From the NCBI GenBank assembly GCA_965113315.1, contig OZ220364.1: 64,000 nucleotides of DNA, one strand, 5' to 3'. This document shows, piece by piece, positions 1 to 64,000 of the stretch. The DNA is from Podarcis vaucheri. Lineage: Eukaryota. The notes under the pieces were generated by a model. The model saw only the letters and a list, made by a program, of their open reading frames with translations. It did no database searches and had not been told where the DNA came from. A program made the translations under genes and the position numbers. Each line of letters opens with the position of its first letter. Position 1 is the stretch's first letter.

Positions 1-259
1 ATAAAGGTAGTCAGCATGGATTCATTCTGAATGCAGCCTGTAATTGAGGTGGAAACGTTGCGGTCCTTGGGCTGTTTTCCACCTGCCACACAGCTCTAGG
101 CTGATCACCACATGGTTCGTGAGAGAGACACACAACAGCAGCAAAACAGTGTTATGTTTACGACGGGGTGTGTGCTTTTGAGCCACCTAGGGGCGTGAAG
201 GGACAGGAAAGTAAAATCCCGCGCCACACTGGGAGGAAGATTTGGAAGGTCCATATTAC

Positions 260-396
260 CAGTGCTATTTTTCTGGAAAAATAGGTGCTGGAACCCACCA
301 CGAACGCCTCCCTTGTTCTCTTATAATGGCAACGGTGCCCACCTGAGAAGTGCCAGAACTGAGTTCCAGTGTGTTCAGGCTGGAAAAAAAACCCTG
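260..396. mobile_element. hAT-type non-autonomous element (MITE)
   Basis: Termini CAGTGCTATTTTTCT...GGAAAAAAAACCCTG, flanked by a perfect 8-bp target-site duplication (TSD) CATATTAC at 252-259 and 397-404. Confidence 0.75.
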
Positions 397-1225
397 CATA
401 TTACCAAAGAGAGAATAGCTCCCCACACCCTGTTGAATGAGGAGGACTGAAAGGGGAAGGAACACTAGATTTCAGTGAAAGTTTGTTGTTTTTTAATTCA
501 AAATTATAACAAGACATATTATCCAAAAACATATCATCCTTGTCCCCCCCATTTTTCCTACCTCCCCCCTCCCATACAACCCCCCCCACCCCCCCACGAC
601 TTCCCTCAGTTCCAGTCTTTGGTTTCTCTAAGGATGCTGTTTTCTGCATGTTACAAAGTTGTATAGATCCTCAAACTATTTAGCTGATTATTATCAATAA
701 AAAGTTTGTGAATGTTTATTCAAAACAAGATTTCAGTGGAAGTTGAGGTGAGTGGGGAGTGAGGTAAAGCAGTTTCTAAGGTCAAGCCAACTTAGGAATT
801 CCACTTCAGTTGTTGTGCACATATTTAGAGCCTGTTCTTGTGGCACAGACCTCTTCCTCAGAGCCAGTAGTTATCGTGGCGAGCCAGCGGGGCCAACTAA
901 CATATTACGTTTTTACACTCTGTTTATATGGTTAAACAATATATATCTCAATTGTGACTAGTGCGTGCATGTTTAAATAGGCACTTTTCTCATTATATAC
1001 CCAGAAGGAGGAGATCCATTTTGGTGTGTGCAATTACTGCTGGATTATTGTGGAGTAAAGCAGCCACATAAGCGTGCACACGCCAGTCACAATTGTTGCA
1101 CACCATGTACATTTTGTTCTGGTATCGGCCTGTTTCGCTTGAACTGCCATCCCCTCCCCCTGGTCTAAATGAATGAGCTACTTATAGACACTGTGGACTA
1201 ATTATTTTGGCCATTTTCTCCTCAG

Positions 1226-1271
1226 GCTGCTGTACAACTTGCGGTACTTAGGCCACGTCAATGTAGGAAAG
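1226..1271 (+). CDS. PTB-domain gene exon A (LLYNLRYLGHVNVGK)
   Basis: Acceptor ttttctcctcag, donor gtgaga; 46 nt, phase 2 to 0. Confidence 0.8.
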
Positions 1272-4200
1272 GTGAGACTGGGTCTTGGACAGAGAAGGGA
1301 GGATTGTTTAGCTTTCCTTGTTGTTGGTTTATGTCTTTTATTTTTGTTACACCTTTCCGATTCTTATTTTCAGTATGGAAGCAAAGAGGTGTTAGACCAA
1401 GGCATACCTATGGTTTTAGAGAAACGTTTGCCACGACAGGTACGTTTCCTGCTTTAACAGTCCAAAATGTGGAGACATTTTTCCAGAATGTGGAGACTGG
1501 CACACGAGTAGGGCATACAGTTGCTAGATGCATTCTTGTATATTTCTGCGTTTGCATATGTTTGGTTTTTCTCTCAAGTTTTGTTTGTTTTTTTAATTTT
1601 AAGCAGACTGGAGTTTGACCGCAATAACTCTTTGCCCATTCTTTCTTTGTGAGGAATTGCTAAATCACATTATAGGTTATGAGGGCAAAATTATTGATAG
1701 GTGGGAGAGTCAAACTTTCCTTTTTTTTATTCATTCTTCCCCTATCTTTCCTCAAGTAAGCCCAAGGCAGTGTACAATGTTCTGTTCTCTTCTCCACCCG
1801 CCAAACGTTATCTTCTCAATAACCCTTTGTGATCTGTTAAGACTAAGAGATGGTGTCTGGCCCAAATTCACCCACTGAAGTTCGTGACTGAGGTGAGATT
1901 TGAACCTGGATCTCTCTAGCCCTAGTCCAGCAAACTAAACAAATTTTAACCAGGTCTCTCAAAGGAAAGGACGCTTTTGCCTAGCAACCAAAAGCCCTCC
2001 AATTTGGGGTGTACGCAAAAAATTATTGAGCTTCTCCAGTCAAGAACACAACATGAGAGACAGGCCCAACTTTTGTACTCCTATAGCCTGTGAGGAAAAA
2101 ATAAAGAATCTACTTGAAACTGAAGGAGTATTTCTTTTCTTTCTCCTTTGATCAAATGCCTTGCGACAACTAAGCAGTAGTCATCGTTGTGGAAGGGAAA
2201 GAAACAAAATAGCAGCAAGCAGATAATTGCTTTTGACAAGTACCATTCACAAAAAAACTTGGTGAATCTGAGAAGCTATTAAATAGTGAAACTTTAACTG
2301 TATTCACTGAATTTGTGCAGTATAGTGATGACAATTCTGGTAGATCTTTTGGAGAAAGAATACTCTAAATATACACCCCCTTCTACAAGTCTAGGAATTA
2401 CAATTTCATATGAAAGCTGCCAAGAAATGCTTGACGAAAACAAACTATGATCCCTGTCTTACCGTTCGGCATCTGAACCCAGAGGTCATGATTTGTTTCC
2501 ATCAAACATTCCACAAACCTTGACCTGTTGCCAAAGTTTGGCCTTGGCTTACAGATTGTGGTTTGTTAGAGCGAAACAAACTACAAACAATGGTTCAGGA
2601 GGAGCAAGGCTGGTTCAGGGAATGCAAGAGTGAGGAGGAGCGGAGCAACCTAGCTTGGCACATTCACCACAAACAATTCATTTTGGTTTCCTCCCCAACT
2701 TGCTGCCCTGCAGACTACACACTCCCATCAGCCCCTGCCTGCACCGGCTAATTTACTACAAGGCTTTACTTCTTTGGGCATTCAGTTCTGCATGTTAACA
2801 GTTTCCGTAATGCCTTCTGCGCTCGGTTGCACATTTCTTTAGAAAGAGCTCTGAGAACCCTCCCTTAAATCATGTTCGTGTGGAAAGAGAGTTGACTATC
2901 TCAGATTTTAAAAATTCCTGAGGTACCTTTGTGCGATATGTAAATTCTTTAAATTCTTGGGGGGGTTAATGCACCCCACCACCAAAATGTGTCTAATGTG
3001 TGCCCTCTTCCTCTACCACACTGTCAGCTACCACCAGACGTAGTCCTGGTCTTGAGTATAGAACTGCTGTCCCAGATTGGATAGGAGACCTGAGTGAACA
3101 TTTCTTAACCAGTCACTTAATTGCAGCAGCCAGAAGTCGCCACTTCAAACAACACTGCAGCAAGTCACTAAACGTACATAAATTGATTTTATTCCAGCCA
3201 GAAGGCTACAAAATCAACAGAGAGACCCAAATGGTGGCCATATCTCTAGTTGCAGACCTTTATAAATCTACCAACAGGTCAGGTTTTGGAGAGACAGCAC
3301 ACATTCCTAAACATACTTTACAGCCTGGCTCCTTAAACAACCTCCTCCTTTTTTCCTGTCAGGTTGGCATGCAATTTGTGAGGAGAGAGAGACCTGAGTT
3401 CTAATGTACTACCTGCTAAAGAGATCCTCTCCCTCCCCTTTCTACCATTCTTTTTTTAGAAGAATGGTATAGAGCTTCTTATGTTTCTCCTACTCTCCCA
3501 AGACCATTGCATTTTTGCCTGTACAGTGGTACCTCAGGTTAAGTACTTAATTCGTTCGGGAGGTCCGTACTTAACCTGAAACTGTTCTTAACCTGAAGCA
3601 CCACTTTAGCTAATGGGGCCTCCTGCTGCTGCCGCGCTGCCAGAGCACGATTTCTGTTCTCATCCTGAAGCAAAGTTCTTAACCCAAGGTAATATTTCTG
3701 GGTTAGCGGAGTCTGTAATCTGAAGCGTATGTAACCCGAGGTACCACTGTATGCTTTTTCACCTTGATTGTATTTCAGTGACAGAGCACAGTGCTTTATA
3801 TTGGGGTGCTATAGAAATGCAGGCAAATAAAAATTCAAGGTTATAGTCCATTAAACACACACACAGGATAGATTTCTTTCTCTCCTGCATTATGTGGGAA
3901 GATGAAGCTGTCAAAAAAGAAAAGAGAGGGAGGGGCTTAATCAGACAATCACCCCAGCTTACAGTTACTCTTAAAACTGCTTGAAGCTGATGTTTGCAAT
4001 TTACTACTTGTGCATGAGTCCTTGCCATTTAAATATGGACATAAAGGTTTGAAGTTGTGTCACCATCTCAGTGAAAACATACAGGGCCGCAGCCTCTTCT
4101 CTCTGTACAATTTGGTTCTACGCTCATCCAGTCTGTCTGCCTGGCCAACAACTCACCTACTGTGGGTTTCTGAGACTGAGCTTTTCTAAAAACAACGCCT

Positions 4201-7200
4201 GATCCCACCAGCAAACAAGTGATGGAGGTGTTTTGAAACGACCACAATGCTGAGACCTTATTACAAGCCACCGTAGTATGCACTGCGGTAATGCAAGAGC
4301 AGCTGCTACTCAAGAGGAATTCAATGCTGCGCTCTTCCAATTGTTCCATCGGTGTTTCAGCTTGCCCTATGGAACCACATCCCATGGGGAGAGAAGAGGG
4401 GGGAAGGCCCCATTGCTTAGTGGGACTTATGCTAGCACACTAACTTAGCTGAATCCGGCCCGTTGTACCTGCAAGATGCCACCACCATCGGATGCGCCAT
4501 CGCACCATACCAGGAAAGGCTTACAAAACATGAATGGACCAAAGGGAGATTAATCAGCTGCATGGCCCTTTTCTTCTACCAGCTCAGAATGTCCCAAGCG
4601 TTTCCCTCTTAAAGATGAGGTGGAAACGCAGCTTTGGAAATAAATAAGGCCATTTGTTCTGCTCACCCTTTCACCCTATTGCCAGAATGAGCTGGCATAG
4701 CATGCGACTTGCGTTTCCCCAGTGCTGGAGAAAGTCAATTGCTGTTCCAGTGAAGGCACTCAAGGCCGCTACTGGTTTGTTTTCTGGGTAGCTCATATGT
4801 AGCAACCTACTCACATGTGCATCTTTATTCAACCCAGGTGAGTGCTTCAAAACAGGGACATAATTTAAAGCAGTGGGTTTAAATTATTCTTTCCTCCAAT
4901 AAGCTCAAAGCTTGTGTACATTGTTCTGCTTTCTCCCCTACCCCCAAACTTTACCCTCAAAATAACCGTGGGGTAGGTTAGACTGAGCTTAAATTACTCT
5001 TTTTTGAATACATTAATACATCAAACATATAGATTGGTAGAACTATTTTGTGGTTTTTTTAAAAAAACAAACATATACAGCTGCTGAAGTCAATGCTATG
5101 AACTACAATAGGGCAAATGTGAGAGCGTCAATTTACACCAACTATTTTTGGCTGACGTACATCAAAATGTTTACATTGGCAATTTTGCGAAAATTATGCA
5201 GTCTGTTAAGTGATCAGTTTGAGGCTATCACTGTGATTATTTCTACCCCAAATCACTCCAAAGTTGAAGGAAGCAAAAATGAGGAAAAGACTTGAAATCG
5301 CAGCAAAATGCTCAGGCCTTATCTGTTAATTTTCTGTTGCAGGCGTTTTGACAATTAACAGTGCATTTTACTTACCTATTATTGTTTCGAACATTTGGAA
5401 TATATTTTCGCAGGAGGTTTTATTTGATGTCAAAGAAACAGAAGTCGTTGTTCAAGAGAAAGCTGCTTCAAAGGTTAGAGTACTTTTCTTTACTGTTTGT
5501 GCTTGTCCTGACTATGTTTAAATATTTTATGTCAAAATTATTCATAGAATGCAGGCCACTGAATTTAGCTGCTTTCTGCTAAGTAGAACTTGCCTATAAT
5601 GTGTGTGACTTTACTGGAAGATAGGTTGCACATAGAGGAGCTATTTGTTTAAATTTACAACAAAGTGTCTATTTGATTGTGTGGATCATGGTCCATGCAC
5701 ACACATTTAGAAAACAAAGAGCATAAAATTGTAAATAATCAGTTCTAGGCCACTGCCTTATCAGATCACTCAATGTTGTTGCCAGGTTCTGTTTCGTTAC
5801 TCTTATATAGACATTTCCTGTGTGGGACGGCGTCTGGACAGCAACAATCTCTTCGCCTTCTGCAGTGTGTGAGTTAAAAATAACAACCACCCACATGCCT
5901 AGAGATACACTACACCAGGATTCTATTATCCCTGGCTGTGTAATTGCATGTGGCAGCAATGCATTTAGAGCAGGCTGAAGTTCGAGTTGATCTTTTCAAA
6001 GTTCAGTTTTCCCTGCCAACAGTTCTGCTGAAATCCCTTACTATACACTCTTGAGCCTATGTAAATCATACAGTGGTGCCCCGCAAGACAGAAAACTCGC
6101 AAGACGGAAAACTCACTAGATGAATGGGCTTGCTTCGTAAGACGACAATGTCTTGCGAGTTCCTGCTGGTTTTTTTCCTCCCCCCCTTTTTCTAAGCCGA
6201 TTATCAGCTGATCCGATCAGCATATAAGCCGCTAAAAGCCGCTAATAGCACTAATCAGTCAATGGGCTTGCTTCGCAAGACGAAAAAAACGCTAGACGAA
6301 GAGAATCACAGAACGGATTCTTTTCGTCTTGCGAGGCACCACTGTACTCTATTGTACGTCTGCCTCTCATTTTGATAAAATCATCCTATTTGGAATACCC
6401 CAAGGCACCTTGGGTTGTCTGGGGGGAAATTCACCCTGGCCTAGTTTAGCCATCGCTGGCCTTTCAGCTGGTGGGTTGAGACCTGCTACCCAGTCACTAC
6501 CTTAATCTTAGGCGCGTCCCAGCAGTAGTACAGTGGTACCTCGGGTTAAGTACTTAATTCGTTCTGGAGGTCCATTCTTAACCTGAAGCACTTTAGCTAA
6601 TGGGGCCTCCCGCTGCTGCCACGCCGCCGGAGCACGATTTCTGTTCTCATCCTGAAGCAAGTTCTTAACCCGAGGTATTATTTCTGGGTTAGCAGAGTCT
6701 GTAACCTGAAGCATATGTAACCTGAGATACCACTGTACTACAAATATGCCCGCCCATGCATTGTTTGAGGTAAAGGTTTGTGCCATCTCTGAAAAGGTTG
6801 AAGTATATATAGAGCATTGATCTTCCACTGGTAGATCAGGCTTTGCTTATGCATCTATTAGCATAATTTTGATGCTTTTGTAAAACTGAAGAAAAATAAA
6901 GGGGGAAAAACACTAGATTTGCTACTGGAGTCTGTAGCCTGACCTCAGGTGCATCACAACAGCAGCACTTTCACAATGAAATATGCCCCCAAGTTTGGAT
7001 AAAGAGATAGGCCCCAGGTCCTGTAAAGGTCAGAAGCAATGTGTTAGCAGTACCTCAGCTTGCCAGTGTGCTTAAAGGATTAGTGTTAAATTTAAGATGG
7101 GGCAGAATGAACAAAGATTCATTCTGCCACATGCATATCAAATTTATTGCCCATAGTGTTGTCATCAGTACCTCATTATGGGATTCCCTCCCTTTGCCAA

Positions 7201-8151
7201 TCTGATTAGCCCAGATCCTTACATGCTTTCAGAGTCAGTTGCATTTCTTTGCCCAATCTTTTGTGTGTTGTCACTTTGTTATTTTACCCTACTAGCTGTT
7301 GTGTTTTAAGGCTCTTCAAGATGTTCTTTTATTGTGCATTCATTTGTACTGATGTTGGGTCTCAAGCTGGCTATATAGGATCCTGCCTTCAATGCTGTGC
7401 ACAGGCCATAGCTTCCTTCTGAAATCCTGTGACTTCTCATCACAAATATTACAGGGCCTTTAAAGTTCTTTGCACAATAATGTAACATCCAGGAAGCATC
7501 ACTAATGAAGTGGAATTAATCCACTATTGTGTCAATCTTGTTTAATAATACATCTGCAAAATCCGCATAGGCAGATGTGTATTTTAGTGTAACCTGTTCT
7601 GATTGATTTGGCAATGCAGGCAAGAATAATTTTCAATATATTATACTGTATAGGGTTTCACCTGAGTCTTCGGAACAAAGCACCTTCGACTGTCTTGTAT
7701 TTGAATCAAACACTGAAGATGAAAGTGAGGAAATAATAAGAAGAATTGGTAAGGATATTTGTTCTTTGGTGTACAACTAAAAAGTAGCAAGGCCTCTATA
7801 GCCTGTTAATGAAGCATACTTAGTGTACTTGCAAGCTAGTAATTCCAAGACGTAGAAAGCTAATAAGATTAGGCTTCGCAGTAATTGTATATCTGCATTT
7901 CTAATTATGTTCAAGGACTTGGGCTTAGTATGAAATAAAGTAGGAAGTCTTCTGTTTGATCTATGAGGATTTCCAGGTCAGTATCCCAATCACCCAGTAT
8001 CTAGCATGCTAGTGGTTAGGAGACAAATTCTGTTCTTTCAAAACCATGGCTAGAGCAGCAAGTACTGGCAACTTCAGGAATATTATTTTAAGATTAATGA
8101 CCATTTGTTTCTTTAGCTGCTGGATTTAAACACACAGAATGGTTTGTCTGA
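1226..8151 (+). CDS. Uncharacterised PTB/PID-domain protein, spliced, 5' end incomplete; exons 1226-1271, 1374-1439, 5414-5473, 5786-5868, 7654-7748, 8117-8151
   Basis: Six exons with AG/GT boundaries and compatible phases translate to LLYNLRYLGHVNVGKYGSKEVLDQGIPMVLEKRLPRQEVLFDVKETEVVVQEKAASKVLFRYSYIDISCVGRRLDSNNLFAFCSVVSPESSEQSTFDCLVFESNTEDESEEIIRRIAAGFKHTEWFV*. This carries the PTB motifs YLG-x-V, IS-C, FAF, F-x-C-x-VF and a terminal helix I-x-x-x-F. Confidence 0.85.
1374..1439 (+). CDS. PTB-domain gene exon B (YGSKEVLDQGIPMVLEKRLPRQ)
   Basis: Acceptor ttcttattttcag, donor gtacgt; 66 nt, phase 0 to 0. Confidence 0.82.
1740..1940 (-). mobile_element. Old tRNA-derived SINE (MIR/Squam-like), approximate bounds
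   Basis: Reverse B-box-like gatttgaacc, followed by a core-like segment (aataaccctttgtga...ggcccaaattcaccca) resembling squamate MIR-like SINEs. Confidence 0.5.
3524..3749. mobile_element. Tc1/mariner (Tigger/pogo-like) MITE, family A
   Basis: Terminal inverted repeats (TIRs) CAGTGGTACCTC...GAGGTACCACTG with TA on both flanks. Near-identical copies at 6531, 14450 and 28144. Confidence 0.9.
5414..5473 (+). CDS. PTB-domain gene exon C (EVLFDVKETEVVVQEKAASK)
   Basis: Acceptor ttttcgcag, donor gttaga; 60 nt, phase 0 to 0. Confidence 0.82.
5786..5868 (+). CDS. PTB-domain gene exon D (VLFRYSYIDISCVGRRLDSNNLFAFCS)
   Basis: Acceptor gttgttgccag, donor gtgagt; 83 nt, phase 0 to 2. Confidence 0.85.
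6071..6344. mobile_element. Tc1/mariner MITE, family B
   Basis: TIRs CAGTGGTGCCCCGCAAGAC / GTCTTGCGAGGCACCACTG with TA flanks; homologous to 19629-20001. Confidence 0.88.
6531..6735. mobile_element. Tc1/mariner MITE, family A (internal deletion)
   Basis: CAGTGGTACCTCGG...GATACCACTG with TA flanks. Confidence 0.88.
7654..7748 (+). CDS. PTB-domain gene exon E (VSPESSEQSTFDCLVFESNTEDESEEIIRRI)
   Basis: Acceptor tactgtatag, donor gtaagg; 95 nt, phase 2 to 1. Confidence 0.85.
8117..8151 (+). CDS. PTB-domain gene terminal coding exon (AAGFKHTEWFV*)
   Basis: Acceptor ttgtttctttag; phase-1 start; TGA at 8149-8151. Confidence 0.82.
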
Positions 8152-8397
8152 TTGAGATGCATGATGCTCTGCTTCTGGGTTTCTGCCAATGACCTACTTT
8201 TGGAGCTGAACTGGCATGCAAAAGGGCCTAGTTTCAGTCAGTGATACGCTGCCAGGCTTGCTCTTGGATTAAGGCGGCACTATGAAAGGATTAAAACTCT
8301 ACACTGGAAATAGTATTTTGGCTACCTCCTACAACAGAAGACTGAGTTTTTACAAGCGTTTTCTTTTCATGTTTATACGGACATTTTCAGAATTTGG

Positions 8398-8403
8398 AAT
8401 AAA
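8398..8403 (+). terminator. Candidate polyadenylation signal of the PTB-domain gene
   Basis: First AATAAA, about 250 nt after the stop; a second lies at 8901-8906. Confidence 0.45.
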
Positions 8404-9124
8404 ATCAAGCTGAAGCCATGGATTTGCATACTATTTGTATTAACCAAAGTTTCTACATTTAAAAATGAGAGACAGATTCAATGTAATGAGTCAAGCATAA
8501 CTTACTATGACAGTTCAGTTTTTCAGTGTGTAACGTTACTAGTTTTGTGCTTACATTGTTTAAAGAAATCAGAAATAAGAATCTGAAGAACACTGTATAT
8601 ACACTTTTCGGTACACCCCCTTTACTCCTTTAATTTTTGTTATTTGCTGCCAGGGGCTGTCGACTAGAAGCCTAGGTGAAGAATTAACTCCATTCCCCAA
8701 AAAATAACAGCCTGATTGTCTGCTTTGGTTATAGAAGTGGAAGCTGCATTTCAAAATATAAATGGCGATTTCACTCAAACTGCTTCAAAACAAACCCAAA
8801 AGTGTAAGAGAAAAAGGGTACATGAAGAAACCAACCAAGGCAGCAAGGATAGGGTATTAACACTCAAGACCTAAATTATACCACTTGAGGACTTTTGATC
8901 AATAAAAGTAGGCCTAAAAACACCAAGTCTGACAGTGTTCTGATATTTAATAAGTGGGGAAAACTATTTTCCAAATTAGCAAGCGTTTAATCACTCTAGG
9001 TTACATAAGTACAGCAAGCTTCTGCCGTAATTGGAGTTGCATACCAAGCAAGGAACAGGCTTAACTTGATTTGAGCAGGGATAGTATAAGACAAAATAGT
9101 AATACTACTTTCCCCACAACAATG

Positions 9125-9290
9125 NNNNNNNNNNNNNNNNNNNNNNNNNNNNNNNNNNNNNNNNNNNNNNNNNNNNNNNNNNNNNNNNNNNNNNNNNNNN
9201 NNNNNNNNNNNNNNNNNNNNNNNNNNNNNNNNNNNNNNNNNNNNNNNNNNNNNNNNNNNNNNNNNNNNNNNNNNNNNNNNNNNNNNNNNN
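9125..9290. other. Assembly gap (N run)
   Basis: 166 consecutive N, in or just beyond the H3-3B 3' UTR. Confidence 0.99.
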
Positions 9291-9373
9291 GAAAGTCCAC
9301 ATTCTATCACAGTGATGTATGGTCAGACTTAACAGCCCCAATTGTTAAACACTTGGATCAAGTTATAACCAGT

Positions 9374-9379
9374 TTTATT
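9374..9379 (-). terminator. Candidate proximal polyadenylation signal of H3-3B
   Basis: TTTATT on + equals AATAAA on -, about 335 nt past the H3.3 stop codon. Confidence 0.5.
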
Positions 9380-9711
9380 GCAAAAAGACCCTGTACACAT
9401 TTATATCAATTCTAGTACCTTACAATTTTAGCTACCCAACAAGTCATTAACATACAGAAACATGCATGAAAAGCAAGAAAGATCACCCATCCCTTCTGCA
9501 TATTAGCAACTTGTCACTGTTGAGCAACAAAGCTCACATCACTGAGTTTTTATGTGAACAGTCACTTTTAGCATTCATCCTGAGTGAAAGATGGAATGAC
9601 TTAAGTACAAATGTAACATATTATAAACAATTTCATACAAAAAAAAGTCACAAATTGAAACCAAAGTATTTTACAGAATTTACTACAAAACACCATAAAA
9701 ACTGCCTCCTC

Positions 9712-10520
<809 letters not shown>

Positions 10521-11028
10521 TTATTTATTTTTTTACTAAGAGGAAAAAGCAAACGAGATGTTAGCAACGGAATACCTTCCCTTCTAACTCTTTAGTATTT
10601 TCCCTACCACTTCGTGCCAGTTTCCACCAACCTCCTCCCCTCCCCGCCACTCTTCGGAGGAACTGCAGCGCAAGACGAATAGTAGCAGATGTCAGGGCGC
10701 TGCTCCCTCCGCGGCGGCCAACGGAGGACACTCCCGGGGGAATAGGAACGAGGAGTCACGCTGCCTCCCGCCCACGCGCGGCACTAGTAGAACCGAAGCC
10801 ACGATTCCGCTCCATTCCACCCCCGCCGGTAGTTACGTTGCCATGACTACGACTATTGGACTCATTCCTCCCCCCCCTTACACACCGCGGGCCAAGCGGA
10901 ACAAAGCGGCCTTCACCACCCCTCCCCCACCACTCATGAAACACGGCCCAAAATACGAGAAATACACGTCCACCTTCCCCGCCCCCACCCACCGCCCCCC
11001 TCTCCGGCCGCCCCAAGCCGAAACTCAC

Positions 11029-11118
11029 CACTTTCAGGAACGGAGCCTTTAAAAACACTTCCGCTCCTAGCAGCCGCGAAGGTACACGTCCTACTCCTTC
11101 CTCAACGAACCCGCAACT
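11029..11118 (-). other. H3-3B: H3-3B non-coding exon 1 (start approximate)
   Basis: GTGAGT donor at 11028-11023; initiator-like CAGTT about 30 nt downstream of the TATA box; inside a CpG island. Confidence 0.7.
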
Positions 11119-11144
11119 GTCCCCTCCCCGGCGCGGGGACACTG

Positions 11145-11391
11145 TATTTATAGAGGGAGGGGGCCGAGAACGTCATGACCTCACAATACAGACACGCAGC
11201 GCACGGAGCCATTGGCGTCTACCTCCGTTGGCGCCGTGACGTTAACTGACACAAAGGCCGTTTCCCCGAGTCTCGGCCGTGATTGGATGAAACCTCGACA
11301 GCCGATTGGTTGCTAAAGCTGCACTCCGATTGGACATCGTGAGCTGAAGCAGACCAATCGGAATTGGAGCCCAGGAGAAGGTTGTGATTGG
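11145..11391 (-). promoter_or_regulatory. H3-3B promoter: TATA box, CRE-like site and CCAAT-box cluster
   Basis: TATAAATA (-) at 11152-11145. ATTGG/CCAAT at 11211, 11282, 11305, 11329, 11354, 11363 and 11387. TGACGTTA at 11237-11244. Confidence 0.85.
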
Positions 11392-14300
11392 CCGGCAGAA
11401 AACATAGTTTGGATCCTACTTTTTGTTGCAAAGCTCCACAATGGAAAGTCAATGGGAAAGAAAAGCTGTCCGTTTGGAGTGTCCCAGGCTGAATGAGGCG
11501 GGTAAACAGAAGGAAATACTGCCACATAAATTATTGTAGGAGGGAAAATGGTAAAGCCAGGTAGGAAGGTTGCAGTCGTATTTGAATATATCTGACTGTT
11601 TAGCGTCAGACCAAGTGGTACGAATAAAGGAAACTTCAAATATAAGTCAATAATTATTTTCTAAACAATATTGCACAGAACACGGATTATTTATTAAACA
11701 ATATTGCACAGAACACAGATTAAAACGCCCCTTTAAAATACCCTTCACATAATCATAACTCAAATATACTAAGGTTACAAATTTTATATTTTTTTCAATT
11801 TAACAGTATATAGAAGACAAATATTTCTTAATCAAATTTATTGGGTAAAATACAAATACTTTGGTAGGAAAACTATTACTCTATTTGGTACTCTAGCTGG
11901 CTTGCATGATCAAATAAATACCTGTAATAAGTAACATACATATTTACAAAACAAAACATTTAAAATATGAAAAGTTCCTATTTAGCAAATACACATTATG
12001 TTAAGTGATTTTAGCTTTATACAAACTCCCTGCAGTTTCTAGGATGAGGGCCTAATACTGCAATCTGGTGTGAAATGCAATGAGAAGTATAGACTACTGA
12101 TATGTACAAAACTATTGACATATTTTCTTATACATCTTATATATGAAGTGCATCCTAATTAAAAGCAATATACCTAATTCTATTAAAACACAGGTATTGC
12201 ATTCTCTAAATTCATGTATTAATGATCACACAATAGCTAATGATTACAGTAATTAATCCTACAGCTCTAGTATTTAACAGGATGCAATTTTGACAAGTCT
12301 ATTATTCTTTCTAATCATAGTGTACTATAAGGTAATAGTACCAAAAAAGACAGACTCTGTTGGTAAGGTTTGAAAACGCCTTCAGATACAGCAAAACCAA
12401 TTACATAATCTTTACTAGCCTGGGCATTTCTGTTGAAAGGAAGACGCATCTCAAAATTGTTTCACACTCAGTGCTAAAATTACACTATATGTGCAATCAA
12501 GATGAAATTGAAGATATAAACAATGGGACATATACTGCACACCTTATGAAATCCTGCTCCTCCACTGGCTCACAGAAATTTTATTACAGTGATAAAGATT
12601 ACTAATACGTGTGGCATGAAGATGCACAACATTTGCATTTCCAAACAGGTGTGACCAAATGCTGTTCATTTTAAGCACTATATTTTGTTACTGAACATCA
12701 AACATAGAAAATAGTTGTACTTTTGTGTACTTATTTTTATTTAGTTGTAGTGTATGTACTATAATCACTTTCCTGGGCGTAAACACTATTGAACTTTGTG
12801 GGACTTCTGAGTAAACATACATATTACTGTGGTGTTAGAACGCCCAAGTTTCACAGAACAGACACCACGACACTGCCACACCCCTTCCCATTAGAAAAAA
12901 GGTCTAAATGCTTATAAATTGATTGCACAATCAAAATACTAATTATTGTTCTATTGAATACCTTTAACTTTCCTCCTTTTATTTGCCATGGTATACTTAT
13001 TTGGTCAATCTACAATGAGACAAACTGGACACATAGGTATGTCCCCCTTAATGATAATAACAATGCAATAAATGATTTATTGGGTTCCTCAAAGCATTTG
13101 TGTATTAGATCAAATGAACTAAATTGAAGTCTGCAGGAGTAGGACTAATGACTAGAGATTTGTGATATTTATTTATTTAACAAAACCGCTTGGTTGTTAT
13201 AAAGAGTGAGATAGACAAATAAGTTAGCTAGCGGAGGTGGGAGACTTTCGACATACTGTATAAGATTAGTAAGTCTGTCTTGCACACCTATCAATAAGAA
13301 TATAAGTCTAAGAAAATCGTATTGCGATGAAACTATTCTACCAACACCCAGCCATAAACTTATGATTTGCTGCTGATAGCACAAGACTTGCTTCAGAGAT
13401 CCCAGCATCACACAAGGGCAATCTTTCACTCAAATAGCACTATCATTGCTGCTTACGTTCAAAGAAGCATATCCCTTACCAATAACAGAAGCATTATAAC
13501 ATGGGGGAGAGAGGCAATCAATTCCTTGTATCCCACCAGTCCAGGATATCTTTGGCTTCTAATTACAGTATAGCTTTGCCCTGTTTAAGAACTGAATCAA
13601 AGCAATTTTCCATTTGCTTTTAAGGGCAAGCACCTTTCTGTGCTAGTTGATTTCCACACCAACATAGTTTGCATGGCTTTGTGTAAATGTGTAAGTTCCT
13701 GGAGGGATAAAAATGTGTAAGTTCCTGGAGGGGATTGAGGCTGCTGTGCTGCTTTCCTGGTCGTCCTCCTGCCATACTACCATCAGCTAAGCCATGGTTT
13801 GGCTTACTATGTCTGAACCTGGGCTCATGGTTTGTCTTGCTCTAGACAAACCGTGGTTCTGGCTTTGGAGGACACCGCTAGGCCAAGCCATGGCTTAGCC
13901 CGGAGCAATAGGAGAACCAGGGAAGAATGTAACACCTGTGATCTCTCTGGGAACTTGCATGCTGTGGTGTCAGCCTGTGCTTGCATCACAAATACAATAG
14001 GAGATACGATTAAGCTGTGTCTTTGGCCATAACCAGTTTCACACTGGGCAATAACTGAGTATTCCAGTCCTCATGTTCACTCCTTGACTCCAGATGTTAA
14101 AGGATAAGCAAGACGAAAGCCTACTCTCACCACCATATATAACACTAACAGGATGAAACATTGTACCTGAAATATTGCCATAAAGAGGCTAAAAGTGTGT
14201 TTGGGGGGGGGGAGAAGATTCCAACCCTTCTAAAGAAAGTTTAAAAGGCATGTTCAGCCCAAAAGTTTACTTGGAAATTAGTCCAAATGGCTTCATTTCT

Positions 14301-14449
14301 GAATAAATATTGTAAAAGTCTGGGAGCATAAGACTTCAGTCCTATGCAAACTTTAAACCACACTAAACAGTGTATGGATCACTTTCAAGCCAACATGTAT
14401 AGCAGTGTGCTGCATAGAAACCAGCATAATATACTTAAGTAGGAAGATA

Positions 14450-14675
14450 CAGTGGTACCTCGGGTTACATACGCTTCAGGTTACAGACTCCGCTAACCCA
14501 GAAATATTACCTCGGGTTAAGAACTTTGCTTCAGGATGAGAACAGAAATTGTGCTCTGGCGGCGCGGCAGCAGCAGGGGGCCCAATTAGCTAAAGTGGTG
14601 CTTCAGGTTAAGAACAGTTTCAGGTTAAGAACGGACCTCCGGAACGAATTAAGTACTTAACCCGAGGTACCACTG
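14450..14675. mobile_element. Tc1/mariner MITE, family A (opposite orientation to the 3524 copy)
   Basis: Perfect TIRs CAGTGGTACCTCGGGTTA / TAACCCGAGGTACCACTG. Confidence 0.9.
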
Positions 14676-15279
14676 TGCTCAGTACTGTATATGATTTGAC
14701 CCATGCCAACTACACAACTGAAAGAGGAATTGTAAAGCACCTTGTCTTCTGAAATGTTCTATGTAAATAAATTTATGTGCAATAAAGTCATTGCAATAAC
14801 AATGCCTATACATATCTAGTTATTACTGTAAAGGTTTAACCACTTTATAGGTAAGTGGCATAGTTTATGACAAACTATTATATTTACTCAGACACCTCAC
14901 AACAGCAGACAATAGCTCATCCTGTTCTAATGATAGCAAAACATTCTATGAGAAGGAGTTCGTCTAATCAACTGTTTTAAAGCCCCGATTTTCTTTCACT
15001 ATAGAAGCTGTCATTGTCAACCAGAATTGCCATACAGTACTGATTTGCCATCTTAAAATTACATAAACATCCTACAGTTTTTTACCAGAAGAACTAGTGC
15101 ACAGACTCCTACATCTGCATTCCTACATCTGCGCTTGCTGGCATTTGCTTCCAAGTGAACATCGTTTGGATCGGGCTGTATCAGTTTTACGTGCGGCTAA
15201 ATTGTTCAAAACGCTTCGAGGCTTGGATAGCGCTGCTTCTGCTTAGATCCGCTTGATGGCAATCCATGGAGGAACTCAT

Positions 15280-16030
15280 CCGAACTACAACTCCTATGAA
15301 ACCCCGCGCTGTTGCACAATCCGGGGCAGCGAGCGCAGGGCACCCCTGGAAGTTGTAGTTTCATTGGCCGGAAGCCCAGTAGAAGAAAAGGGGGACTTTC
15401 CGCCATCACCGGGACTACAAGCCCCAGCATGCTTTGGGTAACCCGGGGCGGTAATGGCGGCGGCAGCGCCTGCGCATTGCGGTCTCCGTGCGGACCGCGC
15501 AGAGTGAATAATAAAGCTCTCCTCCTCGGTGGTAGCGGGCGGCGGCGGAGGGAGTGGAAGGCAGGAGCATGTCGAAGGGCCCGGTAGCGACCGGGCCTCC
15601 CGCGACCGGGCCGGTGGCGCCCGCCAGCGCGCTCCAGGCGCAGCCCGAGAAGCCGCAGCACTACACGTACGTAGCGAGAACACCCGCAGCCGCCACTTAC
15701 TGCTGCTGCGACCGCCGCCGCCGCACCCCTCCGCCCGGCACCCGCCCGCGCGCCACACACGCCTGACGTCAGCGGGCAGCGTGCGGCTCGCGCGCACGGA
15801 AGCCAACCGCCCGCCCGGAACCGGCTGGAACCGGTCGTGGCCGGCCTGGGCCGGTGGAATTTCGCCTGAGTGGGAGGGGGCGGGGCGGGAGCTGACACCC
15901 CCCCCGCCGCCGCGCGCTTTTCCGTTCCCGCGCGCGAGTGCGCGCGCAAGAACAACCCCACATACATAATACACACACCCCACAAGCTGAGGCGCGCGAT
16001 ACCCATGATGCGTTGCGGCTCGCGCACCCC
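15280..16030 (+). promoter_or_regulatory. UNK CpG-island promoter
   Basis: Very GC/CpG-rich. ACTACAA-type ZNF143/THAP11 motifs at 15284, 15345-15359 (-) and 15414; CCGGAAG (ETS) at 15368; GGGACTTTCC at 15392; ATGGCGGC (YY1-like) at 15454; GCGCCTGCGCA (NRF1-like) at 15466. Confidence 0.8.
15569..15666 (+). CDS. UNK: UNK coding exon 1
   Basis: ATG at 15569; MSKGPVATGPP...PEKPQHY; donor gtacgt; phase 2. Confidence 0.93.
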
Positions 16031-17772
16031 ATGGCTCCCTTTACGTTGACTTGAGGGGGGTAGTGGGTACCTCTTTTAATCTTCCTCGCCCCCCCCCCCT
16101 TTCCCCAAATCATGTGTTTTGTACTTGGTAGTGTCTCTCTCGGCTCTGCCTTCTTCCGCTTAGTAAAACGGCAATGCGTCTTTCCATGCCGCCAAGTAGG
16201 ACGGTTGTGAACTCAAATATTGGAAAAACAAGTGGTTTAGTTTACTATGTTTCTATATAATCTTCGCTTTCTTTCTTTCTCAAGTACTAACCTCGTGTTA
16301 ACGGCCGTGGGCTTGTGGTAAACTCAAATAAGGGCATCCTTTATCTTATTTCGAACTGCCTTTTCTAGAGTAAAGGGACCATCCCATAAAAATCTAAGCT
16401 GCTCTTTGCCAGAGCTTTGACTTTCTTTGCTGTTCTTCCTTGGCACTGGGTTAGTTTGTCTTTCTCTCAGGAGATGCCCCGTTAAAATTTCAAGAATAAG
16501 GGAAGCTGTGGTGTGTGTTCTGTGAAGTAAAGGATGCCAAGCCCAGGAGAAACGTTATGTAGAGTAAATTGCTGTAATTCTAGGGGGGAAATGGTAAGAA
16601 AAGAGAGAGCAGAAAATAGTGTTTTTTCTCAGTCGCTGTAGTACAAAATGCTTTGGTAGAAAAATGTCAAAGGGATACTGAGTTCTGAAATAAACGGCCT
16701 GTTAGTGTTCTGTGGCAATTGTGTGAGGAAAGTATTGTTTTCACTCCATTCAGAAATCCTGGTAAATTCTCTTGTGACCTAATTCTGTGAATAACTGGCT
16801 AAGCAAATGCAGGTATTTTGGACCAGACAGTGAATTATGTGCCACTGGTGACATCACCAACCTCTGTAGCATTGCACTGCAGGTGCAAATCCACAAAGGA
16901 TGCTAGTACCTTGGCATAGTGTTGTGGGACAGTGGTACTACGCTAGAAACAGCCTTCATTTCTGTATGTGTCTTGTGGTATAATGCAAAGCTAATATATG
17001 GCATGGAATTGGCCAGAAATGAAGTACAGTCAGGTTAGAACTAAGAAAGTGCAACCCTTCATGTATCTTAGGCTGCAATCCTATACAGTGGTACCTCGGT
17101 TTAAGAACAGTCCTGTTTAAGAACGATTTGGTTTACAAACTCCGCAAAGCCGGAAGTAGTGTCCCAGTTTGCGAACTTTACCTTGGTCTAAGAACAGAAT
17201 CCAAATGGTGGAAGGGCACCAGTGGCGGGAGGCCTTATTAGGTAAAGCGTGCCTCGGTTTAAGAACGGTTTCGGTTTAAGAACGGAATTCCGGAACGGAT
17301 TAAGTTCGTAAACTGAGGTACCACTGTACCTACATTCCTTGGACTAAACCCATTGAACTCAGTAGGGCATACTTCTGATTGGACATGTGAATTGTCTCAA
17401 GGATATGGAGAAGTGGAATAAAAATGTTGTAAATCAATAAAATGCTTCAGAGCTAGTAATACCGCTACAAGCAGTCACTGTGTTTTAACTGATAACAAAT
17501 GTTAGTGCACAGTTGTCTTACTTGTAACACAGAAGATCCTGCTGCTGTAGCTTGCTCCAGTATACCTCCTCCATGCAAATGCTCATTTATTTAATAAGTT
17601 TTGAAATTAATGGCTTCCCAGCCAGAATGTGGTACACTGCTTCAGGAGGCAAAGTTGAACAATAAAATAAATTGGATACATAACTGTTGTGCAAAATTGC
17701 TTGGGTATTTGTTCTGCTGCTCAATTGGGACTCAACCAATTTTTATATCAGGCCTAGTTTACAAGTATGACT

Positions 17773-17813
<41 letters not shown>

Positions 17814-20800
17814 AAATGGTGAAAGAAATGATACCAGGAATACAGTTCATAGGTGTGTTTTTTTCATTTTTGCCTTGTGGGTGCATTTTGATTATTTTAA
17901 AGTTTACTGAACTCATCTGTGAGGTTTAAAAATCAGTTTTCTTGTAAAAATTTGCTCAGACAAGACTTGCTGGTAGACTTTGCAAATTGATGTTTCAAAT
18001 GCAGTCTATTCTTTGCGTGATCACACATATTTTACTATAGTAATCAGAGCTTATGCTGAAGTAAGTGTGAGCTTACTTAGGAGTAAGTGGGGTTAAGATT
18101 GCAGCCTTAGTGTAGCAAACGCATTTGTGTTCACAGAATGTAATGCTTGGCATTCATTTGCATTCATTTGCTTATATTTTTGGCATTTTTTTTGTTTTGT
18201 TTTGTTTTTGCAATGAGAGAACCATGTGTCTTCTGGTTCTGCTGACTGTAATCTGTCCTTGATCCCTTCTCTCAAAAAGTTACTAAAGTGTGCTGAATGT
18301 ACTGAAGTTATTAATAAGTTAACGTCTGCTTATAAGTGTAAGGAATTTCTTGCTGGACTGTTTCTTACATGCATATTTATGAAGTAATTAGTAATATGTG
18401 TATTTAATAGTGTGTTATGACTTCATCTACTGTGAGGAATTAAACAGTTGCCTTTTCAAAGTGAAAACTTTGAGAACTGAGATAATTGTTACTATACAAG
18501 TTGCTGAAGACTGTAGATATCTCCCTGAAGAAACATTATTGTTGCTTGAATCTGCCTTCCCCAGAAAAAAAAAACTGACAGCCACTTTTCACCAGCGTTA
18601 GAAACTGAGATATGAAAGCTAGGAGCTAAATGGCACCTTAAACCTAGGTTATGGGTGCAACAATGGAATATCTAGGCACACTTTTTAATAACAAGAATTG
18701 TTGTTGTTTAGTCGTTTAGTCGTGTCCAACTCTTTGTGACCCCATGGACCAGAGCATGCCAGGCACTCCTGTCTTCCACTGCCTTCTGTAGTTTGGTCAA
18801 ACTCATGCTGGCAGCCATCTCATCCTCTGTCGTCCCCTTCTCCTTGTGCCCTCAATCTTTCCCAACATAGGGTCTTATAACAATAATACAAAGCTGAAAG
18901 TTAATGAACTGCAGTTAAAATATTATGTTCATTTTTCATATGATCTAGTCCTTCCCCTACCTCCCTCCCTAATATTCTTAAGAGGGTCTGTTCTCTAATC
19001 TTTGGAGAGTAGCTGGAAGTAAAAGTTAAAGGGACCCCTGACCATTAGGTCCAGTTGCGGACGACTCTGGGGTTGCGGCGCTCATCTTGCTTTACTGGCC
19101 AGGGGAGCTGGCGTACAGCTTCCGGGACATGTGGCCAGCATGAGTAAGCTGCTTCTGGCGAACCAGAGCAGCACACGGAAACACCGTTTACCTTCCTGCC
19201 GGAATGGTACCTATTTATCTACTTGCACTTGATGTGCTTTCGAACTGCTAAGTGGGCAGGAGCAGGGACCGAACAACGGGAGCTCACCCCATTGTGGGGA
19301 TTCAAACCACCGACCTTCTGATCGGCAAGCCCTAGGCTCTGTAGGGAGGCAGAAAAAGGTTTTCCTTTCCTTCCACTCTACAGTTTTAATCTGAAATCTT
19401 AGGCACAGTACTGCGCTCAGAGCTCAGAAACTGCTCACGCTAATGACATTCCGTGTCACAAAATGCACATAGAATAATGAGAGTTTAGAACACTGCTTTC
19501 CACATATTAGGGACACTGAAATATGATCAGTTATTATTTTTATGTCTAATTGGGTAAAGCAAAATAAAAACCCAGAGAGCGAGAGAGAGAGTGTGTTCCT
19601 GTGTCCTTAACCAGCTGTACACCTTATACAGTGGTGCCCCGCAAGACGAATGCCTCGCAAGACGGAAAACCCGCTAGATGAAAGGGTTTTCCGTTTTGGA
19701 GGTGCTTCGCAAAACGAATTTCCTATGGGCTTGCTTCGCAAGACGAAAATGTCTTGCGAGTTCCTGCGGTTTTTTCCCCCTTTTTCCCAAGCTGCTAAGC
19801 CGCTCACCAGCTGATCCGCTAAGCCGCTCATCAGCTGATCCGCTAAGCCGCTCATCAGCTGATCCGCTAAGCCGCTCATCAGCTGATCCGCTAAGCCGCT
19901 AATAGCGCTAATCCGCTAATGGGCTTGCTTCGCAAGACGAAAAAACCGCAAGATGAAGAGACTCGCGGAACGGATTCTTTCCGTCTTGCGAGGCACCACT
20001 GTACTGGTTAAAGTAGTTGGGCTTGAAACGGTAGCAACATTTTCTCTCTTTTATAAGATGTTGGAATGTATTGACAATGGAAAGAATATAATTATGAAGG
20101 GGTTGTTGCTGGAATGTAAAAGTAGTTTTTGTATGCCATTTAAAAAACACAAATCTAGAAATTGTGGCTGTGTGAGAAAGATAAAATGTTTAGGCATTGG
20201 GCTGTTTGGAATACAAAGCTAAACCATGGTTTTGGTGTTACTTAAACAAGCCTAAAGACCACTCTCGTGCCCCTGGCACACATGATCCCACCTTCCCTTG
20301 CATGCCACAACACTTCCTTCCTGATTTTAAGCAAATCATAGTTCATCTCCCCCCCCCCAATTATTATTTTTTTGGCAAACTGTGGTTTGTGCTTGTGTGT
20401 GTCCCAGTTCTGTTATGTAGAAGTAAGTTTGCACTGGTGCATTGTCACCAAGGCTATGTATACTTTGCAGAACTTATATTATTATTTTAAAATGTGTAGA
20501 AAGGAAACCTAAATCCTGTGTCGACTAAAGCTGGTTTTATTTTTATTTGGAACAGTTTTGCCATTTTATGCTCTCATAAAATTCATTAGACTTCTAATTG
20601 TGGAGAGGAGCAAGAAGCTATGCAAGGTACTTATCTCTAGACCACTAGAAAATCTGTTTAACCTCTTGTCAGTTAGGCTTTTGGCTTGTTTCTCTCCAAA
20701 TAATCAAGGGTTTTAAACCACAATTAAGTTTCAACTATGGTTTAAAGAAGTGGTTCCCAAACTTTTTCGAGCCACCGTCCCTTTGGTTGCATAAAACCAA

Positions 20801-23800
20801 CTCTAGGGCTTCCTACCTTACCCTTCTGTATAAAAAGCATTACTGTACAGTCATACCTCGGGTTACAGACGCTTCAGGTTGCGTTTTTTCGGGTTACGGA
20901 CCGCCGAAACCCGGAAGTACCGGAACGGGTTACTTCCGGGTTTTGGCGGTCGCGCATGTGCAGAAGCGCCAAATCACAACCTGTGCAGTCGCACCGCTGC
21001 GGGTTGTGAACGTGCATCCCGCATGGATCACGTTTGCAACCCTAGCGTCCACTGTATTCAGAATAGTGGTTTGCACAAGCCACTAAGGAGTACAATAACA
21101 CATAAAAATCAAAACAATAACCATTAATTGCATATTCACTGAAAATGCAATGAAAAATATTTCATTTAAGTAGTGATGAACTTGATCCAGTGACACCAGT
21201 TTTTTGAAGTCATATAGTTATTTACATCTCCAGCACCTCACTGCTGCCCCCGTGCCTCTAAGCTCCCCTCCCAGGTAATCCCACCCACCCCAGAGGGCTG
21301 TACTGCACACTATGGGAGCCACTGGTTTAAAGTCATGTGTGAACAAGGCAAGAAAGTGAGTGAAATCATAGAATCATAATACACTCCTGAATTTGCCTTC
21401 CTTTTTTTTAACACCACAGATTTGCAATAAAGTTATAAACAAAGGTGTGTCTGCTTGAGGTGATTTAACCCCAAGAGTTCAATCAATGAGTGTGACATAT
21501 TAATTCTATCAGTCAACCATTAGCTCTTCCACTTGCAATCTGCAGAGCAGTTATTAAAAGGGAAAGCCTGAATAAGAGACAGTAAGAGTTTATAAGATGA
21601 GAACTATAAGGAGTAATAAGTGTGAAAAGCAGTGAGATTTCCATGTGAACAAAGCTCATTGTGCTGAAGAAGCTGAAGATCAAATGTAGTTATTGGCATG
21701 GTATGTTTGTCTCCTTTCATAGTAAAATGATCATGTGAAATATTTGTTTATTCCCATGCAAAACACTTAACTAGTGGTCTATTTTTATAAGCAAATAGAA
21801 CAGTGTTGGTGTTAAAAGGATTTCAGTGAGATTTCTAAGTAATGCTTTTTGGGAATTTTGCATCTTGATCTGGGCAACATGTTTCCTTCTAGCCAGGGGA
21901 CTATTAACACAGAACTCATGACTACCTACAGCAGACTGATTCAGGCGTAGTTTCTGTACCAAACTGAGCAAAACTTACTCCATTGCTGGATGTGGTTTTA
22001 CTTTTGCAATGTAGCAGCCTGTTTTTACACATGGTCAAGCTGATTAACTTGCTGATTAATAGGGAAACCTGTTTGGGGCAGTTACCTGAAAATTCTGTTG
22101 ATTTTAGCAATTAATTTTTTTCCCTCAGAGAAGCATTTTAGTTTCATTTTCAGTCAAGGTACTTTGGCTTAACTCTGTTATGAATCTGTCACACTAGGGC
22201 TGCAGTATCTAATTAAGTCAATGGGATTATTCAGGAGTTGGCTGCAGGCTACAAGCTTTATACTAAGACATACATACTTCCCTGTTCCTGGAGTTGAGGT
22301 GGCACCTGGAATCTGTTTACAGAGTTTTGGCTGTAGCATTGGGAAGCATTCTTCAGTATTCTGCTGGAAATAGATATAAGGACATGCTTATTTTGAATTG
22401 CAATTTTATAATTGCACTAAGAATACGTAGTTCTTGAAATGTTTTATTGGCTCTCAAGACCAATAAACATAGAAAACATAGTCATATGAAACATTTTACA
22501 ATTTTGCGCTCTGTGTTTTGGGGTGTGTGTGTGTGTTTTCCCAGAGTTGGGTGGGGATAGAGAATCAAGAAATGTTACAAAATAACAGAATGTCATGGCA
22601 GTTGTTACATATGACAGCAGTTAGATGAGAGCTTTATACATTTGTGGCATTGTGTGAACATCTTACTGAATGTTTTCATCTTCTGTTTAGCTACTTTCCT
22701 TAATTTTTGTAAATGAGTTATTTAAGGAACTAATCAGTGTCATTATTAATGCCAATACTTCCCCTTCCCCCCCAACAACACCCAGAAGTAGAGTCACTGA
22801 GAGTTTGATTGCAGTTTGACATGTTCCTGAAGTGAAGATGTTATAGTGCAAGGCAATACCAGTGAGTTCCACATGATTTGAAAGTTAAACCCAAGAATCA
22901 TTGGATTTTCACCTGTGTGTGGAAATTATACCTTGGAATATGTTAAAGGTAAAGGTAAAGGTACCCCTGCCCAAACGGGCCAGTCTTGCCAGACTCTGGG
23001 GTTTGTGCGCCCATCTCACATTTATTGGCCGGGGGCCAGCGCTGTCCGGAGACACTTCCGGGTCACGTGGCCAGCGTGACAACGCTGCTCTGGCGAGCCA
23101 GAGCCGCACACGGAACGCCGTTTACCTTCCCGCTGGTAAGCGGTACCTATTTATCTACTTGCCCCCGGGGGTGCTTTCGAACTGCTAGGTTGGCAGGCGC
23201 TGGGACCGAGCAGCGGGAGCGCACCCCGCCGCGGGGATTCGAACCGCCGACCTTTCGATCGGCAAGCCCTAGGCGCTGAGGCTTTAGCCCACAGCGCCAC
23301 CCGCGTCCCTTTGGAATATGTTAGACTGAAGCAAAATAAGCATTTCTTATGACCAATTGACAAGGCTGTATTCAAAGGAAGTGAAAGCAAGTGATCAGGT
23401 GTGTTAGGGGAAAAAATATTCATTTAAAAAAATGACTGGTTGTGCCAGAATGTTAATGGAGATGCACATTCAAAAGCAGTCACATTGAAAATGATCCACT
23501 TGGATTTATTCACTTGGATGCAAGAAGCATTGACACCTAGTGCATATTTAAATGCAGTCTGCATTAAGGACACCACAGATGAAAAAGCCCTCTTCTGTGT
23601 TGACATCTGCCTCATCTCTCCTAGTAGGGGCACTCTACAGAGGGCAGTGGAGTAGAAACATATTAACAGTCAGACACATTATTTCAGGAGTAGGGCGCCC
23701 TTAAGGTACCTGAGTCCCAAGCTGTCAGGGGCTTTAAAGATCAAAACCAGTATCTTGAACTGGGCTCAGAAATGAATCAATAGTCACTGAAGATCTTTTA

Positions 23801-26800
23801 AAACTGGCAGGATACATTCCCAGTGAGCCATAGTTGGCTTTTAATGATTCCAAGTACATTCGTTTTTCTGTTAGTTAAGTTGATGATACTTTAACAGTTA
23901 GTTTGAATGCCAGATTGTTATTTAATTAATTGGTAACATTTGCTTCTTATACTTCTGCCAGAAAGGCACCCAAGGAGACCATCTTTAAGGAGTCAAGCAA
24001 TATAAGGGCCAAGTTAACAGAGCAATCCTATGCATTTTTGCTCAGAAATGAGTTCTCACTGTGTATAATAGAGCTTATTGCCAGGTTAGTGTGCATAGAT
24101 TTGTAACTTTAAATCTTCAGTAAATATTTAAATGATACTGACAGATTGCATTTCTTGAATATTTGTAAATGTTTCCTTAAAAAGAGGCATAACTTATTAC
24201 AGTCTCCTTATTTGCAGACATGGTTTTCTTTTGTTTGGGTGTATATAGTTTTTTTACTAGTATCATGTACACAGCACCAATCTAGTGAAACCTTGTTATG
24301 GTTTTCACTGTTACCAGAGGCACAGCTATCCTCCAGTTACATACTTCCTCATGGTCCTGGGCTTGTAGAAATCCCTGCCATTGGGAGATGTGTCAGGTCT
24401 GAAATATTGAATTGTGCAGACAGGCAGTTTATGCCTTTAAGTTTAGGTGAACATTTGATCTTTAATTTGATATTTTTTTCTTTCTGCTGTATTTATTGTT
24501 TTATAGAACATAGTCTGCGTATACACAGGTTGCACAAGCAAGAGGTTGCTTGCAGTGCAGCCTATCTTTCCTTCTCCCCTACACCCACCCAAAAAGCCAG
24601 GGTGTCCAGGGACTTTCCTGAATGGCACAATGTGTTCACCTGAATTTGGACAGTTTCCCATCCAACTGTAGCTCCGCCCCCCCATGACAAAGCTCATACT
24701 ATTTGGGGAAGCTCCTTGGCCACCCACATTTCTTAGTGTTTTATGGTTTTATTGTACTCTGCTTTGAGAACTGCTTGTTACACACCGCCATAGTTAACCT
24801 GACCCAGTGTCTTGATCACGACCCAGCATTTCATTCAGATTTCTTATGAGGAGAGGAAATTGATGCAAGGACTGCCACCTCCCCTAAAATAAATGGGCAA
24901 CCCATCCATAACACAGCTCTTTCTGTAAGTGAGCATGCAAGAAGCCCTAGGACCAGATACTGGTGTGGACATATTGGAATAATTGTCATTTGTATGGACA
25001 GACACTAAATGACACCCAGCCTAGCAAGTGTGAAAACGAAGCATTCCTGAAAGGAAAAGCTAAGTAACCAGACTTGTGTGGGCTGATCTTGCCTTCTCAG
25101 AGGTGAATTAATGGTACTATCATTCTGATTGTGGATTTCCTGGCTGTAGGAGTATGGTATTGAAAATGTGTTTGCGGGCTAAGTTTTCCTGCGCTCTACT
25201 TCATATTAAGTCTTACATGTGCTAGTATCTTTCAAATGAACTTGTTTTATAAGAAATTAATATGGTATTTTATTCATGTAAGAGTTCTTTCAATTTATTC
25301 TTTTCTAATCTTGTAAAGCTGTTATAAATATATCCCTGTTTGTAGATTCAAACCTATTCACAGTATGTTACGTACTCTCTATTCATGGGGGGGGGGCAAG
25401 TTTCACCAATGGTTGAGCATCCTTGAAAGGAAGTACATCTGCCTCTTTTAGTTTAAAAAGTAAACCTGTAATTCTAAATAATCAAATTCAGGCTTAAGCT
25501 GCAAGAAATATGAATGAGGACAAAATATAAGATGCATAGTGTATGAGTGCAAGGCAATGAATGCAGAATATGAAGTGTGTGTCTATTTTGTGAAGCTTGG
25601 CTAGGTATGTAATACTGTACTTGCTGGTAAAAAATTATTATTCTTGTATAAGGACCCTGTATTACTGAGAGTTTCTTTCAAGTATCAGCTTCTTAGTCAT
25701 TAGCAGGAACTTCATAGCCCCAAGCTTCTTTTAATACCCAAACCAACAAAATCTTGACCAAATAAGCATTCAAAGCTGCCCTCTGTAGGCCATACTAGAG
25801 GCTGCATAGCAGATCAGCTCCTATTAGCTGACATGAGGTTCCGCAAATAAATGTAATGATCCCTTGAGCCTTGACCTTTAAAAAGAAAATAATTAAAAGT
25901 AGCCACAAAAGGTTGTGAGGAGGAATACTTTGGTGAAAGGTGCCGGCTTAAACCTTTTCCTTCAACACTCCCTCTGCTATTTTTCTCTGGGGGGTGGGGT
26001 GGGGGACAGAACTCTTCCACTCAAGTTCACAACTTCCTACAGCTGCTTTTCATTACAAAACTATCATGAGATTATTACATGTATCTGCCATGTAATTTCT
26101 TGTTTGGTCTCAATTCCATTTTGTAACATTGTATTGTGATTTGGCTAGATGTCATGGCTGTGATTTCGATGTTTCCAGAAATCTCTTAGGATCAAGAATT
26201 CCATTTTAAGTTCTTGAAATAATTCCATACAAGGGTCATTATCTTTTTTTACTTGTGTTTCTTGATCAGTAGTGAAATGAACTCTGGTGACTTGGTGATC
26301 AGATTTAATGCCTCCTTGAAGTTAGGACAGGAATTTAGTGCAGCATTACATTTACATTGTCACAATACTTATAAGATTGTTGCAGTTATTAATGTACATC
26401 AGTTACAGAGCTTATAATTAATTTTGCAGCAATAACAGATCACCAGTAAAGTGGATGAATGCTGCACACAGTATAATGATAATTTAACTTAAGACGATGC
26501 TTAAATATATGATGATCTGTAGGAGAATTTTCATGTCAAGCAAATAAATACCTGTTGGTCAATATCTTCTCCTTTGGGTTGATTCCTTTGACAAGGATGT
26601 ACTTAGGGACACAGGCAGAGTTCCATTTCTTGCAATGAAGTTATTACCCAGCACTGATTCTATTTTAGAAGTGTTGGAGTACTGAAAGGCAGAAAAAATC
26701 TCTGGGGTGGGGGGCTGTATCAGGTCCTGTATCAATCTAGCAACTGACGTTCTTCCCAGCATAAGTATGCATCAGGGCAACCAAGGCTGCTTCTGTGTAA

Positions 26801-29800
26801 AAACAAAAACGAAAAAACTTAACAGGTATGAAGCTAGTTTAGAAATGAATCCAACCAGGCTCTTCCAAGATTAACTGCCAACACTCATTTGGACATCATG
26901 CCTGGGCAGGGAATGTTATCATTAACTACACTCTTTGGATATATGAAGATGCTTCACTTGTCTTATTTCACAAAACATTTGAAAAAGCATGTTAAACATC
27001 TTGGTCAGAGAGTTTAAAACCCCCCTGATATTTTACCTTCCCGTGCTATTTTGCCCTTTTACAATCTTTAGTTGTGTTAAGTGGGAGAGCTGTTAACATA
27101 CCCAGGCAACCCCTCATTTCTGCATGTTTAATATGTGTTCAACTGTGTTTGGCATCGCACCAAACCTGGAAGTGACCTGGAAACATCATAAAGATGTAAC
27201 TGAAACATCACTATAAGGGTGGGGTGGAGGTGGAATAGGGGCAGAGTGGGGCAGGGTAGGGTGTTTGCAGGCCTTTTGAATGGATTTCAGTAATACACTG
27301 CCTGTATATGTTTTATTCTTGTAGGTGTTTTTGTTTTTAAGTGGCAAAGATACATAGCCATTCTTAACAGATAACGTGATACAGTAAATATTTCTAGAGC
27401 CTACCAGTGCTGTGTTTACAATTAATTGGTATCAAGTAAATCACTTCAAATTTAATCTCTTTGAAATCATACTAATAGTATGGTAAGAGCTGAATAAAAA
27501 TGAAAGGCTTAAAATTGTGGGCAAGACTTACCTGAATGATCTTTTCGTACTAATTAGTTGATATTTATTTAGGTGCTAAAAATTATTTCAAGGCATGCCA
27601 GAACTGTCATCTTGACAGATGTACATTTATTGAAACACTTTCCTTTTCATCTATTTGCCACACCCCTTCATTCCCAATTTCATTTGTTTCCACAAAATTT
27701 GTGTTTTCTTGAGCAGCTTAAATGGTGGTTGATCTTTGCAAGGCTTGCAAAATTATGTCTTGCTGGTGGAAGGGAGATAATGAAATGGTAATCAGTGTTG
27801 TATTCAGAAAAGAGACATATTGGACTTTTTATGCCAGGAGGTGTCTTGAGAATTTAGAATTCAGCTATTTATTAGATGGTGCCAACCAATTTACTTTGGA
27901 TTGCTGATACAGAAAATTCAAAAATTTAGTTGGATGTTATAGTGTAGGGGAATCTTAAGATAGAAGCATGTGTATATTCAAATGAAGTGATGTTTTAAAG
28001 GGGGGGCTGTAGTTCAGCAGTGGTTTGCATGCAAAAGCTGCTAGGTTCAACATTAGGAAGCCACCTTATACTGTTACAGACCATAATTCTATCTAGTTCA
28101 GTATTGCCTACACAGACTCAGAGATTCTTCAAGGTTTCAGATACAGTGGTACCTTGTGTTACAGACGCTTCAGGTTACAGACTCTGCTAACCCAGAAATA
28201 GTGCCTCAGATTAAGAACTTTGCTTCAGGATGAGAACAGAAATCATGCGGTGGTGGCTCAGTGTCAGTGGGGAGGCCTCATTAGCTAAAGTGGTACCTCA
28301 GGTTAAGAACAGTTTCAGGTTAAGAACGGACCTCCAGAACAAATTAATTTCTTAACCCGAGGTACCACTGTAGAAGCCTGGAGACTCCAGAAATTGGAGA
28401 AGAGCTATGACACTGTGATGCAGGGCATGTTTTCAGTGTAGGAGTTCCCAGCTTCAATCACCAGCATCTATAGTATGGGAAAGTGGAGGATGAGAGGGAG
28501 CACTTGGAAAGCCCCCTGTTTAAAATCCCAGTGAATGTGAATGAGTCTTCTTCAACCTCATCTCTTCCCATTGCTGAGCTACAACTTCCATCATCCCTGA
28601 TCATCGCTGTGCTGCTGGCAGTTGGTCCAACAACTGCCAAGGACACCAGATTGGGGAAGACTGTGTAAAGAATGCTGAGCTAGATGAATGTATTTTTTGA
28701 CTCTGTATAAGGTAGTTTTCTATTGCTGCTGGTTATGAGTCTCATGCTCACACAAATGAACAAACAACTTGTTTCGTTTTTGATGCAGGAATGCCTTATT
28801 AAAGAAGAAAGAAAGTAAGCTGTGGTGCTTAGCCTAAAAATCTATAGTCTCTTGCTTATACCAAAGATTTTTAGGTGTCTGGTGGAAAGAGGATTTGGGA
28901 GAACAATTAGCTTTCTGAAATGTAATGCTTTCTGTCTACCAGCCTGACTTTCTTAGCAGCTGTACATATCCAGGCATTCCAAAATTCCATTTTGCAACAT
29001 CTAGCATGCTTTGGTAAGCATTGTGGGTCCCATCTGCTTCCATTGTCTATCAGCTACTGTTCATTCTAGATATCTCACCATGAGGTTTTAGCAGATCCTA
29101 TTTGCTACTCCATTCATACGGTATGGTTTATTGTCTTAGCTGGCTAGTAATCTTTGACATTTGGGCAGTTGATTCTGCTTTACAGAGCAGGTGAAAGTTT
29201 TTGATAAAATTAAATTTGGCCAAGGTGTTGATTCTTAAGCATCAGCAGCTACAAGCCAAACTTCGGAAGAGTTGGCCAGCACTGGCATTTTCACTTAACT
29301 GAGACACTGGATCATCAAATATGCACAAGCAGATGGTTAGACTCATGTTAATTACAGAACACATTTGAGCCAAATTCAGACAGATATTCGTGGTGATTTG
29401 CATACTGCAGACTTAAGATTCCTTTTTCCAATGGAAAAGCCCTTGAATGAATGACTTATGCAGCCTACTGGATATTTCTGATAAGGCCATCAGTTCAGAA
29501 CCAATTAACACTTGGAATAACTTCCTATCACAGGGTTTTAGGCAGCATTTTATATTTTATTGAGATAAGCAGAGGAGTACAACATGTGACTTTGCAATTG
29601 CTGTAGGTAGGTATGTGTAATGTAAATTAACAATTGGTTCTGTTAAACTTTTATTTCTCTGGACAAAAGTATCGTATACAAAAAAGCACATTTACTTAAA
29701 CTCTACTTTCAGCTGCCCTTATTTATGATCCTGCAAATGTTCCCTATATAAGCAATCTTACCTATAGGTGAGTGTTCTTGCAGCAGTCTGTGCTATCAAA

Positions 29801-32800
29801 GGAAGCTGTGGCCTGGAGGTTCTTACTTTTTATCTCTCCAAATGCCTAAATCAGTTGTTCCAAATTGCCGATTTACTTAAAGGATGAGTCCTGGGCTATG
29901 TGTCCTGCTCTCATTTGACTAGAGAGAGGCTGTTTGGATGACCTTAATTTTCTGAGGGTCCATTGTGGGTTATGTTCCTGATTTTCAAAGCTGGAGAAAC
30001 AGTTATTGAACTGAGGCAACAGAGAGTTTTTGTAGCCTGTGAGTGACTAATTTAGCAACTAAGGGAAAATAAAAGAATAAAAAAATGTGCTGTTCTATAA
30101 ATGGAATTCTTACATACATTTAAAAATAGAGCTTCTTTGGGTTGCTTTTGAGGAAGTAGCATAATTGCAGAATAGTGTGCCTCTCCTACTTGGTTAAGTT
30201 GCTGACGTATTAATGTAGTATCAGAAAGAAGTTGTATAGCTGTTCAGGAAAAAGGTCCTGCCATGATTAAGACAATATGCAGTGCTTTAAAACCATATGA
30301 ACCCGAGAGGAATTGCTGCTGGTTGGCTTGTACCTGCCACTTCTACTTGCTTGACGCATTGAGTAAATATATGTTGAAATTGGGCTAGCTAGTTCAATTT
30401 GAGGTTATCCACAGTAAAACCTAGGAACTGATTACGTTCTCTGAAGTGAAAATGTTAGGATGTATGTTGGGGTAGAAACAATGTACTTATTTCCTTGGGA
30501 TCCTGACTCTGTGTGATCCTGATTGTATTTTTGTGATAACAGGGGCATGGTCTGAGATATTAAGAAGACAGATCTCCAAGTTGTGGACTTAAGAATTTCT
30601 GTGATTAAGAAATAATCCATTCTGGAGTAATTTTTTGACTTTGCATGCTCTCACTCAATCCAAGACTCATTATGTGAACAGCCCTCTCTCATGCAAGGAA
30701 GCCTTTGGGACACATGTCTGATAACTACTTAGTATGTGGCTTAACTACTTGGTTTGTGGAAGGAAACTCTATTTTTGAGCCTGTGCTCATGTAGTAAAAT
30801 GGATATGTGGGCATTCTTTACACATGATGGTGTATATTTGTACAATATTTGTGTACTCCTTTTCTGCTGTAATATTTCTCAAAGCAGTTCCCAATAATAG
30901 AACTGGATTTATAGACAGGTCATACTGCCTTGGCAATTCTGAATTGCAGGTGCTGTCAATGGGATCATGTGATTCTTTGTTCTGCCCCTCTCAAAGGTGG
31001 TGGTGACAAAGAGAGGTCCTAGTAGCAGATGTTTTTCAGAGTCCTAGACTGATACCTTTTGAGAGAGGAGACCACACACATGTGCATGCCTTGTAGTGTT
31101 CACCTCACCGTTCATTGTGTTTTGTGGAGTATCTAGAATTCTGAAGTTGTGTGGCAGACCCTTTTTTTTAAAAAAAGTATTTTTATTAAAGATTTCTTGG
31201 TTTACAAAAGTATGTGCAATGTCTCTTTTTTCAAGTTACATTTTCTTGATCAGTTTCATTTGTTGAGACATTAGTGTTACATTAGGAAGAAAAGGGGGAA
31301 AGAGGTGGAGGGGGAATGGTGAGTGGGGGTGGGGTCGGGTGGCAATGTTTCTATTTTACTTAATGTGTGTGTGGGGGGGGTTGTGTCAGCGTCACTTGTG
31401 CAGGTTCTCTTTGCTACTTGCTTGTGTTCCTTTAGTGGTGAGAGAGGTTGGGGATGGCCTAGAGTGTGATTGTTTATTTGTGATTGGCTGTGGTGAACTT
31501 TGTTTTCATGTGTGAGTGGGGTGGGTGGATGTTTTGGATCAGGTTAGCCAAATGGATTCATATGCTGTTGGTGGATTCTTGTCGTTGTCTTGTTGGGCTG
31601 TGTATGTGATAAAGGGGAGCGATACCGGGGTGAAGGCGTCATCTTCTATTTGTCCCCATATCAGTTTCAGTTTATTGGTTAATTTTTCTAGTAAGGCTGT
31701 TTCCCATGCTATTTGGTACCATTGGTCCATGCTTACTCCTGACAGGACTCTCCAGTGTCTGGTTATGATGTTTCTGGCTGCTGAGAGTAGGTGGGTTATG
31801 AGTTCTTTGTGATGTGTGGGCATTATTGTCTTGGAAGAGGCAGACCCTTTCTTCATACCCTGCTTGAAACTTAACTTCAATTCTGGGCGACAATACAGGA
31901 TTTATTCAAGTTTCTGAGCCCTGTTGGCTGGCTGACTTTATTAAAAAAATTGTTTGTATTATTTGGAAGAAGTTGTTAATGAAAGAATTCTGTGTTTGCA
32001 AAAAGGCTGGCATGTAGCTCAGTATAATGTGTGGCATAGTGCGTCCTAGCAGCTGTTGCACCATAAACTTAAATATGCTTACCCATTGAAGGCCCAGGGG
32101 TATTCTGTATGCTTTTATCAGCATAGAGTTGATACCTTTAGGGGTCATGCTAAAATAAAATTATTTATCATCAATAGTGAATGTTTAATAATGTAATTTC
32201 TGGTACAGACCCAAACATTCAAGAAGAAATCTGCTGCCTTGTTCTCAGCAGATTTCTCCAGCTACAGCTGAAGTACCATTGGTTCTGACAGTAATCTTTT
32301 AGTGCTAGTGCACTCCACGCTAACAGTTTTTATAGTAATAGCCAGTGCTTGAGAATCCAAAAGTAATAATTCAACTGAAATAGTGTGAAATGAATTACGT
32401 AGATGCTTTCAATTCTTTCATGTGAATAATTTCAGGCATTCATTCAGCAGTGAAGGAATGTCTGCTTAAGGGGTTTGAGGGTTTCTGTTTGTGTGTTTCT
32501 TTGTTTTGTAACTGACCCAGTATTTTCTTAGGAGAGTTCAAGTACATTTACCTATACAAGCACATGTATATGCACGTGCTCGCATAAGAATTGGATAGGA
32601 CTGTATCTAAAAATACTGTCATCTTCTTTAATATTTAACCAGTTTTCTAAACATGCAGGCAGCCCTTTTCCCAATAGGATAGAAAATGAAACTGAACTGA
32701 TTATGGTGGCTACGTTTTTAGTGTTTTCTTCTGTAATCCAAGTTTTAAAGAAATGGCTTTGGTTACATTTATCTCAGTGCCTTAGATAAATCAGCAGCTT

Positions 32801-35800
32801 CTATATTTCAGTTTTTTATGGTAAGTTGTTTTGGAAGTTGAATGGAATCCGTTCCGGAAGTCCGTTCGACTTCCAAAACGTTTGGAAACCGAAACGTGGC
32901 TTCTGATTAGCCGCAGGAAGCTCCTGCAGCCAATCGGAGGTTGCAGAAGCCCTGTTGGGTGTTCGAGTTCCAAAGAACGTTTGCAAACTGGAACACTCAC
33001 TTCTGGGTTTGCAGCGTTTGGGAGCCAAAACATCCAAGTACCAAGGCATTTGGGATCCAAGTTACGACTGTATAGCCGGGAAGGTGGCATACATAAAATG
33101 TGCTGTTCATCAGGGGAATAACAGAATTCTGACAAGGGTGTTCAGACTTAAGGATTTGCTTCCCCACACAGTCATTTAGCAGGGGCAAAACTAAACTTTA
33201 TTTCACCTGGGTCAAAGACCCAGTTTGGCACCCCATGCACATTTGCGTGTGTACACACACAGGTTGGGAGCCTCGATGGTGCTTCTCTGGAGGCTTCAGC
33301 TGGGGCAAAAAAACTGGCTAGGCCCTCCTCCCCCGGTAGCTACAGCTCTGTCTGAAATTGGGTCCAATTAGTACACTTTCTTGTTCTCCATCAACTCCCA
33401 TTTTCTCCTTGCGGCCTCTCATTTTGAGTTATAGCAGATCCATTCAATACCAGTGTGGTGTGTTCAGGTCTAATGCCATTGTGATAACAGCAAGAGGAGT
33501 GTTAAAATTTCTATAGAAACACCAAAGTTCAAAAAGCTTGTGTTCTGCTTCCCCCGCCCCCTCTACTCACACACATTCATCTTTGGATTGAAGCCATAGT
33601 GAGTTCAGGCTGCAGGAGAGGGCCTTTTTGCTGGTGGCACCCAGGCTTTGGAACACCCTCCTGAAGTAAGTAAGACTGGTGCTAACACAATCCTCATCCC
33701 AGGGAGACTATTGAACTCCTGAATCCCTGCGTTGAGGCTGTTTTGAACAACTGAGGGGGAACAAGATGAACCTTAATCCGGATAAGACAGAGGTCCTGTG
33801 GAAGGAAAAACATACACTTTTGTATGGAGGCTTGTAACTGATTCCAGAAGGGGTTGCATTTCATCTGAATGATCAAGTTCACATTTTGTGAATACTTCTA
33901 GAATCCATGCTAAATGGGGATGATGAGATGGCAGCCGTGGCCAGTGGTGCTTTTTCCAGTTTTGGCTGATTTATTAGCTGAAACTCTACCTGGAGAGAAT
34001 GAATGTTGTCTCAGTTATCTATGCACAAGTGAGTATCTAGGCTGGACAACTGCAATGTACATGAGGTGGCTTTTAAAAGTGGTTAAGAACTTTCATCTGG
34101 AACAAATAAAAGTTGGTTGCGGCTGGGTGGTTAAAGTGCTTTGCACCTACATTATACCAGCTGCACTGTCCCAATGTGTTTCTGAACCCAAATTAAAGTG
34201 CTGGTGGTAATCTTAAAATCCCTAATCAGTTTGGGACTGGGTTACCTACAGGACTGTGCATGGGATGGAACCTCTGAATCTACCTTGTGGGCTCTGCTCA
34301 GGCCAGTTTCTTTCTTTTTACAGATACCTGAAGGAATTCCGCACAGAGCAGTGCCCACTCTTTGTGCAGCACAAGTGTACTCAGCATAGGCCCTATACAT
34401 GCTTCCACTGGCACTTTGTCAACCAGCGTCGCCGCCGGTCTATCCGCCGTCGGGATGGCACCTTTAACTACAGTCCTGACATTTACTGCACCAAATACGA
34501 TGAGACCACAGGGATCTGTCCAGAAGGAGATGAGTAAGTTACTCAAGGCTGCATCTAACTTGACCAGATGGAGGTTCCAGCCTGCACTTACAGAGAGGAG
34601 AGAATTCAACAAACCAGCTTTTTAAAAATCATGCAGAAGAACCCATGAAGAAATGTGGAAACGCTGCAGTAGAAACTTGAACAAAAAATTAATTACGATT
34701 GCACCACACCTATATATCCCCCCCCCAATGAAGGCTGTAATTCAAAGGTTTTTTTGCTCTGGAATAATCCTAGAGAAATTAGTGAGGTTTATTTTAAAAT
34801 TAATGACCTGAGGATCGTTTCCTCATTTTATATCCTTATTTTACAAAGGATACAAATGGGAAAAAAGTGCTGGATTTGACAACCGTGAGGACTAAAAATT
34901 TTTTTTTGTTGGGCAGCATGTTTCAGCCTTTGAGTTTCTACGAGCTCTCTTTTCCCCCCCTCCCCTGTAGGTGTCCATTCCTGCATAGAACTACTGGTGA
35001 CACAGAACGTAGATATCACCTGCGCTACTACAAAACTGGAATCTGCATCCATGAGACTGACTCGAAAGGAAACTGCACCAAGAATGGTCTCCACTGTGCT
35101 TTTGCTCATGGGCCCCATGACCTCCGCTCTCCAGTTTATGATATCAGGTTAGTAGAGGATGAAGTTCCTTGTCTGCAGAAGTATGCTTGCTAAGCCAAAA
35201 TGGAACAGATCAGAGTACAAAATGCTGCTGAATGTGTAGTGTTTAGCATCAGAAGTATGATGGTGTTCTGTTTTCTCTCTTCCTCCACCCCTGCCCCCCA
35301 ACCCCGCACAAAAGAATATGTTATATACAGTCCTTTAAGGCCGTTTCCTGTGACTTTTTATGCATCACAAGGTGACTTGGGCAAGTATCTTGGTGCCAGG
35401 AGCCCCATTATTATGAATGGGTTTAATATAAGCCAGGCTATTGCTAAGCCTCCACCATTGCCCTCACTAGACATAAGATAGTAAGGTAGCTAGGAAGAGG
35501 TTAAATCTGCCCCCCTCCAACTATACCCCCCCCCGAGCATATCTCCACCACCAGATGACTGTCAAAAATTACCTATCAGTTTAAAGAAAGGGATGGTATG
35601 ACTTTAATTTCTTAGAACAAGATTTGTATAGAAACAAACAGCCTAAGTGTTTGTAAGATTGGGTGAAACTGGACATTGGTAGCAAACATTGGTCTAGGAA
35701 TTCTGGTTACCCCCATATATCTGTGAAGCAGAGGGAGAGGACATGATTCGCAGGGAAGATGCTATGGTATGGGAATATGCTTTGAGAAAAAACCCTTTTT

Positions 35801-38800
35801 TTCTATCCACATTTCCCCATAGTCTACAACCACTTTATCTGTTTTGTCCCACAATGCAGCAGATGCATATCTGAGTCCCATGACTAGAGAGGGAGTACCA
35901 GTGGGAAAGTGGCAGCAGGGGAAGGATTAATTACCCTTCCCCTGCCTGCTGCTTCTTCCCTGCAGATCACACCCTCCCCCAGCTGATGTATAGTTGTGTG
36001 TTACTGACTGGGGTTCCCAGCCCTGAGTCTGCAACCAAGTGTCTCTTTCAGGCCTTAGAGGTAAATATCATTTCATTAAGTATATGGGAGAGCATGTTTA
36101 AAGAGATGTTAACATTAGACCTAAGGTATCCTTTCCAATAGTTCTGTAAGATGAAAATACTTAAGTTTAGGAAATAGACATTGTATTTGTTTGTTCTATT
36201 TATGTTATGGCTATCAAAAGGGAATATGTGAAGCATGCTAGGAGTTTACTTGGGTTTGTTTTGGGAGGTGGGGAGGATTAATTATGCTATATTAACTTGC
36301 TGGAGGCACACCAGTTGAGATTCAACCAGGATCTTATTTTACCTTCTTCATGAAGCACCATGCCCCTGCGTGCAAATAAATGTGTGTGTTGTATAGGGGA
36401 TTAATAGAACAACAGTGGAAAATGGGGTGCAATATGTCTTGTAGGAGTTTTCTCCAAAATAGCAGGAGGACAGAGTGCTCATACAAATCCTGAATCTCTA
36501 AAAGTGGGCTTAGCAAAAAAAGAAAGAAAGAATAAATGTATGGGAATTCCTGCATTGTGGCAACTCCTATCTGGTAGACACACATCTCTTTCTCTGAATC
36601 TTCTCTGCCTGCCTATTGTTCATTTAACTCTGTTCCCTAAGGGAGCTTCAGGCCATGGAAGCTTTGCAGAATGGTCAGACTACATCAGAGGGTGGCATAG
36701 AGGGTCAGTCTGCAGTTGCCGCTAGCCATGCTATGATAGAGAAAATACTCAGTGAAGAGCCAAGGTGGCAAGGTGAGTTCCTTAGGGTCTTACATAGGGC
36801 TGTCCATTGTTCTTGGACTGCCCACTCCTCCTATCACAAGGTTCTTCATGTAGGAAGCAATATGCTTGTCATCGCGAATTAACCAGCCACACCTGTCTTC
36901 ACAGACACAACATATGTTTTGGGAAACTACAAAACAGAACAATGTAAGAAGCCCCCACGTCTCTGTCGACAGGGTTATGCCTGCCCTTACTACCATAATA
37001 GCAAAGATAGAAGAAGGAGCCCCAGGAAACACAAATACAGGTACAGTGCCTCAAGATCTGGTGTTTTGGAAGGGACCAGTAGTTTTTAGTCCTGTTGAGA
37101 GCAATATATTCCTTTTGAAGTTAAGCTCTAAGGATTGGTTCAGATATTGTTTTTGAGAGGAATAAGGTCTGCTGGGTTGTGTGTATACTTCTGGCAACTG
37201 TTAATACTGAAAGTGATCCTAATTGTTATATTTAAGAAAATGTTTTGGGGCAGTTTCTTAACACTGGTTACTTGTTTTTATGCAACCTCTGAGTGTTCAG
37301 AATGGGTGGTGGTGAGAGCACCCTTAATTTTTGTAGCTGGGGTAAGCTATTTTGCTGTCTGTTCAAGCATCTAGATACTATAAATGTGGGTTATAAATAA
37401 TATAATATAATATGTAATATGGGCGATGAGAGCACTTTTTAATCTTCTAGCTTAGAAAGTTTTGCTCTTTTATTTTTCTCTGTTGTAATTTTCCTGTCTT
37501 ATATTGTTTTGTTTGATTAATTTATCGCCTTTTATCATGCTTCATTTTTTGTTGTATTAATATGCCATTCACCACTTTGAAGCAAGTTACTGTTGTTGTT
37601 AATAAAATAAGTAGTAGTAGAAGTACTTAAAAGTAGTACTTAATAATTGTTGAGATGATATAACTTCAAAAATTGGTGCTGGAATTCTACTGCTGTTCTC
37701 TTCCTTCTTCCTTCCTTTTTCCTTATGTATCATGTCTATTAGACTCTGTATCTTTTAATCTCTGTGCAACCCCTAGAATTTGCTTTATAGCAACATAGTG
37801 CTAGCACAGTTTTCAGAGTGGGAATCTCTAGTCCTTGTGAAAATTGTGTTACACGTTGAGACTTAATACTTCAAATAGAAAGGCCACATGCAAAGGTATC
37901 TCTCTGAGATCACAGGTTTCCATTAAACTCCCACAGTTCATGTTCAAACTGTATTTCAAGCATTGGTCAGACAAGGTACTTGTCTCCTGCTGTTGTGTGC
38001 TTTCCTCTTCTGTGGGGGCAAAGAAGACTGTCCTCTTGAAAGCCACCAGCTTCTGTCCTAATTCAATGTGACCTGAAATCATATGTATTTAGTTCTGCAT
38101 AATGAAGTAAAACCTTCCACTGCCTTGGGAAAAGCTATATTGCAGGTAGCTAAGGTATTCAATATGCAGAAGTAAGTGGCAGGGATATATGGAAGCAGTA
38201 GACTGGGCATCCCTGTTTGGGACAGTGAGATAAGTTTATTTGATGGTACCAAGTTGGAATTGGGTTACTTATTCTATACCATTGCTGCCTTCTTTATGCA
38301 GGTCATCCCCATGCCCCAGTGTGAAACATGGAGATGAGTGGGGAGATCCCAGTAAGTGTGACAATGGAGATGCATGCCAGTACTGTCACACCCGCACAGA
38401 ACAACAATTTCATCCAGAGGTACAGTGAGCAACCCTTCCTGTTGGCTGCCTGGCTAGATAAATGGAGGGGCTCCAGGGTTTATATGTGCTGATAAACAGT
38501 AACACTTCTAATAAAAAGTACAATAAGAACACTGGAAGAGAAAAGAATCCAAGGGGTCCTGAGGAGCTGAAATTGCTTGAGATCTTGGATTCTTCACCCA
38601 TAAGTGCTCCTATTGCCATCTAGACATGCTGGGAAGAATGTTTCCTTGGACATTGAGAGTACAGCTGGCAGGGGCTGCAGGAACCAAGGTGAGGGGCCAA
38701 ATGGGGCTTGATGGTTGGATGTAGGAGAGTGAGAAAATTTGGAGTGGACTATGGCGCATGCGGAAGCCTAGAAGACACAGACAAGAGGCTGAGGGAGGTG

Positions 38801-41800
38801 CATGAGATCTAGGTAGTACCCTGAGGGGTTAGGCTGACTCCTTGTCTTGTTTTTCTGTATTTGAGACATAATTCGTCCAAAATGCGAAAAAAGAATTTTT
38901 ACTGTCTTATAAGGTATTCAGAGCAAAGTCAGAACAATGATGGGGAACTAAATGTCATGAAGGCTTTCAAAGTTGGAACAGAAGGTGTGATGAATTTGGG
39001 AACTGACACCTTCCTCCTGTGCATACAAGGACAGCAGAGTTAGTCTTAGTGTACACAACCCTTATCATAAGAAGACCATGTGTTTTCTAGCAACATTTGA
39101 TGTCACTGTTGGGACATGGCTGCCCTGTCTATCAGCAGAATCCTTTCAAACTCTAGTTAAACATAGTTGAAGCAGTTCAACTATGGTTCCTTTCCTCTTT
39201 CCCCAAAGACTGCTGTTCTGGCAGCATTGGGTGGTAGGGGCTTTGGGAGTGATTCCCATGGATGCATATACACATGGAAACACTTCTCTTGAATGGATAC
39301 TATACACTTCTTTTGCTCAAATGTTTTCATGTAGTCCAGTTCTGGATCCTTAGATAGAGCCAGTGTATGCACAGGACCATCATTCAGTAAGTTCCAAGAG
39401 TCATTAAAGCTGCAGTTCTATACACACTTATATGGGAGTAAATCCACCCAAACTTTTGAGTAGACGTGCAAAATATTGTGATGAAGTTTTAATCAACTGT
39501 ATTAATTATCAATGGTAATAATGCTAAAAGTAATTCTGTGAATGTCAAATATAATTTGGGATCAGAGTTATATGTAAAGCAAAACTGAGGCACATCAAAC
39601 TCAGTTGCATTTCTTGGTATAGTTTTATTTTTTTAAAAAAATCATTATAGATAACTATGTGTGCTCACTTTCATCACATTTTGTGCTTTCCTCCCCAGAT
39701 CTACAAATCAACAAAATGTAATGACATGCAACAGTCTGGCAGCTGCCCCCGAGGACCCTTCTGTGCCTTTGCACATGTAGAACGTAGGTGGTCTTATCTT
39801 TATCTAGCAATAAAGTGTAAGCTGTGAGAGAAGTGTCATCCTGGGTTCAAAGTGGGACTTCATTTGCTGGATCAAGCAAAATTCAAAACAAATTACCGCC
39901 CTCCCCTCAGCAAGTCAGGGGAAAGAATTCAAAAATAAATATTCCAGTGGATTTTATTTTGTGTGTTGTATCTTTTACTTTGGAAAAGACGCTTTAGCCA
40001 CCAGATGGTGTGCGCTCTAATTGCATTTCCTCAAAATTAAGTGACACCCAGTGGCCACTCAAGGTATTGTACAGTTTTAAGTTTTGCTGTGGGCATTTTG
40101 GGCTGCTGGTTTGTAATTTGCCTGCCTGAGGCTGTGAACACACAATTTCTTTCTGCGGAGCAAAGGAAAGAACTCATCTGTTGTAGTATTTGACCTGATC
40201 CTTTCATGAAGGAATTTTCTGCTTTTGAGATTTCTTTTTAAGAAGCCAGATCAATGTGGCACAGATCACTTGGTTGGAGTCTTAGAAATGATGGGCAAGA
40301 ATTTTTGGACACTTGATCAAGACATATTTCATAGAGGGAGGAGCAGTGATAGGATTTTCCTCTTCAGCAAGGCACTGGTGAGTATGGATGGGGGGATCTG
40401 TGACTCCCCAGGTGCTGTTGGACTTCAACTCCCAGCCTGGTCAGTGGTTGTGAATGATGGGAGTTGTTATTCAACCACGTCTAGTGGGGCACAGATTCAC
40501 CACCCCTGCTGTAGCTCAACACTGGCATTAAAAGTGAAATAAGCAGTGTCTTGCCCTAACCTGAAATATGTAAGAAGAAAGCTGAAATGGTTTTTGAACT
40601 ACCCACCCTCTGCAAATCACTTTGGAGGAATGAAGGTGAAGCCACCTCCACAAATCCAGTCTGAATCGGTGAAGGTCCTCTCCATTCAACCCTAACCCCA
40701 CCCAGATCTTGTCTGCTGAGCTGAAGACTGGATCTACTTCATATTCTTTCCCTTCCAGGTGCCCCAGACATTTCAGAGTGGGCTTGCCACGCAGATTCAG
40801 AACAACTGTTAACAGCTCTTGTTTCTCCATGCATAACATATTCTGCCATATGAATTGTCTAGTTTGCTCTATTGGGAACATGGGATCTTTCCGTACGTAA
40901 AAAAATCAATTCTAGTGTTCTGAAATCAAATCAGTATACTAAGGTCTTTCTGTCTCCATTCCAAAACAGAGGGATAAGAACTGGGAAAGGGCTATTACCT
41001 TTAGGAATCACATCATGGGTGTAGCCAGGATTTATTTCAGGGAATCAGACTTTATGTTGCGGGGGGGGGGGAGAACCAAGTTATCTGCAACACAATTGTT
41101 TTTATTTATTTATTTATTTACTTACTTACTTACTTTGGGTGGGACAGCTGCCCCCCCCCCCGGCTCCCTGGCTACAGCCATGCTTCACACCTGGGCTTTC
41201 AAGAAGTATATGGTTGGACATAGTTGGAAATAGAATGCTGGACTGTGTAGACAGTTGGTCTGATCCAAGAGGGTTGTTATAGTCTTACGTTCTTCAGGCT
41301 ATGATTCTAAGCAAGCATACAAAAGAAAACATCATTGAAATTGTAAGCTTGCTTACCTAGTAAATATGCTTAGAATTGGAGTGTCAGTCATCACCGTCAA
41401 GGTATTCTTAGCCATCATTGAACATTAGAGATGGAAACCCTGATTCAGTAGGTCTTTTGAATGAATAGTTACATCTGTCATTGCTTTAAGAGTGTAATTT
41501 ATAATTTTAGGGAAAGCTAAGACACTCAAGGCAACAAACCAAACATTTATCAACTTTGTCTTATGAAAACTTTCTGTTATTTCTGTACTGGTATGAGGAT
41601 TGCTGCAAATAGATACGGATCTATGGAACCTCTGCACTTAGGAGAGCCATAAGATCCATTTTCATTTTTCTGCATACATTGTGTCATGTTTTTGTTTTGC
41701 ATTTCTTACAGAACCTCCACTTAATGAAGAGTTACAATCAACATCCTCTGTTTCCAGTCCTACACAAACAGGCCCTGTAATGTATATGCCCTCGGCAGCA

Positions 41801-44800
41801 GGCGATTCTGTTCCCGTTAGCCCTTCTAGTCCACAAGCCCCAGACCTTAGCAATGTACGTAGAAATTTTGAAAGTTCTTCACTTTGTAGGTTTTTACTGC
41901 AGACTTCTCTAAATATGAATGCCTTCTAGAAGAAGAAGCTGCCCCCTCGGACTCAATTACATTGTGTTAAGGAAATGGTGCCTATATTTCCCCCATAAAA
42001 TTTACTTTGAATTTGTGGGGGTTGGCAGAGCACTGGGATGCAAAACAGGTTTCCATCTGTGAGCTGAGATTTTGAAGGAACATAGTGGCATGGGTTTAAA
42101 TCACAACTGCCACTTTCAAACTGGATTAGACAAGCTGAGCTGCTTTAAATTTACTTGGAAGTCATTTTCAAGCTGCCATATGGAGCAGCCCAAGGCTTTT
42201 CTGTGAAATTTAATACTGTTGTAATGCTCCCTGCTTAGAATTTGTCCCATTTGGGAAGTACTCTTTCTTCATCTGAAAATGACTGCTTCTAGAACACCTA
42301 TTCAAATCATTAAAATGTTTGCATGGTTTTGCTTTTCTCCAGTTGAATAAAGTGCTCCAAGCATAAAAGGGAAAGATCAATCTCTTGTTGTGGGTGCTGA
42401 GCTCTCATCTGAGGTCTCATCTGAATTGCTTACCTTGTGCATAGTGGCAGCTGCTCCTAACTAAATGTTTGGGAATACAGCCTTGGAGCTTGTGTACTAT
42501 GATATGTTTGAAGAATTTAACCTGGGGTAGTTGCCCTCTGTTTTCATGTTAAGCTAAAATTAAGCTGTAGTTATCCCTTGGGAGAGTCTTGCATATTTCT
42601 AGTGAATCATATCAAGTCACTGTTTAGAAGTAGACATCCTGCTGTCTAGTGGCAAGCTCACACTCTCACCTTTTGGCGAGCAAATTGTAATGTCTCCTTC
42701 CAAGTCCACCTGCTTTTGTCATACTGAAGCACCCTTTGTCTGTTATTACTTCAGCCTGCTCAGCTGTGTATGTAGGCTGCAAGCCGAGTGAATGATGTTT
42801 TAATTATGCCTATTACATATGACTGATTAAAGCTAAATAAATTGCTCATCCCACATATTCTGTGTTATGTCTTTGTCTTTGACTGTAGGTATGGAATAAA
42901 CCAGGAACTCTGCCAACTAGCCCCACTTCTACTACAGTAAGTATCTACTCTAACTGGGGAGAGAGAGCATTACACAACCTGTGCTGGTTGAATGAAAATT
43001 GTCATTGTAAGAGGCTCCCAAGAGTCCCCTCTTCCTTAATTCAAGCCTCATCTGTTTTACATTTCGAAACAGTTGTTATGTATGCCACAGTCCTGTATGT
43101 TTGCAGATCAGTAGCTCCCAGCCAACATGGCTTGTTATACCTCCACTGTTGGGAGACAGTATGCTTCCGAATACCAGTTGCTGGGAATTGCAGATAGGCA
43201 GAATACTGTTGTGCTCATATCCTGCTTGCAGGCTTCCCACGGGCATCTGGTTGTCCACTGTGAGAGCAGGATGTTGTGCCAAATGGACCATTGACCTGAT
43301 CCAGCAGGCTCTTCCAATGTCCTTACGGTCAGAGTATGGCGTTGGGCACATAATTTAGATTCCCTAAAAGTTTCTAGTCCTTATGATTATGAATATGCAC
43401 ATAAACATGTCCTAGCAACTCAAGTACAGAATTCCTGACAAATCACTCGGCTATTAAACATTTTGTCCTGAAGATACTCTCCTTTTCTTTTGTCCATGGT
43501 TCTTTAGCAAAGCAATCTTGAATGGCTGCATATGTAAAAAACAAAGCTGAGTGGCTTCTGATAATTTGGAAGTTCTCTGTCCCAGTTGTGCATAAATACT
43601 AAAGAACTCTCATTTTTCTCATTGTTGTGATGGGCCCATTAACCATAGTTGTTTATGACAGGGAGGGATGGGAAGCCCCCAATAAGAGTGATGCAATCAA
43701 ACATTTCAAAAAAAGTTTTTAGATGCTTTCAATTCTGTACTTGTAAGCTGCCTTAAGCGTTTTTCTACGGAAAGGTAGGGTGTAAATATTTTAATAAATG
43801 AAAACATTTAAAAATATTTATCAGTTTAGGTCAAGGAAGAATGGAACACGTGGTTCATATGGGGCTGTAAATATGTAGGAAAACTGAAACAAAGAATTTG
43901 GGTTATGGGAATAAGAGTAAGAAGCTGCACTGAGTGAAAATATTCAGCACTATGATCACTATGAACCACTTCCCAACCACCTCTGTTTTCTGAAGCATGG
44001 ACTGACTCCACATTTTTAATACTTTTTTTCCTTTTAAACTTGAAGCATAGAATTTTAGGATTCTGAAGAAGCAATAAGGTTTTGCACTAGAAATATGTAT
44101 TCTGCTATGGGATTATGTTGGCTGTGCTGGTTTCTAAATCTCACTTGAGAAAGCATGAAGAACTTGTGAGCTGAGTGAGAAGAATATGAGATTGTCTCTG
44201 GGATCAAGATACGGTTGTGCATTTCTGAGACGCTAAAGCACGAAAACTTGGCGATTTATGTTCCCAGTTGACCTAGCTGAAGCTAACAACTTAGTTATCT
44301 GGAGGTTTTTCCATCAAAGGCCATCTGCAATAGTGCAAGACAGAATGTTACAATCCTAGGAATCTGTAACTGCACACTATATGAGTTCCTCTCAAGTTGT
44401 GACCTGTGCTGTTTTTTCTTCCTTCTTCCATTAGATTCTCTGTAGGAATAGCAGTCTTGGAAGCCCATCTAATATATGTGGGTCTCCTCCTGGTGCCATT
44501 GGAAAACCCCATAGTTTGGAAAGCATTGGCTTTCCCACAGATTCAGTAACTGCAGCCAGCAGCTACAAGAAAGCACCAGGATTTGAGCGGGAAGATTTGG
44601 TTGGAGCAGAGTACCTAAAGAATTTCAAATGCCAGGTAGGTGGGGCATACAGGGAAAGGGGATCTAAGGGTTTCATATTGGCTTTGGAAGCAACTGCCAA
44701 AACCACTGCAATATGTTGGTGAAACATCTTGGTACTTCCCTAAGCTACGAAATTGGCACTAGACAAGCAAGGCACAAGGGTTCCTGGTATTGTGATACAT

Positions 44801-47800
44801 AATCAAGTAATCCAAAGAAAGAATCTGAAGCAAACTTTACATATTTTTTACATACCACAAAATCAGCCACCTGGAACTTTCTATTGGGCTAGTCTAGAGA
44901 CACATTTCTTGAAACATTTTTTTCCAGGCAAGGACCCGAGTAAGAGTTCCTTGGCATAAAGAAAATTAACATCCTTGCTATCTGTGTTATTGCACTTATC
45001 ACGGTATATTTTTAGCCTAAAGGGATTATTTTTCTTCCTGAAAAAATATCTGAAGAAGTGTACATGCACACGAAAGCTTATACCCAGAACAAACTTAGTT
45101 GGTCTCTAAGGTGCTACTGGACTATTTTTTTATTTATTTTGACTGCGTCAGACCAACATGGCTACGTACCTGAATCCCTGAAAAAAGGCATTTAGAATAT
45201 AACTGCAATGATACTTAAAATGGACATATCTGAATATTTTCATGACGATATAAAATAAACTCATGCTTGCAGAGAAGCCACTGGGAATTTAACAGCAACA
45301 ACAAATTTTATTACAGTCGCAGACCAGCATAACTGGGACTTTAACATTTATTCTGGAGTATTTATGGAGTAGGATTTTTCTTACCAACTTTTCCTTAAAT
45401 GCCCATTTTTTTCTTTACCAGGCATAGACTAAGAAAACATTCCACACTTCCTTTTCATTGTTAATCTCACCACATGAGTACAGAAAGATCACAGTGGAGT
45501 GATTACAGGGCAATCATATGCATGTTTAAAACTTGGAAAGTTTATTTCATTTATTTCAATTGGATTTACATCCAGGTTATCAGTACCATATGTGCTGGGA
45601 ATCCCCACTACCACCACCATTTATTGTCTAATACTTTTTTCCTTGTCTAATGGGCTCTAATAAAAGTCTAATACTTTTTTCCTTGTCTAATGGGCTCTGA
45701 ACTTTCTGGGAGCAGCCAAATAGAGAAAGTTTTGTTAGAATCCCATAGCCCTCTCAAATGCTTGAAGTCAGCAATTTCACATTTGTATACTCCCCCTCCA
45801 CTCGTCTTTCTTTTTGTTCTGTTTACTGCAGCAGGCAAAGATTAAATCCCATTCCTTGGAACATAGAACCCAAGAACAGCCTCTGTTACAACCAAAACAG
45901 GTATGTTACCCCAAGTTGGCCCTAGACTATTCCTGTGTGTTTATGCCATCTCATCCATAGCTTCCAAGCCTACTTGTGGATGCTGGATGATGTATGGGTG
46001 GGTGGTGGTATTTTGCTAAGAGTTTTGTTTTTTTTAAAATAGTCTCTAACAAATGTATATTCAGGTATGTACAAATGCTGAGGCTGTGCATGTAGAGGAG
46101 CATCCAAATTAGAAATCTAAATATGAATTCAGCTGCAGAGATAATTAAAGAAAGGGTTTAGTACAGCTCATTGAACCTTATTCTGATAAAATTGTACACA
46201 ATTATGATTATATGATGCCACTGATAATGTATGAGAAGTGTTCTGAAAGAATCAAAGTTGTCCTTCATAACTGCAGCATACATTTGTTTTGGCACTTTGT
46301 TGTATATTAACACTACTGTGAACTGCCTTGAATGTATATTGATATAGAAGTCTGTGGTATAAATTATATATATATGTAGAGAGAGAGAGAGACTTCTCTT
46401 TCCCAAGGGAAATGAGGAAGAGAGCCTGTTATGTGCTTTTCAAGGCTCAGATTCTACTCTGAGTCTTGAAAAGTAGATAGAGCTGGAAGAGAAAGCGGGA
46501 AAGGGTGCCATTCTTTCAACTTCCTCCTTCAGAACTATTTACTTTTTTTTGGGAGGGGGGCAGCAAAAGTTACCACCCTCTCCATCTCATGATGGAAGGG
46601 TAAGTGGGAGAGGAGGCTTTATGGGCACCAGGGGAAGTCCTCAAGAGTTCTGTTGGGCACATGAGCACCATGTTGGCATCCCCAGAGGTAGGGACTTGCT
46701 CATACACTTCTTAAATTGCATGCTGAGAATGAATTATCCAGTGTTTAAATATATGTCTCCCTCTTTCAGGATATACTGGGGATTCTTCCTGTTGGCAGCC
46801 CACTGACATCTAGCATCTCTTCTAGTATCACTTCTAGTTTGGCAGCAACACCGCCAAGTCCAGCAGGCACAAGCAGTGTCCCCGGCATGAATGCAAATGC
46901 CCTTCCATTCTACCCAACCAGTGACACAGTGGAGTCTGTGATAGGTAATACTGCCTATACTCATGGGGGCCAGCTCTGAAAGGGAATATAATCAGCCTGG
47001 GAAATAGGAGCATGTTGTAGATCTAGATACCTGGGGAGTTTTTGCAGAATCCCATCTTTCTTTTAGAGGCGGCTAATATGACATACATAGTCTTCCATGC
47101 ATCATAATTTCAGCTCTGAATTATATAAAAATGTGTCAATATGGTGAATTGGATATTATGATTGCTCTGAATTTTTTGTGTAGTGAAATTGATGTCTTGT
47201 TTGCTATCCTTCATCTTACTTTATGCTTGCTAAATTTACAGATCACAAATTTGGCCCAAAGTGCTACTGTATTGGGCCAGTCCAGGACTCTGTTTAATTC
47301 ATGTGACAGGTGTAATTTGTGGTTGAGCAACTGTTTTCATAAATTTTACAAGGATGAAACTCGGATCTGTACACATCAAGCAGAAGTCCATAGCCAGTCT
47401 GTGCCTTAGGTGAAGATTTAAAAGGACCTTGTTTATACTTCCCTTCCAGGGTGTGGTATGTCACCATATTTTAATCTTCTGATTTCCCAAGGAGATTAAT
47501 AGCACATATTGTGCAGAGCAGGCATTTCCCTTTTTATTTTCTCCTCAGGCACAACTTTATTTACTATTTTTTATTATTTCTAAACAGGGGATATATAGTG
47601 TTGCTTCCTGTTGGCCTCTCATTGTCCAGATATCTTATTATGATTGCTAATGGTTTATGTTCTATAACAGTGCTGTGCCACTACCCTCCCAGAAGGAGCA
47701 CCATTGCTGCTTACTGGGATGGTGCAGGGGCAGCGTGGAGGCAGGATCAGGGCTCGGATGGGCTCTGCCAGTTCACCCTTCCAACTCCAACCTCACTGCT

Positions 47801-50800
47801 ACCCTGCCCATCCCAGAAGGCAACACTGACGTTGCTCCCAGAAGGGCAGCAGAGTGACCCCGCCCCAGCCACTTCTGCCTGGAATGATAAAAAACCAAGA
47901 GAGAATTCCTGGCTTTGAAATGAAAAGTTTGCAGTAGTGTGGTGGAGGACAGGAAGGGCAGCTTCTTTAGCCCCAAACAGGCTCTTGTTATACATTTTAA
48001 TAGGCATCCTGTGGGGAATTGCAGTCTTTTTTTGTGAAAGGCTCGAAAAGCAACCTTTTGGAAAAACGCCAAACCACAATACAGGCTTTGGAGGAAAAAG
48101 GGGCTGGGGAGCAACCATTTTAATACAGAAAACTGTGATCTATTTTATGGTTCACATTTCTGAAGTAACATGAATATAACACATGCCATACTTTTCTTTG
48201 AGAGACAACATTAATGGGGCATATTTGCTGGACATATTAAATTGGCTAGAAATGACACTTGGGAAGAACCTGTGGAGGCTTGCTTCATCTCATCCCAACT
48301 GGCAATGCCCATGCTATGTATCACTGATCCATTGTTGGGACACTGCTGGCTATAGCCTGCTTCCTAGGGTATTCTAATCCATCCCCTTTCCCTGATGCCC
48401 CTCACCTGACTGCTGCACTCGACCCCCTTCTTTCCACTGCCATACCTGCACCTCATTCCTACTGCCCATCTCCTCCTCCACTGAATTGCAACCCAAGTCA
48501 CTGCTCCATTGTGGAATTCCTAAAAGAGGAAAATTCCAATCACCATGCATCATGGATACCCAGGTTACTAGGTGACTGGGATGGGCACCCTTCATTCAAG
48601 CTGTCCTTGGATGTATTTCTTCCCAAAGTCAAGCTGTACAGCAGGTGTCACTGGATGATCTGTTTTGCATTGCTGTTTATTTCTGGTGTCAATCTGTGGG
48701 AAAGAACCTGATGCTGAAAGCTTTTAGGGCTCAAAAACAATAGAAAGTGATATGAAAAGCTGCCTTGTTTAGACAACTGTTGACTAATGGCAGTATTGTA
48801 CAGTGGGGAGCAGGGCCCTATAGATCCTCCTGTCCAGAGCAGTGTCATCTCTGCATGTAGGCTCTTTGGGCTTCCCTATCCCTTGAGGTTGTTGGTCCTT
48901 TTTGTATTATATAATTGGTGCCTCTGTCTGGCAGAGTCTGCCTTGGATGACCTGGACCTGAACGAATTCGGAGTGGCTGCCCTGGAGAAGACATTTGACA
49001 GCAGCTCGGTGCCCCACACAAGTGGCATCATGATAGGTACATGAAAGCAACAGAGCTTTCTTTGATCTTCTGCCAAGCAGGGTTCGCCCCATCAGCTGGC
49101 TGAAGCAGCCTAACAAGCTCTCAAAACCAGTCCTAACATTATATGTTGGTATGCGGCCAATGGGAGACCTTGGAGCAAAAGGGCTCTCATTGTCTAGCAG
49201 ATTGGAAATTTATTCCACTGGTTTCAGATGTCCCAGTTATGTTTATGAAATTGACATGGCTTATTTGACACACTAAACATGTTTATGAAATTATGACATG
49301 AACATTTCACGGAGGGGGGCGGGAAGTCATTTTAAAATAATGAGAAACAAATTGGATTGTTTTCACTGTTCTGCTGTCACAGGACCATGGCAAGACATTA
49401 TCGCCACACATTGACAAACTACCGCATATGTATCTCATCATTTGTATGTGGTCATTTCAAACCAGCGTCCATTTTGTGTGTGTGTCTGGTTGTTCAGGTG
49501 AAAATAGTCCTTACAACCTTGGTCCCCTATTGTAAGAATCCCATAATGCATTTACACAGGTTGTTGTTATTTTTTGGTGAACTAAGCCACATGCAAATTG
49601 GTAGGTGCGTGACTCGCTATTTCCGCTCATGCTGTCTGAACTCTGTCTCTGAATGGCATAGCCATCAGCTTAAACCTGATCCTCCATGGTGCCAGATGTT
49701 GTATGTTGCAGACCATTGCAGAATGCTTCGCAATGGCCTTCCATCAATACACAATTTTATTTCACCACATCCTGCCCTCAATATTGGTTCAGATTTGAGC
49801 AGTAGCACAAATCAGAATGATTTTCCACATACCCAAGTGATCAAGTCTGCTTTCACAAAAACCAAAGAGGTAGAATTCAGCATGAGACAATTCTGCACTG
49901 GTATTGTGCCCATGCTTATTCTGCCTAAAACAATTTGGAAGTGTTTACGGTGCAGACATCACAATTCAAGATAGGAGTCCAAATAGGGTCCAAATAATGC
50001 TTTTCATGCAACATAGACACAGTGTTGGTTCCCGTGAAGGTAACTGCCCTTTTAATGATGGTTGCAAAGACTGTGCTCCTCAGATTATCAGTAAACTGAT
50101 TGAGGGCTCTAGTTTTGTGGGCAGCACCTTGTATCACAGTCCTCCTGAGTTGACTTAGAATAACACGTTGGTTACGTCTATTGTAACTCTGTCTAGGTTA
50201 GAAGGAGGATGGAGAGTTCTATGGCATGTAAGAGTCCCTCCCCAGGCCATCCTAGAAGCACTCTAATTTCTGAATCTAATTTCTGAACAGGTGCTGCTGT
50301 GCATTTTCAAGCTTTATAAACATGAGGGGTAAAAACTGAGTTTTCAAAGAATGAAACCTGAGATTCTTATTATTCTGACAACATTAGCAACTCCCATGCT
50401 ACTGAGTTTGATTCCTCTGAGCTCCTCTGTTGTTCAGATTGGGAGGTGATTTCCCCCATTCTCTTTCCTGTAGATCTAGCAGAAATAATTATGGTGTTGA
50501 AATTTAATGATCTGATCTTCTCAGACATCTTTTTACTGAAGAGTATAGTTTTTTACAGGTGTATTAAAAATGAAGGTTGTAATTTGCCCCATTGAATTTG
50601 TGGCTTCTCCCTTGACTTTGAATATCGAGAAACGGCCCCATTTGCTGTTGTTTAACTGATATTAAGAACATAACTTACATCCCTAATATTGGGGTTGGGG
50701 AGGGATTTGAACTTACAGAAATATTTTTGGCAGGATATGTAATGTGATGGGGAAATATATTTTTAACTAGTACAATAGCCCTTGGAAATGTAGTTGCTTA

Positions 50801-53800
50801 ATCCATGTGATATGATGGACACATGTTTTCTTGTTCCTGTGAAAAGAGTCTTAAAGATGCCCATTATCACCATCACTGGCCACTTCTTTGTTTTAGAGAA
50901 ATGCAGCCTCTTGCACTAATAAACAGTGGAGATAGTGCAAAAGCAATTTAGTTTAAACATGCATAATTTGAATTAGTTTATTGTCATTGTGGAGAGACAG
51001 ATGAAAAAAGCTGTCTAAATGTCTCTCTTGACAGTCCCTTAAACTCTTAAATGCCCCCCTTGTATGTTGGAGTACAGTTGACACTGTCCATATGTCCTAT
51101 TTTGCACAGTTAACACCCAAGAAAGTTGCTACTGTACCTTCCTCGGCCAGAGGAACAGTTCTCATAATGCTCTTTCTGAAGGTAAAGAGGGATGGAAAGT
51201 GGAGAAAACCCCCGGACTCCCCCGTCCTTTACTGGTGCAGAGAGTGAAGCAAACACCTGCTGTTCAAATTCCTGTGCTGTGCTTCCACTCATAACTCATG
51301 GCTTCTACATTCCCATCCTTTCTGTGTGTTCTTTGTCCAGGTGGGAGTTTGCTGCAAAGTTCTGCTCCTGTAAATATCCCTGGGTCCCTTGGAAGTTCTG
51401 CCTCCTTTCACTCTGCCTCTCCTTCTCCACCGGTCAGCTTATCATCGCATTTCCTCCATCAGCCCCAGGGACACTTAAGCCAATCAGAAAACACATTCCT
51501 GGGGACATCAGCTTCTCATGGATCATTAGGTAAATGCCCAGTGCGTATGTGAGAGTGTGCATGTGAACATGTACATACCTGTCTAGACCATGTAAGTATT
51601 TTCCTTTTATCTTAGCTTTCATTTAAATGTCCTCATTTTGTGTTGCCACCTAACATACCTTGTGCCCAATGCCTATCAGATGAGGAAGAATTCACTAAGC
51701 CTAAGGACATCCCAGAAAGAATTTCCCTGCACAAAATAACCAAACAACAGATGAGTTAAAATAGTTTGTGACATCCATACAACAAAGAGCAAATGTAGCA
51801 AAACACATTAGGAAAAGTTAAGCAAATTCCAAATGTGTAAGGATGACCCAAGAGTTAAATTCACAGAAGGTAGGCTTTCTGCAGCTAAGAGAAGGAGGCA
51901 AATAGTCTCAACAGTAGCTCAGCAGATGGATGAGCATATATTAACCACAGCAGTAGCGTCTCATCAACAGAGTTGCTGCTGTTTACCAGGAGAGGGAAGG
52001 GTAGAGGTGAAGTGGTGAAGTCAGGGCTGTGTGAACACACCAGCAGGAGCACAGGTTTGGCCCAACCAATTTGTCTGCACAAATCTTACTACCACCTCAC
52101 TTCTCCTGGCAAACAGCAGTGACTCTGCTGCTCAGAGGCTGCTGTGGCTCCATCCCACTGGGCAAGACACTCCTGCATTACAGAGTATCAACAATCATAG
52201 AAAAAGGTTCAAATATGTGATACCATTCTCAATTAGCTTCTGATGCACTTGGAATAGTTGACTTTTTCAGGTTTAGACCTCTTAGTCATACCTGGTCAGT
52301 AATAGCTAACAGACATGAGCTCTGAAAATCAGATACTTGCAAGCCTATTAGAGGCTAAATATTTTATCTTTTCCTAAACAGTTTCCAAAAGACTCCTGGG
52401 GTTGTATCCAAAACATTTTTACTTGTACATTGGGACTTCTCCCCACCCCCTTTGCTCCCTAAATCTGTTCTAGGGGTTTCCTCAACCCTCCAGAGTAGAT
52501 TTAGGGAGCAGAGTGACAGGCAGGACAGGGAGACAGGGGACGTCTCATTACGTAAGCAGAAATTCTTGCGCTGACGGAATGTGTTGGTTGGACGTCAGTC
52601 ACCCTTGATATTCAAAGTAAAGCAAGGGCTCAGTATTCCATGTGTAACAGACCTAACCTGAATGTTGTTCCTTTAAATCATGAAAGCTGTGCAGTGATGG
52701 GAGTACTTTTGAATTTGCTCAGAGTTCCTTCCATAACCATTACACAGCCCTACAACTGGATCTCTCACTGCAAAGATTAGTCAGACTGGGTTCCAGGAAT
52801 ACTTTCCATTTGCAAGACAACCCACCCCATACTGTCTGTTTAAAGGAACATTTGGCCTGCTTTAGAACCAGGGGTGGTGTGTTCCATTTCACCGTTTGAG
52901 GTGAAACGGGAAGTATCGCTTTGTCCTGCTGCTGCTCTGACCACTACCACCTACTTGCTCCTGCCGCAGCCATGTGCCTTGCCACATCTGCCTTTGGCAG
53001 AAAAGCTGCGCCACCATTGGCACTGAGTTGGGGCAAGATCATGCCCCTTTCAGTGTTGATTGCACGGAGGCAACAGGGCAGACAGGGCACTCGTGGGCAT
53101 GCCACCTAGTGCGGCTTCTGCCACCTGAAGCAGCAGCCTCACCTTGACTGGTCCAGCTCTGTTTAGAACAGTTACATCAAATTTTGCCATGGTAGTAGGA
53201 AGGCAAGAGCAGAAGCATTCCTTTATTGTTACTTAGAATGTTCCTGGGCTGGATTCTGGCATCAAAATCAGGTTCAAAGGTTAAGCATTGGCTCCATTTA
53301 AGAAGACATGATTATACAAATGAATCTTTACAAGCTGGGGGGTAGCTATAGTATCTATAAATGGAAGCACCTCAGAAAATTCAACACTTGGCATTTGCTG
53401 AATGTCCTATGGACGGTACAGCATAGAAGTGTGCCTGTCTCTGGTAAAGAGGTTTAAAGTCTAGGCAGGACACACAGGAGAGAATAAGGTAAATGACAAA
53501 GCAGTGTGCAGGAAGTATGTGGGAAGAATTAAGAACTAGGTACTTGTTTTTATGTGTTTAATCACGTCTTGTCTATCATCTGTATAACCACCCGCTTGGT
53601 GCATTATATTGCAAGTGGTAAATGTGTACATGTTTGATTTTATTTACCCTGCCCTTCAACTACTATCAGGAGTAGCTTACAAAAAAATAAAATTATACTA
53701 ATTTTACAATAAGCATCTTGTGCATGTGTAGACTCAATTCAGATCATGGCCTAATTGTAAGCCAAACCACGGGCATCTGCATTATTGACGCTCATTAGGC

Positions 53801-56800
53801 TGGCTATCAGTTGAAAATGTGTTTTCAATAAGCAGTTTTGCTATATATTTTTTACTCCTCTATTAAAATGTATTCCTGCATAAAAATAGCATGCATACAT
53901 AGAAAACATTAACACAATAGCAAGCCAGGGTCTTTAAATAAGGCAAAACATACGGCATTTTAAGAAGCAGAGTTAGCTTTTATAAGTGATAGAGTATTTT
54001 TATTGTTTTATATCATCTTCTGCAGTAGCGTGTGCCCTTGACCTGGTTCCTCTGCTGTGACCTAATTTATAACACGGCTGTGGCTGGAATCAGGATGAGC
54101 TCACACTAGCCATGCTGCTTAATAAATCAGTGTGGTGAGCAGTGCTTTAGTTCCACAGGAAAAACTAAACTGTGATGGGTAATTCAGTGTGAAGAAGAAA
54201 GCTTTAATAAAAACACCTAGAATAGTATTGCAGATATTTTTCTACTGCAGCTTATTCTACCGGAGCATATTTTTGTAGGAAATACACTTTATTTTATCTA
54301 TTTAACAAAATTGGCATGCCATTTGATTGTGGTAAGCCCTCTAAGTGGTTTACAAGAATACATAATTTGTTATGACAGAATAAGAGCAGCAGTAGTGGTG
54401 TGTCGGGTGGGGTGGGGTGGAGCTGCAAGGGCACACTTCTGGCACCAGTGTTGCTGCCTGCGAGGGGCTGGGATAAGTTGAGGCTGTGCAGGCACACCAG
54501 CAGGAGCACTCGACTGGCTCCGCTGGTGCTGCCACGCAGCCTGATTTCAGCCTTATCCAAAAGGAGCAGCTCCACAGCTCCACCCCACCACATGGAGCAC
54601 TACTGGAGAGCACGCTCTGTTGCTCCACAGACTTTGTGGATCTATTTGCAACCTACCCTTTGTATGTGTGAGCTCTGGCAGAAAACAGCAGCAGAAGAAA
54701 CTGTATCCAATTTATTCCCACCTGGTTTGAGATGGCGAGCCATTTTGCATTATTTGGAGCAGAAAAAGCAGGTGTAAGACTCAGCCCCTGGTGTTATACA
54801 GGTGTTTTTGCAAGCATATGTTCGTTGCACAGTACATTTTTAAGCACTCTCATAAAAATGTAAACTGTGCAGTGAGCTTTATTTCTCTTAGTATTAAACT
54901 CTGCCTTATTCTAATAAAAAATAATAAAATTCTGAGGGCCAGCTGTTCTGATGTGAAGTGAGCTGGTTCCTCAGATGAACTTCTGAGTAAGATCAGCAAA
55001 GGCACAGATTTGGACACGAAAAATGGCTTAGTGCTGGTTTGTACTGAAGAACTTCACGTGGTGAATAGATCTTAAGTATTGCAATTGTAGATTCTTATAC
55101 TAATGTATTCAAATCACATATGGGTTTGGTTTGTTAAAACGATTCTAATTCTGATCAAAACAAAATGGTGTAATATTAGAGAAAAATCTTTCAAAAGTAG
55201 AAGTGTGAATTGCAACAATGTTTGGAATAAGATCTAATTAGATTGATTAATGAAGTTACAAGATTAATGACTAAGGGCTTTTTTAAAACAATCCACACAC
55301 AGGTTTTGCTGTTTAACCAGGCCTCTGCTTATACTGGCAGTTTCTAGCATATCTGTTTTAGTTGCGTTGTGGCCAATGTCTCACATGGAGCTCTTCCCTG
55401 TGTGGTGCATCTAAGCCTGTATCTCTCTGCACAGCAGTTATAGGTTAGATGCAGTACAAAGTTCTCAGGAGCACTCTTGGAACCAGCATGCCATGTGTCA
55501 CATTTTTTAAATGTAGAGAATATTTACCGTGTTGCCATTTCTTCTGTGTAAGCTGGAGTGACAAACAGTAACTCTGCAGGTACATGAATGTCTCTCCCCA
55601 GAATCCCCAAATGAATCAATGCCCTGTGAAATACTGAACCATTTCATTCCCTTTCCAAAACTGTGCCGGGCAAGGAAAGGGGTAATCCAGGAATATATGT
55701 GACGTAACATTTCCCCCCTTCCTGTCTGCATGAAACAGGTTTAAACGGGATGAACAGCAGCATATGGGAGCACTTTGCTTCTGGAAGTTTTTCACCCAGC
55801 ACCTCGCCTGCATTTCTGTCGGGTCCAGGTGCTGCTGAGCTGGCCAGGCTGCGGCAGGAATTGGATGAAGCTAACAGCACAATAAAGCAGTGGGAAGAAT
55901 CTTGGAAACAAGCCAAACAGGTAGCGTCCGCTGGGAGGAGTGAGTGAGAGTGGTTTGCCAGGATACTAATGGGCAAAAGCATCCACCTAAGAGCTGAATA
56001 AATAGTTTGAGGGTCCAAAAATAATATTCAAAGTCAGATTTGGTGTGTGTTATACTGTAACATAGTTCCTTCACAGCAGACAGGGGGTTTTGTTTGTTTT
56101 TCTTTTTTAGCTCTTATCAATGGAGAAAGAAACCGATTGATACCTTAGATATGCTGAGGAGTAGGTTGCAGATTGTAACAGGATTTGAAAATGTTCATGC
56201 CAAGGTTGCTAGTGTTCCTCTAGGAGTATTGGCTTTTTTCCAGTTGTATCTGAACACACCTTTCCGATTGTCCCAAGCTTTTTGATTTATGCATCCCCTG
56301 AAAATTGATATGCTCCTCACCTTTTTGTAGTAATGCTCTAATTATTTTGAGGTTAGTAGCTGTGCACTGAAAGAATGGTAAGCCCCTCCTTCTGCATTCA
56401 AGATGCTTTGTAAATGTTCTCCCTCTGGGGATGTACGTTTCCGCCCTGCTCTGGCCAGGTTGGCTAACAAGACTAGGGTGGGTGTGAATATATGCTTTTT
56501 GCTAAACTGTTCCCATAACTAGATTGAGACAGATGGATTGCATTTAGTAAATTGTTCCCTGAGCTGGTGTTAGGCGCTGGAGTCAGGCATAGGTCAGCAA
56601 TAAAACAATAAAGCACCCGATGCCAGTGAAGTTAATTCATTATTCAAAGAAACAAAACAGCTCAGTCCTAGTGATCACAGCAACCCTTCCCAGTAGGTCT
56701 TGCCCTAATGAGGCAGTTGTGAGGACTGAAAGTCCCTGCCTTCCCTCTGCTCTCCAAGGCTCCTCCTCCGGTTGTTTCCCCACCAGCCTAAGGCTCTGCC

Positions 56801-59730
56801 ACCTTGTATCTCATTGCTCTGCTCTCTTGATTGCTCTGTGTGGTCTGGAGGGACGGGAGCTGGTTGCAGTAGGAGAGGAAGACTCCCTGGCTTCTTCTGC
56901 AGCCTGCCTCCACTCTGCTTCTGCCTCTGCTTCTGGAGTGCTCTCTGCCACAGCCTCTTCCTGCTCACTAAACCCTGTGGCCTCTTCAGCTTCCAACACC
57001 TCCTCCCCCTCCCAGTTTGCTTCCGCTTCTCCCTCTGACCATACGTTGTTGTCCCACCACCAATCCCCTGGCTGTGAGCTTTCTTGCCCTGGGGGTTCCT
57101 TTGGGACCACTCTTCTGTATCCAGCCAGTCCATAACAGCTGGGCAGGCAGGATGCGCCACTTCAAAGCACTTAAAGCCATGTAGCTAAAATAACCTATAG
57201 AGGAGTTGTGGTAAAATGTGGATACCTGGGCTAGAAAACCTTTGTGTCACTTCTGTGTGTGCGGATTGAAAGGATCTCATTAGCTATGGGGTGTGTGCCC
57301 AAAAATCTGTCCATTCCACCTCTGGGCAATTATTGTGCCACAAGGAAAGAACAGCCCAGAGCTGGAGAAGGCTGCCTTTCAAGCTTCGGGGGAACAATTT
57401 ACTAAAATAATCTATATAAGTACACAACTACTACTACTTTATTTTAACTGCTTTATTATGCTTACAATAAGGGACGCGGGTGGCGCTGTGGGTAAAAGCC
57501 TCAGCGCCTAGGGCTTGCCGATCGAAAGGTCGGCGGTTCGAATCCCCGCGGCGGGGTGCGCTCCCGCTGCTCGGTCCCAGCGCCTGCCAACCTAGCAGTT
57601 CGAAAGCACCCCCGGGTGCAAGTAGATAAATAGGTACCGCTTACCAGCGGGAAGGTAAACGGCGTTCCGTGTGCTGCGCTGGCTCGCCAGATGCAGCTTT
57701 GTCACGCTGGCCACGTGACCCGGAAGTGTCTCCGGACAGCGCTGGCCCCCGGCCTCTTGAGTGAGATGGGCGCACAAACCCCAGAGTCTGTCAAGACTGG
57801 CCCGTTCGGGCAGGGGTACCTTTACCTTATGCTTACAATAATAAAATACCAATTCCTCCCCCATCACTACCAAAATAGATACATGGTGCTTTCTTGCCAT
57901 GTGAATATATTTTTGAGAAGATAAACACTCTAGGATCCAATGTGTGTGTACACCTTTTGCCAGTACTGTGTGCATAATGTTTGCTTGGGAAATTTGCCAT
58001 ATTTTGTCTCACACTGATTTCAGGAGTTTGTATAGATACAAGAAATCTGCTCCATATACAAAGCCTTTAAATAGAATGCTGGGGAAACTATTCAAGCTGC
58101 GGAGTGAAGCCAAGTGAGGAGATGAGAGAATTCACTTCACATCCTCCTCTCCCACCCCACCCCACCCCCACACTGTTTCCCAAATTACAAATGACTTTTC
58201 CTTTGGGATACACAGGCCTGTGATGCTTGGAAAAAGGAAGCTGAGGAAGCTAATGATCGTGCCAACACGGCAACCATAGAATGTGAGCTAGCCCGGGAGC
58301 AGAGGGAGGCCTTGGAGCTGCAAGTGAAGAAACTCCAGGAGGAAGTGGAGAGGATCCACACTGGCCAGGACCCCCAGTTCCTGCGTTCGCTCTCTGATGT
58401 AGAGACCCTCTCCCTCTCCACACTCTATAATCTCCAAAAACAGCTGCGTGCCAACCTGGAAAGAGTTGATAAGGTAGGTCTGAGTGAGAAGTCTTGTCCC
58501 ACAATTAACTTCGCTTCCTTTTTTGAATCCTTAATAAAAGCAGCAACTGTTCAGTTTGCATTTTTAATCCGTGGTACATTTTGAACCCCATAGACTTGGC
58601 AACCATGAAATGTCCCATTCTTTCTTGGATGAGGGGGTGCAGTTTTATACTAGAATGCTCTCAGCTAGCAGGCAAGGCTTATAACATGGTAATAGGAAAG
58701 GGCATTTCCCTCTGGATCAGAGTATGGTATGTCTGGTACCTGAAAGCAAATCCCACATTGGGCTCCCATGTAATGACTTGGGCCTGTAGAATGTGCTGAA
58801 ATGGCACACACAGACTCCCCATGTTTCCGGGTGGTTGAAGGAAGATGGAAAGGGATTTTATTTGGTAGTACTTGACACTGCCTTAAAAACATTTACGGTC
58901 CCATAGCATTGATCTTGGGGGGGGGGGAGTCAAAATGTCATCTTGTTTCCCCCACAAAACCTATACTCCACAAGAGCTGCATATATACATTTCCGTGTGA
59001 GATGGGGGTGGGGTGGGTGGGATTGAATTTGCTGCGGGAATGAACACAGACAGTTTGGTGGGGGGGGTCCTCTTGCCCACACATTCCATAGAGCTGCTTG
59101 CTAGGCAAGAGGAGTAACAGCTGTATCCTGTGCATCTTGGGTCCTGGCTGCAGCCTAAGCCGCTTCCTTCCTTCAGTGACTTAACAGAGTCAGCAGGCCG
59201 GAGGAGTCACTGCCAGGAGTTCGATGTATGCCAAGTTCATGAGGCACGGCTGCCATCTATGTCATTTTGCATGCTGTCTGCCCAAAGGAACTTTCAGAAC
59301 AGGTGACGGGAAGAGGCGAGAGGGATGTGGGGAGATAAGCCAGGTCAGGCATAGGAACAGGGAGGCGGTTGCAGAGAGAGAGGCAAAGAACTCCTCTGCC
59401 TCTTTTGTACTCCAGTTTCTTCCACCGCCCTCCTGAAAATGTCTGTGGGTTCTCCCTTGTCTACTCCTTGTGAATATCTCTGACCTTTTAGTGGCTGCCT
59501 CATGAGTGTACCAGGGCTCTGTTTTGTTTTGCTGACAACCCCTTTGGTTTTGCCCCCCGTTTCTTTCTTTCCAGGCAGTGTTTCAGATGCAGTCGGTGAA
59601 ATGCCTCAAGTGCCAGGAAGAGAACCGGGTGGTACTCCCGTGCCAACACACTGTGCTGTGTGAAACGTGTGCTGAGGAGGGCGAATGCCCCATCTGCCAT
59701 CCCAACAGGCCACACACTCTCCAGTCGTGA
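15569..59730 (+). CDS. UNK: RING finger protein unkempt homolog (CCCH zinc-finger RNA-binding protein), 16 coding exons, 808 aa
   Basis: The exons join in frame to 2427 nt. N-terminus MSKGP...QPEKPQHYTYLKEFRTEQCPLFVQHKCTQHRPYTCFHWH, then tandem CCCH fingers, a Ser/Pro-rich region, a coiled coil, and a C-terminal RING CLKC...CQH...CETC...CPIC...HTLQS*. Confidence 0.97.
17086..17326. mobile_element. Tc1/mariner MITE, family C, nested in an older palindromic element
   Basis: CAGTGGTACCTCGGTTTA...TAAACTGAGGTACCACTG with TA flanks; interrupts ggctgcaatccta...cccattgaactcagtaggg. Confidence 0.85.
17776..17810. repeat. (AC)n microsatellite
   Basis: About 17 perfect AC units. Confidence 0.95.
18698..18876 (-). 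mobile_element. Bov-B/RTE LINE 3' end fragment
   Basis: (TTG)n tail, then AGTCGTGTCCAACTCTTTGTGACCCCATGGAC...CCATCTCATCCTCTGTCGTCCCCTTCTCC, typical of Bov-B 3' ends. Near-perfect TSD ATAACAA(G/T)AA. Confidence 0.85.
19016..19342 (-). mobile_element. Sauria SINE (older, head truncated)
   Basis: Degenerate (AAAGGT)n tail, CCGTTTACCTTCC...GGTACCTATTTATCTACTTGCAC core, reverse B-box GGATTCAAACC. Confidence 0.88.
19629..20001. mobile_element. Tc1/mariner MITE, family B, with internal 24-bp tandem array
   Basis: TIRs CAGTGGTGCCCCGCAAGACG / CGTCTTGCGAGGCACCACTG with TA flanks. Confidence 0.9.
19794..19914. repeat. 24-bp minisatellite (GCTAAGCCGCTCATCAGCTGATCC)x4 plus a degenerate fifth unit
   Basis: Contiguous units with no spacers. 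Confidence 0.92.
20748..21324. mobile_element. hAT-type non-autonomous element
   Basis: AAGTGGTTCCCAAA...TATGGGAGCCACTG termini with a perfect 8-bp TSD GTTTAAAG at 20740-20747 and 21325-21332. Confidence 0.8.
20848..21054. mobile_element. Tc1/mariner MITE nested in the hAT element
   Basis: TA-CAGTCATACCTCGGGTTAC...GCAACCCTAGCGTCCACTG-TA; CpG-rich. Confidence 0.8.
22946..23310 (-). mobile_element. Sauria SINE, full length, young
   Basis: tRNA-like head (reverse GGGACGCGGGTGGCGCTGTGG...GGTTCGAATCC), (ACCTTT)n tail, 13-bp TSD TTGGAATATGTTA. Confidence 0.95.
28144..28370. mobile_element. Tc1/mariner MITE, family A
   Basis: CAGTGGTACCTT...GAGGTACCACTG with TA flanks. Confidence 0.88.
28543..28663. 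mobile_element. Degenerate hAT-type MITE
   Basis: GAGTCTTCTTCAACC...ATTGGGGAAGACTG inverted termini with an internal CTACAACTTCCATC motif. Confidence 0.5.
31163..31890 (-). mobile_element. L1/Tx1-clade LINE, 5'-truncated (ORF2 C-terminus, 3' UTR and A-tail)
   Basis: Minus-strand reading ...LITHLLSAARNIITRHW...QWYQIAWETALLEKL... resembles non-mammalian L1 ORF2 ends. AATAAA (-) at 31187-31182 and an A-rich tail. Confidence 0.75.
32825..33070. mobile_element. Tigger-like MITE, one end degenerate
   Basis: Right end GATCCAAGTTACGACTG-TA. Internal AATCCGTTCCGGAAGTCCGTTCGACTTCCAAAAC is related to the other MITEs. Confidence 0.65.
34324..34533 (+). CDS. UNK: UNK exon 2
   Basis: 210 nt; YLKEFRTEQCPLF...ICPEGD. 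Confidence 0.96.
34971..35147 (+). CDS. UNK: UNK exon 3
   Basis: 177 nt; CPFLHRTTGDTERRYH...PVYDI. Confidence 0.96.
36642..36772 (+). CDS. UNK: UNK exon 4
   Basis: 131 nt; ELQAMEALQNG...EEPRWQ. Confidence 0.95.
36905..37040 (+). CDS. UNK: UNK exon 5
   Basis: 136 nt; TTYVLGNYKTEQCKKPPRLCRQGYACPYYH...KHKY. Confidence 0.95.
38302..38419 (+). CDS. UNK: UNK exon 6
   Basis: 118 nt; SSPCPSVKHGDEWG...QFHPE. Confidence 0.96.
39699..39783 (+). CDS. UNK: UNK exon 7
   Basis: 85 nt; IYKSTKCNDMQQSGSCPRGPFCAFAHVE. Confidence 0.96.
41014..41182. mobile_element. hAT-type MITE
   Basis: TIRs CATGGGTGTAGCCAGG / CCTGGCTACAGCCATG. Confidence 0.65.
41712..41854 (+). CDS. UNK: UNK exon 8
   Basis: 143 nt; PPLNEELQ...APDLSN. 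Confidence 0.94.
42889..42936 (+). CDS. UNK: UNK candidate 48-nt cassette exon (VWNKPGTLPTSPTSTT)
   Basis: Acceptor tctttgtctttgactgtag, donor gtaagt; phase 0/0 matching the flanking exons; no stop codon. Confidence 0.65.
44435..44635 (+). CDS. UNK: UNK exon 9
   Basis: 201 nt; ILCRNSSLGSPS...YLKNFKCQ. Confidence 0.94.
45047..45176 (+). mobile_element. Penelope-like retroelement terminal fragment with a hammerhead-ribozyme-like core
   Basis: CTGAAGA-AGTGTACATGCACAC-GAAAGCTTATACCC...TTAGTTGGTCTCTAAGGTGCTACTGG, flanked by the 10-bp direct repeat CCTGAAAAAA. Confidence 0.7.
45626..45698. repeat. 33-bp direct duplication with a 7-bp spacer
   Basis: GTCTAATACTTTTTTCCTTGTCTAATGGGCTCT twice, separated by AATAAAA. 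Confidence 0.9.
45835..45900 (+). CDS. UNK: UNK exon 10 (alternative start 45832)
   Basis: 66 nt; AKIKSHSLEHRTQEQPLLQPKQ; CAGCAG acceptor. Confidence 0.93.
46770..46944 (+). CDS. UNK: UNK exon 11
   Basis: 175 nt; DILGILPVGSPLTSS...TVESVI. Confidence 0.95.
48935..49036 (+). CDS. UNK: UNK exon 12
   Basis: 102 nt; SALDDLDLNEFGVAALEK...GIMI. Confidence 0.95.
51341..51529 (+). CDS. UNK: UNK exon 13
   Basis: 189 nt; GSLLQSSAPVNIPGS...SHGSL. Confidence 0.95.
52869..53161. mobile_element. hAT-type non-autonomous element
   Basis: CAGGGGTGG...CCAGCTCTG termini with a perfect 8-bp TSD TTTAGAAC. Confidence 0.72.
55739..55920 (+). CDS. UNK: UNK exon 14
   Basis: 182 nt; LNGMNSSIWEHF...SWKQAKQ. Confidence 0.95.
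56568..57137. mobile_element. Solo LTR of an LTR retrotransposon (570 bp)
   Basis: TGTTA...TAACA termini with a perfect 5-bp TSD GCTGG at 56563-56567 and 57138-57142. Confidence 0.85.
57471..57826 (+). mobile_element. Sauria SINE, full length, young
   Basis: A-box TGGCGCTGTGG, B-box GGTTCGAATCC, ACCTTT tail, 15-bp TSD TTATGCTTACAATAA. Confidence 0.95.
58216..58473 (+). CDS. UNK: UNK exon 15
   Basis: 258 nt; ACDAWKKEAEEA...ANLERVDK (coiled coil). Confidence 0.95.
59575..59730 (+). CDS. UNK: UNK exon 16 (RING finger, stop)
   Basis: 156 nt; AVFQMQSVKCLKCQEENRVVLPCQHTVLCETCAEEGECPICHPNRPHTLQS*. Confidence 0.96.
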   Translation, partial: AVFQMQSVKCLKCQEENRVVLPCQHTVLCETCAEEGECPICHPNRPHTLQS

Positions 59731-59779
59731 CCCTACTAGGACATTTGGTTTAGCATATCACACATAGAACTTTTTAACT

Positions 59780-59843
59780 TTATATATATATATATATAAA
59801 TATAATATGAATATATATATATGAATATATATATATATATATA
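59780..59843. repeat. Interrupted (TA)n microsatellite in the UNK 3' UTR
   Basis: Runs of TA interrupted by ATGA/AA. Confidence 0.9.
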
Positions 59844-62554
59844 CATAAAAACAAAAATTAGTTGCAGAGCACTTTTTAATACTTTGCATCTCCCATTTAA
59901 AGGTTCCCCCACTCACCCAGTCCTGCTAAGTCTAACTCCTTAGGGACTTTTATGGCTGTTTTTATGTAGATCAAAGGGCAGTTTGCAGAGTTTGTTTCCC
60001 CTCTCTCCCCCCACCCCCTATTTAGGATGTAACCCTTTTTTAGTCTTTTCTGAATAAAGATTTAGAGGGAAGGGGAAGAGGGGCTTGCAAGTGCTTTCCA
60101 GGGTGAGGACTGGATCTGTGGGGAGAAGAGACACGGAAATCAAATTTCTGATCATGTCTTCGTCCTCCTTCTCTTGGCTCTTACTTCATCATCATTTTCA
60201 TCTTTTTAAAGCAGCTGACATGCTCTTAGCCTAACAACAAGAGAATCCCCTTTGCAGTTCTTCCCCGTTGAGAGCTTCAGGCATTCAGAACTCTTGTTGG
60301 CCTTCAGTATGGGTGAGGATCTTTGGATATCTGTTTGAAAAACAAGCATTCGCTTTTTAAAAGTCTTTTTACACACTTGTAGGTTTCTACCAAAGCAACA
60401 AAAGGAGCAAAATTTCAAACAAACCAGTGATGGCAGTCACAATAGTTTTACTCAAAAGCATTACTTATCAGTGGAACTTCGTAAAGAGGAAAAGTCTGAG
60501 TTGGTGGTCTGTATTCTCTTGGCAATTAGGATGTGCTTCAGAGCTGTGGGTAATGCAAATGGAAGGCATTCTAGGTCGCAGGTAGAGGTGGAAGTGTGAA
60601 ATGATGAAGATCTGCTTTGGAAAAGCCTGGTGGGGGTATTCTTCCTAGGCTTTGTTTTCATTGATAATTAAATGGAGGTAGATGGAACCTTTTAAACTTT
60701 TTTAGTCTGCCTAGTACAGGCCTGCATAACTTGTGACCCACCAGTTAGGTAGGGTGGCCCTTTGGGACTAAATCAGTTTCCTGTTTTTGTCTGCCTGCCT
60801 GGGACTGCAGAAATGGGGTATTGGTCAAGTATCTGGCTAGAGGGTACAATGTTCAGTTGGTCTACATTTGGTCAGCTGATGCCGTGTTACTCACCCTAAA
60901 CCTAATACTTGGTACTTCCTGATGGGTAGAAACAATATGTCTCTTCCGCTGCTGTTCCCATACCATGAATGGTACTGTTACCAGCGTCGCGGTGTAACAT
61001 ATCCACCCTATAGTTCAGACAAGGGTTGGTTTTTTGCTTTGAGTGTTAAGAAAAAATCATTCAGGTTTTTTACAGAGCAAGCTCATCTGTTTGCCCTGGA
61101 CAGCACTTTGTGTTGCTAGCATACAGTAAGATGTGGTGCACCACCATGAACTTGGGGAATGTAGAATGTGATAGAGGAGTGGGGGACATTTTCAGAAGTT
61201 AACACTGTGTGTTTCTATCTTGCTGCCAAAAATTTGGAGTTACGTACTGAATTGAAACATGGATTTCCTTCAGATGTAATTTCTGCAAAGTAATAGCGGA
61301 GATATTGTGAGGAAGAAATAATTTTAAATTCACAGCCATTGGACAAACACAGAATTTTGCAAATGTTCAGGGACCCCAATATGAAAATGTTTCCAGTGGC
61401 AAGAAATAGATTCACAAAATGCAGAACCGGGAGCAGGCAAACAGAGAATCCAAGATATTGGAATATCCTCTCTTGAAAGATTAGCTAGCTGCTTAGGTGT
61501 CAAGTGGAGTTACGTTCCTAATCCGCTTCACATTCTTCTGATTTATAGTGAATGCCATGAGGCCATACTTAAAGCGCTGTTCGTAGGCAAGAAAAGATGG
61601 GGTTGCCCAGAATCCACAGTGTTTCACTTCTCAAATACATTCCTTTTCCTTCTGACTAGGGAAACCTTCTTACTCTTCTATCTTACTCCTCACTAGTTTA
61701 GGTTTCCGGTGAAGCTAGCCTGTCTTCTTTGCAGGAGGATATCGTTGGTTGTGATCCCTGTTTAGGTATAGACGATCTGGGGACACCCAAGGCTTTCTAT
61801 AGTCTTAGGCTGCGTCTGGGATCAGTTGTGTTTGGTCCATTTGAATTGTGTGCAGTCCAATTTTTGTAGCCCAGAGGCTTGGGACCGGTCCCCAACAGAT
61901 GGGAACATTCATCAGGCATGTATGTGATACACTGTTTGCACAGCCCAGAGAGTAATTCTGGAGTTGGTGGGGGCCTGATCCTCCTGCCCTTCTGCTTTGG
62001 CATTAAAAGCACCAAGCCAAAAATGAAAGACGCTCCCATGCAGACATGCCCTTTCTACTGCTCTGCTCATTCTTACGAAAGATAGTCTAGTTTTTCCTTT
62101 GGGTTAGCATCTCTGTTAACTCTGGGTCACCTTAGTGTAGCTGCAAATGCCCTTATTTGGCTGGGTACCTGCAGTAGACAACTTCCATGAAGATGGAGAA
62201 CATTCTCCCAAAACGACCATAAAGCCTGAGTCTATAAATGCATTCCTCCTTAATATTGGGTGTGCACTTGCTAGAGAACTACTTAGACCAGAACCATTTG
62301 TCATGGACAGCATTGACTACTATTTATATTGCCCATCTCTTACTGGGCACAGTGCATCTAGCCTTGAGGGATACATTTCATAGGTTAGGCTTTGTATACA
62401 AATAGACAGAAATCTTTTTGGGTCCCAAGCAACTATCAGCTGGATTATTGGAGCAATCATTAATTTATTTCTTGTGCTTTTGTGGGCCAGAATGAATAAG
62501 GTTTCCAAGCTCTGAGCAGAACTTAACTACACCTATTAAAAAAGAAACTTACAG

Positions 62555-62638
62555 TGCAATCCTAAGCATGTTTACTCAGAAGTAAGCACCATTGAATGCA
62601 ATGGGGTTTGCCCCCTAGTAAATGTGTTTAGGATTGCA
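62555..62638. mobile_element. Short palindromic MITE-like repeat
   Basis: TGCAATCCTAAGCATGTTTACT...AGTAAATGTGTTTAGGATTGCA; degenerate relatives near 17071, 24020, 39410 and 41297. Confidence 0.7.
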
Positions 62639-63614
62639 GCCTCCACTAATAATTTCCATTGAGATTAAATTTGCACTCTTCCCAGAGTGCTTTACAAATG
62701 GTGTTAACTCACTGATTATGTGTTAACCTTTGATTATGTGTGGTAGGCGTCCAGGAATATATATTGGGGCCTAAATCCAACTGACTTTCATTGAAATTTG
62801 TGGTTTGGAATATTTTTTGTGTTAAGCTTGTATCCAGTAAATGTGTCGTCCTGCAGTTCCCGAGTGGTAGAACTCCCACTGCAGTTTGTTTTGACTTGTT
62901 CAGACATTGCAACAGCCTGTAGGCAACAAAAAGCAACGGTCCAGTCCAGAAGGACTCTAATCTGTCATTTTGAACTGGGGAGTTTGTTTAACATGTAAAA
63001 GTGTAATATTTAGATTTATAATCTCACTCCCTTGCTCACCAGTATCTGCTTCATTTGCAGTAGTTGACCCACCTTTCCCCAACCTGGAAAAGCACTGGAA
63101 ACTCTAAGTTATCATTCTTTTTCATAAGGGTAATCCAGCTACTCACTGTCAGGTTTTTCCTCTGGAGTATTTTCATATTTAATGCAAGTACATCATTAGA
63201 TTTGCTTCCACAATTCCACCCTCCCATATTTGGGGGGCTAATATGCATTCCCAGATGATCTCAAAGTGCAGCTCTGTTTAGGATTTTTTTTTTAAATTAA
63301 CTTTTATGTTTGGTAAAACTGCTTTTTTTCAATGTGTATATTGTACTAGTATCTGTTGTGTTTTTTTAAAAGAACACCTAATTGGCTTCTTTCTTTTCTT
63401 TTTTGTATGGAGAGACGCTGTTGGCTGACTCTTGTGGTTGTGTTTGTTTTTGGTTGTAGCCTTTGAATGTCTGTGCCATGGGGCTTACCTGGTCTCCAAG
63501 GCCAGCAAACATGCCTCAGTCTTAAGGAAAGCTTGTTTGTTTAAAATATGTGAACATTTTTAAAACATACACACACAAATTTAAATTATGGGGGAGTAAT
63601 AATACTCTGCTGGA

Positions 63615-63668
63615 AATAAAATGTACTAAACTATTTTGGTAACTAACTTAAAGATCATAGGAAATAAA
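63615..63668 (+). terminator. Candidate distal UNK polyadenylation signals
   Basis: AATAAA at 63615-63620 and 63663-63668, after a U-rich stretch and before GU-rich sequence. A proximal AATAAA lies at 60053-60058. Confidence 0.5.
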
Positions 63669-64000
63669 CTCTTTGAATCGGGTCTACAGTGTTTATACAG
63701 AATTGCAGCCATTTTCGGGCTCTTTGGTGGTAACTGGTTTGTAACACTTAGTTTTGTAAACATTGTGTTTTATTGCTTCCTCTGCCTTTCTATGTGATTG
63801 TCCATAGTGAGACGATGATTTTGTGGGGGGCGATTTGTTTAGTCCTGAATTGCCACAGCTTTGTGTAACTCCAACAGAATCCTACAGAGGGTGTTAGATG
63901 TGTCACTGGTCTCCTCAAGCGTAACTTAGAGGTAGTTTCTTTGTCCTGTTTTTAAGGCCTGGCAACTCTATAGAATCTTGCTGGTTATCAGATTCCTCTT

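Follow-up and report, generated by a model that had tools for sequence, protein, structure and literature searches.

The last six coding exons of a probable RUN-PDZ-PTB gene beside H3-3B in the lacertid Podarcis vaucheri

In the Mint/X11 proteins (APBA1-3), PDZ domains occur together with a PTB domain of the Dab-like class, a pairing that is also predicted for the gene described here. The PDZ tandem of Mint is closed by the C-terminus of the protein, and the structure title of 4dbb describes a Mint PTB domain that is autoinhibited by its own linker or tail. The same PTB topology occurs in ARH/LDLRAP1, Numb, Dab1/2, GULP1, APPL1, AIDA-1/ANKS1B, the second PTB domain of Fe65, and ICAP1. A third group of relevance, the RUN effectors, includes PLEKHM1, PLEKHM2/SKIP, FYCO1, RUFY1-4, RPIPx, RUSC2, and NESCA; these have the RUN domain in common with the orthologs studied here, and several have been solved with Arl8b or Rab35. 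RUN domains bind chiefly GTPases of the Rab/Rap family (PMC7431699).

The window analysed here is a stretch of 64,000 nucleotides from P. vaucheri (contig OZ220364.1). A vertebrate gene that is annotated, but unstudied, encodes a RUN, a PDZ, and a PTB domain, and positions 1226-8419 of the + strand very probably comprise the 3' UTR and the final six coding exons of its lacertid ortholog. An earlier note, made from the sequence of the window, had called this a hidden gene; at NCBI, however, the gene is already present as a predicted "uncharacterized protein LOC..." of numerous squamates, birds, amphibians, and fishes. The Podarcis counterparts are LOC114590625 and LOC128407513, and the name derived from zebrafish is si:ch211-250n8.1. 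The existence of the gene is thus public in the form of gene models, and the present analysis adds a reading of the locus, a description at the domain level, and a hypothesis on contact between the tail and the PDZ domain. No paper was found on si:ch211-250n8.1, on the ortholog LOC entries, or on the RUN-PDZ-PTB combination.

Exon structure, splicing, and the neighboring H3-3B gene

The window contained six short coding exons (Table 1), and the exons, splice sites, intron phases (0,0,0,2,1), and stop codon that the earlier note had read from the sequence were confirmed. All acceptors were AG behind a pyrimidine-rich tract, all donors were GT (gtgagact, gtacgttt, gttagagt, gtgagtta, and gtaaggat), and each exon was free of stops in its own frame. 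Together, the exons comprised 125 whole codons and two split codons (GT/G for Val and G/CT for Ala), corresponding to 127 residues. These residues had been taken for the entire product, but they form the C-terminal third (301-427) of a protein of 427 aa, with E1 starting inside a codon. The six peptides tiled residues 301-427 of the 427-aa Podarcis proteins without a gap, and 123 of 125 residues were identical. The six-exon signal stood well above chance.

Table 1. Coordinates of the features in the window; strands and helices were assigned from structure models of the orthologs, and the placement refers to the 427-aa Podarcis protein.
Feature	Position	Strand	Residues	Peptide placement	Description
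E1	1226-1271	+	301-315	301-315	46 nt; LLYNLRYLGHVNVGK; PTB strand beta1; not the first exon of the gene
E2	1374-1439	+	316-337	316-337	66 nt, 22 codons; YGSKEVLDQGIPMVLEKRLPRQ; beta1-beta2 helix typical of Dab-like PTB domains
E3	5414-5473	+	338-357	338-357	60 nt, 20 codons; EVLFDVKETEVVVQEKAASK; PTB strands beta2-beta3
E4	5786-5868	+	358-385	358-384	83 nt, ends in phase 2; VLFRYSYIDISCVGRRLDSNNLFAFCS+GT; peptide-pairing strand with the conserved I-S-x-V-G signature, then the next strand
E5	7654-7748	+	385-417	386-416	95 nt, enters in phase 2 and leaves in phase 1; VSPESSEQSTFDCLVFESNTEDESEEIIRRI; last PTB strand and C-terminal capping helix
E6, coding part	8117-8151	+		418-427	35 nt; (A)AGFKHTEWFV and TGA (8149-8151)
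3' UTR	8152-8419	+			about 270 nt; AATAAA at 8398-8403; spliced contigs stop at 8409-8419
H3-3B	8426-10520	-			histone H3 peptides on the - strand; high-depth contigs from 8426-8450 running right
H3-3B coding exons	about 10511-10386, 10106-9954, third about 9850-9700	-			

The first base of E1 (G) is the third base of an Arg codon whose first two bases belong to an upstream exon; with E1 in phase 1 at its start, the frame is therefore open at its 5' end. A Podarcis isoform (P0037) ends in "...CLQGGR" precisely at the start of E1. The 5' exons of the gene are predicted to lie upstream of the window, which begins inside the gene. A different account of the locus would be a stand-alone adaptor of about 127-140 residues that consists of the PTB domain only and has its own promoter just upstream of E1, in line with the PTB-only isoforms that NCBI predicted in Calypte anna (X4, 136 aa) and Limanda ("si:ch211-250n8.1", 141 aa). 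However, the short forms from birds and fishes are computed predictions, E1 follows a good acceptor and opens on a third codon position, and the lacertid orthologs continue from "...CLQGGR" into E1 inside the 427-aa protein. In addition, a scan of positions 1-1225 revealed neither an in-frame ATG nor a coding-looking stretch, and no stand-alone start was visible in the window. Such an adaptor is improbable as the sole product of these exons; given the short isoforms, the PTB domain may also be produced alone, beside the full RUN-PDZ-PTB protein.

The exact exon joints of E3-E6 were present in RNA-type contigs that came from four runs, representing three organisms and four studies. The joints 5473/5786 (E3-E4) and 5868/7654 (E4-E5) were each found in spliced contigs of four runs, and 7748/8117 (E5-E6) in those of three. 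The depths of the spliced exons exceeded the intron background in several organisms; over E3-E6, the transcribed and spliced form of the gene agreed with the model. The earlier note had called for junction evidence at all five introns, and these contigs supplied it for the last three; the E1-E2 and E2-E3 junctions are supported by collinearity with the ortholog proteins. A decaying or non-functional remnant in P. vaucheri is hardly credible and is contradicted for the 3' part of the gene, as none of the six exons has lost its reading frame or its splice sites, the encoded portion is 98% identical to two Podarcis proteins, and the exons are spliced in the RNA-type contigs above the intron background.

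The orientation toward H3-3B, which had been described as tail-to-tail, was corroborated by histone H3 peptides on the - strand and by facing contig ends; the 3' ends of the two opposite-strand genes were 10-40 nt apart. The 3' UTR of H3-3B was about 1.3 kb long, ended at about 8426-8450, and enclosed a run of N at 9125-9290. The 5' non-coding exon and promoter of H3-3B were located further right, and UNK ORFs were observed on the + strand to the right of H3-3B.

The PTB domain and the C-terminal tail

The protein portion encoded in the window consists of the PTB domain followed by nine invariant tail residues. Searches with the sequence of the window itself were conducted one exon at a time, and full-length analyses were conducted on orthologous proteins. 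Pfam and PDB sequence searches with the single-exon peptides (20-31 aa) yielded no match, peptides of this size being too short to count against a domain. Among the orthologs, the Pfam PID family (PF00640) gave borderline scores of 16-29.4 bits against a gathering cutoff of 20.9, with P0051 (29.4), P0058 (26.3), and P0120 (21.7) above the cutoff, the closest ortholog, P0042, at 20.0, and the others at 16-19. A PDB search by sequence with a PTB-only ortholog query matched nothing, and the domain was recognised by fold search alone.

The PTB domain of an ortholog, modelled alone (pLDDT 81.9, pTM 0.77), displayed a PH-like topology that consisted of a seven-strand beta-sandwich, a helix between beta1 and beta2, and a C-terminal helix cap. 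All 50 of the 50 Foldseek matches listed for this model were PTB domains (TM 0.64-0.78), including those of Fe65, ARH, AIDA-1, Numb, Dab, APPL1, and Mint1, and VIA-align returned Z scores of 12.8-17.5; these seven named proteins reached a TM of 0.7-0.8 and a Z of 14-17.5. The PTB section of the full-length lacertid model retrieved the same fold matches as the domain alone. The Dab/Numb-type fold that the earlier note had deduced from motif order was borne out by these models, and the window exons are clearly predicted to encode a Dab-like, phosphotyrosine-independent PTB fold. On the putative peptide-binding surface encoded by E4, I367, S368, and V370 were nearly invariant and G371 was invariant, all being at least 90% conserved, and the same level of conservation (at least 90%) was observed for E408, E411, R415, I416, and A417 of the C-terminal helix. 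The I-S-x-V-G peptide-pairing strand matches the I-S-F/Y-C signature of Dab-like PTB domains.

The tail GFKHTEWFV, encoded by E6, was near-invariant (conservation 0.97), and no other segment of the protein was conserved as well. Residues 421-427 of this tail had a pLDDT below 50 in the full-length model and were placed nowhere. The tail may serve as a PDZ ligand. In a complex prediction for P0042, the PDZ segment (172-262) combined with the PTB-tail segment (296-427) scored 0.32 against a mark of 0.34, and the controls scored 0.11, 0.02, and 0.00, a result that weighs neither toward nor away from binding.

RUN and PDZ domains and the distribution of the gene

The full lacertid protein of 427 aa contained a RUN domain (34-160), a PDZ domain (184-245), and the PTB domain (about 300-418), and its model had a pLDDT of 74.5. 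The exons for the RUN and PDZ domains lie outside the window, and both domains are predicted for P. vaucheri from orthologs whose identity is 98% in the part shared with the window. All eight full-length orthologs passed the cutoff of 22 bits for the RUN domain (PF02759), with scores of 41.9-60.5. Sequence matches in the PDB included PLEKHM1, FYCO1, RUFY3, and RPIPx, and matches of the helical RUN fold included FYCO1, SKIP-Arl8b, RPIPx, PLEKHM1, NESCA, and RUSC2-Rab35 (TMt 0.61-0.76), with the RUN-Arl8b complexes 8jc5 and 8jca ranking among the best. The PDZ domain (PF00595) was below the cutoff of 23.2 in P0042 (21.5 bits) and P0140 (22.8) and reached 25.1-32.1 in the other six orthologs; INADL and PICK1 were matched by sequence in the PDB. 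The carboxylate-binding loop of PDZ domains is of the type R/K-x-x-x-G-L-G-F; here it was R183-E-L185-G186-M187-V188 (R-x-L-G-M-V) and was 94-100% conserved.

The domain content also bears on whether the gene belongs to a named family, namely as RUFY4, a tensin-like phosphatase, or a paralog of Mint/X11 or JIP. A few automatic names, "RUFY4" (Varanus, Atractosteus) and "tensin-like C1 domain-containing phosphatase" (Pelobates), point in that direction, as do the motif order, the union of PTB and PDZ domains in Mint/X11 and the presence of the Mint PTB domain among the best fold matches. On the other hand, the eight full-length orthologs lacked Pfam FYVE, SH3, SH2, phosphatase, or second PDZ domains, the order RUN-PDZ-PTB fits none of these families, the PTB identity is just 10-20%, and the orthologs are nearly all named "uncharacterized". 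RUFY4 requires a C-terminal FYVE domain after the RUN domain and a coiled coil, whereas none of the eight orthologs contained FYVE and their C-terminus is the PTB domain; the tensin-like phosphatase name was likewise rejected on domain content. Mint/X11 (APBA) requires two PDZ domains on the C-terminal side of its PTB domain, whereas here a single PDZ domain precedes the PTB domain and the RUN domain is N-terminal. JIP1/2 (MAPK8IP1/2) requires an SH3 domain immediately in front of the PTB domain at the C-terminus; no SH3 domain was detected, and no JIP appeared among the fold matches listed. Membership in any of these families is very unlikely.

Orthologs were recovered by phmmer with the E5 peptide as the query. 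Their predicted range extends from cartilaginous fishes such as sharks, through other fish, frogs, and lizards, to birds, and almost all of them carry the name "uncharacterized" (LOC...) or "si:ch211-250n8.1". This agrees with the suggestion of the earlier note that the gene lacks a recognised human counterpart and may have been retained in non-mammalian vertebrates. No mammal occurred among the best 120 matches; judging from this match list and from naming conventions, the gene seems to be missing from mammals. A Chelonia model (P0019), in which the end of the RUN domain is joined straight to E3 without E1, E2, and the PDZ domain, was rejected as a true isoform and resembles a gene-prediction shortcut. 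The mean column identity from shark to lizard was 69%, which, together with the invariant tail, points to an important role in most vertebrates, one that was either lost or reassigned in mammals.

Proposed function and comparison with known systems

From these domains, we infer that the protein would be a cytosolic scaffold of membrane traffic that connects receptor tails with a small GTPase. The RUN domain may attach to a small GTPase of the Arl8, Rab, or Rap type, in its GTP-bound state, at an endomembrane, the PTB domain may bind NPxY/NPxF-type motifs of receptor tails and possibly acidic lipids, and the ligand of the PDZ domain would be a C-terminal peptide. The end of the protein itself, ...TEWFV-COOH, is unstructured and of the form hydrophobic-x-hydrophobic, and is a candidate ligand of its own PDZ domain, within one molecule or between molecules, or alternatively of another PDZ protein. 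The proposed contact between the tail and the PDZ domain is modelled on the autoinhibition of Mint. A tentative and rather doubtful extension is that RUN-PDZ-PTB proteins constitute an old animal family, represented in vertebrates from cartilaginous fishes up to birds, perhaps also in flatworms, and lost from mammals, in which a tail-into-PDZ switch would control the coupling of an Arl8/Rab GTPase to NPxY receptors; if this were true, the trafficking step would be served in mammals by other adaptors.

The RUN-PDZ-PTB combination has no characterised representative, and a human one is apparently absent; therefore, the label "uncharacterized LOC..." persists across hundreds of genome annotations. 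RUN, PDZ, and PTB domains are classic modules of trafficking and signalling that occur here in an unstudied combination, which is testable in zebrafish or Xenopus. The RUN effectors pair their RUN domain with PH, FYVE, SH3, coiled-coil, or C1 regions, and none pairs it with PDZ and PTB domains; the identity of their RUN domains to the one described here is 19-25%. The simple Dab-like PTB adaptors aligned to the PTB fold with a Z of 13-17.5 and an rmsd of 1.8-2.9 over 115-126 residues, at an identity of 10-21%; unlike in these adaptors, the PTB domain here is located at the extreme C-terminus and is followed by the nine-residue tail. Mint1/X11 was among the top fold matches for the PTB domain (4dbb, 1aqc, and 1x11; TM 0.70-0.72, Z 14.8-15.5), although the identity was about 16-18%. 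Mint proteins have the order PTB-PDZ-PDZ behind an N-terminus that binds Munc18 and CASK and lack a RUN domain, whereas the proteins described here have the order RUN-PDZ-PTB with a single PDZ domain.

Terminal exons, transcription and neighboring genes

The six plus-strand exons (E1-E6) agreed with the earlier note in splice sites, phases (0,0,0,2,1) and stop codon, with the added point that the first base of E1 is the third of a codon, which leaves the frame open on the 5' side. Each exon was open in its own frame, every acceptor AG was preceded by a pyrimidine-rich tract, and the codons split between exons were GT/G (Val) and G/CT (Ala). No further coding exon was apparent in 1-1225.

Coordinates of features in the window and of domains in P0042, the closest full-length lacertid ortholog
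Feature	Position	Strand	Remarks
E1	1226-1271	+	AG acceptor, GT donor
E2	1374-1439	+	AG acceptor, GT donor
SINE-like repeat, copy 1	3521-3751		intron 2
E3	5414-5473	+	AG acceptor, GT donor
E4	5786-5868	+	AG acceptor, GT donor
Second high-copy repeat	about 6060-6360
SINE-like repeat, copy 2	6528-6737		intron 4
E5	7654-7748	+	AG acceptor, GT donor
E6	8117-8151	+	AG acceptor, no GT donor; TGA stop 8149-8151
AATAAA	8398-8403	+
N run	9125-9290		sole N run of the window, within the H3-3B 3' UTR
Histone H3 peptides (H3-3B)	about 10511-10386, 10106-9954	-
GC-rich segment	15200-16100		GC 0.51, CpG-island-like; between H3-3B and first recognizable UNK ORFs
UNK ORFs	34-58 kb	+	next gene after H3-3B
RUN	residues 34-160		Pfam 41.9-60.5 bits in eight orthologs (cutoff 22)
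PDZ	residues 184-245		Pfam 21.5-32.1 bits in eight orthologs (cutoff 23.2)
PID/PTB	residues 333-420		Pfam 16-29.4 bits in eight orthologs, one bird without a match (cutoff 20.9)

RNA-like contigs from four runs (three organisms, four studies) were aligned to 2600-8599. Among the proposed junctions, E3-E4 (5473/5786, four runs), E4-E5 (5868/7654, four runs) and E5-E6 (7748/8117, three runs) were recovered with GT..AG ends and a depth several-fold above the thin intron coverage, while E1-E2 and E2-E3, which fall outside the aligned interval, are predicted from collinearity with the orthologs. The spliced contigs ended at 8409-8419, shortly past AATAAA, giving a 3' UTR of ~270 nt. High-depth contigs starting at 8426-8450 must represent H3-3B mRNA; therefore, the convergent genes are separated by 10-40 nt at their 3' ends, and the tail-to-tail layout suggested previously was borne out by both the H3 peptides and the contig ends. 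In run X2, one of the four, a 2133-nt contig (depth 1082) extended left to 7869, and is a long 3' UTR form of H3-3B, antisense over E6 and part of intron 5. Beyond H3-3B, the GC-rich segment is probably the promoter and first-exon region of UNK.

The two copies of the ~230-nt SINE-like repeat have the same orientation and are 91-94% alike. Contig depth over them reached 10^4-10^5 in all four runs, and the repeat family is therefore transcribed and very abundant. Translation past the E5 donor (7749-7782) ends in RRIGKDICSLVYN followed by a stop. Four database proteins from other species (P0001, P0021, P0025, and P0027; ending ...RIGK...) share this ending without the invariant tail, and look like unspliced read-through calls rather than real isoforms.

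A RUN-PDZ-PTB protein family

The window's own sequence was searched exon by exon, and full-length analyses used ortholog proteins; single exon peptides lacked the length needed for Pfam and PDB searches. Exhaustive phmmer with the E5 peptide (31 aa) matched two fragments, KFV76545.1 from ostrich and KAG8129033.1 from cobra, both of which carried E2-E6 in order in a single chain. Searches seeded with these fragments recovered family members from birds, turtles, tuatara, snakes, and teleosts; longer models contained PDZ and RUN domains N-terminal to the PTB part. A 300-aa Podarcis isoform (ending ...CLQGGR) then retrieved full-length proteins of ~427 aa from tetrapods (lacertids, other squamates, turtles, crocodilians, birds, caecilians, frogs, and salamanders) and fishes (lungfish, coelacanth, sharks, rays, chimaera, sturgeon, and gar). 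Almost all were labeled "uncharacterized protein LOC…" or "si:ch211-250n8.1"; domain content contradicted the few automatic names (RUFY4, tensin-like).

Mapped onto the Podarcis raffonei and P. muralis proteins, the E1-E6 peptides followed one another at residues 301-315, 316-337, 338-357, 358-384, 386-416, and 418-427 (123/125 identical to each; 119/125 to Zootoca), which identifies the source of the window as a lacertid lizard. Therefore, the 127 aa that the earlier note took for the product form the C-terminal third of a protein of 427 aa, and from this placement the RUN and PDZ exons would have to lie upstream of the window.

Pfam was run on eight full-length orthologs. Three passed the PID cutoff, P0042 scored 20.0 and one bird had no PID match; on profile scores alone, the PTB assignment would be borderline. 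Structure comparison confirmed the PTB fold named in the earlier note. The AlphaFold model of a PTB-only bird isoform (pLDDT 81.9, pTM 0.77) had the topology beta1, helix, six strands, and C-terminal helix, and all 50 Foldseek matches listed for it were PTB domains (TM 0.64-0.78), including Mint1, AIDA-1, APPL1, X11, ARH, Fe65, GULP1, CCM2, Numb, Dab, and EPS8; VIA-align gave Z 12.8-17.5 over 113-127 residues. In the full-length lacertid model (pLDDT 74.5), the C-terminal part matched the same PTB structures, and the N-terminal part matched RUN domains, including the SKIP-Arl8b, PLEKHM1-Arl8b, and RUSC2-Rab35 complexes. By sequence, the nearest RUN domains were those of PLEKHM1, FYCO1, RUFY3, and RPIPx, and the nearest PDZ domains those of INADL and PICK1.

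Mammals were absent from the best 120 of 293 matches to the 300-aa isoform, among which sharks (59-61% identity) were present. From this list and from NCBI naming practice, the family seems to be absent from mammals, since NCBI uses the zebrafish clone name, not a human gene, for shark and coelacanth orthologs. A protein atlas cluster of 59 members (score 0.96), commonest in Platyhelminthes, contained the same three Pfam families (RUN 98%, PID 29%, PDZ 12%), hinting that the architecture may predate vertebrates.

Inferred function and the C-terminal tail

Public annotation already predicts the gene in hundreds of species, so that its existence is not a new finding; a literature search for the gene found no paper mentioning it. 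The noteworthy points are the RUN-PDZ-PTB architecture, which is not known from any characterized protein, the seeming absence from mammals, and the invariant C-terminal motif. The main partners of RUN domains are Rab/Rap-family GTPases (PMC7431699). Among the RUN structures matched most closely here, several are complexes with Arl8b or Rab35. Dab-like PTB domains bind NPxY/NPxF tails, and PDZ domains recognize C-termini. Most economically, the protein would be a cytosolic scaffold that ties GTPase-marked membrane to receptor tails.

Mean column identity was 69% among 47 full-length proteins spanning sharks to lizards. Two elements were almost invariant: R183-x-L-G-M-V, the carboxylate-binding loop of the PDZ domain, and I-S-x-V-G, the peptide-pairing strand of the PTB domain. 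The most conserved segment (0.97) was the last nine residues, GFKHTEWFV-COOH, which are encoded by E6 and unstructured in the model. Being invariant, disordered and hydrophobic-x-hydrophobic at its end, the tail resembles a class II PDZ ligand, and the protein's own PDZ domain has an intact binding loop. The complex prediction of the PDZ domain with the PTB domain and tail scored 0.32 against a mark of 0.34, and is not used as evidence. The occurrence of a ligand-like invariant tail and an intact-loop PDZ domain in one protein suggests either a tail-PDZ self-contact (intra- or intermolecular), for which the self-contact described in Mint/X11 provides a model, or recruitment through a different PDZ protein.
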